NCBI GenBank assembly: GCA_052327205.1 | Contig: CM126219.1 | Location: 64,852,001 to 64,916,000 of the forward strand | Source: Somniosus microcephalus | Taxonomy: Eukaryota | Length of the DNA: 64,000 nt | Direction: 5' to 3' | Part shown: piece by piece, positions 1 to 64,000 of the stretch | Position numbering within the stretch: position 1 is the first letter of the stretch | Layout of the letters: each line of letters opens with the position of its first letter | Notes under the pieces: model-generated | The model's database searches: none | What the model was told of the DNA's origin: nothing | The model's input: only the letters and a program-made list of their open reading frames with translations | Program-made: the position numbers and the translations under genes

Positions 1-32
1 CCATAGCCCTTTCTGGGCACACACATGGACAG

Positions 33-200
33 ATGTCTCAAGGCCTCATGTAAGGGCTCTTGCACCATGGGGGGCATGCGATGATGTCTCAAAGCCTCAT
101 GTAAGGGCTCTTGCACCATGGGGGGCATGCGATGAGGTCTCAAGGCCTCATGTAAGGGCTCTTGCACCATGGGGGGCATGCGATGAGGTCTCAAGGCATC
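33..200. repeat. 51-bp tandem repeat, about 3.2 copies, in an intron of the Myb gene
   Basis: The tctcaa(g/a)gc... unit recurs at 36, 87, 138 and 189. Confidence 0.92.
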
Positions 201-233
201 TTGTAACAGAACCTCCCCTTCTTTCCCCTGCAG

Positions 234-1797
234 TCCAAGCTGGCGATGATTCGAAAGGAGCAGCGTCGAACCGGTGGCGGACCTGCACAAGTGGTCACTC
301 TCACGGATCTGGAGGAGAGAGTGCACCAGATACTTGGAGGACGTCTGTCTGGTCCTGTGACCACTGCATCTGCCGACCCCATTACCGACAGCGAGGGTAA
401 GACTCTCACCTTTTCCACCTGTTGCCTTCCACTTGGTCCCCCCGCCAGCATGCATCCTCAGTGTGCAGCCATGTCAGAGCCTTGCCGCAATCTGGCATGC
501 CTTTCAGCAAAGCTGTCCTTTTGCTAAAGCCACTCTTCCACCTCCCACTTTCAGATGAAGCAGCACCAACTCGGGCTCAACGCGCTGAAGCTGCCAGTGC
601 CAGTGCCACCGAAGGCGAGGACCAGGAGGAATCCGGACCAGCCGTTGCAGAATCCGGGGAGCTGAGACATCTGCAGACTGGGGATAGTAGTCCCCTGGAG
701 GGGAGGGGGGGTGCTCTGAGGATGAACCAGTTGCCGGACCAAGCGGCATGCAGCAACGCACGGGGGATAGGCAAGTTCGGCCACCGTCTCCCCGCAGGGC
801 AAGGCAGGTCATCATGACTGCTGCACAGAGCACAGATGAGGTCCGTCGCCTGGCTGAGATGAGCAAACAGGCCCGGGTCAGACACACGGAGCTGATGGCT
901 GCAGTGGAGAAGATGCCTGAGTCAATAGATTCATTGGCTAGGAGTGTGTTAGACTTCGGGGCAACAATGGAGAGGACTCTGCAGGGCTTTGGGGCAACAA
1001 TGGAGAGGACTCTCCAGGTGTTTGAGGAAACAATGGACAGGTCTATCCAGGGCTTCAGGGCAACAATGGACAGGACTATCCAGGGCTTCAGCCCAACAAT
1101 GGAGAGGACTGTCCACGGCTTTGAGTCGGCAATGGAAAGGACTGTTCAGGGCTTTGGACAATCCCTGGAAAGGCCTGTGCAGGGCTTGTCCGAAGCAGTG
1201 GAGCGGCCGGCACCTGCCTTGTCCGAAGCAATGGGAAGAACTGTCCAGGCCTTCTCCGAAGCACTGGCACCTGGCACACAGGTCCTCACTGTTGCCACGC
1301 AGTCACTTGCTGGGCTCCTCCACAGCCAGATTGACGCAACGCGATCTCTCACTGCAGCCACCCTCTCTGCATCAGATAGGATCACCCCGGGCCCTTCCAC
1401 TCCCGTACAAGGCCAGGAATCAGTGGAGCATGCGATTGTGGCGGATGAGCCGAGCCGCTCCCCTCAGATAGCCAGTGTGTCGTCCGACCATGGTGCAGGT
1501 GTCCTCTCTCGGCAGGAGACCATTGCACATGCCAGCGCTGGGACGCCTGCATTGCAGCTGCCACCACCTGCAGGCCACACTGCTTCCAGCCATGGTCACA
1601 GCAAGCATCCTGCGTCCGCACCCTCCAAGCCCAGAGGTCGGCCAGGCCGTCCCTCAGGGGCTTCTGCGCTTCCAGACAGTCAGCAAGCGTCCCCCAGCCT
1701 TGAGCCCGCCACTGGGGTCCAATTACGTAGGAGCAGCAGGGAGGGAAGGGGCCGGGCGCGAAATAGAAGTCGTTCTCCCTCAAGGGGCCAGTTGTAG
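234..1797 (+). pseudogene. Harbinger Myb/SANT-like DNA-binding protein gene, last two exons (234-396 and 555-1797), with a probable frameshift in the G-run at about 700-711
   Basis: Exon 234-396 encodes SKLAMIRKEQRRTGGGPAQVVTLTDLEE, the typical post-SANT TGGG..LT..EE motif, with AG/GT sites. The C-terminal ORF 748-1797 has 11-aa repeats and a basic RS-rich tail. Confidence 0.75.
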
Positions 1798-2057
1798 AGG
1801 GAGGTGCTGAGACGTTTGTTTGTCCAAATTCAAGGACACCCTCACCTGCTGTTATATTTGCAGAAGGTTTGTTGAGTTTTGCGGCTTTGCCGAACAGTTC
1901 ACAGTTATTTTGAAAGTTACGTTGTTTAGCTGTAATGAAAGACTTTTGTGTCAATAAACAGAAGTTTCAATGTGGCATGGTGCATGTGACTACTTTCAGT
2001 GATGCTGGCATTCAGAGGCCCTCAAACATCCAAAGTGCGCATGAGTTAAGACTCTCA

Positions 2058-2623
2058 TCATTCCGCCACAGGGGTGTCGACAGGAGTCCAGAGGAGCCTC
2101 TGACGTATGGCCCTTCCACTTTCAGCAGCCCTTCCATCCTCCTCCTCCTCCTCCGCCTGCTCTTCCTCCTCCTCCTCCGCCTGCTTGTGCAGGGTCTGAG
2201 GGAAGGTAATGAATTGACGCGTTCGCCTATAAAGGGCATCTGTCACTTGCCGGATGCAACAGTCGCATTGTCCCCAATGGCTGGCTGAAAGGATCCGTTG
2301 GCATAAAAATGGAGGCCATCAGTCAGTTTAGCCATCACGGACAGAGAGGTTCTGCAGCGTTCACGCGGCTGCAGATCCTGACCAAGCAGGTGGCACAGAT
2401 CAGTAACAATGTCCCTCCAGATTCGGAGCCTTCCCAAACACTGCTCCTCCGACATGTCAAGGCTTGTCACCTGCTGCCTAAAGACCCTCGCAGCATCCCG
2501 TCGGATTGGCCAACCTCCATTGCCCCTCCTCCTTCTGGCCAATCCCGGCCCTCTCTCCCGCCGTCTCTCTGCCCCTTCACAGTGTTGGGCGATGAGGCCG
2601 TCTCCCTCCAAACAAGCTCCCAT
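2058..2623 (-). pseudogene. Harbinger (HARBI1-like) transposase remnant lacking the DDE core
   Basis: RVFRQ..LDMSEEQCLGRLR..DLCHLL..DLQP..LSV..HFYANGSFQ, then VTDALYRR..FITFP, joined directly to the acidic C-terminal tail EEEEE..GRAIRQRLL. Confidence 0.85.
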
Positions 2624-4644
2624 TCCGATGCCAGTTGGTCAAAAGCCTTTTAGGTGTAAGTGCTGCAAGTGCTTCGGACAGGGTTGAAGGTCCCAAGTAC
2701 TGTAAAGCTAAATTCCCAGAACTCCGCTCCACATTAGCTCGCCAACTCTCTCTAGCAACGATCGCAATGAGCAGGCCAAGTGGCAGAAGATTCTGCACTA
2801 AAGCTGTCCCCTTTAAATAGCGCCCCCCTACTCCGAGAAGGGCCTGTTAGCCCTCCCTCGAACTGTCACTAATAGCGCTGGGCGCTAAGGCTCCGGGCAC
2901 CACCCAATATGCGCTCAGGCGCTCCTAAAAGGCGTTGCACACTGAAATGACATCATGAGCTGCTTGCGATCGCGGGTGAGCGCACTTAGCGCAGACGCTA
3001 AATGTATAGTCAATATCTGAGTTGGCGCTATCTTCATAGCGTCCGCCCCAACATAGGGTATCGCCCCAATTCTAGGTCTCTTTAGGCGCTCAGCGCCGGC
3101 GCTACCAACCCAATTTCTAGGCCTATGACTCTAAAGGCGGGGAGGGGGCGGTGAAAAGAGAACGCTATTGTTGAACACAGCCGCGTCAGGGAAGGAAAAT
3201 CTGCACCAGCAAAACACAGTAAACGTCCATTTTTATTAAATTTCTTCTCCTTTCCCTTCACATGAAGCTTGTGCTCCGTACAAATAAATCTCCGCAACCC
3301 TCCCCCCGCGAAAATATTATACAGTCATCCTTAAACCAACCTGCGCTATTATTATACATTATTAAACCAACCCATAGCTCCATAGATTCAGGCATGCGAT
3401 ATGACCATATTATTATACATTGATAGTTAAACTACCACAGATTAATGTGCAGGATGGTTCTGCGCAGCTTCCGGTAGTTGGCAGCAGTCACTCCGTATTA
3501 TAAACGCTACTGGAAAACTTCCCAGACCACTTTTCAGTGGCGTTTCTGCCGATGTTGTTCTTCTGCAATGTCCATGAAGGTCAGTGCCAAAAGCCTAGTG
3601 ATTACCCCCACCACTGTGTCCCACTCCAGGTACGGTGCCTTGGACAACCTGACCAGATACGAGTCCCCAACATCCAGGGGGTTGTACTGGTCTCCCACAG
3701 AGAGAAACCCCCAAGAAAATGGGGGACGATGGAGGCGACCCAATGGGTCTTCACCTCAGAACTTCCATCCGCCCCTACAAGGCAAAGAATGGGCCTGAAG
3801 AGCAGTGCCAGGGGGTGGGGACTCCCTCAACCTGACCCTGAGGTTCACCGAGGATTCGGCACAGTCCTGGGGGCCAGAACGCCAAGAAGAATGATGTGCA
3901 CTGCCCTCCCCTTGGGCATAGGTGGGTCCCACTGGTGGGGTGCAGCGCTGGCAAAAATGTATCCCGGTTTGGCCCCTTTGCTTGGGCCGATCCGAACATT
4001 ACCAGGGCCGGGCTGGGGGGCTGGAGGGGGTGGTGGGGGGAAGCCTGGGAAAGCCCTGCTCCCCCACAAGCGACCAACTGATTTTCTTCAGCGTGCCAAA
4101 AATTGTGCCTCACGTGGTTCTGGTGCTGAACATGCCTCAAGCGAAGGAGCTGCCCACTCACTGCCCCTCCAAACTCTGGCGGGGATCAGTGTTGGGGGGC
4201 ACCTGTGGGCACGGTCCCAGGGAAACTGCTAGGGTCGCGCCCCTGGAATTCCAGGGCCACGATATCAAAATAATTGCTGCAGCAGAGATAACGGCACTTA
4301 ATCTGAACAAGAACTAGTTTCAAATGCATACCAATTGCAAATATTATTTTAATGCAAATTAAACTTACTGCAGTAGTGATTAGTTACTTGAGGGTGGCGG
4401 TGGAGGGGTAAACTGTAGCTTCTCTGATGGTTCAGGGACTGAATATACTTTAGTGTGGAATCGAAGGTCTCAGGTTGAATCCCTGATCTGGGCCTAGCTA
4501 ACTGATCTTAACCAGGGAGTGAGGAGGGCGACTGCAACTGGCTTCAGCATCCCTGAACTAGGGAAGGATTTAAATATAAACATCCGCCAAGGTTGCTGCT
4601 TTTCATGAGTATCCAATAAATTTTGCTAGAAATCATGAACACAA

Positions 4645-5225
4645 GTGTGTGCATGTGTGTGAGTCCGTGTGTGATTGTGCGTTTGTGAGTGTGAGAGTGC
4701 GTGAGGTTGAGTGTGAACGTGCGTGCGTGAGCGTGCGTGCTAGTGAGTGTACGAGAGTGAGCGTGCATGCGAGAGTGAGCGTGCGAGCGTGAACGTGCGA
4801 GAGTGAGTGTGCGAGAGTGAGCGTGCGTGCTAGAGTGAGTGTGCAAGAGTGAGCGTGCGAATGTGTGCAAGAGTGAGCATGCATGCGAGAGTGAACATGC
4901 GTGCGTGAGTGTGCAAGAGTGAGCGTACGTGCATGAGCGTGCGTGCGTGAGCGTGCAAGTGTGTGCATGCGTGCTAGAGTGAGCGTGCGTGCGCAAGAGT
5001 AAGCGTGCGCACGAGAGCGAGTGTGTGCATGCTAGAGTGAGCGTGGAAGAGTGAGCCTGCGTGCGTGAGTGTGCTAGAGTGAGCGTGCGCGCGAGAGCGA
5101 GTGTGCGTGCATGCTAGAGTGAGAGTGCGCGCGAGAGTGAGTGTGCGTGCGTGCTAGAGTGAGCGTGCTAGAGTGAGCGTGCTAGAGTGAGCATGCGTGT
5201 GTGAGTGTGTGAGAGTGTAAATGTG
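4645..5225. repeat. Complex GT/GC/GA microsatellite (GAGTGAGCGTGC-like)
   Basis: Degenerate dinucleotide-based low-complexity tract. Confidence 0.9.
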
Positions 5226-6258
5226 TTCAGACACAGGTTGCAGACCTGTGTGAGTGTGCTTGGCTTGGCCTGGCCTGGCCAGCCCCAGAAGACGAATAGC
5301 TCGCCCACGCTCGCTGTCTGTGACCATCCATGAAGAACAGCGCCTTGGCGGAGGTCATGCAATGTGGGTAGAGCTGCACCGTTGAGAGAGAAGGGCGAGA
5401 AAAGTAGAAAATCAAAAAAATGTTTTAAAAGGACAGCAAACGGAATTGAACCGAATTGCCACACGATCGAAAATGTTCCAACAGGGAAGATTGCACAGAA
5501 GTTTTAATTGCAAATATTCCCCAGTTTACACCAGGCTTTCACTTAAAAAAATACACAAAGCCCCAAGCCACATCAGGGAACTGAGCTTACTGTCAAATGT
5601 TAGCAATCTATCTGCTGAGGATCAGCATTTCAAACAGTGTAGCTCAGCAGACGAGACAGTGATCGATCTCCTCCCACGCAGAATGAGTGAAAACAGCCCT
5701 CACGTAATTCCCAACGTGGGGCCCACATCCAACAACCCACGGCACTTTCCTTTGTTTAAGAAAAAAATGCAGGAATAGAAGTTTTCACTTGCCAAGTATC
5801 TTGCTGAGAGTGACTTTCCACCTCCCCACCCCCACCCCATGATAATGCCAACCTCCTCATTTCTATCTCTCAATCCATCAGTCGATTTGTACTCTTTCTG
5901 CTGCTTTGTGACCCTTCTACTGTCCCTTACTGACCAGGCCTGTACCAAAGGGATGGGAGAATTTAAATGGATCTTTTGAGGAAATCTTAAAGTAGGAGTG
6001 AATGAAAGATAACATTTAATTGGTGTAAGTTAAAACTAAACGTCTGAAGTCTCGCTCACCAATGGCGAGCAGTTTTTAATGGGGTCGCTACTATCAGGCA
6101 CAGTGGGTGCAAGATTTGTAAGAAGATGAACGCACAATGATGCGATGTCATCTTATCTGCTGTGTTCTGAAGATTCGTCTGCTTTCAAACTCTAAAAATA
6201 GAACAAGTGTTTCTGTTGCCATAGACACAACTTCAGCTACTGAGCCAAAGGTGGATAT

Positions 6259-9200
6259 TGACCCCAACCACAGGTCACCTAACACAGCGGACACTGACCC
6301 CATCCAATGGTCACCTAACACAGCGGATACTGACCCCAACCAAAGGTCACCTAACACAGCGGATACTGACCCCAACCAAAGGTCACCTAACACAGCGGAC
6401 ACTGACCCCAACCAAAGGTCATCTAACACAGCGGGCACTGACCCCAACCAAAGGTCACCTAACACAGCGGACACTGACCCCAACCAATGGTCACCTAACA
6501 CAGTAGACACTGACCCCAACCACAGGTCACCTAACACAGCGGACACTGACCCCAACCAATGGTCACCTAACACAGTGGACACTGACCCCAACCACAGGTC
6601 ACCTAACACAGCGGACACTGACCCCCAACCAAAGGTCACCTAACACAGCGGACACTGACCCCAACCAAAGGTCACCTAACACAACGGACACTGACCCCAA
6701 CCAAAGGTCACCTAACACAGCGGACACTAACCCCAACCACAGGTCACCTAACACAGCGGACACTGACCCCAACCAATGGTCACCTAACACAGCGGACACT
6801 AACCCCAACCACAGGTCAACTAACACTGCGGACACTGACCCCAACCAAAGGTCACCTAACACAGCGGAAACTGACCCCAACCAAAGGTCACCTAACACAG
6901 TGGACACTGACCCCAACCACAGGTCACCTAACACAGCAGACACTGACCCCATCCAATGGTCACCTAACACAGCGGACACTGACCCCATCCAATGGTCACC
7001 TAACACAGCGGACACTGACCCCAACCACAGGTCACCTAACACTGCGGACACTGACCCCAACCAAAGGTCACCTAACACAGCGGAAACTGACCCCAACCAA
7101 AGGTCACCTAACACAGTGGACACTGACCCAAACCACAGGTCACCTAACACAGCAGACACTGACTCCATCCAATGGTCACCTAACACAGCGGACACTGACC
7201 CCAACCACAGGTCACCTAACACAGCAGACACTGACCCCAACCAATGGTCACCTAACACAGCAGACACTGACCCCAACCAATGGTCACCTAACACAGTGGA
7301 CACTGACCCCAACCACAGGTCACCTAACACAGTGGACACTGACCCCAACCAATGGTCACCTAACACAGCAGACACTGACCCCAACCACAGGTCACCTAAC
7401 ACAGCGGACACTGACCCCAACCAATGGTCACCTAACACAGCGGACACTGACCCCAACCAATGGTCACCTAACACAGCGGACACTGACCCCAACCAATGGT
7501 CACCTAACACAGCGGAAATTGACACCAACCAAAGGTCACCTAACACAGCGGACACTGACCCCATCCAATGGTCACCTAACACAGCGGACACTGACCCCAT
7601 CCAATGGTCACCTAACACAGCGGACACTGACCCCATCCAATGGTCGCCTAACACGGCGGACACTGACCCCATCCAATGGTCACCTAACATGGTGGACACT
7701 GACCCCAACCCAAGGTCACCTAACACAGCAGACACTGACTCCATCCAATGGTCACCTAACACAGCGGACACTGACCCCAACCAATGGTCACCTAACACAG
7801 CGGACACTGACCCCAACCAAAGGTCACCTAACACAGCGGACACTGACCCCATCCAATGGTCACCTAACACTGCGGACACTGACCCCAACCAATGGTCACC
7901 TAACACAGCGGACACTGACCCCAACCAATGGTCACCTAACACAGCGGACACTGACCCCAACCAAAGGTCACCTAACACAGCGGACACTGACCCCATCCAA
8001 TGGTCACCTAACACAGCGGACACTGACCCCATCCAATGGTCGCCTAACACGGCGGACACTGACCCCAACCAAAGGTCACCTAACACAGCGGACACTGACC
8101 CCTTCCAATGGTCACCTAACACAGCGGACACTGACCCCAACCACAGGTCACCTAACACAGCAGACACTGACCCCAACCAAAGGTCACCTAACACAGTGGA
8201 CACTGACCCCAACCACAGGTCACCTAACACAGCGGACACTGACCCCAACCACAGGTCACCTAACACAGCGGACACTGACCCCAGCCAATGGTCACCTAAC
8301 ACAGCGGACACTGACCCCAACCAAAGGTCACCTAACACAGCGGACACTGACCCCAACCAAAGGTCACCTAACACAGCGGACACTGACCCCAACCAAAGGT
8401 CACCTAACACAGCGGACACTGACCCCAACCAATGGTCACCTAACACAGCAGACACTGACCCCAACCAATGGTCACCTAACAGAGCGGACACTGACCCCAA
8501 CCACAGGTCACCTAACACAGCAGACACTGACCCCATCCAATAGTCACCTAACACAGCAGACACTGACCCCAACCAATGGTCACCTAACACAGCGGACACT
8601 GACCCCATCCAATGGTCACCTAACACAGCAGGCACTGACCCCAACCAAAGGTCACCTAACAGAGCGGACACTGACCCCAACCAATGGTCACCTAACAGAG
8701 CAGACACTGACCCCAACCACAGGTCACCTAACAGAGCGGACACTGACCCCATCCAATGGTCACCTAACACAGCGGATACTGACCCCAACCAAAGGTCACC
8801 TAACACAGCGGATACTGACCCCAACCAAAGGTCACCTAACACAGCGGGCACTGACCCCAACCAAAGGTCACCTAACACAGCGGACACTGACCCCCAACCA
8901 AAGGTCACCTAACACAGCGGACACTGACCCCAACCAAAGGTCACCTAACACAGCGGACACTGACCCCAACCAATGGTCACCTAACACAGTAGACACTGAC
9001 CCCAACCACAGGTCACCTAACACAGCGGACACTGACCCCAACCAATGGTCACCTAACACAGTGGACACTGACCCCAACCACAGGTCACCTAACACAGCGG
9101 ACACTGACCCCCAACCAAATGTCACCTAACACAGCGGACACTGACCCCAACCAAAGGTCACCTAACACAGCGGACACTGACCCCAACCAAAGGTCACCTA

Positions 9201-12200
9201 ACACAACGGACACTGACCCCAACCAAAGGTCACCTAACACAGCGGACACTAACCCCAACCACAGGTCACCTAACACAGCGGACACTGACCCCAACCAATG
9301 GTCACCTAACACAGCGGACACTAACCCCAACCACAGGTCAACTAACACTGCGGACACTGACCCCAACCAAAGGTCACCTAACACAGCGGAAACTGACCCC
9401 AACCAAAGGTCACCTAACACAGTGGACACTGACCCCAACCACAGGTCACCTAACACAGCAGACACTGACCCCATCCAATGGTCACCTAACACAGCGGACA
9501 CTGACCCCATCCAATGGTCACCTAACACAGCGGACACTGACCCCAACCACAGGTCACCTAACACTGCGGACACTGACCCCAACCAAAGGTCACCTAACAC
9601 AGCGGAAACTGACCCCAACCAAAGGTCACCTAACACAGTGGACACTGACCCCAACCACAGGTCACCTAACACAGCAGACACTGACTCCATCCAATGGTCA
9701 CCTAACACAGCGGACACTGACCCCAACCACAGGTCACCTAACACAGCAGACACTGACCCCAACCAATGGTCACCTAACACAGCAGACACTGACCCCAACC
9801 AATGGTCACCTAACACAGTGGACACTGACCCCAACCACAGGTCACCTAACACAGCGGACACTGACCCCAACCAATGGTCACCTAACACAGCAGACACTGA
9901 CCCCAACCACAGGTCACCTAACACAGCGGACACTGACCCCAACCAATGGTCACCTAACACAGCGGACACTGACCCCAACCAATGGTCACCTAACACAGCG
10001 GACACTGACCCCAACCAATGGTCACCTAACACAGCGGAAATTGACCCCAACCAAAGGTCACCTAACACAGCGGACACTGACCCCATCCAATGGTCACCTA
10101 ACACTGCGGACACTGACCCCAACCAAAGGTCACCTAACACAGCGGACACTGACCCCATCCAATGGTCACCTAACACAGCGGACACTGACCCCATCCAATG
10201 GTCGCCTAACACGGCGGACACTGACCCCATCCAATGGTCACCTAACATGGTGGACACTGACCCCAACCCAAGGTCACCTAACACAGCAGACACTGACTCC
10301 ATCCAATGGTCACCTAACACAGCGGACACTGACCCCAACCAATGGTCACCTAACACAGCGGACACTGACCCCATCCAATGGTCACCTAACACAGCGGACA
10401 CTGACCCCATCCAATGGTCGCCTAACACGGCGGACACTGACCCCAACCAAAGGTCACCTAACACAGCGGACACTGACCCCTTCCAATGGTCACCTAACAC
10501 AGCGGACACTGACCCCAACCACAGGTCACCTAACACAGCAGACACTGACCCCAACCAAAGGTCACCTAACACAGCAGACACTGACCCCAACCACAGGTCA
10601 CCTAACACAGCGGACACTGACCCCAGCCAATGGTCACCTAACACAGCGGACACTGACCCCAACCAAAGGTCACCTAACACAGCGGACACTGACCCCAACC
10701 AAAGGTCACCTAACACAGCGGACACTGACCCCAACCAAAGGTCACCTAACACAGCGGACACTGACCCCAACCAATGGTCACCTAACACAGCAGACACTGA
10801 CCCCAACCAATGGTCACCTAACAGAGCGGACACTGACCCCAACCACAGGTCACCTAACACAGCAGACACTGACCCCATCCAATAGTCACCTAACACAGCA
10901 GACACTGACCCCAACCAATGGTCACCTAACACAGCGGACACTGACCCCATCCAATGGTCACCTAACACAGCAGGCACTGACCCCAACCAAAGGTCACCTA
11001 ACAGAGCGGACACTGACCCCAACCAATGGTCACCTAACAGAGCAGACACTGACCCCAACCACAGGTCACCTAACAGAGCAGACACTGACCCCAACCAATG
11101 GTCACCTAACACAGCAGACACTGACCCCATCCAATGGTCACCTAACACAGCGGACACTGACCCCATCCAATGGTCACCTAACACAGCGGACACTGACCCC
11201 AACCAAAGGTCACCTAACACAGCGGACACTGACCCCAACCACAGGTCACCGAACACAGTGGACACTGACCCCAACCAAAGGTCACCTAACACAGCGGACA
11301 CTGACCCCAACCAATGGTCACCTAACACAGTGGACACTGACCCCAACCAATGGTCACCTAACACAGCGGACACTGACCCCAACCAAAGGTCACCTAACAC
11401 AGCGGTCACTGACCCCAAACACAGGTCACCGAACACAGTGGACACTGACCCCAACCACAGGTCACCTAACACAGCAGACACTGACCCCAACCAATGGTCA
11501 CCTAACACAGCGGACACTGACCCCAACCAATGGTCACCTAACACTGCGGACACTGACCCCAACCACAGGTCACCTAACACAGCGGACACTGACCCCAACC
11601 AAAGGTCACCTAACACAGCGGACACTGACCCCAACCAATGGTCACCTAACACAGCGGACACTGACCCCAACCAATGGTCACCTAACACAGCAGACACTGA
11701 CCCCAACCAAAGGTCACCTAACACAGCGGACACTGACCCCAACCAATGGTCACCTAACACAGCGGACACTGACCCCAACCAATGATTACCTAACACAGCG
11801 GACACTGACCCCAACCAAAGGTCACCTAACACAGCGGACACTGACCCCAACCAAAGGTCACCTAACACAGCGGACACTGACCCCAACCAATGGTCACCTA
11901 ACACAGTGGACACTGACTCCAACCAAAGGTCACCTAACACAGCGGACACTGACCCCAACCAAAGGTCACCTAACACAGTGGACACTGACCCCAACCAAAG
12001 GTCACCTAACACAGTGGACACTGACCCCAACCAATGGTCACCTAACACAGCAGACACTGACCCCAACCACAGGTCACCTAACACAGTGGACACTGACCCC
12101 AACCACAGGTCACCTAACACAGCGGACACTGACCCCAACCACAGGTCACCTAACACAGCGGATACTGACCCCAACCAAAGGTCACCTAACACAGCGGACA

Positions 12201-12625
12201 CTGACCCCAACCAAAGGTCACCTAACACAGTGGACACTGACCCCAACCAATGGTCACCTAACACAGCAGACACTGACCCCAACCACAGGTCACCTAACAC
12301 AGTGGACACTGACCCCAACCACAGGTCACCTAACACAGCGGACACTGACCCCAACCACAGGTCACCTAACACAGTGGACACTGACCCCAACCAATGGTCA
12401 CCTAACACAGCAGACACTGACCCCAACCACAGGTCACCTAACACAGTGGACACTGACCCCAACCACAGGTCACCTAACACAGCGGACACTGACCCCAACC
12501 ACAGGTCACCTAACACAGCGGATACTGACCCCAACCAAAGGTCACCTAACACAGTGGACACTGACCCCAACCAAAGGTCACCTAACACAGCGGACACTGA
12601 CCCCAACCAATCGTCACCAAACCCA
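6259..12625. repeat. 36-bp minisatellite, about 177 units, consensus GACCCCAACCA(AA/AT/CA)GGTCACCTAACACAGCGGACACT
   Basis: Continuous tandem array with variant units. Three 37-bp units carry a C5 run (6622, 8891, 9108). Confidence 0.99.
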
Positions 12626-14572
12626 GCCAATCAGCACCTAACATGGCAACATGAACACCAATCACAGTCCTTGCAGCAGGCTGTTCCTGGAAACTCTCCA
12701 GCACATCTGTGTCCTGTTTAAACAACTTTTCCTGGATGAATTTAAGCAGCGTTAACTTTAATTCACTGTATAAAGGACAGTTACTGAGAACCCCAGCAGA
12801 AATTGAACTGCTCGGTGTTCAGACAGTTAAAAAAAAATCAGATGTTGCTCTGAGCTCACCATGTAGCCAGGAATCAATGTTGTGGTGGAATCAGTTAAAA
12901 GGAATAAGTGTATATTGTGCTGAATTCTCATTAATTGGAAAGGAGCAAGATGAAACACATTCTCCTGCACCCACCTCCATGACAGACACAACACAACCGT
13001 GAACCCTTATTCACTGAAATGGAAATATATACAGAGGCCAATAGGCTTCTGCGCTACAGCGACTGTCCATTTGCCCCTGGTGCACATGCAATTCAGTCAG
13101 ACATGATACTATTATCTTGTTCTCAGCCTTCTATATCAAGTGAGTTTCACTGGGCATCCTCATCAATCCCGTTCCCATGGATGTTGGAGGACTTCACCAT
13201 TAACCAGCCCTCATGATTGGCAGAATTGGTGCCAGTGGGAGAGCACCAATCAGGGAGACCCAGATGGGTGGGAGCCAGGAAGGTCTCACCATCAATATTA
13301 CGGAGCCTGGACACAACAGCAGGACCACAGGAACAGGAGCAGGCCACTGAAGTAGCTCGCAGCTGATCTGTATCTCAACTCCATTTAGCCGCCTTACAGT
13401 GCTGGGGGTGGGAGGTCTGCGTTCCAGTTAGTCTGTGCCCTGCAGAGACTGAGGTTTAGGTGCATGGGTTACGCAGAGGAGCAAGTTCTGGGTCTTAACT
13501 CAGGCTGTAATTGACCCAATACACAGGTCAAACCCCACTGAAGTAAATCCATGCACGGATTCTTCACTGTAATGTGAAACGAACTCGGAGAAATTCTGAT
13601 TTAAACTGAAGAATTTTGTAACAGAAGTCTACGCCAGGGTTATTTACGATCACATTGCTTCTCCCAGTCCCATTCAATGAGTCTATACCCACTGAGCTTC
13701 CAAATGCCATTGGGTTGGCTTGTGGGACCCTATCACAAAATTCTACAGCAACAGAAACCATTTGTTCAGGAGCCGGATTATGCTCCCAATTTGGTTTCCA
13801 CACGTGAAAAGAATCTGAGATGCAGGAAAGTTATTCTAAATGGTCAGAAGCGAACAGCAAAATCAATATTTTCAGGCTCTTATTTCAAGAGTCTTAGCAG
13901 TGGATTGTACCAAACTAAATGTTTTTGTTAAAGAAAATTAAACGACAGAGCTTCTGTCACACTGTCGGGGAGGCCGGGCTGCAGATGGTTTGGGTGGAGC
14001 AGATCACTGCAAGTTCCCTACAATCTACAGCCACAAACCGAATTTCCAGGCAGCCAACTCGATCATGTGTCCACCACTGCAACTGATCTGGGGGAAGGCG
14101 GGACCAGGCTCCCCGGCTTTTAAAGGCCTTTCCTCTTCTATTCCCCCCTCCCACAACCGTTTTCTTTAACGCTTCCTCTCTTCAAGCTGCCAACCCAACC
14201 ATTCTTCTCTGAGATACAGGCATTGCCCATCCAAGTGGCAATCATTTGCACATGATCCTGGGAAAACTTTCTGACTGAGGAGCCTCTGCTTTTCTTATTC
14301 TTGCCAATCTTCTCCCCTTCCCTCCTGACTGGGCTGTAGTTCCATAGGCATCTTGTCCAGTGACCATACTTCATGTGTGTGCCTTGATTCAGTGCCAGTG
14401 GCGATTTGATTGCTGGGGCCACCACAGCCAAACTGGATCTTGCCCTCCCCCAAAATCTGCTGCCCAGCAGGACTCACTGGTGGCGATCAGGATTGGGAAC
14501 CTTTGGCACATCCCTGCTCCCTAACTCAGGTTGTCACTCCCAGCTGAGATCAGCTAATCTCAGCATATCGAA

Positions 14573-14975
14573 TGGGGTTGGGTCTGGGGGGGGGCGGGGG
14601 AGGTTGGGTCGGGGCATGGGGTTGGGGCGGGGGGGGGGAGATTGGGTCAGGGGGAGGGCGTTGGATCCGGGGGGATTGGGTTGCGGGGGGCTGAGGTCGG
14701 GAGGTTGCTGTTGGGTCCGGTGGGGGGGGGGTTAATTGGGTCAGGGGGAGGGTGTTGGATCTGGGGGGATTGGGTTGAGAAGGGGTGGGGCTGGGGTCAG
14801 GGGGTCAGGCGCGAGGTCGGGGGAATGGTGTTTGGTTTGTGGTGGGGGGGGGGGGGGAGGGGACTGGGGTCAGGTGCGGGGTCGGGGGAATGGTGTTTGG
14901 TCCGGGGGTCAGGGTGGGGGAGAGATTGGGTCGGGGTGAGAGTGTTGAATCAGGGTCGGGGTGAGATGGGGGCCA
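14573..14975 (+). repeat. G-rich low-complexity tract with G-quadruplex potential
   Basis: Dozens of runs of three or more G, with short internal duplications. Confidence 0.8.
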
Positions 14976-15583
14976 CTGCCGAAGGGGAATGAATCACTGC
15001 TCGGTGGACGAATGTTGGGGAAAAATGAACCACGTTAATAATGGTATGGAACATTTAAATTGTTAATATTTTCTAAAGACCGAAGCCTCACCTTCAGCAA
15101 GACATTTGGCACAGTGTCACAGGCTTAAACAAACGTGACAAAGGGCTGAGTGCTCTAAATGGGTAAATCCTATTAGAGCGCCACCTGCAGGCGTCAGCAG
15201 ATAATACAAGTGTAACAAGGTGTGGACACAATTTTCATGGAAACCTCCATGAGTGATGCTGGCAGGTGACAGAAGTTACTCATTTTAATATATAGCTATT
15301 ACAGCACAAGAATAAAAATACAAACTCTAGAAGCTCTTCTTCCTCCACCAAACACAAAGCCAATGCGATACTTTACACTGTCAACAGGGGCAAGCAGGAA
15401 ATTCTGCACCTTCCCCAGTATCGTACCATCATTGCTCAGCTTGGGTTGGTGGGGTCAGAGGGAGGGGGAGGTGGGGATGTCGAAGGGTAGAAAGCGCAGC
15501 ACAGGGTACAAACACAGGAACAATATACACCAGTGGCGCTCATAATGCAGCCCAGGGCCAGTTACAGCTCACGTCTTCCTCAC

Positions 15584-15658
15584 CTGTGGCCCTCATCGGA
15601 TGTGCTGCTCCATGTGTCTCTGGGCCTCCATCCACAGCCTGCCAGCTCTGTGATGTTG
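15584..15658 (-). CDS. Candidate alternative TEAD cassette exon: (D)NITELAGCGWRPRDTWSSTSDEGH(S/R)
   Basis: 75 nt, phase 2-2, open in the frame set by the 44-nt exon. Long U/C tract before gccAG, donor CAG|GTGAGG. No recognised homology. Confidence 0.45.
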
Positions 15659-16355
15659 CTGGCGCCAGATATATAGAGAAAAAATATAGAGCGAGAAAAA
15701 GACGTTGACCCAAAATAAGTGATCGGTATCATTTCAATAACACCAGTTATCCCAGTCTTCTCTCCCTTCCCCCCCAACCCCTTCCTGACCCCCAACACAT
15801 GACCACACCATGAAAAGACGGGCGCCTCAATGAAGCTGCTCTTTTTTTAAAAAGAAGCACTCAACCTTTTGTTTCGCTTGGAACAGAATACATTTCTGTT
15901 TTGTTACGGTTTTAAACAAAATGAAAAGGTATTAACAAGCACTCAATGTGAAACGGATTCAGTGTTAATTGGCAGATCCAACCCGGCCGCACCCAGAATT
16001 TGGGGTCCGTCAAGGTCTTCTGCATGACCAAAACAACCAGCCGAAGGGTTTAACCCTACGAACCTTGCGTAAGTGCCGCAGAACGAAGATTACACCGTTT
16101 GAAGTTCTTTGTGAATGGCACCGTTGACAAGATCAATGTTTGGGTTGAACCCAGCGGTATCTTGGACCGGTCCCATTACTGTTAGCAAGGGCTCAGAACC
16201 AGCAGAGCTGTTATTGGAAATAATCACTCATCCCCCCGCAATCAGCAGGACATTCACCTTTAATTCAGATCAACTGCACACTTGGATCTAAGCCAGGTGA
16301 ACAATGTTATTGGTAACAGAGTTTTAGGTTGCTAGGATACCACACAGATACTTAC

Positions 16356-16399
16356 TCTTGAGAGGACCCAGGCTGTCCAGGAAGAGGACCAGGCCAAAA
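16356..16399 (-). CDS. TEAD3: TEAD exon, proline-rich region: FWPGPLPGQPGSSQ(D)
   Basis: 44 nt, phase 0 to 2. Acceptor ttttattgttgcAG, donor GTAAGT. Matches the FW...GQPGxSQD exon of TEADs. Confidence 0.93.
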
Positions 16400-16584
16400 C
16401 TGCAACAATAAAAAAAAATAAAGATTTCACGATTAATAAAAAATCATGCCCAATCCTATGAAGCACCAGGTTTTTTCTAGTTTTATGTTAGATAGATTGC
16501 TTTCAGAAAATAACACTTTGGCATACAGTACATGAGTAATTTAAGACATGACTTGTAAGTGTAGCGTGTCTGGGATGTTAAAGG

Positions 16585-16790
16585 TGACTTTGGGCCTCTG
16601 GTTCCCAAAGCTCTCCAACCACTGGGGGTTTCCTCGTGTCATGTCTGGTCTGTTGTAGACTCATTGATAGACATGGATTGCTGTGATTAGTCAACAACTC
16701 CATTATCGTTGGCTGGTAGACGGCGAACTAGACGGACCGTGGTCTTTCTTCTCCCCCGCCCCCCCCCTCGAGCAATTTCTATGTTCTTAT
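16585..16790 (+). mobile_element. LINE (CR1-group) 3' UTR fragment
   Basis: Reverse-complement similarity to the LINE 3' ends at 61795-61980 and 62320-62510. Confidence 0.55.
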
Positions 16791-17882
16791 GAAGAAAGCA
16801 GCTAGACTTGCCAGTCTAGAGTGCCGCCTGAATTCTTCATTAGAAGCATCCAGTTCACCAACTTGACATCCGCCCCGCTGTTCAAACCATTAAAGTTCTG
16901 CTCTCTCCAGTTGGTTCAGGGGATAACTACACCACACGGTCTACAACAGAGCCACACAAGCCAGGAAAGTACCAGGCTCAATATCGGATCCATTTTAAGT
17001 CAGTCAGTTAATCTCAACTGGGATGGCACTGCTACAGTTTGACCCAGGCCGGGAAAGCAGGGCAAAGTAAAAATGAACTCGAGTTTCTGTTCCCAATCGC
17101 TATCCACTGGCCTAATACTGGACAACAAGATTATGGAACTGCAGGTGAGGGCGACATGGGGCTTGGCTGTGATGGGCGTACAACATGCACTATCCAGGCT
17201 CACATATGCTCACATGGAAAGGGTTCTGAAATGCTATGGGCACCTGTACCTCCGCAGGGAGCACCTTCAGGAGCGAGAGGGAAATCAAAAGGGAAAGATA
17301 GAAGATTTCTGCTATAATCCAACCTCAATACTCTCTGTGCAAAGTTCCTTGTATTAATGAGTAATAAACAGCCTGATGGGCAGATTCATACCATACTTTC
17401 AGCCAATTGTCATGATCTTGGTTGAGTTTTACCCAACAGCAATTAAGTACAGCCGGTTAAGCCACAGCTATTTAGTGACATTAGATTGGGAGATTCTCAG
17501 AAGATGTGTGGCTGGTGACAATCCTTTTACAAAACGAGGTAACTGATTAGTGGCAGAAGGGTTGCAGATATAGTCTGATCCTAGAGGAGTAGGAGGAGGA
17601 ATAGTCTATTAAGAAAGTAGGGGAGGGGGAACTGAATTCTAGTCCATCGCATTCAGAAAGTTGTGGATCTAAAAGTTAGCAAGTGGAAATGGGCGGGGGC
17701 AGGATTAAGGGGTCTTTGTCCAAAGCAGGAGATTAGTGTGTGTTATAAATAGTGTGAGACTATAATGTTTCATTTTTACAAGATCCTGTGGCTCTGATCA
17801 GAACTTATAGTTTTCTTCTGACAGAGTTCCGCAGATCATGAGCTAATATTTTTATCCCATTTCTCTCTTGAAGATGTTGACT

Positions 17883-18231
17883 TAGGGTCGTTGCCAAACC
17901 TCCAGGATTTTCCTGGGGACTCCAGGAATTGAAGATTAATCTCCAGGGTAATGCTGCGAGCAACCCAGGAGAAACGTCACTGGGGGCAGTAAAAAAAATT
18001 GTACGTTTTTTTCATTTTCTTTGAAAACTTTCATTTATTAGTTATAAAAATATTGTATATGGGAAACCAGCTGTTTGACTAACGGTCAAGAATCATCCCA
18101 TCATTAACGAAGGACCTCATTCCTTTCCAGTTGCAGTGGGAAGGCAATGCGCCTCGAGGATGGAGCGTGGGGGTGGGGCAGTGAGGTGATGAAAGCTCCT
18201 GGAATACTTCCAAGCAGAGTTGGCAACCCTA
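17883..18231. mobile_element. hAT-type MITE
   Basis: Termini TAGGGT(CG)TTGCCAA...TTGGCAACCCTA, degenerate 8-bp TSD (tgttgact/cgttgagt). Same family as 50038-50389. Confidence 0.7.
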
Positions 18232-18877
18232 CGTTGAGTCCTTTCGGGATCTGATGCCTCACCCCAAGTGATCTTTCTTCCCGTGCGAGACCAGACAGCG
18301 AGCGGCATCAGACTTCGCCAGACGTCTAGCAACTGGGAATTGGCATCCTAAAGATTCTTTTGCTCCTTCCCTGTCCCAGAAGCGCCGAGACCCACTTTAG
18401 CCCTGCTGTCTTTGCACTAGCTGCTATCAGTTAACTCACAGCACAGGCTGGGAATCCTTTCTAATCTGTATGGCTCTGCTATTCATGGTCTTGGCCAGCT
18501 GGGCCATCAGGGAGCCCTATGACCTCCTCACAACACAAACAATGATTTTTTTGAACAGGTTTATGGCTGTGTCATAGACCATTAAAGCATTGCACAGTGC
18601 TGGCAGACCAATTCGTTGCTATATTGCATTTACTGTCACAGCTGAGCATGCACTGGGGGCAATGTGTGTTTAAGGAACAATTCATTTGGTCAGAATTCCT
18701 CAGGTTTGGTTGGGCTTGGGAGGGGTGATGACAAGCAACCCTACCTACAATGACCACAATGAGTTTGAAAGAGATACAACATAATAACATGCAAACTATT
18801 CTCAGTTCAGGACTATTTGTGGTAATGCTGGCTGACACCTGATCTCGCAATCTTTGTGATTGCAGAATTTGGCCATA

Positions 18878-19608
18878 GAAAGAAAGAAAGACTTGCATTT
18901 ATATCGCGCCTTTCACGACCTCAGGATGACCCAAAGCACTTTACAGCCAATGGAAGTACAGTAATCCCTCCCCAACCGCGGGGGATACGTCCCTGGAAAT
19001 CCCCGTGGTTAGTAAAACCGCGGTTGGCAAATACAGTATAAATGTTCAAATAACACAATAAAAAAGAATATCAAAGCAATAAAAACATGTTATTTACTGT
19101 ACCTTAATCCTAAATTAAAAACCACGTATACGCAAAATTCATTGCCGCGGTTGGCAAAAGTTGTCGCAGAGAGGAAACCGTGTATACTTGAAATCCACGT
19201 GTGGCAAAACCGCAGTTGGGGCGGGATTCCTGTACTTTTTGAAGTGTAAACACAGTTGTAATGTAGGAAACGTGGCAGCCAATTTAGCACACAGATTATC
19301 TGGTGTGATAGTGACCAGATAATCTGTTCGTAGCTGTTGGATGAGGGATAAATGTTGGCCAGGACACCGGGGAGAACTGCCCTGCTCTTCTTCGAAATAG
19401 AGCCATCGGACCTTTTACATCCACCCGAGGGAGCAGACAGGGCCTCGTCTAACGTCTCATCCAAAAGACGGCACCTCCAGTAGTGTAGCACTCCCTCAGC
19501 ACTGCACTGGAGTGTCAGCTTAGGTTGTGTGCTCAAGTCCCTGGAGTGGAGCTTGAACCCACAACCTTAGGAAGCGAGAGTGCTGCCCACTGAGCCACAG
19601 CTGACACC
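18878..19608 (-). mobile_element. tRNA-derived Deu-domain SINE (SacSINE1/AmnSINE-like), interrupted by a MITE
   Basis: L2-like tail (ttgcatttata..gcgcc), central Deu-like domain, and tRNA head (ggctcagtgggcagcactctcgc on the minus strand). Confidence 0.8.
18959..19232. mobile_element. Tc1/mariner-Tigger-type MITE nested in the SINE
   Basis: TA TSD. Imperfect TIRs CAGTAATCCCTCCCCAACCGCGG / CCGCAGTTGGGGCGGGATTCCTG. Confidence 0.85.
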
Positions 19609-19668
19609 CAAGGGTCCCACAGTAGTCAGCAGGGGGTAAAAGAAGGATTTGGGCCAACCCACCACATA

Positions 19669-20007
19669 CAGGAAACTCTCGTTTAAACGGCACCTAAATA
19701 TCCGGAATTCTCTATTAACCGGCAAAATTCTCACTCCGAAAACAACACCTCAATAACCGGCAATGTTGCCGAGTCCGAGTCTCCCGCGGTGGCCGAGTTA
19801 GTCAGTGGGGGTAGTTCTCCAAACTGCCACTACTCGGCTTCTTGGCGCTGTCGGAAGTCCAATGACTGTATACTGCACATTTCTTGATTTTTTTTATTTT
19901 TGTTTGTTAAAAATAGCCTCGGTAGATAACCCTCTCCGTCATCCGGAATTTTTAATCAACCGGCAACACGCTGGTCCCGTCGCTGCCGGATACCAAAGAG
20001 TTTCCTG
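19669..20007. mobile_element. Tc1/mariner-Tigger-type MITE
   Basis: TA TSD, TIR CAGGAAACTCT...AGAGTTTCCTG. Lies 60 bp from a TEAD splice donor. Confidence 0.85.
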
Positions 20008-20067
20008 TACCTGGCTCAGTGGCAGCACATGTTAACATACAGCAGTAAGCAATTAAAAGGCTCTTAC

Positions 20068-20202
20068 CCTGGCTGTCCCTGGATAGGGGGCTTGTGGGAT
20101 TGGTGTTATCCCCAACTTGTTCTGCATTGCAGTCGCTGAAACGATCTGTGCTGAAGACATGGCGGCCATATTCTGCAGGGCTTTGTCTTTTGAGGCTTGA
20201 TC
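20068..20202 (-). CDS. TEAD3: TEAD exon: DQASKDKALQNMAAMSSAQIVSATAMQNKLGITPIPQAPYPGTAR
   Basis: 135 nt, phase 0-0. Acceptor atttcaaAG, donor GTaaga. Carries the conserved KDKALQxMAxMSSAQIVSA motif. Confidence 0.96.
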
Positions 20203-21011
20203 CTTTGAAATTAAAGAAAGATGGATTAGCAACAGTGTGGAATGACAGATGGAGGGAAAGAAGAACATGGGCAGTGAAGCTGAAGATAAGCAAAGGTGTC
20301 AGAACATTGACGATGAATAAGACTGGTTAAAGCAGCCATGTTATCTTGCACAAAGGTTAATTAGTGGCTGTGTTCATTTCCTCTACGTGATGATATCATT
20401 CAAATACATCACATCACCCAGACCCCAACAGAATCAATCTGGGTCAAGCTATCAGGAGACTGTTTCTCTGATGCCACCTTTCTAAAAATAAGGCTCATTT
20501 TTATGTTGATCAACCATTGGGGCAGCACAGTGGGAAAGACACCAATGTGTTGTTCCACACTATGGTGGAGCAAGGGCTCGTGTTTGATTCATGACCTTAA
20601 TTGTACCATTGTGAGCCGGGGAAGGAGGGGAAATATCATCATCTCGGGATCTTCCCATATATTTTTGGCAGTGACCAGTCAATCCCACCGGTGCATCGGC
20701 AGATCTTTGATATCAGCTCTCCAGCCTGCCCTGTCACACAGGAAGGCATGGTGCAGAGAGACTTTGGGCAGTGAAAAGAAGTGCCAAAATAAAATGAAAA
20801 GAGATCGCCTCTCATAAACTCTGTTAACTGCATGGTTTAAACCCTCTAAAAAACAAAACAATTACAGTCTGTAAAGTGCGCGCGAGTTCCTGCACCTCAG
20901 GTGGATGGAGGTACTGTCCCTCCATTGCAAGACAACACAGCCCCTTTAACAGCTTATTTTGTGATGGATCCTCCATGCTGTGACGGCATGTGGTTGCTCA
21001 GTTCTGCACTT

Positions 21012-21276
21012 GGGCCCCAATTTTAACTCCAGGTGGATTCCCCGCTCAGGCCCGAGTTAAAATTACAGTCGGGTCTCAATGATGTCATCGGGCCGCAACA
21101 TGCATAGGTAAAGAAGGACCCCGTTGGCTCCGGGTGTGTGTCCTTGCTGCCCGCTCAGGAGAGCAGGTTAAAATTGCAGATGTTGCGATCATGCTTTCGG
21201 ACAGGTACAAGCCGGGGCAATTTTAAATGCCCACCCGCCAGGCTTCTGCTGAGCGAGTAGGGTTAAAATCGCCCCC
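21012..21276. mobile_element. Probable Harbinger-type MITE
   Basis: Termini gggccccaattttaac...gttaaaatcgccccc, with internal inverted aattttaa/ttaaaatt motifs. Confidence 0.5.
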
Positions 21277-21789
21277 TTGGTTTTGAAATGGCCCTGAACA
21301 TTACAGCCAGCAGCAACTGGTCAGGAAAGGTTTCCTCACATCCCCCTCCCTGTTACTGCGGAGTGTTCCACCACTTGCAGGAAAACCAACTTATGGCAAT
21401 TATGATTCTCAAGTGTGTTGAGTGCCCTCAATTCCCACACAAGGCAAAAACACCAACACGGAGTCACATCATGGAGCACAGTAGCGATGAGGCAAATCGT
21501 GGCGGCGTAATGGGTGGTGAAGGGGCACGTTAGTTATTGCATGAGTTTGGAAGGCCCGAAGACATGCGAGTTAAAGCCTTGGGGAGTTGTTGATGATCTT
21601 ATTTGGGTGGCAGAACTATCTTCTAATGAATGTGACGCTGATGCCACATCCACAAAGTACTGCAGGGGGGTGACATAATTGAGAACAGAAGCCACAGTAA
21701 AATTCAGTGACACCATCAGGAATAGTTTGCCATATACCTACATGGTTTGCATTTAAATTATTATAAGGAGGTTTAATTATTGCTTACAC

Positions 21790-22086
21790 TCACAGTCTAA
21801 AGATAAGGGGGAAGCCATTTAGGACAGAGATGAGGAGGAATTTCTTCACCCAGAGAGTGGTGAACCTGTGGAATTCTCTACCACAGAAGGCAGTGGAGGC
21901 CAATTCATTAAATATATTCAAGAAGGAGTTGGATATATTTCTTAAGGCTAAAAGGATCAAGGGATATGGGGAGAAGGCAGGGACAGGGTACTGAATTTGG
22001 ATGATCAGCCATGATCTCATTGAGTGGCGGAGCAGGCTCGAGGGGCCGAATGGCCTACTCCTGCTCCTATCTTCTATGTTTCTATG
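21790..22086 (+). mobile_element. CR1 (HER1-like) LINE 3' end
   Basis: HSLKIRGKPFRTEMRRNFFTQRVVNLWNSLP.., followed by a 3' hairpin and a (TTCTATGT)n tail. Confidence 0.92.
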
Positions 22087-22985
22087 GTATGAACTGCATG
22101 AGGAACTGTGATATATAGTTTATATCCCATGAATGGCACTGGCCACATCTCACAAATGAGTTAATCAATTCACTCATAGGATAGAAACTGTATCCCATGG
22201 TTCATCTAGTATCCTCTAATATCACAAATATTGGAGCCTTCACACCTCATGATCGGCAGATGCCGGGAGGGGGAGAGGAGAGGGGCACTGGTAAAGGTAT
22301 TACAAGTATAGTGAGGTGTGCATCCCAAGGTTCCTGCTGGTGCGTCAGGTTTGTGCAACATTTTAAAGGTTAGCTGTTGCTTAGAAGTGTTTTGAAGGCA
22401 CATCATTGGGATGAGTTTGAACATCCCAAGACTTGGGTTCAATCCAGCACAGGCTGATGCTCTTTATGAAATGGCTTTGAAGCATTCTCAACCCAGTCGC
22501 CAGTGAGCACAAGTCCACATCACTGCCCCTCTCACTTCGAGAGGCGACAAGGATAGCCAGCACGGGGAGAGAAGTGTCCCACTGGGGCAGTAAGGGGTGG
22601 GCTTCTAAGGCTGGAGTTGGAGCGTCTGGAGGCAGTTTTACCCAACTCGGCTACACTTGACCCGGGAGTGCTGATACTTGAGCTTCCAAAATAGAAAAAA
22701 AGTGTTCCATTCTCCACAGCTGAGTACCTTCACCTCACAGTGTACAAAAGTAAGAGGAAAAATGACTTTGAAAATCAATATGAAAGGAGAAGTGAGGAAA
22801 GTTCTAACTTAAGTTAGAGTAAAGAACTATTTTCACCGTGGACTGCCATAGCAGAGAACGTGCAAGAGTATTTACGATACAATACCAACTGGTACGGGAA
22901 CTCTGGTCAAGAACTAGCCTCAGCATACAACAGTACTCATCACATATAGAGAGAAAATCCCACTGTTAAATCTCTAACTTCTTCC

Positions 22986-23090
22986 AGTTCTGACGAAAGG
23001 TCATCAACCTGAAACGTTAACTCGGGTTCTCTCTCTACAGATGCTGCCTGACCGGCTGAGTATTTCCAGCATTTCCTATTTTTATTTTAT
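22986..23090 (+). ncRNA. Minimal type I hammerhead ribozyme motif in a Penelope-like repeat terminus (copy 1; core 22986-23022)
   Basis: agtt-CTGACGA-a-AGGT(catca)ACCT-GAAA-CG-TT-aact. Confidence 0.7.
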
Positions 23091-24326
23091 CACCAAAACC
23101 TCATCCCTGCTCTCAGCCGACCTCCTGTACAGTGAGTTGTTGAAACTAGCTGGGAGTTAGCACCCTGATTTCTGAATTTCCTAGTGGGTAGTCAGAATCT
23201 GCAGCTATTTCTACTGCACAATACCTAATAAAATAAAAGAGTGCAGACTGTTGGAGACTGGAGTTAAGGGAAAATATGGAACCATAGCTCACCTCTACAG
23301 TCAACATGTTCTTAATTTAACATTTTTTAATTTATAGAAGCAAAGAGTCCCAAGAACGTTTAAGGTTAATTCAGTCCTGGGGTTCTGCGATCACTCTTGC
23401 AGCACACAATCTGATAAAAGCTTTGACACCCAACTATCTCTCCCAGAGATCTATCACTCCAGGGTCGGTCACAGCTCTCCTCCCTGCCCCCTGCAGTTGA
23501 ACCTTGGTTTCAACTGATGATTGATCATTCTAGCCTGTTACCTTATGACAGTGAGACCGGACTGCACCACACTGATGGGGACTTTTCAGCTCTGCCTGAA
23601 ATGAAAGATCTCAGCAAGGAAATCTAGTACTGAACGTAGGAAAATTCAATTGAAGAACGTAGGACTGTTGGGTAATGGACAACCAAACCTTAGACTGGCA
23701 AGAGCCTCATAAAGACGGGAGGATTTGTTAAATAACTTGATTGGTAAATCTATCTATTGCCTAATGGGTAAGCAAGTCATAACAACCAGGATATGGTCCT
23801 ATGTTCAATTGCTAATCTCAGGTGAATAGATATAGGGATGCTAAACTCCTAGGCCTGAGTTACTTTAGTAGAGCACCTCCTACAGTACCAGTGTGCTCTT
23901 TCTGATGGGGTGATTAAACAAATGGACTGTAACTAAAATATCATGAAATAAAACTTAACAAATTTAATTAAAATTTGATTGGCCGGGGTGATGATGCACT
24001 CCAGTCCCCGCAGCGCCACAGTACTGTAACATTTGCATGTTGAATTGTCATTGGCCTGCAGGCATCTGTAGGGAATACCTATTATATTCACATGTGATCA
24101 CATGCTGAGTTGTCATTGGCCTGCAGGCATCTGTAAGGACTGCTATTGTTTAGAAGACCCAGGGTCCTGACTCCATCTTGTCTACACAGTGCTGTACTGC
24201 TGTGAGTCAGATCAGACCTGATGCTTCATTAAAAGAGTTTAAACTGTAATACGCCGTTGTCCTGCAATTTATTATTTTTGTACAAAGTGTGCAAAACAAG
24301 ACATGGTGTCAGAAGTGGGATTTGAA

Positions 24327-24910
24327 ATGGACATCGTTGGAGCTCCCTTACCCCGAATGAATTGGGAATCTTTGAACTTACATAGAGAATGGCGCAAGTT
24401 CAAGCAACACGCGGAGGTAATGTTCTCGGGTCCGCTGAAAAGCAAAGGGGAGGAAGAAAGATGCAGCTACCTACTCTTGTGGATTGGAGAAAAAGGGAGA
24501 GACATTTTTAACACATGGTCTCTCACTGCAGATGAAGCAAAGGTACTGAAAAGTTATTTTGACTGTTTTGAAGCATATGTGATGCCCAAGACAAATATGA
24601 TATTCGCTAGGTACAAGTTTCAGGAGAAAGTACAAGGAGCTAGTGAGTCGTTTGAACAGTTCGTGACTGAGTTAAAACTGCTGGTAAAAGTCTGTGAATA
24701 TGCAGATAAAGATGAGATGGTCAGAGACCGCATCGTGTTTGGAATATATTCAGCTAAAGTGAGAGAGAAACTTTTGAATGTTGGGTCCGGGCTAATGCTG
24801 GACAAAGCTATAGACATAGCTAGATCGCACAAGATAACCAAAGCACAGTTGAAAACCATAACCGGTGCCACGAGCAGCTCGAGTGAACAGACAGTGCACG
24901 CAGTTCATCG
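24327..24910 (+). pseudogene. Gypsy gag (capsid-like), truncated by a deletion
   Basis: W..FKQ...YLLLWIGEKGRDIFNTW...ARYKF..Q...ESFEQFVTELKLL..CEY...VRDRIVFG. Confidence 0.85.
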
Positions 24911-27530
24911 TCCGGGAAACAGAACCGACAGAGTGGGTCAACGCGTTAGTAGTGGTTGAGAAACCACGTACAGGCAAGCTCAGAGTCTGTCTCGACCCCA
25001 GAGATTTGAACAAGGCTATCAAACGCCCTCACTACCCTCTACCAACGCTAGATGACATCACACCCAAGCTAGTAGGAGCACGTTACTTCAGTGTAATGGA
25101 CGCACGATCAGGATACTGGAATATCAAGCTCACAGAAGAGTCATCTAAGCTAACAACGTTCAACACACCATTTGGACGCTACCGATTTCTGCGTTTGCCA
25201 TTTGGTCTTATCTCAGCTCAGGATGAATTCTAGCGGAAGATCGACGAAACCTATGAAAGCCTTGACGGAGTAGTCGCAATCGTAGAGACGACATCCTCAT
25301 CTATGGCAAGAATAGAGAGGAACATGACAGGAACCTCCGTGCGATGCTACAAAGATCACGGGAGAAAGGTATCCGGCTCAACCCCGAGAAAAGCATAATC
25401 GGATCCACCAAGATCAGTTATTTCGGGCATCGCCTCTCAACTGATGGCATTAAGCCGGATCCAGAGAAAATCTCCACCATCAAGAAGATGGAGCCGCCGA
25501 AGAACCGCGCAGAGCTAGAGACAGTACTGCAGCAGGCGGTTAAGAAGGCAAACGGTATGTTGGCCTTTGTAACGAGAGGGTTTGAGTACAGGAACAAGGA
25601 TGTCTTGCTGCAGTTGTACAGGGCCTTGGTGAGACCGCACCTTGAGTATTGTGTGCAGTTTTGGTCGCCTTATCTGAGGAAGGATGTTCTTGCCATGGAA
25701 GGAGTGCAGTGAAGATTCACCAGGCTGATACCTGGGATGGCAGGAATGATGTACGAGGAGAGATTGGGTCGATTGGGCTTGTACTCGCTGGAGTTTAGAA
25801 GAATGAGAGGGGATCTCATCAAAACTTATAAAATTCTAACAGGACTAGACAGACTAGATGCTGGAAGGATGTTCCCGATGGTCGGGGAGTCCAGAACCAG
25901 GGGTCACAGTCTAAGGATAAGGGGTAAGCCATTTAGACAGAGATGAGGAGGAATTTCTTCACCCAGAGAGCGGTGACCTGTGGAATTCTCTACCAAAGAA
26001 GGCAGTAGAGGCCAATTCATTAAATATATTCAAGAAGGAATTGGATATATTTCTTAAGGCTAAGGGGATCAAGGGATATGGGGAGAAAGCAGGGACCGGG
26101 TACTGAATTTGGACGATCAGCCATGATCTCATTGAATGGCGGAGCAGGCTCGAGGGGCCGAATGGCCTACTCCTGCTACTATCTTCTATGTTTCTATGTT
26201 TCTATTAGGCATGGTTAACTATTTAGCCAAGTTTGCCCCGAGCCTCTCCGAAATCAACGCACCCATGCGTCAGTTGCTCAAACAATCCAATGAGTTCCTG
26301 TGGGACAAACAACATGACAGCATTTCAGAAAATGAAAGACCTAATCACCAGAGAACCAGGACCGGTTCTTGCCTACTTCGACCCCAACAAAGAGCTCAGA
26401 CTACAAGTGGACGCATCAAAGTACAGACTAGGTGCAGTATTACTGCAAGAAGGAAAGCCCATCGGCTACGCTTCCAGATCTCTCACAGACAGTGAAATCA
26501 ACTATGCTCAAATCGAGTAAGAGCTATATGCAATTCTGTTTGGATGTATGCGTTTCCACCAGTACGTCTATGGCCGACAGGTCATTGTGGAATTCGACCA
26601 CAAGCCCCTCGAGTCAATCATGAGGAAACCACTAGCCGCAGCCCCACCAAGGCTACAGAGAATGATCCTTCAGCTACAGAAGTACGACTTCACAATCATT
26701 CACCGTCCAGGCAAAGACATTCCTGTCGCAGACACGCTCTCCAGAAAGTCTCTTAGCTACCAGGACAGCAGCCTCAGTGAAGGCATGGATGTGCAGGTGC
26801 ACATGGTGTACAACAGCTTACCTGTGAGTGACTCAAAACTGAAGGAGATCCGAGCAGAAACAGAGAAAGATGCACAACTCAAACTGCTGAGCAAAGTCAT
26901 ACATGAAGGATGGCCTGAGGAAAGGAGGAAATGCCCACAGAGCATATCTGAATTCTGGAACCACAGAGACAAACTGTCACAAATCAACGGAATTGTCTTC
27001 AAAGGGGAGAAAATCATCATTCCTACCAGTCTCAGAGAAGAGATGTTGACAAAAATTCATGTTGGACATATGGGCATGGAAAAATGCAAACAAAGAGCAC
27101 GTGACATTATGTTTTGGCCCGGAATGTGCAAACACATTGAGGACATTGTCGGAAAATGTTCCATTTGTCTAGAACGCCGCCCATCAAATGTCAAAGAGCC
27201 CATGATACCTCACCGTATCCCAAACAGGCCCTGGCAGGTCGTGGCAACGGATCTGTTCACATGGAACAACGTCAGCTGCAAGCAAGTGCATGCAAAACGT
27301 GTACAGAGACAGCAACACCAAAAGAGATACTATGACAGGTCAGCTAGACTACTGCCACCGCTGCACAATGGAGAATCCGTCAGAATCCAGGAGCATGACT
27401 ACTGGAAGCCAGCAGTCGTCATCCAGCCAGCTGACACTGAGCGATCGTATCACGTCCGCACCCCAGAAGGACAGGTGTACCGCCGCAATCGCAGGCACCT
27501 CCTGAACACCAAGGAACAACACCGTCATTC
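24911..27530 (+). pseudogene. Gypsy pol remnants (RT, RNase H, integrase zinc finger and C-terminus), disrupted
   Basis: LRVCLDPRDLN, DARSGYW, RLPFG, DASK..LGAVL, YAQIE, DHKPL, and H..H..C..C motifs, with stops, frameshifts and a CR1 insertion. Confidence 0.9.
25528..26205 (+). mobile_element. 5'-truncated CR1 LINE nested in the Gypsy RT/RNase H junction
   Basis: LYRALVRPHLEYCVQFWSP..YEERL..LGLYSLE.. plus a TTCTATGT tail. Interrupts the Gypsy ETVL|GMVNYL reading. Confidence 0.95.
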
Positions 27531-30050
27531 CGACGAGAGGTCAAGCCTAGAGTTGTCCTTGACTTGTGAACTGTCAAAGGGTGTAGGCGGATCGCTGCCC
27601 TAAAAAAAACTGTACATCGTTATTGAAACGTTGAGATGTTTTCAGTGCTAGTTAAACGTTGAGTTTACTTATATGTTGATGCTACTGAGAACATTATGTA
27701 GAAGAAAGGTTCAAAAGTAATGCATAACATTTTTCTTTTAAAAGGGGATGTAACATTTGCATGTTGAATTGTCATTGGCCCGCAGGCATCTGTAAGGAAT
27801 ACCTATTATATTCACGTGATCACATGCTGAGTTGTCATTGGCCTGCAGGCATCTGTAAGGACTGCTATTGTTTAGAAGACCCAGGGTCCTGACTCCATCT
27901 TGTCTACACGGTGCTGTACTGCTGAGAGTCAGATCAGACCTGATGCTTCATTAAAAGAGTTTAAAGTATAATACTCTGTTGTCCTGCAATTTATTTGTTT
28001 TGTACAAAGTGTGCAAAACAAGACAAGTACCAGTGTGATACTTTCTGTTTCCCAATCCAACCACCCTAATGGCTTCTCTAAACAAGATTGCTTCTTTAGG
28101 GTCAATTCCACGCTCTTCAATAAGGCTAACTTTAGCAGCAAGTGAAAAGCAATTCATAGGACTTGCTACAAGGTTCTGTATTAAAAGGGAAAATCAGTAA
28201 CAATGGCATTATTGTAATTGGTAATTTTGAAGGTTGGGGCATATGATGTCTGTCCTCTATTAGAACCAGAGCTTTAAGTGTTGTGTTACATTCGTACTCT
28301 AGTGAGAGGTAATGGTTTTATCAGATCAATTTAAAGGAACAAAGTACTGCTTTAAGCAGAAAATGCAAACTCTAGATTTGGATTTTAATAAATTGAAACA
28401 TGAAGGCCTCTCTCTTTGACTGATTATCAACTAACCTGCCCCAGCTGGGGAGGAATTCTTATAACTCAAAGCAACCTCAAAGGTAATTAATTATCACTAA
28501 TGACTAACTAGAATCTCCGCAGGGAGGCAGTGGATTAGAAGGAAATGTATACATTAAAGGCAGTTGTGGAATCAATTCTCTTTAATTCTACTTGCACAAG
28601 TGTAAAGGAACTGGTGACTGTGGCTCTCCACAGCCAGGGAAAAGGTACTCGCAACTGAAGATCAATACAATTAGGTGATTGCCAGCTGGGATCATTCAAT
28701 CACCATGTGGATGTTAAGAGGGTGGGATTGTTGGAGGGAAGATCTGAATTGAAAAGTAACACACAATGGCAGAATATATGGCTTCACTGAAACAGAGGGT
28801 AAGTGAACTATTTTAGTCTTTTCCATTTAAAAAGTTGTTCTAATTGATGAAAAAGTCCTTTTGAAGATAATCCTCTTAACAAAATCTTTACATTCCTATA
28901 TAAAGTATTACAGGAGCCTGTAGGATCCAAATTGTAAAGTAGCCTGTTGTCCATGACCCACAAATCTGAAGTGATACTCTGGCTTTATACCTCCTAATAA
29001 TATATTTAAATTCCTTTAACAGTCTGCTTGCACTTCCCTAATTCTCCACTGTCTGTCCCAGCAATATTCTCTCTACTGAAAAAAGAGACACTTTCTGGGA
29101 AGCAAGTTCTCATTAGATAATCTAATAATCTTTCTGGTTTTAAATGATTCCAGGAATTTTGCCTGCACTCTGAAGTCCATAAATTGTACTGATTAACCTC
29201 TGGGTAAAAGAACTTCCTCAATTGTCTTTTGCTACCTTGAACCTGTGTCCTTTTGTACTCCTGCCACGGTTTAAAGTAACGTATTCTGCCTTTACCTTTT
29301 CTACACCCAATTAATGTCATTTCTCATTGCCACCTCCTCCCCAAATACCAAGTGATGTATCCTCGGAAATTGGCTAAAGATCCTCCATTACTGCCACCAA
29401 GTGGAGATTCTATTACAGACCATTCGCCACTAGCCCTACTGGACATGGAGTTTTTACTGCCCCGGCATTGATTTGGTTTGAGACCAATGCTCCTCCGTGA
29501 CTTTCACTTTTTTAAAGTTGGGGAAATAAAATTAAAAATGGAACAGTCCTTCTACTGACAAACATAGCATAAAGTAAACAGACAAGGCCATAAGAATTAC
29601 CTCTTCCAGCCCAGGTTAGATTTAAAGCTATTCTTGAACATGCTAACTGCTCATAAGCAACTTAAGCCAAATGGAGGACATTGTCTTTTTCAATCCTATT
29701 AGGGATTGTTCGTATGGAACTTTTGAGTTTTGCATCCAATCTTAAATAAATTGGACTATTTGGCTCTGGACCAATCTGGTCGTCATTTGCAACTATGAAG
29801 TGGTCAGTCCAATTAGACTATAATGAAGCACTGGGAGCAGCTACAAGTCTAGACTTTGAGTCAAGTAGCTGATGACTTGAGTCTAGATAAAAGCCCATTA
29901 AATGGGAGTACATTTGAGGAAGTAACTCTCTAGGCTGGAGTTTGGAGCCAGATAAACTGGTCAGTAAAAGTCTCCAACATACTTTGCAAATGGCTTGGTC
30001 TTAGAAGCAGTCTTAGAAACACCCTGGGCAGGAGAGGTTTAAAAAAATAT

Positions 30051-30066
30051 CATGCACAAACATGCA
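30051..30066 (-). promoter_or_regulatory. Two UGCAUG RBFOX motifs about 40-50 nt downstream of the microexon
   Basis: The plus strand reads catgca at 30051 and 30061, which is TGCATG twice on the transcribed strand. Confidence 0.65.
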
Positions 30067-30103
30067 CACACACATGAACAATATAATTCATTAAGATACT
30101 TAC

Positions 30104-30115
30104 CACATTCATTGC
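30104..30115 (-). CDS. TEAD3: TEAD 12-nt microexon AMNV
   Basis: gtgcttttcttgaatccAG|GCAATGAATGTG|GTAAGT, phase 0-0. Position and sequence match the 4-aa insert of TEAD paralogues (AMNL in TEAD3, VTSM in TEAD1). Confidence 0.88.
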
Positions 30116-32569
30116 CTGGATTCAAGAAAAGCACATCATTAATGGGATTGAACACAGTTTTCATTCAGTTAATCACAACAGTCAAACCTGCCCAGGTCAC
30201 CTTGGGGAGTTGGTCAAATGAGCTCAAGCGGTTGCTTTGCACTGTACTCAAAGTGGGCCTGTACCATAATCGAGCAGCCACCTACTAACCTAGCACTAGC
30301 CCTGGTCTTAATGACTGGTTTAAGAGTAAATGATGCTTGTATCCAGATTAAACTGAAGCTCTGATTTGTTTTTATGCTTGGTTTAGGGTAGCAATTCATA
30401 CTTATTTGGATCCAATAGATATTTACCTGAAAAAAGAATGATGCCTCATTTAGTGAAGACTTTGTCTTTTACATCAGTCAATGACTGACTGCTCCCGCCC
30501 CTGCTAATCCTTAGTCCCGAGTATTCCCATATTTAGACAATGGCTTGCCAAAAATCTTGAACTCCTGGGTAATAAGTAACGTCCTGCCCCAAAAGGACAA
30601 GGTACCACAGGATGTTGGGCCTCAGTAAGAAGGAATAATCCAATAATATTTTATTGCTTTTTAAAAGATTCAATGACTGATAAACAAAATCTCAATGTTC
30701 TGAACTATATGCTGGGGCAGTGATTCCTCCCCAAACGCGTGAGTACAGAAGGGGTACTCGCGCGTCTGGCCGGAGGAAATGCCGGTTTTCAGCATGCACA
30801 GCGCATGCGCTGAAAACCGGCATTTCCTCTCCTCTCACCCAAGAGTTGAAGAGGCTAGCGCGTGTGCTGTAGGGGGCAGCGCGTGCATCTTGGATTTCCT
30901 CTGTTTTGGGGAATTTGCGCATGTCTAAAGGCCTCCGGTCTTTACGCTTGTAAAAAGCACACGTAAGTATTTATTTTTACAGGTAAGTGGTGTTTTAGTG
31001 CAATTTAGAATTTTTTTCCACAGGTTTATTATTTTAAAGAATCTACAATAAGGTAAGTTTAGTTTTAGACCCTTTTTATTAAAAATTTATTTTTTTCAAA
31101 AAAAAAATTGTTTAAATTATTTTTTTAAACTTATTTATACTTAATTTAATTGGGATGTTTTTTAAAATTTTATTTAAAGTTTAAGTAGTGTTTTGGGGTG
31201 CAGTATTTCTCATGAGTTTGACAGTTCTTACACTCAAACTTATGAATGAAGTTTCCCCTCCCCTGATTGGCTGAACAGTGCTCACCTGATCCCAGCCAGC
31301 ACATCGCACTAACTACGCCGCTGGGTCAGGTTAGCACAGCGCGCCGACATCAGAACCGGGCCACTGAAAGGAAATCCACTGCGGGCCAGGTTTCAGATGT
31401 CTGCGCGCCGGGTAAGTGCACATCGGGGGCTTGCACGCGTGGCAAGCCCCCGACACCAAGTTCTGGGCCGCTGTATTAAAAGGAGTCACTTTTTTAATCC
31501 TGTAGTGCATTTGTGGTAGAATGACTTTGCTATCGAGTCTTCTGCTGAATGTATAATTAACTACTTTACTTTTTATTAAAGTGATAGTGTGTGTAGTGTT
31601 TTTGCACGAGCTGTTCGTGACCTCCTTGTTGGTGTACTCTTTTGATTGGACCAAAAACAAATTATCTGTAAATTAAACAAACTTCAAATGGAACTTAAAC
31701 AAATCAAATTAAAATCGTGTTGTCCGAATTTATTATGCACTCCAGTTCCTTGTTGGTGTAAGGCCTGAAGAGAGGTGAAGTGACCCACTGATTCAAAAGG
31801 TCCACAGCACATCGTTCGGAGGACTGAGACCTCAACTAGTGATGTGACCTTTTTAAGGAATGGCTCCATGTTTAAAGGTGAACATTTCTAAGCAGGTTTC
31901 ACTGGACAGACAAAACAAAATGCAATCAATGGTGGTGAGAATTTTTGTTTTATACATGCATTTTATATATATCTTTGGGAATCCCATTAATTCTATTCAA
32001 ATGGTTTCTTTAAAAAAAAAACTAGACTAGGGTTGAGTGGAAAATTCAAAGCGGGGAGCTGGTCAGAGCAGGTAGTAACTGGTCTGAAGTGGGGATGGAC
32101 TTGCTCTTGGAAGTGTAGCCACGCCTACCTCGCCGTCGTTTCTTGCTGTTCCATTCTGAGCCCAAGGACCAACTGTGTGCCTAGTACAATACTTGGTGAA
32201 AAGCAGAGATGATCTCACTTGGCTCTTATGTTCCTGGTCTTGTGGACCCTTCTCTTCATTCTGAGCCTCTGTTTGGCATCAGAGTCCTACAGACCTGCGT
32301 TTTGATGCTTGCCAACAGGACACTGGCGTGCTGGCACTGCGCGTGCTACGCTAGAGATAACTCCTCATACTTGGGTTAAGCAGCCTCCTTAGTAATATGG
32401 AGGTAGCAGCTAGTTTGAAAGTGGAATGCTGTAAAGATACAAATTGCTCTTTTTATAACTGGAATTGGTTTCATTTCTGGTTAATGAAAATGTTAATTGG
32501 ACTAATTACAAAATCAATTGTAAAATGGTGCAAATTCCAGTGAGATTACTTGGTTTAATTAAAATGAGG

Positions 32570-32960
32570 GAACTTGCATTAATATAGCGCCTTTATCTCC
32601 AAGCATTGAGCAATTGCTTTTTAAGTACAGCCACTGTTGTGTAGGTGAGCATAGCAACTATTTTATACACCGCAACATCCCACAAACTGATGAATAATCG
32701 ACGTGTCTGATCAGGAAAGAACAGTTGATGACCAGGAGAACTCCCTGATCTTCAAATAATGTTACGTGGCGTCCACTTGAACCTCTCTAGCAGGGAAATG
32801 ATTGGCTTAGTTTAACATCGTCTCATCTGAAGGATGTTTCCCCCCAATGATGCAGAATCCCATCTGTAATGAACTGAAGGGTCAGTGTAGATTATGTGCT
32901 CCAGTCTCTGAGGCTTGAAACCACCACCTTCTGACTTGGTGGTAAGGCTGCTATCAAGCT
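32570..32960 (-). mobile_element. Degraded Deu-domain SINE
   Basis: Similar to the other SINE copies (cttgcattaatatagcgcc..., ccttctgact). Confidence 0.6.
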
Positions 32961-32997
32961 GTGAACACTGGGTACAGCTGCTGAGCAAGTAAAGGGA

Positions 32998-33593
32998 CCG
33001 TGGTCCCATCACATCGACGTTGTAACCAAGAAGGCATGCCAACGCCTGTTCTTCCTCAGGAGACTGAAGAAATTTGGAATGGCCCCCCAGATTCTCACCA
33101 ACTTCTACCGGTGCACCATCGAGAGTATCCTGTCCGGCTGCATCACTACCTGGTATGGCAACTGCACCGCCACAGACCGCAAGGCTCTACAGATGGTGGT
33201 GAAAGCTGCACAACATACTATAGGAATTAAACTACCTGCTGTCCAGAATATCTACCCCGAGAGGTGCCGGGGGAAGACCCTGAGAATCATTAAAGACGCG
33301 AGCCACCCCATCCACAACCTCTTCGCCCTGCTCCCGTCCGGTAAGAGATATCGAAGCATACGGTCTCGTACCAGCAGGTTTCGAAACAGCTTCTACCCCC
33401 AGGCCATAAGACTCATGAACAAATAATTTATTATTATTTATTACTGTTTTATTTATTAATACTGTATTTCTATTAGTATTTTTATCATTGTTATGGTGTA
33501 TTTATTCCAATGTTGGGAGGACTCGTAAGAATCAACATTTCATAGTGCAGTGTACATGTCTGCTGCATATATGACAAATAAAATTGAATTGAT
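32998..33593 (+). mobile_element. Rex1/Babar-type LINE 3' fragment
   Basis: LFFLRRLKKFG..ILTNFYRCTIESILSGCITTWYGNC..HP.H.LF.LLPSGKRYRS..TSRFRNSFYPQAIRL, AT-rich 3' UTR and (TTGAA)n tail. Confidence 0.9.
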
Positions 33594-35470
33594 TCTGGGA
33601 GCTGATGACTTGCTTTCATACAGGTCTCACTGCATCCACAGTGGGGGAAATAAGGGAGTTGTTCAACTTTGTAGGGTATTCCAATCCTCTTCAATTCAAG
33701 GGGCTGTTAATGTTAATGGGTCGCTATAGGTAAGGGAGGACGGCAAATGTTTCCACCTAATGTACAGTAACTTGCTTTACTGCTCGTTCCAGCCTAGAAT
33801 ACTTCCAGCATCTCCTTCCCACCCTGCCGAGGATGAATCATCTGAACTAATGGAAGCAGTAGTTTTGGAGCCTGCACAAAACTCTCCTGGGCCTCCTGGG
33901 CCACCCGTGACCAATCTTTGGCTGCATCACTGGCTTTTACACTGCTCGAGTTATGAGGGGTGGGAGTTGCCCACAAGGGATGTAAGCTAATGTGGCTTTG
34001 GTTTGGTTGCCCTGTCGCGCTCCGATGCTTCTCTAACCTGGGTTTCCGCCAGTGATGGTGCCAACATTCACCACTGGGCTGAAAAGACCAAGGCAAATAA
34101 AAGCAGGGGGAAATTAATTTGTGGTGAGCACTTAATTTTTTTTTGGACTGGGTCCTAATTCCGACACTCCAACGTCTTGAAGAGCAAGATGTAATTTTTT
34201 TTTCTCCTCATTAATATTCTCACGGGATGATGCTCGTCATCGATATTTTGAATATCACAATCAACCAGCTCCTGAGGTTGTGGCCACACGTCCTGACTGC
34301 ATTGCCCTGTGTAGTCATGCAACTCCGGACATTGGTGTGGGTGATCCGGCATTCTCTCGAGACTTGTGACATACGCTGGACCGGGGGTGTGCAGGCCTTT
34401 TGTCTTTGTGGGCCACGTAGGTTCATACCATGGAGCCATTAGGGCCATATATAAAATGTATATCCATTAAGATCAGCCATGATCTCATTGAATGGCGCAG
34501 CAGGCTCGAAGGGCCGAATGGCCTATTCCTGCTCCTATTTCTTATATATTCCCATTAATCTGCATATGTATATTTCAAGTTACTGTTAGACCGATCAGAT
34601 TTCAATTCAACAGAATACCCAGCCTCTGACCTGCTTATGTGGCTGGTCCATTTAAGTTTCTGATCGATGGGACCCCCAGGATGTTGATGGGTGGGGGTGG
34701 GGAGACTACAATGGTAGTGCCATTGAATGTCGGTGGAGAGGTGGCTAGGCTTTCTCTGTCTATGCGACTAACATAGATGCATTTAAGGGGAAGCTAGATA
34801 AGTATATGAGGGAGAAAGGAATAGAAGGATATACTGATAGGGTGAGATGAAGTAAGGTGAGAGTAGGCTCGTGTTGAGCATAAACCCCGGCACAGACCAG
34901 TTGGGCTGAACGGCCTGTTTCTGTGCTAGAATTATATAGAAATGCCATGTAATATTGGACTAGGGAAAGGCTAAGTTGCGCATTATAATGGGGCACTTGC
35001 ACAAACAGCCTGATTTGAAGCCTCTCGGTGGATGTGTGGCCAAGGAAGCCCAGCTGCTACTGTGCTGTTTTTGGAAGTTTCCCACCACTCCCGAAACACA
35101 GGCTGTCATGTCTTGTGCAGCTAATCTCCGAGCTGGTATCGGCCTGTCAAGGTAGTTCCTTGTAAGGCAAATATTGCCCATTCAACGTTGCAGTGTATTT
35201 ATTGAAACAAGTGCAGTTTTTTGTTTATATAAGATAAAATTACGGGCCAAATAAATCATGGGCAGCTGTGCCAAGGTTTGTAAAACGAACTCGGATTTAG
35301 CACTTTGAATTGGATGATGCTTTAACCCTTTGGGTGCCTTCGCTTTGAGTGATGGGAGTCTTGGTGCAGCAAGAATTTGTGGAGCCGGGTCTCTGTGATT
35401 CACTGCAGATCAGATGGCACCTGTTGTAGTATACTGCAAGCAGTTGCATTCTTATTTAAACAGTGATCTA

Positions 35471-35892
35471 ACGCGCTGTTTATAATGGGTATATGTTTAC
35501 GCGCTGTTTATAATGGGTATATGTTTACGCGCTGATTATAATGGGTATATGTTTACGCACTGTTTATAATGGGTATATGTTTACGCGCTGATTATAATGG
35601 GTATATGTTTACGCGCTGATTATAATGGGTATATGTTTACGCGCTGTTTATAATGGGTATATGTTTACGCGCTGATTATAATGGGTATATGTTTACGCGC
35701 TGTTTATAATGGATATATATTTACGCTCTGATTATAATGGGTATATGTTTACGCACTGTTTATAATGGGTATATGTTTACGCACTGTTTATAATGGGTAT
35801 ATGTTTACGCACTGTTTATAATGGGTATATGTTTACGCGCTGTTTATAATGGGTATATGTTTACGTGCTGATTATAATGGGTATATGTTTAC
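35471..35892. repeat. 28-bp tandem repeat, about 15 copies (ACGCGCTG(T/A)TTATAATGGGTATATGTTT)
   Basis: Near-identical units seen directly. Confidence 0.97.
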
Positions 35893-38299
35893 TCCTAGGA
35901 TAACCAGGACACCGCAGGGTCCGGGCGTCCAAACTGTAACCCACGGGTTATCTGCAGGCCCCGCGCCCTGGGAATCCAGTCCTATTTCAGCTTGCTTTTC
36001 TTCTTTGCCTTATTTAAATTGTGTGGGCTCGACGATTTGGAAAGCGAGACTTTGAGTTGCTGAATTGAAATCTGAACACACACGTCTGTTAGTATCAGTG
36101 ACTTGAAATATACACATATGCAGATTAATGGGAATATACAAGGGTGGTGAACAGAGCAGCAGGCTCGCACGACTGCCCCACTGGAGGCCCGGTGAGAGTT
36201 TAATTCCCAGGCTTCATTTCCATGTTGGATGTACAACTCCCACCCCAATCCGACAGGACTCTGCTTCCTGACCAGTGAGCGGGATTTCAGGCTGCTGCTG
36301 GGGACAGGAGGGAATGGTCCCCGGCGCTAAGGTAAGTGGTCCTTGGGGTGGGGAGGGGAGGGGGAGGAGAAAGAGGGCGGTCCAGAGGGAATGGTCCCCG
36401 GCACTAAGGTAAGTGGTCCAGGGGTGAGGTGGGGGAGGAGAAAGAGGGGGGGGGTGGGGTTCCAGAGGGAATGGCAGGATGGGGAAGGTAGCCTGGAGCA
36501 GGGAAGGCTCAAGGTGTCCTTGTGGGTCCCAGAGGATCTCCTAGCCCACAAGGAAACCATAAAAAATGAATTGTCTATTTTCCCGGGCCTCTTGTGGCTC
36601 TGCTCCTGCTCACTGCCAGGCTTTGCTGGTGGGTCCGGAGTTACTTGCAGAATCCATCAGGACTCTCAATTGCCTCATACGACTATTTGACCCAGCTTAC
36701 CTGTAGCAGGTGCCTGTCCCGGATCCAAAAACTGCGCTGTTAAAATGGCAGGAACAGAGCAAGAAGCCCACAGCCTTCATTTTAACCCATTGGGCGGGCA
36801 GGATTATAATCTGGTCTGAAAAGCCTGCACACCCCCCCCGCACACTGCCCCCCCTACACCCAATATGTTTCAAATCTCCCGAGACGATGCTGCATTGTCC
36901 CACACCAACTTCCAAGGGTGCAGGAAAGGCTCCTTGGTGGAGCTGGGATGGTGGAGCCGGGAGCTTTGGTTCCAATTTCAGGAGCTGGTGCAGGTGAACT
37001 GGGATCCTCCAGGGTAGACCAGTGACTTTTATGATCACCATGACACTTGTACGATATTTGAAAAGTAAAAATTGTGGATGGGATGATCTCTAAATTCTAA
37101 AAGGTTAAACCCACTGCCTACTCGTATCCATTTGCTTGATACCATCCTGCCTGACTTTCTTCTGGAAATGTCCAAATTTGAAAGGAATGCAAGTTTTGGG
37201 AGAGTGGGAAATGAATCAAAATGGCAGGGCCTCATTGCAGCTTAGTGTCCTGTTTTAAACCATTTTTAAAAAGTGAATAATAGACACATGCAGTTGATTA
37301 CATCCTGAATGTTGAGTGAAGCGTTGGAGATTTATTGCTCGTATGCACCTGGCGATGACCTTGCAGCCTTCGAGCCATTCCAGAAGTTTAAGTTATGCTG
37401 TGAAGTTGATGTGGGGTGGGGGGGGGTTTATTTCAAGCTACAGCCCCTTCATCATCTTGATGGCACCTCTCACTGTCTGCTCCGTGCATCTAAAGTCTTG
37501 GTGCAAGTTGCTGTCCACACAGGATCAATGACTCTGACCTAAGCCATGATGAGTATTTTAATGTTCAAAGTAGTATTAAAAGGGTGGGGTGCTAACTGTC
37601 TGTCCTTGTACCACCTCAGCTTTGATGGTGGGTGGGAAGTGTGAATGTAAATTTGTAATTACGTCGATCTGCTCAACTGTTGGTGTGTCTCACAGAATAG
37701 CTGGAGAACTAATTTTATAAATAAATCTAATTGAGTAAAAGTGAATTTGGGAGATTTAGTACAGCATTGTCAAACTCCACAAGGAATTCAACACCTTTTT
37801 ATAGCATTCTATTGGACAGCCATCTGTGTCTGCTTTTTGTGTGTGTTTATTACTGCGTCTATTTATTTACTTTATCTGCAGCAGTGATCTGTCGGCAGGG
37901 TAGTCTAGACAGAGACATTAAAGGATGCTAGAATAGGAGAGTCAGGGGGCATTAGAGGATGGGATTTCTCCTCCTCTACAAATAGAACAGATCCGATATA
38001 AATATTTTCCTTTGGGTAGATGAATAAACCTTGCCAGAATTTAGGGCAGAGGGTCCCTGAGGGAGTTGATATTTTCAGGAAATTCCTTTTTTCTTTTCAC
38101 CCCACACAGAAATGCTCGCAAGCTGCTAGTGGAACGCATTTAGAGGGCAACTGCCTGCAATTAGCAAAACGGTTCAGCAATGCAGACAGTCCAGGTATGC
38201 TGATGTGGGTGCGGGGAGAACTTATTTCCTCTTTCCACCACCACCCCCCCCCCCCCTCCTCAAATTTGAGACCAGCCTAGATTTGAGATAACATTGATT

Positions 38300-39510
38300 T
38301 TATATCTGATGATTTCTGTACTATTTGTAGAGAAGGGTAATAAATCCCATCCTTTAAGAACCCTGACTCTCTCCTCTTGCATTTCCTAATGTCTCTCGTC
38401 TCGTCTACACTAGCTGACAGATCACTCCTTGGGTTTTTTTTTAAGTCCTGCCTAATATCTATTTTTGTTTTGCCTTGGTCCTACTCTAGTTTAATTTGAA
38501 GCAGTAATGGGCTACCTTATCCATTTAATATCTAGTGTTCCCTACCCCACCACCCTTGCTTTCTTCCTAGGTTATGCACCTGGAGCTTCTCTAGTGTTTG
38601 CAGATCGCTCATCCCCTTTTACATTTGGAATTGTTCTCTGCACCCCTTCCAATGCCTGGACCACTTTGTGGTATCGTGACCAGAATAAATGCAGCATCCC
38701 TGCTCTGACCAGTGTCTAACCTATGGAGTCCACTCTACAGGTGTGACAAAATATCCCAGCACTATATTTATTTCTAACATTGTGTCACCACATTGTCCAG
38801 ACATTAAAAACAAAGAGTCTGCCATCTGGTAGAGTCCCTCTCCCAGTCTCGAATGATTCAATCCCATTTCGTGTTCTGCTTGATACTATTTCCAAAGGGC
38901 CATACTAGATATTTATCAATGTTAAATGGCTTTTGGGGTTTGTCAACACAATGCATTTCTAATGAAAATCCTTCTGTAAGTCTTGTGGTGCATCCACAAC
39001 TTCTATTGATTCTCCTATTTTAGTAGTGCCATCTACACATTTGGTAAGCTTACATTTGGTTTCCAAGTCATTAATTCATTAATATAAATTAGAAGCAACA
39101 AGGCGTTCAAGCACAGATCCCCACTTAACATCGGACCCCTCCCAGTCTCTAACATTGTGCTTTTGACTATTTTGTGTCTCATTTGTTTTAACCTTAATCC
39201 AGTTCCATGTTCTACTCCTGGATTCCTACATGATTTAATTTAATTACAAGTCTTTCAACGTGAGACTTTGAACTTGAGAAAGCTTTGGTGAAAGAACTAA
39301 TCATCATAGGACGTGCAACTCTCTACATAATTAAGACCTGTCAAAGATCTTGGCTCAGGAGCATCGTCCCCTCTAAGGACATGCTGGCTATTTCCTACTT
39401 GCATATACTGCTCCAGTCTACCCTTTAGAATAATTTATATTCGTATACCTGTCCTTTTATAGGCACTGGGCCTGCTGTTTCCTGGGTCAGATGTTACCTT
39501 TCTAAATACA
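38300..39510 (-). mobile_element. Old, degraded CR1-like LINE
   Basis: Remnant minus-strand motifs (gaccagaat..gcagcat, tcatctgc-like, gtcaaa..ctt). No intact ORF. Confidence 0.45.
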
Positions 39511-39512
39511 AG

Positions 39513-39960
39513 GTGTCAGCCTTGGCTCAGTGGATAGCACTCCTGCCTTGTCAGAAGATTTGTGGGTTGAAATCCCATACCACAAAATCCAAGTTGACAC
39601 TCCAGTGCCGTACTGAGAGTGCTGCACTGTAGGAGATGCTGTCTTTCAGATGAGATGTTAAACCAAGGCCCCATCTGCCCTCTCAGGATCAGGATCTTAT
39701 GTCCACCCAACAGCACTATTTGAAGAAGAGGAAGGGAGTTCTCCCCGGTGTCCTAGCCAATATTTATCCCTCAACCAACATCACTTTATAAAAAATAAAA
39801 AAAACCTGATGATCTGGTCATTATCTCATTGCTGTTTGTGGGACCTTGCTGTGTGCAAATTTGCTGCTGCGTTTCCTACATTACAACAGTGACTGTAAAG
39901 TGCCTTGGGACGTCCTGAGGTTATGAAAGGTGCTATATAAATGCAAGTTTATTCTTTCTA
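39513..39960 (+). mobile_element. Near full-length tRNA-derived Deu-domain SINE
   Basis: tRNA head ggctcagtggatagcact..gggttgaaatccc, Deu-like core, and L2-like tail gctatataaatgcaag. Confidence 0.85.
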
Positions 39961-40149
39961 TCTTGTACATACTAATTTTGTTACTTCGAGTTCTGCAGAA
40001 CCTCAACCACTGTCCAAGGATTCCTTCATTGCAATAGCCAGTGCCCTAAAACATCTCCATCAGCAGCGTAGGATTCAGGATCGCTAACTTAGAATGGATT
40101 GGTTGGTACAACTGTGGTTCTGTTCTAAACTGTTGTCTGAAATATCTAA

Positions 40150-40400
40150 TCCAGAGCCGTCTTTTGTCTCTTTACTAGTCCTATCACCATCTCGGCTCGT
40201 TTTGAATACCTCTTACTGTCTCTTCACTTCTCTTCTCTCTTCTTTCATCCCCATTTCCCAGCCCCCAAACTGGCCTTTTAATCTGTTTCATTTCCTGTGT
40301 TTTTTCAGTCCTGATGAAGGGTCTTCGACCTGAAACCTTGACTCTATTTCTCTCTCCACGGATGTTGCCTGGCCTGCTGAGTTTTTCCAGCATTTTCTGT
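40150..40400 (+). ncRNA. Penelope-like terminus with minimal hammerhead motif (copy 2; core 40307-40343)
   Basis: agtc-CTGATGA-a-GGGTC(ttc)GACCT-GAAA-CC-TT-gact, preceded by a pyrimidine-rich pLTR-like segment. Confidence 0.65.
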
Positions 40401-42269
40401 TATGTCTGAAATATCATCACTGATCTGCAAAGATTGGTTACCAATGGAGAATATGGAACTAAAAGTACGAGGCTTAATAAATTGTGCTTTTTGGAGAAAT
40501 CTGCAGGATTTCAAGCTTTCTGTACATGCAACATTGACTATCTCTGGCACTTCACTACACTCCCACATTACAACAGTGACTACACTTCAAAAGTACTTAA
40601 TTGGCTGTAAAGTGCTTTGGGACGTCCTGAGATCAGGAAACTCACTATAAAAATTCAATTTCTTTCTATTAAATCCCAGTCTAGTTCTTCTTTACAGGGC
40701 TGCAGAAATATCTACTGTAGCCACCAGTTTCCAAGTTTTTGTATTTAATCTCCAGTTATCTTGGCTATGTGTAACAACATTCAGCTCGTTTTCCCCTTGT
40801 GCTCTGGTTCAATTAGAGTCACTGCTTTGCTTGACTGGGACAAGATTACTTTTCCTGCCGTTCAACTTGTTCATCAGATGCAGGCAGTATACAATGCAGC
40901 TCAATGAAATGAGGTGTTACGGTGTCGAAAGGTTTTAAAAATAACACCTGCACTGGACGTGCTTCTTGCAGCTGTCTACTTATATCGCAGGCCATACCCT
41001 AATGCTTTTAAACATACCTCTGGAAAGAGCCAGGGAAGAATCTATATAAATATCAGTCCACGCTGGGATTTAACAGCAAGAACGAGAGGATTTTTGTATG
41101 CACTCAAAACACCAGATGACTTTTGTAGTTGACCACTTTGCAGCAATTTTGTTGCTGTACACTTAAGTTTGCAAAAATCAATTTTGCAGTCTTTTCTCCC
41201 TGCTGTTCTGGCCAATAATTATCCTTCAAACTACATCACTAAACAGATTATCTGGTCATTATCACATTGCTGTTTGTGGAACCTTGCTGTGCATAAATTG
41301 GCTGCTGAATTTCCTACATAAGTGACTGCATTTGAAAAAATATTTAATTGGCCTGTAAAGTGCTTTGGGTCGTAAAGGCGCTATATAAATGCAAGTTTTT
41401 TTCTAGAGATTTCATTCATTTTATATTTTTGGGTTTCCATAAGAATTACCTGGAGATGAGAGTTAATCCTAGTGGACTCTGGGTTTACAGAAGAGGAAAA
41501 TATCCTACTCTTGCACTCCTCCCATCTTTTCTTTGCCTCCCACTCTGCTCTTGTAGCTTCTATTCCCTTCACTGTGCTCCTACCACGTAGCCTGCTTCTA
41601 AACCCCTATTTCTGCTACCGTTTCCTCACCTTTTAAGATCTGCAGAGCAAGAATCAGATGGTGCAAAAATAGGAGTGCTCTGTGTGGGGAAAGTGCAAAA
41701 CTACCAGCCTTGCACAGAGCATACAAACTGACTGGCTTGAGACTTTCCACTTCAGTCCAGGAACCAGCTACTCCTGTGAACCAGTTGTTCCCATATAATC
41801 GAACAATTTGACAGATCCAGTCAATCCCCAATAAGCCAGCGCAGGAAATTAACAAAAGTTGCTTTTGCATACTCCAAGACCGCAATTCCTGTTCAAGTCC
41901 CATCTACAGCTGATGCCCTTTGCTCTTTCTTGACGTTTGCCAACAGCGACAAGCTCTTCCCTTGAAGAGGTTGACTTGTGCCAATTGGACAGCATCATTA
42001 GATGAGAATGGGAATGCACAGAACCCCCTTCAGCTGGAGGTGGGCTTGTCATTTAGGAGAAAGGAAAACACTTAAGCGATCAAAACCTCATCCTATTTAA
42101 TGCCCCCCATTGTAGGAGTTGCAGTAGAACCTGTTTTTCCGAATACCTTTATTGAAACAGCAGTTGCAAATTGAAACTTCCTTGGGAGATCTAGATGTCT
42201 TTGCTAAAGAAAATTTAAGGTCATGGGGTATATAATTTCACCATCAAGAGTTTCGAACCTTCTGCTGGA

Positions 42270-42376
42270 GTGCTAGCAGTCTGTAGGTCCCGCATTGGAC
42301 TAATCAGTTACCTGCGAGCTGATTTTTAATGTGGAAGCAAGTCATCCTCGGTTTCGAGGGACTGCCTAAGAAGAAG
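42270..42376 (+). mobile_element. RTE-clade LINE 3' end
   Basis: VCRSRIGLISYLR C-terminal motif, 3' hairpin and (AAG)n tail. Confidence 0.65.
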
Positions 42377-43933
42377 GTAACATTGCATTATATTTCACCA
42401 CGAGGGGTTGTCTCTTAATCCTGTGGTGCATTCTGGGGAGGGTGCTAACCCTCTGGTTAACTTGTGCCATGTGCTCTGTACCTGATCTGGCTCCTTTTCC
42501 CCATCACTTTTTTAGAAGCTCCCAAAACTCAGGCAAGCTGTCTCCAGCACAAGCTGGCTAGAATGCACTGGAGGCTGGAGAAGCGAAGGTCAAAATTCAA
42601 TTGGTGGTTTTTTTTTGGAGGGGGTGGGGGTAGAACATGGGAGTCCAGGTTGGAATTCTTAAATAGAGCACAACGTGCGGCTCATGATGTTTCTTGAGGA
42701 CTGAATTTACTCCGGCAAAAGAAAATTAAGTAGGGCAAGATTTTTCCTTTTAAAATGCTTTCTTGGGTTGAAGTATGCAATTAGAGCTGTCATTGCCCTT
42801 GAATTAACTTGTTAAATCCATCAAAAGGAGGACTTTTTTAGTGCATTGTATAGCAGACACTGGTTAACTGGAATTCTAAGTCCAGTTGATCACCACTGTA
42901 TTTAAATTAGACTGATCGGTCTATTTAATGCGAACAATTCATAAGTGGATGTCCCAATGAACAGGAGTCAGTTGTCCATCCCTTTTTGTTATATATCTTC
43001 TGTTCCCTTCTTCCTCCGCAGTCCTCAATCCCATGGTTTAACAGAACCATGAACTTCATTGTTACCAGAGAATATAAAGAACGTGGACAAGCCCGGAAAA
43101 TGAAAACAGGTCAAAGTTCAGAACCAGCTTTTTAATCATGCAACATGCTGGAAGTGATTAGGGAAAAGGGACAAATGGAACAGTAGGATGGGCGGAGTTA
43201 ACAGCAAAAACATGCTTGGGTGGTAGCAGAGCAAAAAGAGAAGGGAGGTTGGCTGTAAAGTCAGTGCATCCCTTCTTGGGGGGCCGGGGGAATAAGAATT
43301 CACTAGTTGTTGCTGAATTTAACCAGTGGTTGGTCGCTGGGCAATTCGTTTCCGAGTAAATGCAAAGAGACGACATTGAGAGAAATCTCTAATAGTAGAT
43401 GCAGCGGTCACTCCACTTCAAGAAAGAACTATCCTGGCTTATTAACCAGTAACATTCGCTGAACCACATGCTTCTGAAGTGCAGAAGACACAAAAGCCTG
43501 ACTAGGGCAATGAGCTAGCATCTAAATGGATCCTTGTGCCTATAATTTAAAAAACAGAAGTCCAACTTGAATAATGCAAATCTCCACGGCCAATGTAAAC
43601 CGAAGATGCATTGAGGTGCTGGCTGGGGGGCCTTGCTGGCGATGCCAATAATATAACTAAGGAATGATGTACTGTTCAGATCTTCACAGAACAAACATAT
43701 TTTCACTGATCACTCCCTGCCATAGGATCACCCTTTCTGGCCCACCCTTATAGCCCACTGAAAGATGATACTAACTTATAAATGCCAACAGGCGACATCC
43801 TGGATTGCTAATAAAAGCTGCTCTGAAAAGTGACCCTACTTGAGGGTCCGTCTCTTCGCTGGGTGAAGATGAAGAATGGCTAGCTAGTGATGAAGAATGG
43901 CTACCATGTTTGGCTTGACTAGCTTAGCTAGGC

Positions 43934-44052
43934 GTTCTGATGAAAGGTCATCGACCTGAAACGTTATCGACCTGAAACATTAACTCTGTTTCTCTCTCCA
44001 CAGATGCTGCCTGACCGGCTGAGTATTTCCAGCATTTTCTGTTTTTATTTCA
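43934..44052 (+). ncRNA. Penelope-like terminus with minimal hammerhead motif (copy 3, with a 17-bp internal duplication)
   Basis: gtt-CTGATGA-a-AGGTC(atc)GACCT-GAAA-CG-TT-[atcgacctgaaacatt]-aact. Confidence 0.65.
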
Positions 44053-47000
44053 GCTATGGTATTCCCAGTCTAGGTACAGACATGAAGAACAGTCACTTGG
44101 GTGGGGTACTAGAGGGGTGATAGTCAATGAAATTGTGGTCCAGCATAAGTCATTGCCGTTGGTGGTTGGGGAGGAGTTTAGGGATATGGGCTCAGTTGTG
44201 GAAACTAGATACCAGGGAAAAGTAGCAAGCATTGATTTTACTTGGTCTGAACGCTAACCCAGATCCTAAAGTCTTCAGTAGCACGGGATTCAAATGCAAG
44301 GGTAGCCCACTGATGCAAGTTGGAGTAACAGGGCAGAGGTTGGTGGCCATGGCTGCCCAGGATGAGTCTCGACTGTTACTGTGGGGCGATTAGTGTGTGG
44401 AGTCCAGATGCTTTCCTGGAGGAAAGAATGACAACCTAGTTAACCTGGCCATGCGTGCATCTCCTAGCAACCACGTCTTTGGTGCAGATGTTGAAGCAAA
44501 ATGTCATTTTCCCCTCCAATTGGGAAAGTGTGGGGATACGTGAGGCTAAAAGCATCCACTGTGGTAGACCCAAGGCAAATAGCAGGTTTGGACACAGACA
44601 CGATGGGCCGAAGGGCCTCTTTCTGTGCTGTAAAACTCTATGACTCTATGACATTCTCTGCACAGTACGCTGGAGTTAATGGGCCATTTCTCTGCACTAT
44701 TGTGACTTTGCTTAAGGACAAGCAAAATGTCTTCTAGGTAATCAGTGCCAAATCTTGGTCCTAACCCAACATATCCAGCAGGGGTGGGCAAAGGGGTCTT
44801 TGTCTCATCTGTCTATGGCCACTCCTGTCTGTGCTGCTGGAAGGGAAGAGCAGACAATACAGAGCTTTTAGGTGCAGTCCTACTAATGGAGTAAAGCCAT
44901 GGAGACAGTCTTCTAATCTCCAACTATTTGGTATTTCCCTGCCAAGTTAGCTTATCATTTTGAAGAGCTGCAGTTGCGTTGGGGTGGATGCTGCATGCTT
45001 TATTAGCAGAGACTCGACCCAACCCAGGTTAGTTTGGACACCGTGCTACTCTCAGCCCCGGCCTCACTCCAATACCGTGCAGCTTTTCCTTCAATTCCAC
45101 GTGGAAATGACTTGGCCAAGCAGGCACCCCTCGGTGTTTTTTTCTGGCACTGCATCTGCACCATTGGCCCACCAGCCTCCTCTCTCCACAGGCTCTAGTG
45201 AAAGTGATTTGATTATCATCTGCTACAAGCCCTCTGCGGGGCCGGGTACCAACCTACCTCCCATATATTGTGTTCACCTCTGGCTCAGCGACACAAACCA
45301 GGAAGTTCCAAGCCTGATCCACTGTTCTGAGATGGCACGTCCCAGTTGGAGGGGGCAAGAGAAGGTACGTACTATAATTCACCGTGGCACCCTGGGTTAG
45401 GGAGAGGTAAAGTGGCCTGGGGCTGTTCCAGCTGGACATGCAGTGCGTGCGTGGGTGGGCATCAGGCAAGCACAGGAGTGGGCTCTGCACTGAGGCTCTC
45501 CGTGGTCGGGTAGGTGGCTGGTGCTTGCTGTCAAAGAGAACGTGTGAAGAGCAGCTGAACAGAGGGCTGCTGATGCCCATAGGATTGTAACACCGGGAAG
45601 CAGTCTACACTGAGAGGAGGACGGGTAAAAAACTGGCGAAATGGGGTGGGGAGGGATATGAGCACAGCCTTCTGGAAAGGTGACTAAGCTCCTTGAATCA
45701 TTAAAGCTAGTGATTAGAAGGGGGAGATTAAAAGAGTGGGTCACAATAAATTTCACAATTTAAAAAAAAAAAAAAAAAAATTCATTCTCGGGATACGGGC
45801 GCTGCTGGCAAGGCTGGCATTTATTGCCCAGCCCCAGTTGCCCTTGAGAAGGTGGTGGTGGGCCACCACCTTGAACCACTGCAGTCCGTGTGGTGAAGGT
45901 ACTCCCACAGTGCCCTTAGGTGGGGAGTTCTAATTACTAACCAAATCACTCTAAATTGGAAAAACAACCAACTTCTACTTGAGTAGACTCTGGTTGCACA
46001 TGGTAATGATTACTTCTGGTGCCTGGAGTCTACACCGACCTCTTGCTGCAGAACAAAAGGTCTGTGTTCTGTGGCTCTACTTAATTTTGTTAAATATAAA
46101 TTGTATTTTGTGCTTTACTTCTACCGCCTCCTCCCACCCCACCACTAAGGGATCTTGGTTAAATGGAGAACCGCTTAGGTGGGATCTTGATGATGATTTC
46201 AGCTTTCCTCTTTCCTCTTTCCCTTCTCTCCTCTTAAAGTGACCACCAGTCATGAATCTCCAGGATTAGCCATGTGAGCTCTGCTGTCTATGGCAATACT
46301 GCTGTGCCAGAGACTAGTGCAGTTCACTGGGAGCAGTAACTTGTGGTAGGACATCAGTTGATGCAGATTCAGGCTCCTATTCTCCCACTCTTCTTTCGCC
46401 CGCCCCCCACCCCCCCCGCCCAGCTTGCTGAGCTCCCAATCTCCGCTGTGTTGGAGGCGCTGAGCGATTGGCTCAGGGAAGGAAAACTACCTCCAAGCAG
46501 CAGGCTGATTGGCAGAGGTTTTGGAACTGCGGGGGCGGCAGGAAATGGGACTTTATAACCTCAGTGTACAAGTGACAAGGGCTGTCCCATCCTTAAATGT
46601 CAGCTAGGTGTCCCAAAAATATGGTCATGTGTTTTTCACACTTCCAATTGCTGAACTCATGAATTCAAGAGTGACGCGACCACTCAAACTGTCCATTTTC
46701 TTGACTTGCCTTGGCTCAGGATGGAGTGTGAGTAAAGAAGGGTGAGTTGGCTAGAAAGAGGATAGGGCATTGTACGAGGGTAACAGGAGAGTGGGAAAAA
46801 TAAACTGAGCTACTGAATCAGGAGTGTCCAATCCTGTTGTGCACTGATTCCTGCAGGGCTCCCTCTCTCAAACTACTGATAATTTAATCCAAAAATCCAC
46901 AGGAAACTCTTTCTAAACCAATACAGGAACAGGAGTATCCAGTGGCCTATCATGCCATGGCAGCTCTCTCTTTTTAATTGTAGTTCCCCATCCTTTGATG

Positions 47001-48401
47001 CCCTCTTTTCCCAAGTGAGATCTCTCTCCATTGTGAGCACCTGCTGTGATTTCTGCATCTATGGATCTTCTGGGGCAACACACTCTGTTCTCACAACACC
47101 CTCATGAAATTTTTTCTGAATTATCTTTCAGCTGGTTTAGTTTGAATGCTAAGATGATGTCCCCTTGGTCTAGGTTCCTCTACCAGAAGGAAGAGTTGTT
47201 CCTTGTCAACTTCTTTTTTCGTTATTTAAACACCTGAATTAGATCACCCCCCTTATCTCCCATGTAAATATCAAAAGTTTCACGAATTTGTCGTGAGGGA
47301 GAAGGGTCTCTCAGTTAATTCACTTGGCCATAGTATAAAGCAATGTAGTACGTATTCCTTGTACAACAGCTACAGTAAGCGGAGGTCAGACTCGTAGAAG
47401 ACTTCAAGGCAGCCCGTTTTTCAACAGAGAGGAGGGAAGACCTACTGCGGAGGAAGGAAGTGGAACTAGATTGCAAGACAGAATGGCACACGAGCGAGCC
47501 TGTGGAAGCCTGATGCACGGAGGGGAGGGGGGTGTTAGTTAATGAAGCACAGGAAGCGAGTTAGTTTGCGATTTCACTGCACACTGCCACAAAGCCAAAA
47601 TAATAAAACAAAGGCGTCCCATAATTAGCCAGAGAGAAGCTGAGGCCTGAAGCTGAAGTATAGCACAGTTCTGATAACACAACGCAGGATGTGCAAGGAA
47701 AGGATGACTGATGCACAGCGCTTGTATAGAGTCTGCACTGTCGCCTTTCAGCCAGGGTCCAGCACAGGGGCTCTTGGCCAGTTGCTGCGAGATTATCACC
47801 AGTTCGTTGAACAGGGAGCGCGGGAGGGCGATCACAATATTTGTTTTGCTCAACTTGGCGAGAAAGGCATTGGCCCAGCTCGCTGCTGCGGGTTTAGTGT
47901 TTAACTCCAGTGCTAACTTTCCTGACTGCGACCAGGGCATTAGTTTCGAACGGGGAGTCGAGTTATGGGGGCATTGTTGTCAACTCCTTCTTGAATATAC
48001 ATGCTCTTTTGCACAAGGGGAGGGGGAGGAGGGCAGGAAGAGTTTCCAACACTGGCAGCGAGATATCCTGCAAGAAGCCCAGGTCCCAACAGATCTTCAG
48101 AGCGACCTACCCAGTTAGTTCTGGAATATCCCACATGCCACAAATTGGTAGTTCAGAGGGCTAATTTTTTTTATTGGTTGCCGTAGCAACATCAGTTTAT
48201 GGATGTGTGTGTGTGTGTGTGAATCTTTAATGTTCAGAGAGCGCAATGCCACTCCTAGTCCCGGTGAACCCTCCCCAGTAGAAGCGTGCGGTAGGTTGAG
48301 GGGGATGTGGAGTCGGGGGATTGTGTTATCAGAACTCCCTGTACCCGCCGTTCAGCCTCAGCCAGCCGCCAACCACAAGGCCAAAGCAGAGAAGCGCATA
48401 C

Positions 48402-48464
48402 CTTCAGCTTGGACTGAATCTCACGAGCTTTCCTTCGGGCAAGAACCTGCATATGACTAGACAC
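48402..48464 (-). CDS. TEAD3: TEAD alternative exon B: VSSHMQVLARRKAREIQSKLK
   Basis: 63 nt, phase 0-0. Long pyrimidine tract plus ctgcAG, donor GTatgc. Close to the TEAD2/TEAD4-type RRK(S/A)REIQ(S/A)KLK. Confidence 0.93.
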
Positions 48465-48549
48465 CTGCAGGAAAGAGCAAAGGGGAAGAAAAGAAGAGCC
48501 TGTAACCATGGAGATGAATGTCCCCCGGATTCATGCCGGCTGCACATAC

Positions 48550-48612
48550 CTTGATGCTTGCTTGGTACTCTCGCACTTTCTTCCTGGCTAACACCTGTAT
48601 GTGACTAGACAC
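48550..48612 (-). CDS. TEAD3: TEAD alternative exon A: VSSHIQVLARKKVREYQASIK
   Basis: 63 nt, phase 0-0. Acceptor gacatAG, donor GTatgt. Close to the TEAD3-type VSSHIQVLARKKVREYQVGIK. Confidence 0.93.
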
Positions 48613-50037
48613 CTATGTCGACGAGATAATTTAAAGACAAAAAACACAAATGAAAGACGATGCTTCTGTCACTACTGTACACAGTGCTTACATTATTAGT
48701 CAGTTAGTTTGGACATGCAGAGCCAGGCCTTCCGTCACCACCTTTTCCCTTTCCCCTTAAAGCTCCCATAATACTCTGTAGCCATGCAACCAACAGCCAT
48801 GCTGCTTTTTGGCAGCCAATGTCCCTCAGTTTTGCCTTTGTTCTGGAGAAAGCAGTGCCAGCATTTGTTGCTATGGCGAGCAGTAATGAGCCCTCCCAGC
48901 TACCATAGGACTCTGCTAAAATAAAATACAACTGAACTGTTCTTATTGGAAGGTAATGGCGAAGAAACACGAGCACCGTCTGGTTAACTCGCTTTCCTCC
49001 AATTCTGCGAGTGTCTCCAATTTCACTCACGTCATAATAAAATAACTAACTGATCACAACATGATGGTTTCAGCCCAGAGGACAATGGGATCTTCCTTCA
49101 CCTCGTAAGTCTGGTGTTATCGCAAGAGGTCATCGATGCTTATCTGTTGTAATTGGGAAAAATCCTCTCCCACACCCAACATGCTGGGGTTTAGTTCCAC
49201 ATGCACTGGCAGCCCTCCTGTATCTAAGCAACATTTTGTCATTTTACTAAAGTGCTGTTTGTCAGTGTATTCGGCCCATCATGCCTGTGCTGGCTCTGTG
49301 CAAGTGCTACCCAATTAGTCCTGCTCTTTCCCCACAGCCCTGCAAATCTTTCCTTTTTTCCAAGTACACAAACTGCATTGGTGCTGTAATGGATTACTTT
49401 GGTTCTTCCCCAAGTAAAACATTGAGAACTCGCTGGATATCGAGCAGCGATTTGAATTTGTTAAGGAAATGGTTAAGGCAGGAGCAGGTCCACCAACAAA
49501 TGGTTAGTTCTTTAGGATTATAACCTCTCTAATGTTGACCTGAAGCAGCAACCAGTCAGTATCGAGTTATTTCTGTCAGTTAAACAGATCTAAATTTTTT
49601 GAGTTTTTAAGATGGGAGGTTGCTGCTTCCCAAAGGAAGGTGCGGTTGGACACTTTCAAAAGATGGCTGCTCTAATAGAAGGTTCTAGATAATGACTACA
49701 GAACGGACTCCCCGATTCGCTGGTGAGGAGATCGCAGGCCCGCAGCCCACTGATTGGCCATCCATTTAAAGTTAGCGGGGACTGTGGGCAGGCCGTTTCT
49801 GACCCGTGCTCCCTCTGAGTGCCACTCCCTACCAGGACCCTACCAGGAGCGTTCGTTCGATCAGGGAAATCAGCCGTTGCATCCTTGAAAGATCTTCAAA
49901 AGCCTCTTCCTTGGAATGACTCCAGCAAGGACTGGGTAAGACTGACCAGGCCCCGACTGCTGTGGTAACTGTCGGCTATTCTGAGGGGTTATTCTAATGG
50001 CATTGCTCACTCACCCTGTTCTAAGAGATGGCTTTAC

Positions 50038-50389
50038 TAGGCTGCCAACCCCCCAGGATTGCCCTGGAGTCTCCAGGAATGAAAGACTAATCTTCAGGAC
50101 ACCCAGGAGAATAATCATAGGGGCACTTAAATTTGAATACTTTTGTATACTCGTTATAAAAATAGTGGACATGGTGGGGGGAGAAAGGCTGTTTGTCTGA
50201 TGGTTAAGAATCATCCAATTGGGTAACAAAGAGTCTATTCACTTTCCAATTGGTGGGGGAAGGCGGGGCGCTGAGAGGATGGGCGTGTCGGACAACCAAT
50301 GGCAGGAGCGTGGGGGGCGGGGCTGGTTGGGGCAGGAGGTCATGCGATGACACCTCCAGGTATATATCCAATCAGAGTTGGCAATCCTA
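50038..50389. mobile_element. hAT-type MITE
   Basis: TAGGCTGCCAAC...GTTGGCAATCCTA, 8-bp TSD ggctttac/gcctttac. Confidence 0.75.
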
Positions 50390-51976
50390 GCCTTTACAGA
50401 GCATATGAACACTGGTGTAGCTGCCCCAGTAGTCAACAGCTGGTCCTCAGAGTAAAACCCATTGATGATCCCTCCCAATTGCTCTCCTGCAAAATCTCAA
50501 GCCCTGTTCATACTACTTATTGACAGACATCCTGTTGTTTGACCCCAGGAATAACAATCCTCGTCCTTCTCCCAGTCACTGAAGCAACTTCCAGTTCTGA
50601 TTGAATATTAGTTGAGGTTGAGGCAGAAGCTGGTAAATGTCCTCTTTTACTTCACGCCACTGGCAATCCAGCTTTGCTGATTGAGTCCATCCAATCTCAC
50701 ACCACTGGGAACCTCTAACCACTATTAGTAGATGGTTCAGTGAGTGCTACAGTCTGGAGCAGTAGCTCATTCACCTCATGCAGTTCCAGAGGATGTCAAA
50801 TTAATACATGCACCATGAGGAATTAATACATGCACCATGAGGTGCATCCAATCACAACAATGGACTCCTCTGATTGAATGCAACTACTCATTTTGATTGG
50901 TAAAAAAATTAGCCTTTCAATCACGTGTTTAGTATAGAAGTGGCACCATTTTCAGGAAGGTATTTGGTAAACCTTTGTTTGTGGAGGGAGAAGACTGGTG
51001 CAATACTTTGGTCACCATGATTCAGAATCATTAGACATTTTAATGCAGAAGGCCACCAGAGCTTGGATACTCTTTCCCAGTGATGTCAGGTAGAAGGGAC
51101 ACGGTATTTAGATCATTCTATACATTACCAAATGGAAAAGGGCTCATTGGTCAGTCTGAAGATTGGTTCCTGTTTTAAGGTCATATACACACAGGTTGCT
51201 CCCACACTTAACCCTTTCTGTGCTCAAGTTGAGTTATCTCACCTGGGCGATGGTGCTGTGGAGTTAGCCTAGTCTACTCAAGAAGGGTCTTTGTTTTGAC
51301 ACTTGGTCTAGTAACAAGGCCAATCTTTACAGGACTGGAACTCGATAGGTTCCAAGTGTGACTCTTTCTACCAGTTGGTGTCAATGAGTTTAAGTCTGAA
51401 CCCATCTGCTAATTGTCTTTTCTAAATGACGAGCTTTCCCGCTACAATAAAGCACCAAATGAGAGCAGGAGATCGTGATCTTATGCATTGACTCCCCTCC
51501 TTTCTACCTTTCACTGGTGGGTGTGATCTATATAATGATAGAGCCCAATCAGAGAAAGGAAACTTCATTCATTGTCGCCAAGGTGGTTTTCAAACTAAAT
51601 TGCAGAGGTGAGAGGAAATGTTTAACTGCGGTGCTCCTTACAAACTTCCAGCTTCTTGGGGCCAGGAAGTCATGCTCCAGCACAGTCTGCCCCTTCAGGA
51701 GAGGAGGGGAAATAACTGGACTACACGACTGGACTCTGAATTACCAGGCTTTAAAAAATATACATATATGGGAAAAATATCTATGGGATATCCCAGTAAG
51801 AGCAGCTTCATTGTGACTCAGCAGCTTTCAGTATTAAAGTGTTTCCACCGGAATAAAACCTAGGAGCAGGAGGCCATTCAACCCCTCGAGCCTGTTCCGC
51901 CATTCAGTTAGATCATGGCTGATCTGTATCCTAAGTCCATCCACCAACCTTGGTTCCGTAACCCTTACCTAACAAA

Positions 51977-52323
51977 AGAGGTGCCGGAGGAAGGCCCTGA
52001 GAATCATTAAAGACGCGAGCCACCCCAGCCACAACCTCTTCGCCCTGCTCCCGTCCGGTAAGAGATACCGAAGCATACGGTCTCGTACCAGCAGGTTTCG
52101 AAACAGCTTCTACCCCCAGGCCATAAGACTCATGAACGAATAATTTATTATTATTTATTACTGTTGTTTTATTATTACTGTATTTCTATTACTGTAGTAT
52201 TTTTATCATTGTTATGCCATATTTATTCCAATGTTGGGAGGACTTGTAAAAATCAACATTTCATTGTGCAGTACACACGTCTGCTGCATATATGACAAAT
52301 AAAATTGAACTGAATTGAATTGA
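51977..52323 (+). mobile_element. Rex1/Babar LINE 3' fragment nested in CR1
   Basis: Highly similar to 33260-33593, with a (TGAAT)n tail. Confidence 0.9.
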
Positions 52324-52517
52324 TCTATCAATTCTCTCTGTTTTGACATTTTCAATTGACTCGCCGCCTCAACAGCTTTTTGGGAGGAAGAGTTCCAGAT
52401 TCCCACGACCCTTTGTGTGAAGAAGTGCTTCCTGACATCATCCCTGAACAGCCTAGCTCTAATTTTTCAGGTTACGCCCCCTTGTTCTGGAAATAGTTTC
52501 TCTCTATCTACCCTATC

Positions 52518-52718
52518 TGTTAGATCCGTGGTTCAGTGGATAAATAATCACACGGATGCTGTACATTAACAAACAACAGGTCTTTACTGGGGGAGGGTAA
52601 TCTCTAGACTGGGGTACAGAGGCATGCGCACAGCTTATATACCGGTGTGGTCACTGCCGGTACTACAGTATACAGGAGCTGTAAAAAGTAGTTCTGACTT
52701 AAAGGCACATACACTACA
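52518..52718 (-). mobile_element. Solo LTR (201 bp)
   Basis: TGT...ACA termini, 5-bp TSD CTATC, and TATA and AGTAAA signals on the minus strand. Confidence 0.75.
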
Positions 52719-53737
52719 CTATCGAATCCTTTAATCAACAAGGAATTGTTGTTTAGAGTGGAGAGGTATCGGCGTGTGATTCTCAGGTATTTTCCAACTG
52801 AAGTCCTTGGGTGGCCTTGCATCCTTTGCAATCACTGCCTTCCGAACTGTTGTTTTTAATCTCACGACAGTTTTAATTTCAGCTGGGAGTTTTATTCGGT
52901 TTGGCAATTTTCTTGTCCTGGCAGTACAGTACAGACGAGGATTAATCATTCCGATATTTTTAGACTGATGGAGTGACGGTCTCCTCTGTCGGCTACATGG
53001 GTCCGAGAGGAAACAAACTTTGGGGCAGTCTCATTCTAGCTCCTCGTGGGCTTATGGCCCACAGTACAACACCTCCTGCACTTTGGCACCAATTGGCAAT
53101 GCCACTCAGATGGGCTTAAAGATGGCCAGTGTAGGAAATGGAAAGATATCACACCGGCAGTAAGGGGCGTTCTTCTTAGATTGGTCTTATGCATGATAGA
53201 GGGAGCTTTACAGCATCTGGCCTGTGCTGTACCTGATCTGGGACTTGATGCTGACACTGGGTGCCTGAAATGGGGAGTGTTCCATCCCTCACCTTGATGA
53301 GCAACAAACCCCCCGTCCCCCCCACCCCAGAAAAATAAATCCCATACTCTGTAGGATTTGCAAGAAATGGCCTACAGGAAATTGTACGTCTGGAGTAAGT
53401 GGAGTACAATTCACACTGGAATTTTCCCGATTGAACAGAGTTCCCAATGAACTTTATTCTGGGAGCTAAGGTAGAAGGTTTAGCCAACCTGTACTATCCC
53501 ACCTGATCAAACTTGGAATGACAGTCTGAACTTTTAAAGCATGAAATCTCTCTCCTTAAAAAATACGTTGAAGTGTTCGATCCTCGGATCCTAATTAAGT
53601 GGCCATTCCTCTTATTACATGCCCACCATGCTGCCCCCATTACCCATCCACCGTGCCAGCCTTAAAGAAGCAGCAGCCACATTTCAGCACAAGCCACCCC
53701 TTTTGCCCCAAAGCAAAGCTTCCCCGGCCAGCTTTAC

Positions 53738-53802
53738 CTGCTTCCTTGTGCGTGTTTTGCCAGTCCGTAGCTTGATGTATCTCGCTATCAACTCATTGCG
53801 GC
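53738..53802 (-). CDS. TEAD3: TEAD exon, TEA DNA-binding domain: (G)RNELIARYIKLRTGKTRTRKQ
   Basis: 65 nt, phase 1 to 0. Acceptor ttttttattccgacAG, donor GTaaag. The peptide is the invariant TEA-domain segment. Confidence 0.97.
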
Positions 53803-54207
53803 CTGTCGGAATAAAAAAAAAACAAAGGCAATCAAATCCTTAAATGTTCTCCATTTTCAGCAAACACAAATGTAACAAACAGCAGCAACGTGCCAACTCC
53901 ACACGTTAAACCTGTGCCCCATCGTTAAAAGGTGGTGACACTACCATTGGGCTCCAGATTGAGGGGAGCGGGGGGGGGAGAAATCAGCCAGGGTTCCCAG
54001 TCCTGATTACTATCCAGTGACTCATGTTGGACAGTGTGGATACTGGGGACACTGAGGACAGGATCAGTGATGATGTCCCCCATTGCCCAAAAGGTGACTG
54101 ACGCTCACTGTCTAGACAACCTGGATCAGATGCATTGCATTGCAATAGCTCTTTAGAGTTGGGTATTATCACCTCGCCTCCACCTGGCTGCCAATCGGTT
54201 CTGGGAG

Positions 54208-54428
54208 TTAAAGAAAGAAAAACTTGCATTTATATAGCGCCTTTCACAACCACCGGACATCCCAAAGCGCTTTACAGCCAATTAAGTACTTTTGAAGTCA
54301 CTGTTGTAATGTCGGAAACGCGGCAGCCAATTTGCGCACAGCAAGCTCCCACAAACAGCAATGTGATAATGACCAGATAATCTGTATTTTTTAGTAATGT
54401 TGATTGAGGGATTAAGTATTGACCAGGA
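54208..54428 (-). mobile_element. Deu-SINE 3' half
   Basis: ttgcatttatatagcgcctttcac...gcaagctcccacaaacagcaat. Confidence 0.8.
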
Positions 54429-55569
54429 GTTGGGTGCCCTGCACAGTAGGGATTAGCACAAGTCTCAGCCAGGATTGCCAGCTAATCCCAAATTCATTGG
54501 GTTCAACCTGGTTGAGGTTCCATCGCCAGTGGAATGTGTTTTCTCAAAGAAAACAAATCTGTATCCAACAGTCATATTGAATAGACATTGGAACCAGATT
54601 TGTGCCTCGGGTAAACTACTGACTCTAAAACACTACCGAGAATAGCAACGGAGCTAGAGTCCAACTGTCCAGTCCCAAGATTGCAGAAAAAAGGATAAAT
54701 TAAAATGTACCTGACAACAATCAGCCAACGTTCTATGAATACAAAGTCTTTGGAAGGGGAAGATGGAGAGAAGAGAATGGGGTGGAAGAGGAAAAAAAAG
54801 AATGGATTCTCAAGTGTGTGAAGCCCCCCAATCAAAAAGTCACCGTAGGTCCAATTCATACAGATTTGGATTCAGAAGCATTTTTATGAGGAACAGTGTG
54901 TTGCCATCACTCCTCGCCGATCACACGTGTCACCATTTTCCAAATTACATCAAGGTTTTTGAACAGGAGGAACAATGATTCAGGTTAGTGATCCAAATGA
55001 TTTACTCTCTGCAGTCTAGCAAAGAGCAGAGCCGCCTATGGCAGGGGTGGCTGGCAGTCCAAGCCGAAGGGGAGAGGAAGAGGAAGATGATGGCATCTAA
55101 GTCAGTTCCCTGCTGGCTTCGGGAGACTCTTTCCGACTTTTGCTAGTTATAGCGCGTCTGCGCGAACCAGTAGAACTTTAGGTGGTCTGAGTCCAAAGTA
55201 AATCCCAGAAGCTCTTCCCACCCATATAGCTTGGAGATGAGTCAATAGGATTCTCAGGCATTCTGCAGCAACCACATTATTCTCCGTTCCAGAAGACTGT
55301 CTTCAGTCTTGTTACTTTCAGCTTTGTGCAGCACACACCACATAAAAGTAGACAATTCACTTGTCTCCAGGGCTTTATGGTACGTGCATGTTTCTGTGCG
55401 TACTCCCGTACACGGTGAGTGGGATACGTTGAGTGCCCACCACAGCACAGGAGCTGTTAATCGAGCGCAACAAGCTGGTGATGGAGCAGTCATTATTAAT
55501 CTGTCTGGCTTCCTGACAGTGACAATAAGGTCTAAACACTGTGCACTACCCATTCAAGCACTACTTAGC

Positions 55570-56205
55570 TCCCATATCCCACGGCACTATTTCGAAGAAG
55601 AGCAGGTGTCCCCGGTGTCCTGGACAATATCCCTCAATCCACATAACAAAAACAGATTGTCTGGTCATTGTCACATTGCTGTTTGTGGGAGCTTGCTGTG
55701 TGCAAATTGGCTGTGCTTTTTCCACATTACAACAGTGACTACACTCCAAAAGTACTTCATTGGCTGTAAAGGGCTTCGAGACGTCCAGTGGCCATGAAAG
55801 GCGCTATATAAATGCAAGTCTTTCTTTCTATCCCTAACTGCATGTCCTCTAAATCTAAAACACTCTCTGCAGGTGTCAACCATGGCTCAGTTGGTAGCAC
55901 GCTCGCCTCCGAGTCAGAAGGTTCTGGGTTCAAGCCCCACACCTGAGACTTGAGCACAGAATCTCTGCTGACACGCCTAAGCCCCGTCTGCCCTCTCAGG
56001 TGAACGTAAAAGATCCCATGGCAATATTTCAAAGAAGTGCAGGAGAACGCTCCTTAATGTCCTGGCCAATATCCCTCAACCAACATCACTGATTGGCTGC
56101 TGTGTTTCCTACATTACAACAGTTCAAAACTTCTTTGTTGACTGTAAAGCGCTTTGGAATGTCCTGTGGTTTTGAAAGGCGTTATATAAATGCAAGCCTT
56201 TCTTT
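55570..56205 (+). mobile_element. Two adjacent Deu-SINE copies (about 55570-55830 and 55873-56205)
   Basis: Deu core with L2-like tail, then a tRNA head and a deleted body. Confidence 0.8.
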
Positions 56206-58006
56206 TACAGTAAGGATGGAGAGACTGCAAAGAGCCTGAAAATGTGAAATACCAAAGCGATGGGAGTGCCCATCTCTTCTTCACTGCATTCCTGAAGTTC
56301 CTCAAAATTCAGATCCGAGCAGACTCACACAATAAATCTGATATAAATAACCTCCAGGAATATCTCTAACCACCTCCCACAAAAGAAGTGAGTCATTTTA
56401 ACGCCTTCTCTCAGTAACTGACTCCTGGTGATTAGGTTTGACTCCTGAATCATTGGAACATCCACCTCCACACCCTCCTGGGCCTAACCTAGGGTTACAT
56501 TTATGTAGTTTAGTGGGAGTGGGGTCAAAGGGAACACGGGATGGGTCTAATGGAAAAGTTGCGCTCGAGAGGGCATAAGGTAAAATATGTAGGCCTGTGG
56601 TTATGGTGAGGGAGGAATATTGTTGAAGAATGGAAGCTCTTTTCACCTCATGGTCTGGCCTGGATGGTATTGGCTCGGTCTCTCCTACATTCCTCCAACA
56701 ATACAATCCCACTCCAAACTCAGAACAACAGCGGTCATTCAAAAAACAACATTCTGCACACTTCTAATTCTGGTTTAAAAGAGCAGAAATACAAATGTAA
56801 AACCCTCTTCTCTGGCGACTGAGAACCAGCCGAGACTGAGATGGGGCCAACTCACCTGTGTCCATTGGTAGGCAATAGTCAAGAGTGGATCTGTCCCTTT
56901 GGTATTGGATTTTAACCTTACATGGTTTAAAATCCTAAATCAGCTTTGAAAAAACGTACATCTTTCTAAGTATCCATCAAATACTTCTGCATCTCCAGCA
57001 ATGGCTTCTCTTCCCACCCCACATGGTTCTCACTGAAGTCCCCAAAAGATCTATCCTTGGCGTCCTCCTCTTACTCATCTAAAAGCTGCCCCTTGGCAAA
57101 ATCATCCGCAGACGGGAGGTCAGTTTCCACGTGTACTCGGACAACACCCAACTACAGCTCACTCCTCTCTCGACCTCTCCACTACCTCGACGTTGTCAGA
57201 CCACTTGTCTGATTTCCAGTCACGGAGGAGCCACAATATCCTCCAGTCAAACGTTGGGAAGATTGAAGCATTTGCCTTTGGCTCCTACCACAAAGTCTAT
57301 ACCCTCACCACCGACTCCACTCCAGCCACTGTCTCAGGCTGATCCAGACTGTTTGCAATCTCGCATCTTATTCAATCCCAAACTGGGCTTCTGTACCCAT
57401 ACCCTCTCCTTCACAAGAAACACCCTTTTCCACCTTCATAACATCGCCCGTCTCTGCCCATCTGCTGCTGAAGCCCTCGTCCATGCTTTTGCCACCTCCA
57501 GACTCGCCTATTCCAATGCTATCCTGGCCGACCTCTTATCCTCCAGCCCACCCAAAATTACGCTGCCCGTGTCCTATTTCGCAAAAAGTCCTGCTGACCT
57601 ATCGCCCTTGTCCTTGCTGATCTACATTGTATCCCAGACCCCCCCAACGCCTCCAATTTAAAATTCTCATCCTCTTTAAATCCTTTCATGGCCTCACCCC
57701 ACCCAATCTCTGTAACCTCCTATAACTACAACTGCAACCCCAATCCCGCCCCCCCCCCCCCCGCCGACCTCTCCGTTCCTCTGACTCTGGCATTTCGCTC
57801 CAATCACCCCCCACTTTTGCCCCACCATTGGAGACCATGCCTTCAGCTGTCTAGTCCCCACACTCTGGAATTTCCTCCTCTTTTAAGATGCTCCTTAAAA
57901 CTCACCTCTTTGAGAAAGTTTTTAGTCACCCCTCCTAATATCTCTTTCTTTGGCTCGATGTCCATTTTTGTTTGATTTTGCCTCTGAAGATCCAGTGGAA
58001 TGTTTC

Positions 58007-58863
58007 ATATGTACATACGAATTAGGAGCAGGAGTAGGCCACTCGGCCCCTCGAGCCTGCTCCGCCATTCAATAAGATCATGGCTGATCTGATTACTCCA
58101 CATTCCCGCCTACCCCCGATAACCTTTCACCCCCTTGCTTATCAATAATCTATCTACCTCTGCCTCAAAAACATTCACCGCCCCCCGAGGAAGAGAGCTC
58201 CAAAGACCCGCGACCCCCCAGTGAGAAAAATATCTCCTCATCTCAGTCCCAAATGGGCGACCCCTCATTTTTAAACAGTGACCCCCAGTTCTAGATTCTC
58301 CCACAAGAGGAAACATCCTCTCCACATCCACCCCGCCAAAACCCCTCAGCATCCCACATGTTCCAATCAAGTCACCTCTTACTCTTCTAAATCCAGCGGA
58401 TACAAGCCCAGCCTGTCCAACCTTTCCTCATAAGACAACCCGCCCATTCCAGGTATTAGTCTAGTAAACCTTCTCTGAACTGCTTCCAATGCATTTACAT
58501 CTTTCCTTAAATAAGGAGACCAATACTGTACACAGTGTGATGAAATATTCCATTCATCACTCATCAGTATTTCTCTGCCTGTGACTGTGGTTGGTTTCAG
58601 TTTCATTTCCATTGTATTGTACTGTGTGTAGGGCTCCGCCCATACCTGGCTCCTATGTAAGCTGGCCCAGCCTGCAGCACATCCAGTACGGCAGACCTCT
58701 GGATGGAAGATACATTCTCCTCTGTGTGTTACCTTCTAAGTCAATAAAAGCCTTGTTTTGTTTCACTAACATCGAGTCTCGGATTTATTGAGGCACATCA
58801 CACAGTACTCCAGATGTGGTCTCACCCTGTATAACTGAAGCATAACCTCCCTACTTTTGTATT
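58007..58863 (-). mobile_element. CR1 (HER1-like) LINE fragment nested in L2
   Basis: CVQYWSPYLRKDVNALEAVQRRFTRLIPGM..YEERL, with an 8-bp TSD AATGTTTC at 57999 and 58864. Confidence 0.9.
58536..58800 (+). mobile_element. Solo LTR (about 265 bp) nested in CR1
   Basis: TG...CA termini, CACAG duplication, AATAAA at 58743. Splits the CR1 EY|CVQ codons. Confidence 0.75.
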
Positions 58864-60269
58864 AATGTTTCCACATTAAATATAATTGCAAGTTGTTGTC
58901 TACATGAGAGTACTTCATGGCTTTTATGGGAGCAAGGCACCACTAGATGGAGAGTATGTATTCAAGGGAACAAGTGTACTGATGGTCAATCAGATCTATG
59001 GATTATACAGTGAATATACCTATGAATTTTCTCCTGATCTTCACCCATGAGAAGAAAGTTGAAGAATGTGACCTTTTTAAAACCCAAAGTAGGATTCGTG
59101 AACTGTACTGACCTATCTACTCCTCTTTACTGTGCGTTTATTTAGAGAAGGCATTTACTGCTACACTGCTGTGACGGGGTATTTGTGATCTTTGCACTAG
59201 CCATGTCAAGGTATCATCTGTACACAAGCAGAACATAAAAATCTTCATGCAGTCACAGCCAATAAAACAACTGGTTCAGTCTTTAAAAACCTAATGCAAG
59301 GTGGTTTTAGAGGGGCCGAGAGGTGGGTTTACAGGGGCTGTCTGGTCATTTATCTTGCTTGCTGTTTGTGGGAGCTTGCTGTGCCCAGATTGGCTACCAT
59401 ATTTGCCTATATAACAGTAAATGTACTTGGGGGAGGGGGGGTGGGGGGAAACGTAACGCCAAGTGTTGTAAGTTTTGGAGTGGCATTTGAACCCACAGAT
59501 CTCTGGCACAGAGGCGAGAGAGTCTGCCTGATGAGCAGACTCAATACATCCACCTGTTTCCAACATGTGCACCGCGCCCTGTGACAGGAAGGATCCGTAG
59601 GCTGATGAGGGGCAGTGCATCCTATCCAGGGCCTTCCCGCTGGGGCACTTGTACAGACACCATGTCTGCACTCACCGCTTTGACATGCCAGCCTGCGCAA
59701 TTAAAAGGCACTGGCCTATTTATTATTATTTTAAAATCGAATCCTTATTTGCCTTTAGGGCGGTCAGACAACCCAGTGGGTGTGATGCGGACCACAGGCT
59801 GTTGTCACATCGGAGCCTGTGGGCCCAGCCACACTCGCACAGCTGACTGAACGCTCTACAAACGTAAACAAGCACAACAAACACGACATTCCTGATCATC
59901 AACTGGGGGACACTGGGACCAATTCCAGCTTTTAGCTTATTGTGAAAAGCCAAAGAGTTTTAATTGCAAATAACAACACTGCAGAGAGGACAGGCTCAGG
60001 GTGATGTTTAGGGCAAGTGATTTGTTATCATTCAGCTACCACCGTTAAGATATAAAAATCTTAATACCACACTTTATCATGTCTCTCAGAAACACCCCAA
60101 GGTGCTTCACATACAACAAATAACTGTGCAGTGCTGTGACGGTCATTACAGAGGCGAGTATGGCAGCCATTTTACACACAGCAAGATCCCACAAACAGCG
60201 GTGAGATCAGTCTGGTTCTTTTTGGGCGCGCCTGGTTGAGGGAGGCACAGGATTTATCAATACATGAAA

Positions 60270-60895
60270 CGAAGAAAGAAAGACTTGCATTTCCATAGCG
60301 CCTTTCACAACCTCAGGACGTCCCAAAGCGCTTTGCAGCCAATGAAGTACTTTTGAGGTGTAGTCACTGTTGTAATGTAGGGAAACACAGTAGCCAATTT
60401 GAGCACAGCAAGCTCCCACAAACAACAATGAGATAAATGCCCAAATCATGTGTTTTAATGATGTTGGTTGAGGGATAGATAATGGCGGGACACCGGGGAT
60501 AACTCCCCTACATTTCTTCAAAATAGCACCATGGGATCATTTACATCTGATGTAAAGGGACTACAGAGTGCTTGATTTGAGTATAAAACAAGGCTTTAAT
60601 CAACTGTTTCAAAACCATGAGATTTCTAGTTACAATCACTAGTTCCTGGTTACAGAAACATCCTGAGCAAGCTGGGCTCACGCCCGAGTATTTATACTCC
60701 TTGGACGGCGCCACCAGCTGGCCGCCCCGTGTTACTTCATGAGTCATGATAAGATTCATGACGTCCAACTGAGAGGGCCGACGGAACCTCAGTTTAACGT
60801 CTCATCTGAAAGACGACACTTCCATCAGTCCTTGGAGTGGGACTTGAACCACAACCTTCTGACTCAGAGGCAAGAGCGCAACCCACTCAGTCACG
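60270..60895 (-). mobile_element. Deu-SINE with a nested solo-LTR-like insert (60548-60760)
   Basis: The SINE body is split by about 213 bp flanked by acatc/acgtc. The insert has TATAAA and ATTAAA on the minus strand. Confidence 0.7.
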
Positions 60896-61769
60896 GTGGA
60901 CACGCGATGCAATGACATCGTCAGCATCAGGAAACATCAGTCTGTCAGTTGTGTGCAGTGTAACGATGACCTGTAAAAGCAACTCCTGGCAAGGCACTGC
61001 ACCACACCAGGCAAAGAAAGGTCTGGGGGCAGCTGTAGCAGTACTGGAGATGGTCTTAGTAACCTGAGGCTCGTGGCTAACTTTCCTCATCAACATGGCC
61101 ATGATCCCCCATTAGGGGGCTGTCTGAACTGCTGAATATCAAGTGTCTGATAATTGGAACGATGAGTAGGCCTTGGGCTCGCAGCACATGCTAAAGCTGG
61201 CAGCATCACCAGTCAGAGGCCCCTTGGGGAGCATCCAGAGAGCAGACATGTGCAAACTCGGGGAAGCCGGAAAGCGAGAGTCTTGTGGAGCACGGTTATA
61301 ATTTACGGAGGGTGTGCAGTTGTGATTGCTCATCAAATTCCACATTCACACACAAACATTTTAAAATACCTCTCGCGCTGAAAAATAAACCCACAATTAA
61401 CCTCAACCCGACAATGTGTGACAGGAGACACATTCTTGTGATCTCTCATACATCAGTGCTAATTGAAAACAGGCTCAGAAGGTCCTACACTGGCGCTCTC
61501 CAATCTTAACACCAAACTCTGTGTCCTCTCAGACATACTATAAATAAATAAATCTCACCTCCAGGTTGTAAAAAAAAACTCGGTTGGCTGGTGCTAGCCT
61601 GCGCCCTCTCCTTTAATTCCATCTACAACTGTAACTCAGTATGTGAGCGAAGAGAATGGTAAGGCTCACAGCCTCCCCACATCTTGTGTTGAAATCTAGA
61701 CTCATTGCACCATCTCCCACCCAAACTTATTCTCTCTCAGGATCTCACAACCATACTCCCTTCTGTCAT

Positions 61770-62180
61770 CGGAACACAGGGACGGCTGGTCGAAAAATGA
61801 CCCAGGCCCATCTAGTTCACCTTCTACCATCCTGGCAGTTGCATGATACAAGGATAATTAAGTTGTTGACTCATCATAGCGATCAAACTCTATCGAGTAG
61901 TCTACAACAGACCCAGACGTGACATGAGGAAAACGCCAGTGGTGGAGCCATTGGTCCAAAGTCACCTGTTCCTCTCACGCATGATACAATTAACACATCA
62001 TGTTATAATTGCTCTTATAATGTATCCCAAAATATTATGTTCTGAAAGAAATCTATCTAATTTGCATTTGAATGAATCAATACTAACTGCTGCCACCGTC
62101 TCCCTAGGGAGCTTGTTCCATAGATTGACCACTCACTCACTGAAATATTGTTTCCACACATTTACTTTGAATTACTCCCC
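61770..62180 (-). mobile_element. CR1-group LINE 3' end (short copy)
   Basis: Paralogous to 62290-62714. Confidence 0.75.
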
Positions 62181-62289
62181 ATGGGGGAGGGACCAGCGGG
62201 TGACTGGTTGTGTGGAACCAAACCCCAGTCAGATGTTAAAAAAATATGAAATAAGAAAGACAATATTTGAAGTGAGAGGTTTACATTGA

Positions 62290-63830
62290 TAGGAACATAG
62301 GATTTGCTAGACAATAAAAGACCAAGGCCCATCTAATTCGCCTTCTACCAGCCTGGTAGTCGCATGATACAACGATAATGTAGTAGTTGACTAATCATGG
62401 CTATCAATCTCTATCAATTAGTCTACAACAGACTCGGACATGGCGCGAGGAAAACCCCAATGATGGAGAGCTTTGGGAACCATAGGTCCAAAGTCACCTG
62501 TTTCTCTCAAGCATGCTGTAATTATCATATTTTATATCGCAGATTACTCATATACAGTAACCCAAAATATTATGTTCTGAAAGAAATATATCTAATTTGT
62601 ATTTAAATGAATCAATACTAACTGCTGCCACCGTCTCCCTAGGGAGCTTGTTCCATAGATTGACCACTCACTCACTGAAATATTGTTTCCACACATTTAC
62701 TTTGAATACTCCCCTTCAAGTGCAGGCTGTATCCTCTGGTTCTCCAGTTCTGGACAAGGTGAAATAGTTTGTCATGGTCTACATTAACTAGTCCCTTTAG
62801 AATCCTAAAAACAGCAATCAGATCACCTCTCAAACTTCTCTTTTCCAGTGAGAACATGCCCAATTGACTTAATTGCTCCTCATAAGCCAATCCCACCATC
62901 CTCTCAATCATTCTGGTTGCTCTCTTCTGTATCCTTTCAACAGCTGAGATATCCATTTTTTTACTGTGGCGACCAGAACTATACACAGCATTCTAAGTGT
63001 GGTCGTACCAATGATTTAAAAAGTGGTAGGATTACCTCATTATTTCAGCTCAATATTGACCTTTTAATACATCCCAACATCGGATTTGCTTTACCCACTG
63101 CCACTGAGCATCATTGTGACAGCTTCAATTTATTGCCAATCAGGACCCCCAGATCTCGTTCATTTTCCATGCATATTATTCTCTTTCCATTTAAGTAATA
63201 GTCACTTCCTGGAATTTTTGTCCCTATGTGAAGCACTTCTCTACAGCTGAATTATCTGCCACCTGTCTGTCCAATTCCCAAGTATATTCAAATCCTCCTG
63301 TAGCTTCTCCTGTTCAGCTTCGGATCGACCGCCTTCATTAGCTTTGTATCATCTTCAAATTTAACTACTATGCTTGTGGTTCCCTGCTCCAGATCAGTTA
63401 TGAAGATATCAAACAAAAGAGATCCTAAAACAGAACCTGTGGGACCCCATTGGGAACATTCACCCAGACTGATGATAATCCCTGTACCACTAACCGTCTG
63501 GCTTCTTTCTGTCAACCAATTACGTTTCCATTGCAATATATTTCCACTTTATTTTCAGTACCAGCCTTTCCAGAAAAACTGTATCTAAGGTCTTACTGAA
63601 ATCCAAGTGCACCACATTCACTGCCCTACCCAGATCAACCTCCTTTATCACATCCAGTAAATTAGATTGGCAAGACCTTCCTTTCATGAACCCATATTTT
63701 TCATGATTTTATTGCTATTCAGATGCTCCATGATCTTATCTTTAATAAGGATTTCCATAACTTTACCCAAAATGGACGTCAAAATGACTGGTTTGTAGTT
63801 TCCTGGGTCACTTTTGTTACCTATCTATCT
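62290..63830 (-). mobile_element. CR1-group LINE, RT and 3' end, degraded
   Basis: GSVLGSLLFDIFITDL..KFEDDTKL; ERIQKRATRMI..YEEQL..FSLEKRSLRGDLI. Confidence 0.88.
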
Positions 63831-64000
63831 TTCCTCCTAAAATCTACAGCTTTTAAAGCCTCAACCACAACTTCTTCATTAACCGTTCAACGTCATGAGG
63901 GGTCTAGGCAGAGTAGATAGAGAGAAACTGTTTCATAACTCATGGGTGTGTAATGGATAAACTGCACCAATACCCGTGGGTGGGTAATGGGATAAACTGC

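Follow-up and report, generated by a model that had tools for sequence, protein, structure and literature searches.

In chicken, two TEAD3 cDNAs, DTEF-1A and DTEF-1B, were reportedly described by Azakie et al. in 1996, with splicing that differs at the C-terminal end of the TEA domain. The closest catalogued system is the human TEAD3 gene, which Martinez Gomez et al. 2021 (PMC8373072) list in a supplementary table as event 210, a tandem-exon-duplication substitution between ENST00000338863 and ENST00000639578. Its 21-residue exons lie at chr6:35480312-35480374 (the orthologue of the exon called A below) and chr6:35480060-35480122 (the orthologue of exon B), its last common ancestor is given as Vertebrata, and flags place it in Lam et al. 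2021 and Kondrashov and Koonin as well. The gene list of Lam et al. 2021 (PMC7954323) includes a TEAD3 identifier, and the accessible part of the main text names no TEAD. For mutually exclusive exon clusters, the available portion of Hatje et al. 2017 (PMC5740500) gives a steric criterion, a donor-to-branch distance of <50 nt, which applies to 57/629 human clusters; TEAD3 and TEAD1 are absent from 10 supplementary files of that study. Separation of splice isoforms after gene duplication is a category of Abascal et al. 2015 (PMC4494069), from whose main text, in the part available, TEAD is absent.

The exon pair analysed here is already known: it is the cartilaginous-fish copy of the human TEAD3 pair, and the finding in itself adds one more species to a known and already dated pair. 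The initial annotation of this DNA had suspected that the arrangement might have been annotated before, correctly in view of human event 210. Its idea that a chondrichthyan copy would date the pair was overtaken, as the pair has already been dated to Vertebrata and lamprey gene models carry both exons. Searches that covered few subscription journals returned no paper on a TEAD1 exon pair, on the intronic element, joined A+B form or echinoderm pair described below, or on a functional comparison of the A and B forms, and nothing on the exon pair was found in the available parts of PMC5867882, the TOGA2 preprint and PMC4529898.

The TEAD3 locus and its exon pair

We analysed a 64,000-nt stretch of the Somniosus microcephalus genome (the window, C18:64852001-64916000), in which positions are counted from the first base. 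The gene is TEAD3 (TEF-5), which encodes a transcription factor of growth control: exons for the TEA domain (PF01285) and the YAP-binding domain (PF17725) lie on the same strand of C18, a YAP-binding exon finds its best match among solved structures in TEF-5 (TEAD3; 110.7 bits vs 102.6 for TEF-1), and the shark and teleost database entries related to exon A carry the names TEF-5 or tead3b. The following features were located:

53738..53802, minus strand: upstream TEA-domain exon, 65 nt, ending ...KTRTRKQ, whose donor joins A or B
48550..48612, minus strand: exon A, 63 nt, phase 0, peptide VSSHIQVLARKKVREYQASIK, AG/GT flanks
48465..48549, minus strand: A-B intron, 85 nt, which if retained shifts the frame into a stop
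48532..48536, minus strand: GCATG, an RBFOX-type motif, at A-B intron positions 14-18
48465..48498, minus strand: polypyrimidine tract and AG of exon B, with 20/22 pyrimidines at -25 to -4
48402..48464, minus strand: exon B, 63 nt, phase 0, peptide VSSHMQVLARRKAREIQSKLK, AG/GT flanks
30104..30115, minus strand: 12-nt microexon AMNV; GCATG occurs twice downstream of it, at 38 and 48 nt
20068..20202, minus strand: next coding exon, 135 nt, starting DQASKDKALQ

Tandem-duplicated alternative exons that end TEA helix 3 and supply a basic, NLS-like stretch had been proposed here, and this was right. The two 63-nt, phase-0 exons with intact splice sites, 85 nt apart, have the coordinates and peptides claimed, 53738 is confirmed as the end of the upstream TEA exon, and the A-B intron holds both the GCATG and a pyrimidine tract, which spans roughly its last 34 nt. 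Exons A and B are alike at 42/63 nucleotides and 14/21 residues, and the seven residue differences fall at positions 5, 11, 13, 16, 18, 19 and 20. Both peptides match solved TEA domains (exon B vs 5GZB, E 1.2e-6). When the minus strand of the window and 30 kb of adjoining sequence was scanned in 21-residue windows, the two exons scored 99 and 98 and the next best window 32, so the pair is not a product of chance; no third copy was found in this profile scan. Decay of either exon was ruled out by the identity of both peptides throughout the chondrichthyan models. The Met that had been called unusual in exon B is real and lineage-wide, occurring at position 5 in 29/29 chondrichthyan TEAD3 exon B sequences among the matches listed, and in exon B of teleost and human TEAD3 the residue is Leu.

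Microexon AMNV is present in some database TEAD3 models and absent from others, and its arrangement is that of the RBFOX2-regulated 12-nt exon 6 of human TEAD1, as described in the accessible part of PMC9410899. The sole first-half TEA exon found on C18 lies at 65462184-65462297 on the minus strand, and the next TEA exon follows ~556 kb downstream, which would imply a very long intron if both belong to the same gene. Over positions 6001-12000 of the window the two strands differ markedly in composition (GC skew about -0.4, AT skew about +0.5), and this region is probably a simple or tandem repeat.

Paralogues and the age of the duplication

At least three TEAD loci were found in the genome: TEAD3 on C18, a locus on C15 with TEAD1 as best match, and a third paralogue on C28. 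Whole-genome searches, in which counts are lower bounds, found no clear TEAD4 or fourth TEAD. The corresponding exons are:

C15:120114111-120114049 (A) and 120113944-120113882 (B), minus strand: TEAD1 exon pair, separated by a 104-nt intron
C28:43679521-43679459, minus strand: single B-type exon of the third paralogue

Between TEAD3 and TEAD1, the A exons agree at 51/63 nucleotides and the B exons at 58/63, against 42-45/63 for A-B comparisons. The TEAD1 exon A peptide is identical in 63/68 database copies, from sharks to primates, among the matches listed. In a tree built from 23 exon rows (9 of them different; 11 A, 12 B), A separated from B with support 95/98, and the A exons still grouped together (96/78) after lamprey was added. 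From the grouping of A with A and B with B across TEAD1, TEAD3 and lamprey, the duplication is shown at the sequence level to predate the TEAD1-TEAD3 split and would have arisen in early vertebrates. A recent lineage-specific duplication was ruled out by the TEAD1 matches, the exon trees and the lamprey pair. Gene conversion between paralogues as the cause of exon B conservation was thought unlikely, the two loci being on different contigs and three amino-acid differences having been kept.

The third paralogue carries exon B only, both in this genome and in 27/28 database proteins, the remaining one being without the region. It forms its own clade in a tree containing no TEAD2 or TEAD4 rows, and solved-structure matches did not settle its name; its chimaera orthologue bears the older annotation TEF-4 (TEAD2), and it is probably TEAD2. 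Two further observations were made downstream of its B exon: a CCATGG-containing palindromic stretch ~40 nt away and a tandem repeat at about 43679250-43678680.

Exon B looks to be the older form, because B-type sequence occurs in the solved domains of human TEAD4 and TEAD1 and also in a single annelid exon. No paralogue with only exon A was seen among the three TEAD loci and the database models compared, and the pattern is a one-sided loss of A in the third paralogue, not a reciprocal partition. The exon phylogeny that the initial annotation had called for upheld an A/B split older than TEAD1 and TEAD3, lamprey models carried both exons, and no reciprocal loss was seen. Its suggestion that paralogues diverged by differential exon loss fails in this respect, since TEAD1 and TEAD3 keep both exons, the third paralogue has B only and none has A only. 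Nor is a toggle of TEAD3 between paralogue-type helices supported: B is its own second exon, matching human TEAD3 B at 19/21 residues and human TEAD4 equally at 19/21, and positions 1-4 and 6-10 are invariant between A and B (see below).

Two alternative versions of the exon, used singly or joined, were also seen in sea urchin and sea cucumber TEAD models (19 echinoderm proteins: first exon in 9, second in 7, both in 3). The first echinoderm exon is closer to vertebrate B than to A, and the 21-column tree gave no decision on orthology between echinoderm and vertebrate exons.

Exon choice and its proposed effect on the protein

Usage was assessed from predicted gene models, which are not abundances; the queries continued from exon A into a following Val, which favours A+B, and no more than 15 members of each cluster were listed. 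The TEAD3 set comprised 116 proteins, of which the 100 named ones were classed, 96 of them as TEAD3 (two query peptides and 14 unnamed ORFs were left out); the TEAD1 count covers seven clusters, one single-member cluster being left out. Among the matches listed, the TEAD3 models (n=96) comprised 38 with A+B, 34 with A, 18 with B (3 variant) and 6 with neither, several of the last merely truncated; the chondrichthyan subset (n=45, 17 species) comprised 17 with A+B, 14 with A, 12 with B and 2 with neither, with direct A+B models in 11/17 species. TEAD1 models (n=102) were distributed, again among the matches listed, as 39 A+B, 33 B, 18 A, 11 A with retained intron and B, and 1 with neither, and lamprey proteins (n=15) as 6 A, 4 B and 5 A+B; single-exon models made up 26/45 of chondrichthyan TEAD3 and 51/102 of TEAD1. 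TEAD1 A+B models occur in rays, bichirs, frogs, birds, rodents and primates. Models with a single exon are found in every set, and joined A+B forms are annotated too. Many TEAD1 models of teleosts, and one viper model, retain an in-frame A-B intron of 90 nt, which adds 30 residues between the two copies; this short intron is retained in 11/15 models of one teleost TEAD1 cluster among the matches listed.

Two intronic stretches are shared with TEAD1:

48496..48512, minus strand: 17-nt element, identical in the TEAD1 intron, with the likely branch adenosine at 48503
48370..48401, minus strand: first 32 nt of the intron after exon B, 28/32 identical to TEAD1

The 17-nt element has exactly 2 exact matches in the 6.4-Gb genome, both in the A-B introns of TEAD3 and TEAD1. 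There is no adenosine at intron positions 50-83, so a branch point at an adenosine must lie within 49 nt of donor A. The best predicted branch adenosine is 47 nt (TEAD3) and 48 nt (TEAD1) from donor A in introns that differ by 19 nt, and the earlier expectation of a branch point within about 50 nt of the upstream donor is therefore probable, with the candidate at 47. The candidate branch motif, GTTAC, is imperfect, and the 17-nt element would act as the branch-point region. Of 92 database proteins, 75 show the element in translation, 69/75 at 45-51 nt, a spacing deduced from read-through peptides that are mostly redundant teleost TEAD1; the other 17/92 comprise 7 read-throughs in which exon A is TEAD3-type and the element is lacking within the first 30 codons, and 10 microexon forms (all among the matches listed). 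Given these 7 read-throughs and the human intron of 189 nt, the mechanism may not hold across TEAD3.

Other signals differ between the two exons. The exon A acceptor has 14/22 pyrimidines in TEAD3 and 12/22 in TEAD1, compared with 20/22 and 19/22 for exon B. Synonymous differences between TEAD3 and TEAD1 affect 2/18 codons of exon B, as against 94/166 in five constitutive stretches (Fisher p 0.0003); for exon A the figure is 7/19, which is not significant (p 0.14). No such constraint is seen in the single exon B of the third paralogue, at 12/21. Identity between the two paralogues over the first 32 intron bases is 28 after exon B vs 14 after a constitutive exon, and this stretch after exon B is likely splicing-regulatory. 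RBFOX control through the intronic GCATG was set aside because the motif is not conserved in the TEAD1 intron. An alternative TEAD1 exon 5, which may or may not belong to the A/B pair, is regulated by SRSF1 according to the accessible part of PMC9410899. The intron fold was no better than shuffles (z 0.11), and a comparison of the two DNA sequences gave no duplex for the 17-nt element shared by TEAD3 and TEAD1. In the predicted folds of both paralogues, the purine-rich part of A pairs with the pyrimidine tract of B, which we take as a composition effect and not as evidence. Exclusion is not enforced by frameshift and NMD: both exons are 63 nt and keep the frame, so NMD cannot remove A+B messages.

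We consider it fairly probable that this orthologous TEAD3 pair is used mostly one exon at a time through a close putative branch point, with a likely leak of A+B, and that the choice tunes the basic tail. The donor-to-branch spacing of 47-48 nt would hinder A-to-B joining and would not abolish it; splicing factors would set the choice, with A having the weaker acceptor and B a constrained exon and downstream intron; and the outcome would be a partial steric block near threshold combined with factor-driven choice. Steric hindrance, as originally proposed, is partly supported in that the branch candidate lies 47-48 nt from donor A, below ~50, and its strictness is not supported: at the level of annotation, A+B appears in 17/45 chondrichthyan TEAD3, 39/102 TEAD1 and 5/15 lamprey models among the matches listed. 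The frequent A+B models (38/96 TEAD3, 39/102 TEAD1, among the matches listed) may even mean that the block is weak or irrelevant. A strict steric switch, with the A+B models as gene-prediction artefacts or trace noise, appears unlikely. It would fit the stretch free of adenosine at positions 50-83, a spacing conserved although tract length varies, and the retained-intron models (11/15 in one teleost TEAD1 cluster, among the matches listed), which suggest poor splicing; moreover, the queries scored A+B higher, and the accessible part of PMC7954323 places the human gene within a set barring co-inclusion in Ensembl transcripts. However, direct A+B models occur in 11/17 chondrichthyan species among the matches listed, in TEAD1 from rays to primates and in lamprey, and the spacing is just 2-3 nt below the criterion.

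The same A+B models could instead reflect two largely independent cassette exons, with A+B as a real and perhaps regulated third isoform and steric hindrance playing a minor part, which we regard as quite unlikely. A+B is the largest class in both the TEAD3 and TEAD1 sets (among the matches listed), although these class counts are query-biased; both exons are in frame, and in such a protein A would complete helix 3 and B would add a helical spacer with a second basic cluster. An AlphaFold2 model of the chimaera A+B protein is one continuous helix over 61-124 (mean pLDDT 58; blocks at 87 and 73 over the first part of A and 53-66 over B), in which A is predicted to complete helix 3 and B to extend the helix with low confidence. 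Independent cassettes would leave the fixed short donor-to-branch spacing unexplained, and forms with neither exon are rare, at 6/96 TEAD3 (several truncated) and 1/102 TEAD1 among the matches listed.

For the protein, the Pfam TEA match stops at residue 9 of the exon, with two positions of the model left over. The residues at positions 1-4 and 6-10 are the same throughout the 11 A and 12 B exons, only position 5 (I/M) differs before residue 11, and 6/7 A/B differences lie in the basic tail, where the TEA domain ends or beyond it. The Ser and Gln of helix 3 that we take to read bases lie among the A/B-invariant positions. A presumably lacks the kinase site of the TEAD1 RRKS stretch, as does chondrichthyan TEAD3 B because of its Ala. 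No residue-level list of DNA contacts for the TEA domain was found in the literature searched. Helix 3 is the TEA recognition helix (available parts of the review PMC7547805 and of PMC9410899), and the exon stretch can be aligned with the bipartite NLS tested in Scalloped, in which the C-terminal basic cluster matters most (PMC3121794, available part). A FOXP1-like switch, in which A and B confer different DNA-sequence preferences through the recognition helix, seems highly improbable. Helix 3 determines TEA specificity (PMC7547805, available part), A and B have stayed different from each other since early vertebrates, and position 5 does vary (I, M, L), among exon-tree rows only in TEAD3 B; yet the remaining positions up to 10, the presumed base-contacting Ser and Gln included, are invariant. 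Tuning is likelier than such a switch because 6/7 differences fall in the basic tail at or past the domain end. Fine tuning of this tail, involving the C-terminal cluster of the NLS, backbone contacts and helix extension, with the motif unchanged, would thus be likelier than a new DNA motif.

Significance and comparison with described systems

Tentatively, and with some doubt, we suggest that TEAD1 and TEAD3 share a splicing module older than their split, in which a branch-point element at the steric threshold would yield regulated A, B and A+B forms that differ in basic tail and NLS. If so, exon A of TEAD1 would be an alternative exon that is almost invariant between sharks and primates and has escaped cataloguing, and the echinoderm duplication of this exon would be a separate event, which would point to repeated selection for a tunable TEA tail. 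The shared 17-nt element offers a precise site at which to test how the choice between A and B is made.

The TEAD1 pair shares the architecture, 17-nt element and spacing of the TEAD3 pair, with A orthologous to A and B to B; it differs in belonging to another paralogue and in having a 104-nt intron without GCATG. Although the pair is present in TEAD1, a factor central to the Hippo pathway, this gene has 0 matches in the human tandem-exon catalogue table (PMC8373072). Like the steric clusters of Hatje et al., the TEAD3 pair has a short intron, in-frame homologous exons and a predicted branch point at 47 nt; unlike them, joined A+B models are common. In the splice isoform separation of Abascal et al., each paralogue keeps a different exon, which is not the case here. 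Chicken DTEF-1A and DTEF-1B, which reportedly differ at a similar place in the TEA domain, may correspond to exons A and B.

Among cartilaginous fishes, 17 species already have the pair in database gene models, and the TEAD3 (TEF-5) models of shark, ray and chimaera contain the same two peptides without any difference, in A-only, B-only and A+B forms. The pair here and human TEAD3 event 210 agree in gene, position, order, 63-nt length and phase, and in peptide, exon A being identical to human A at 19/21 residues and exon B to human B at 19/21. Human A has Val-Gly where shark A has Ala-Ser, human B has Leu and Ser where shark B has Met and Ala, and the human intron, by the catalogue coordinates, is 189 nt vs 85 nt here.
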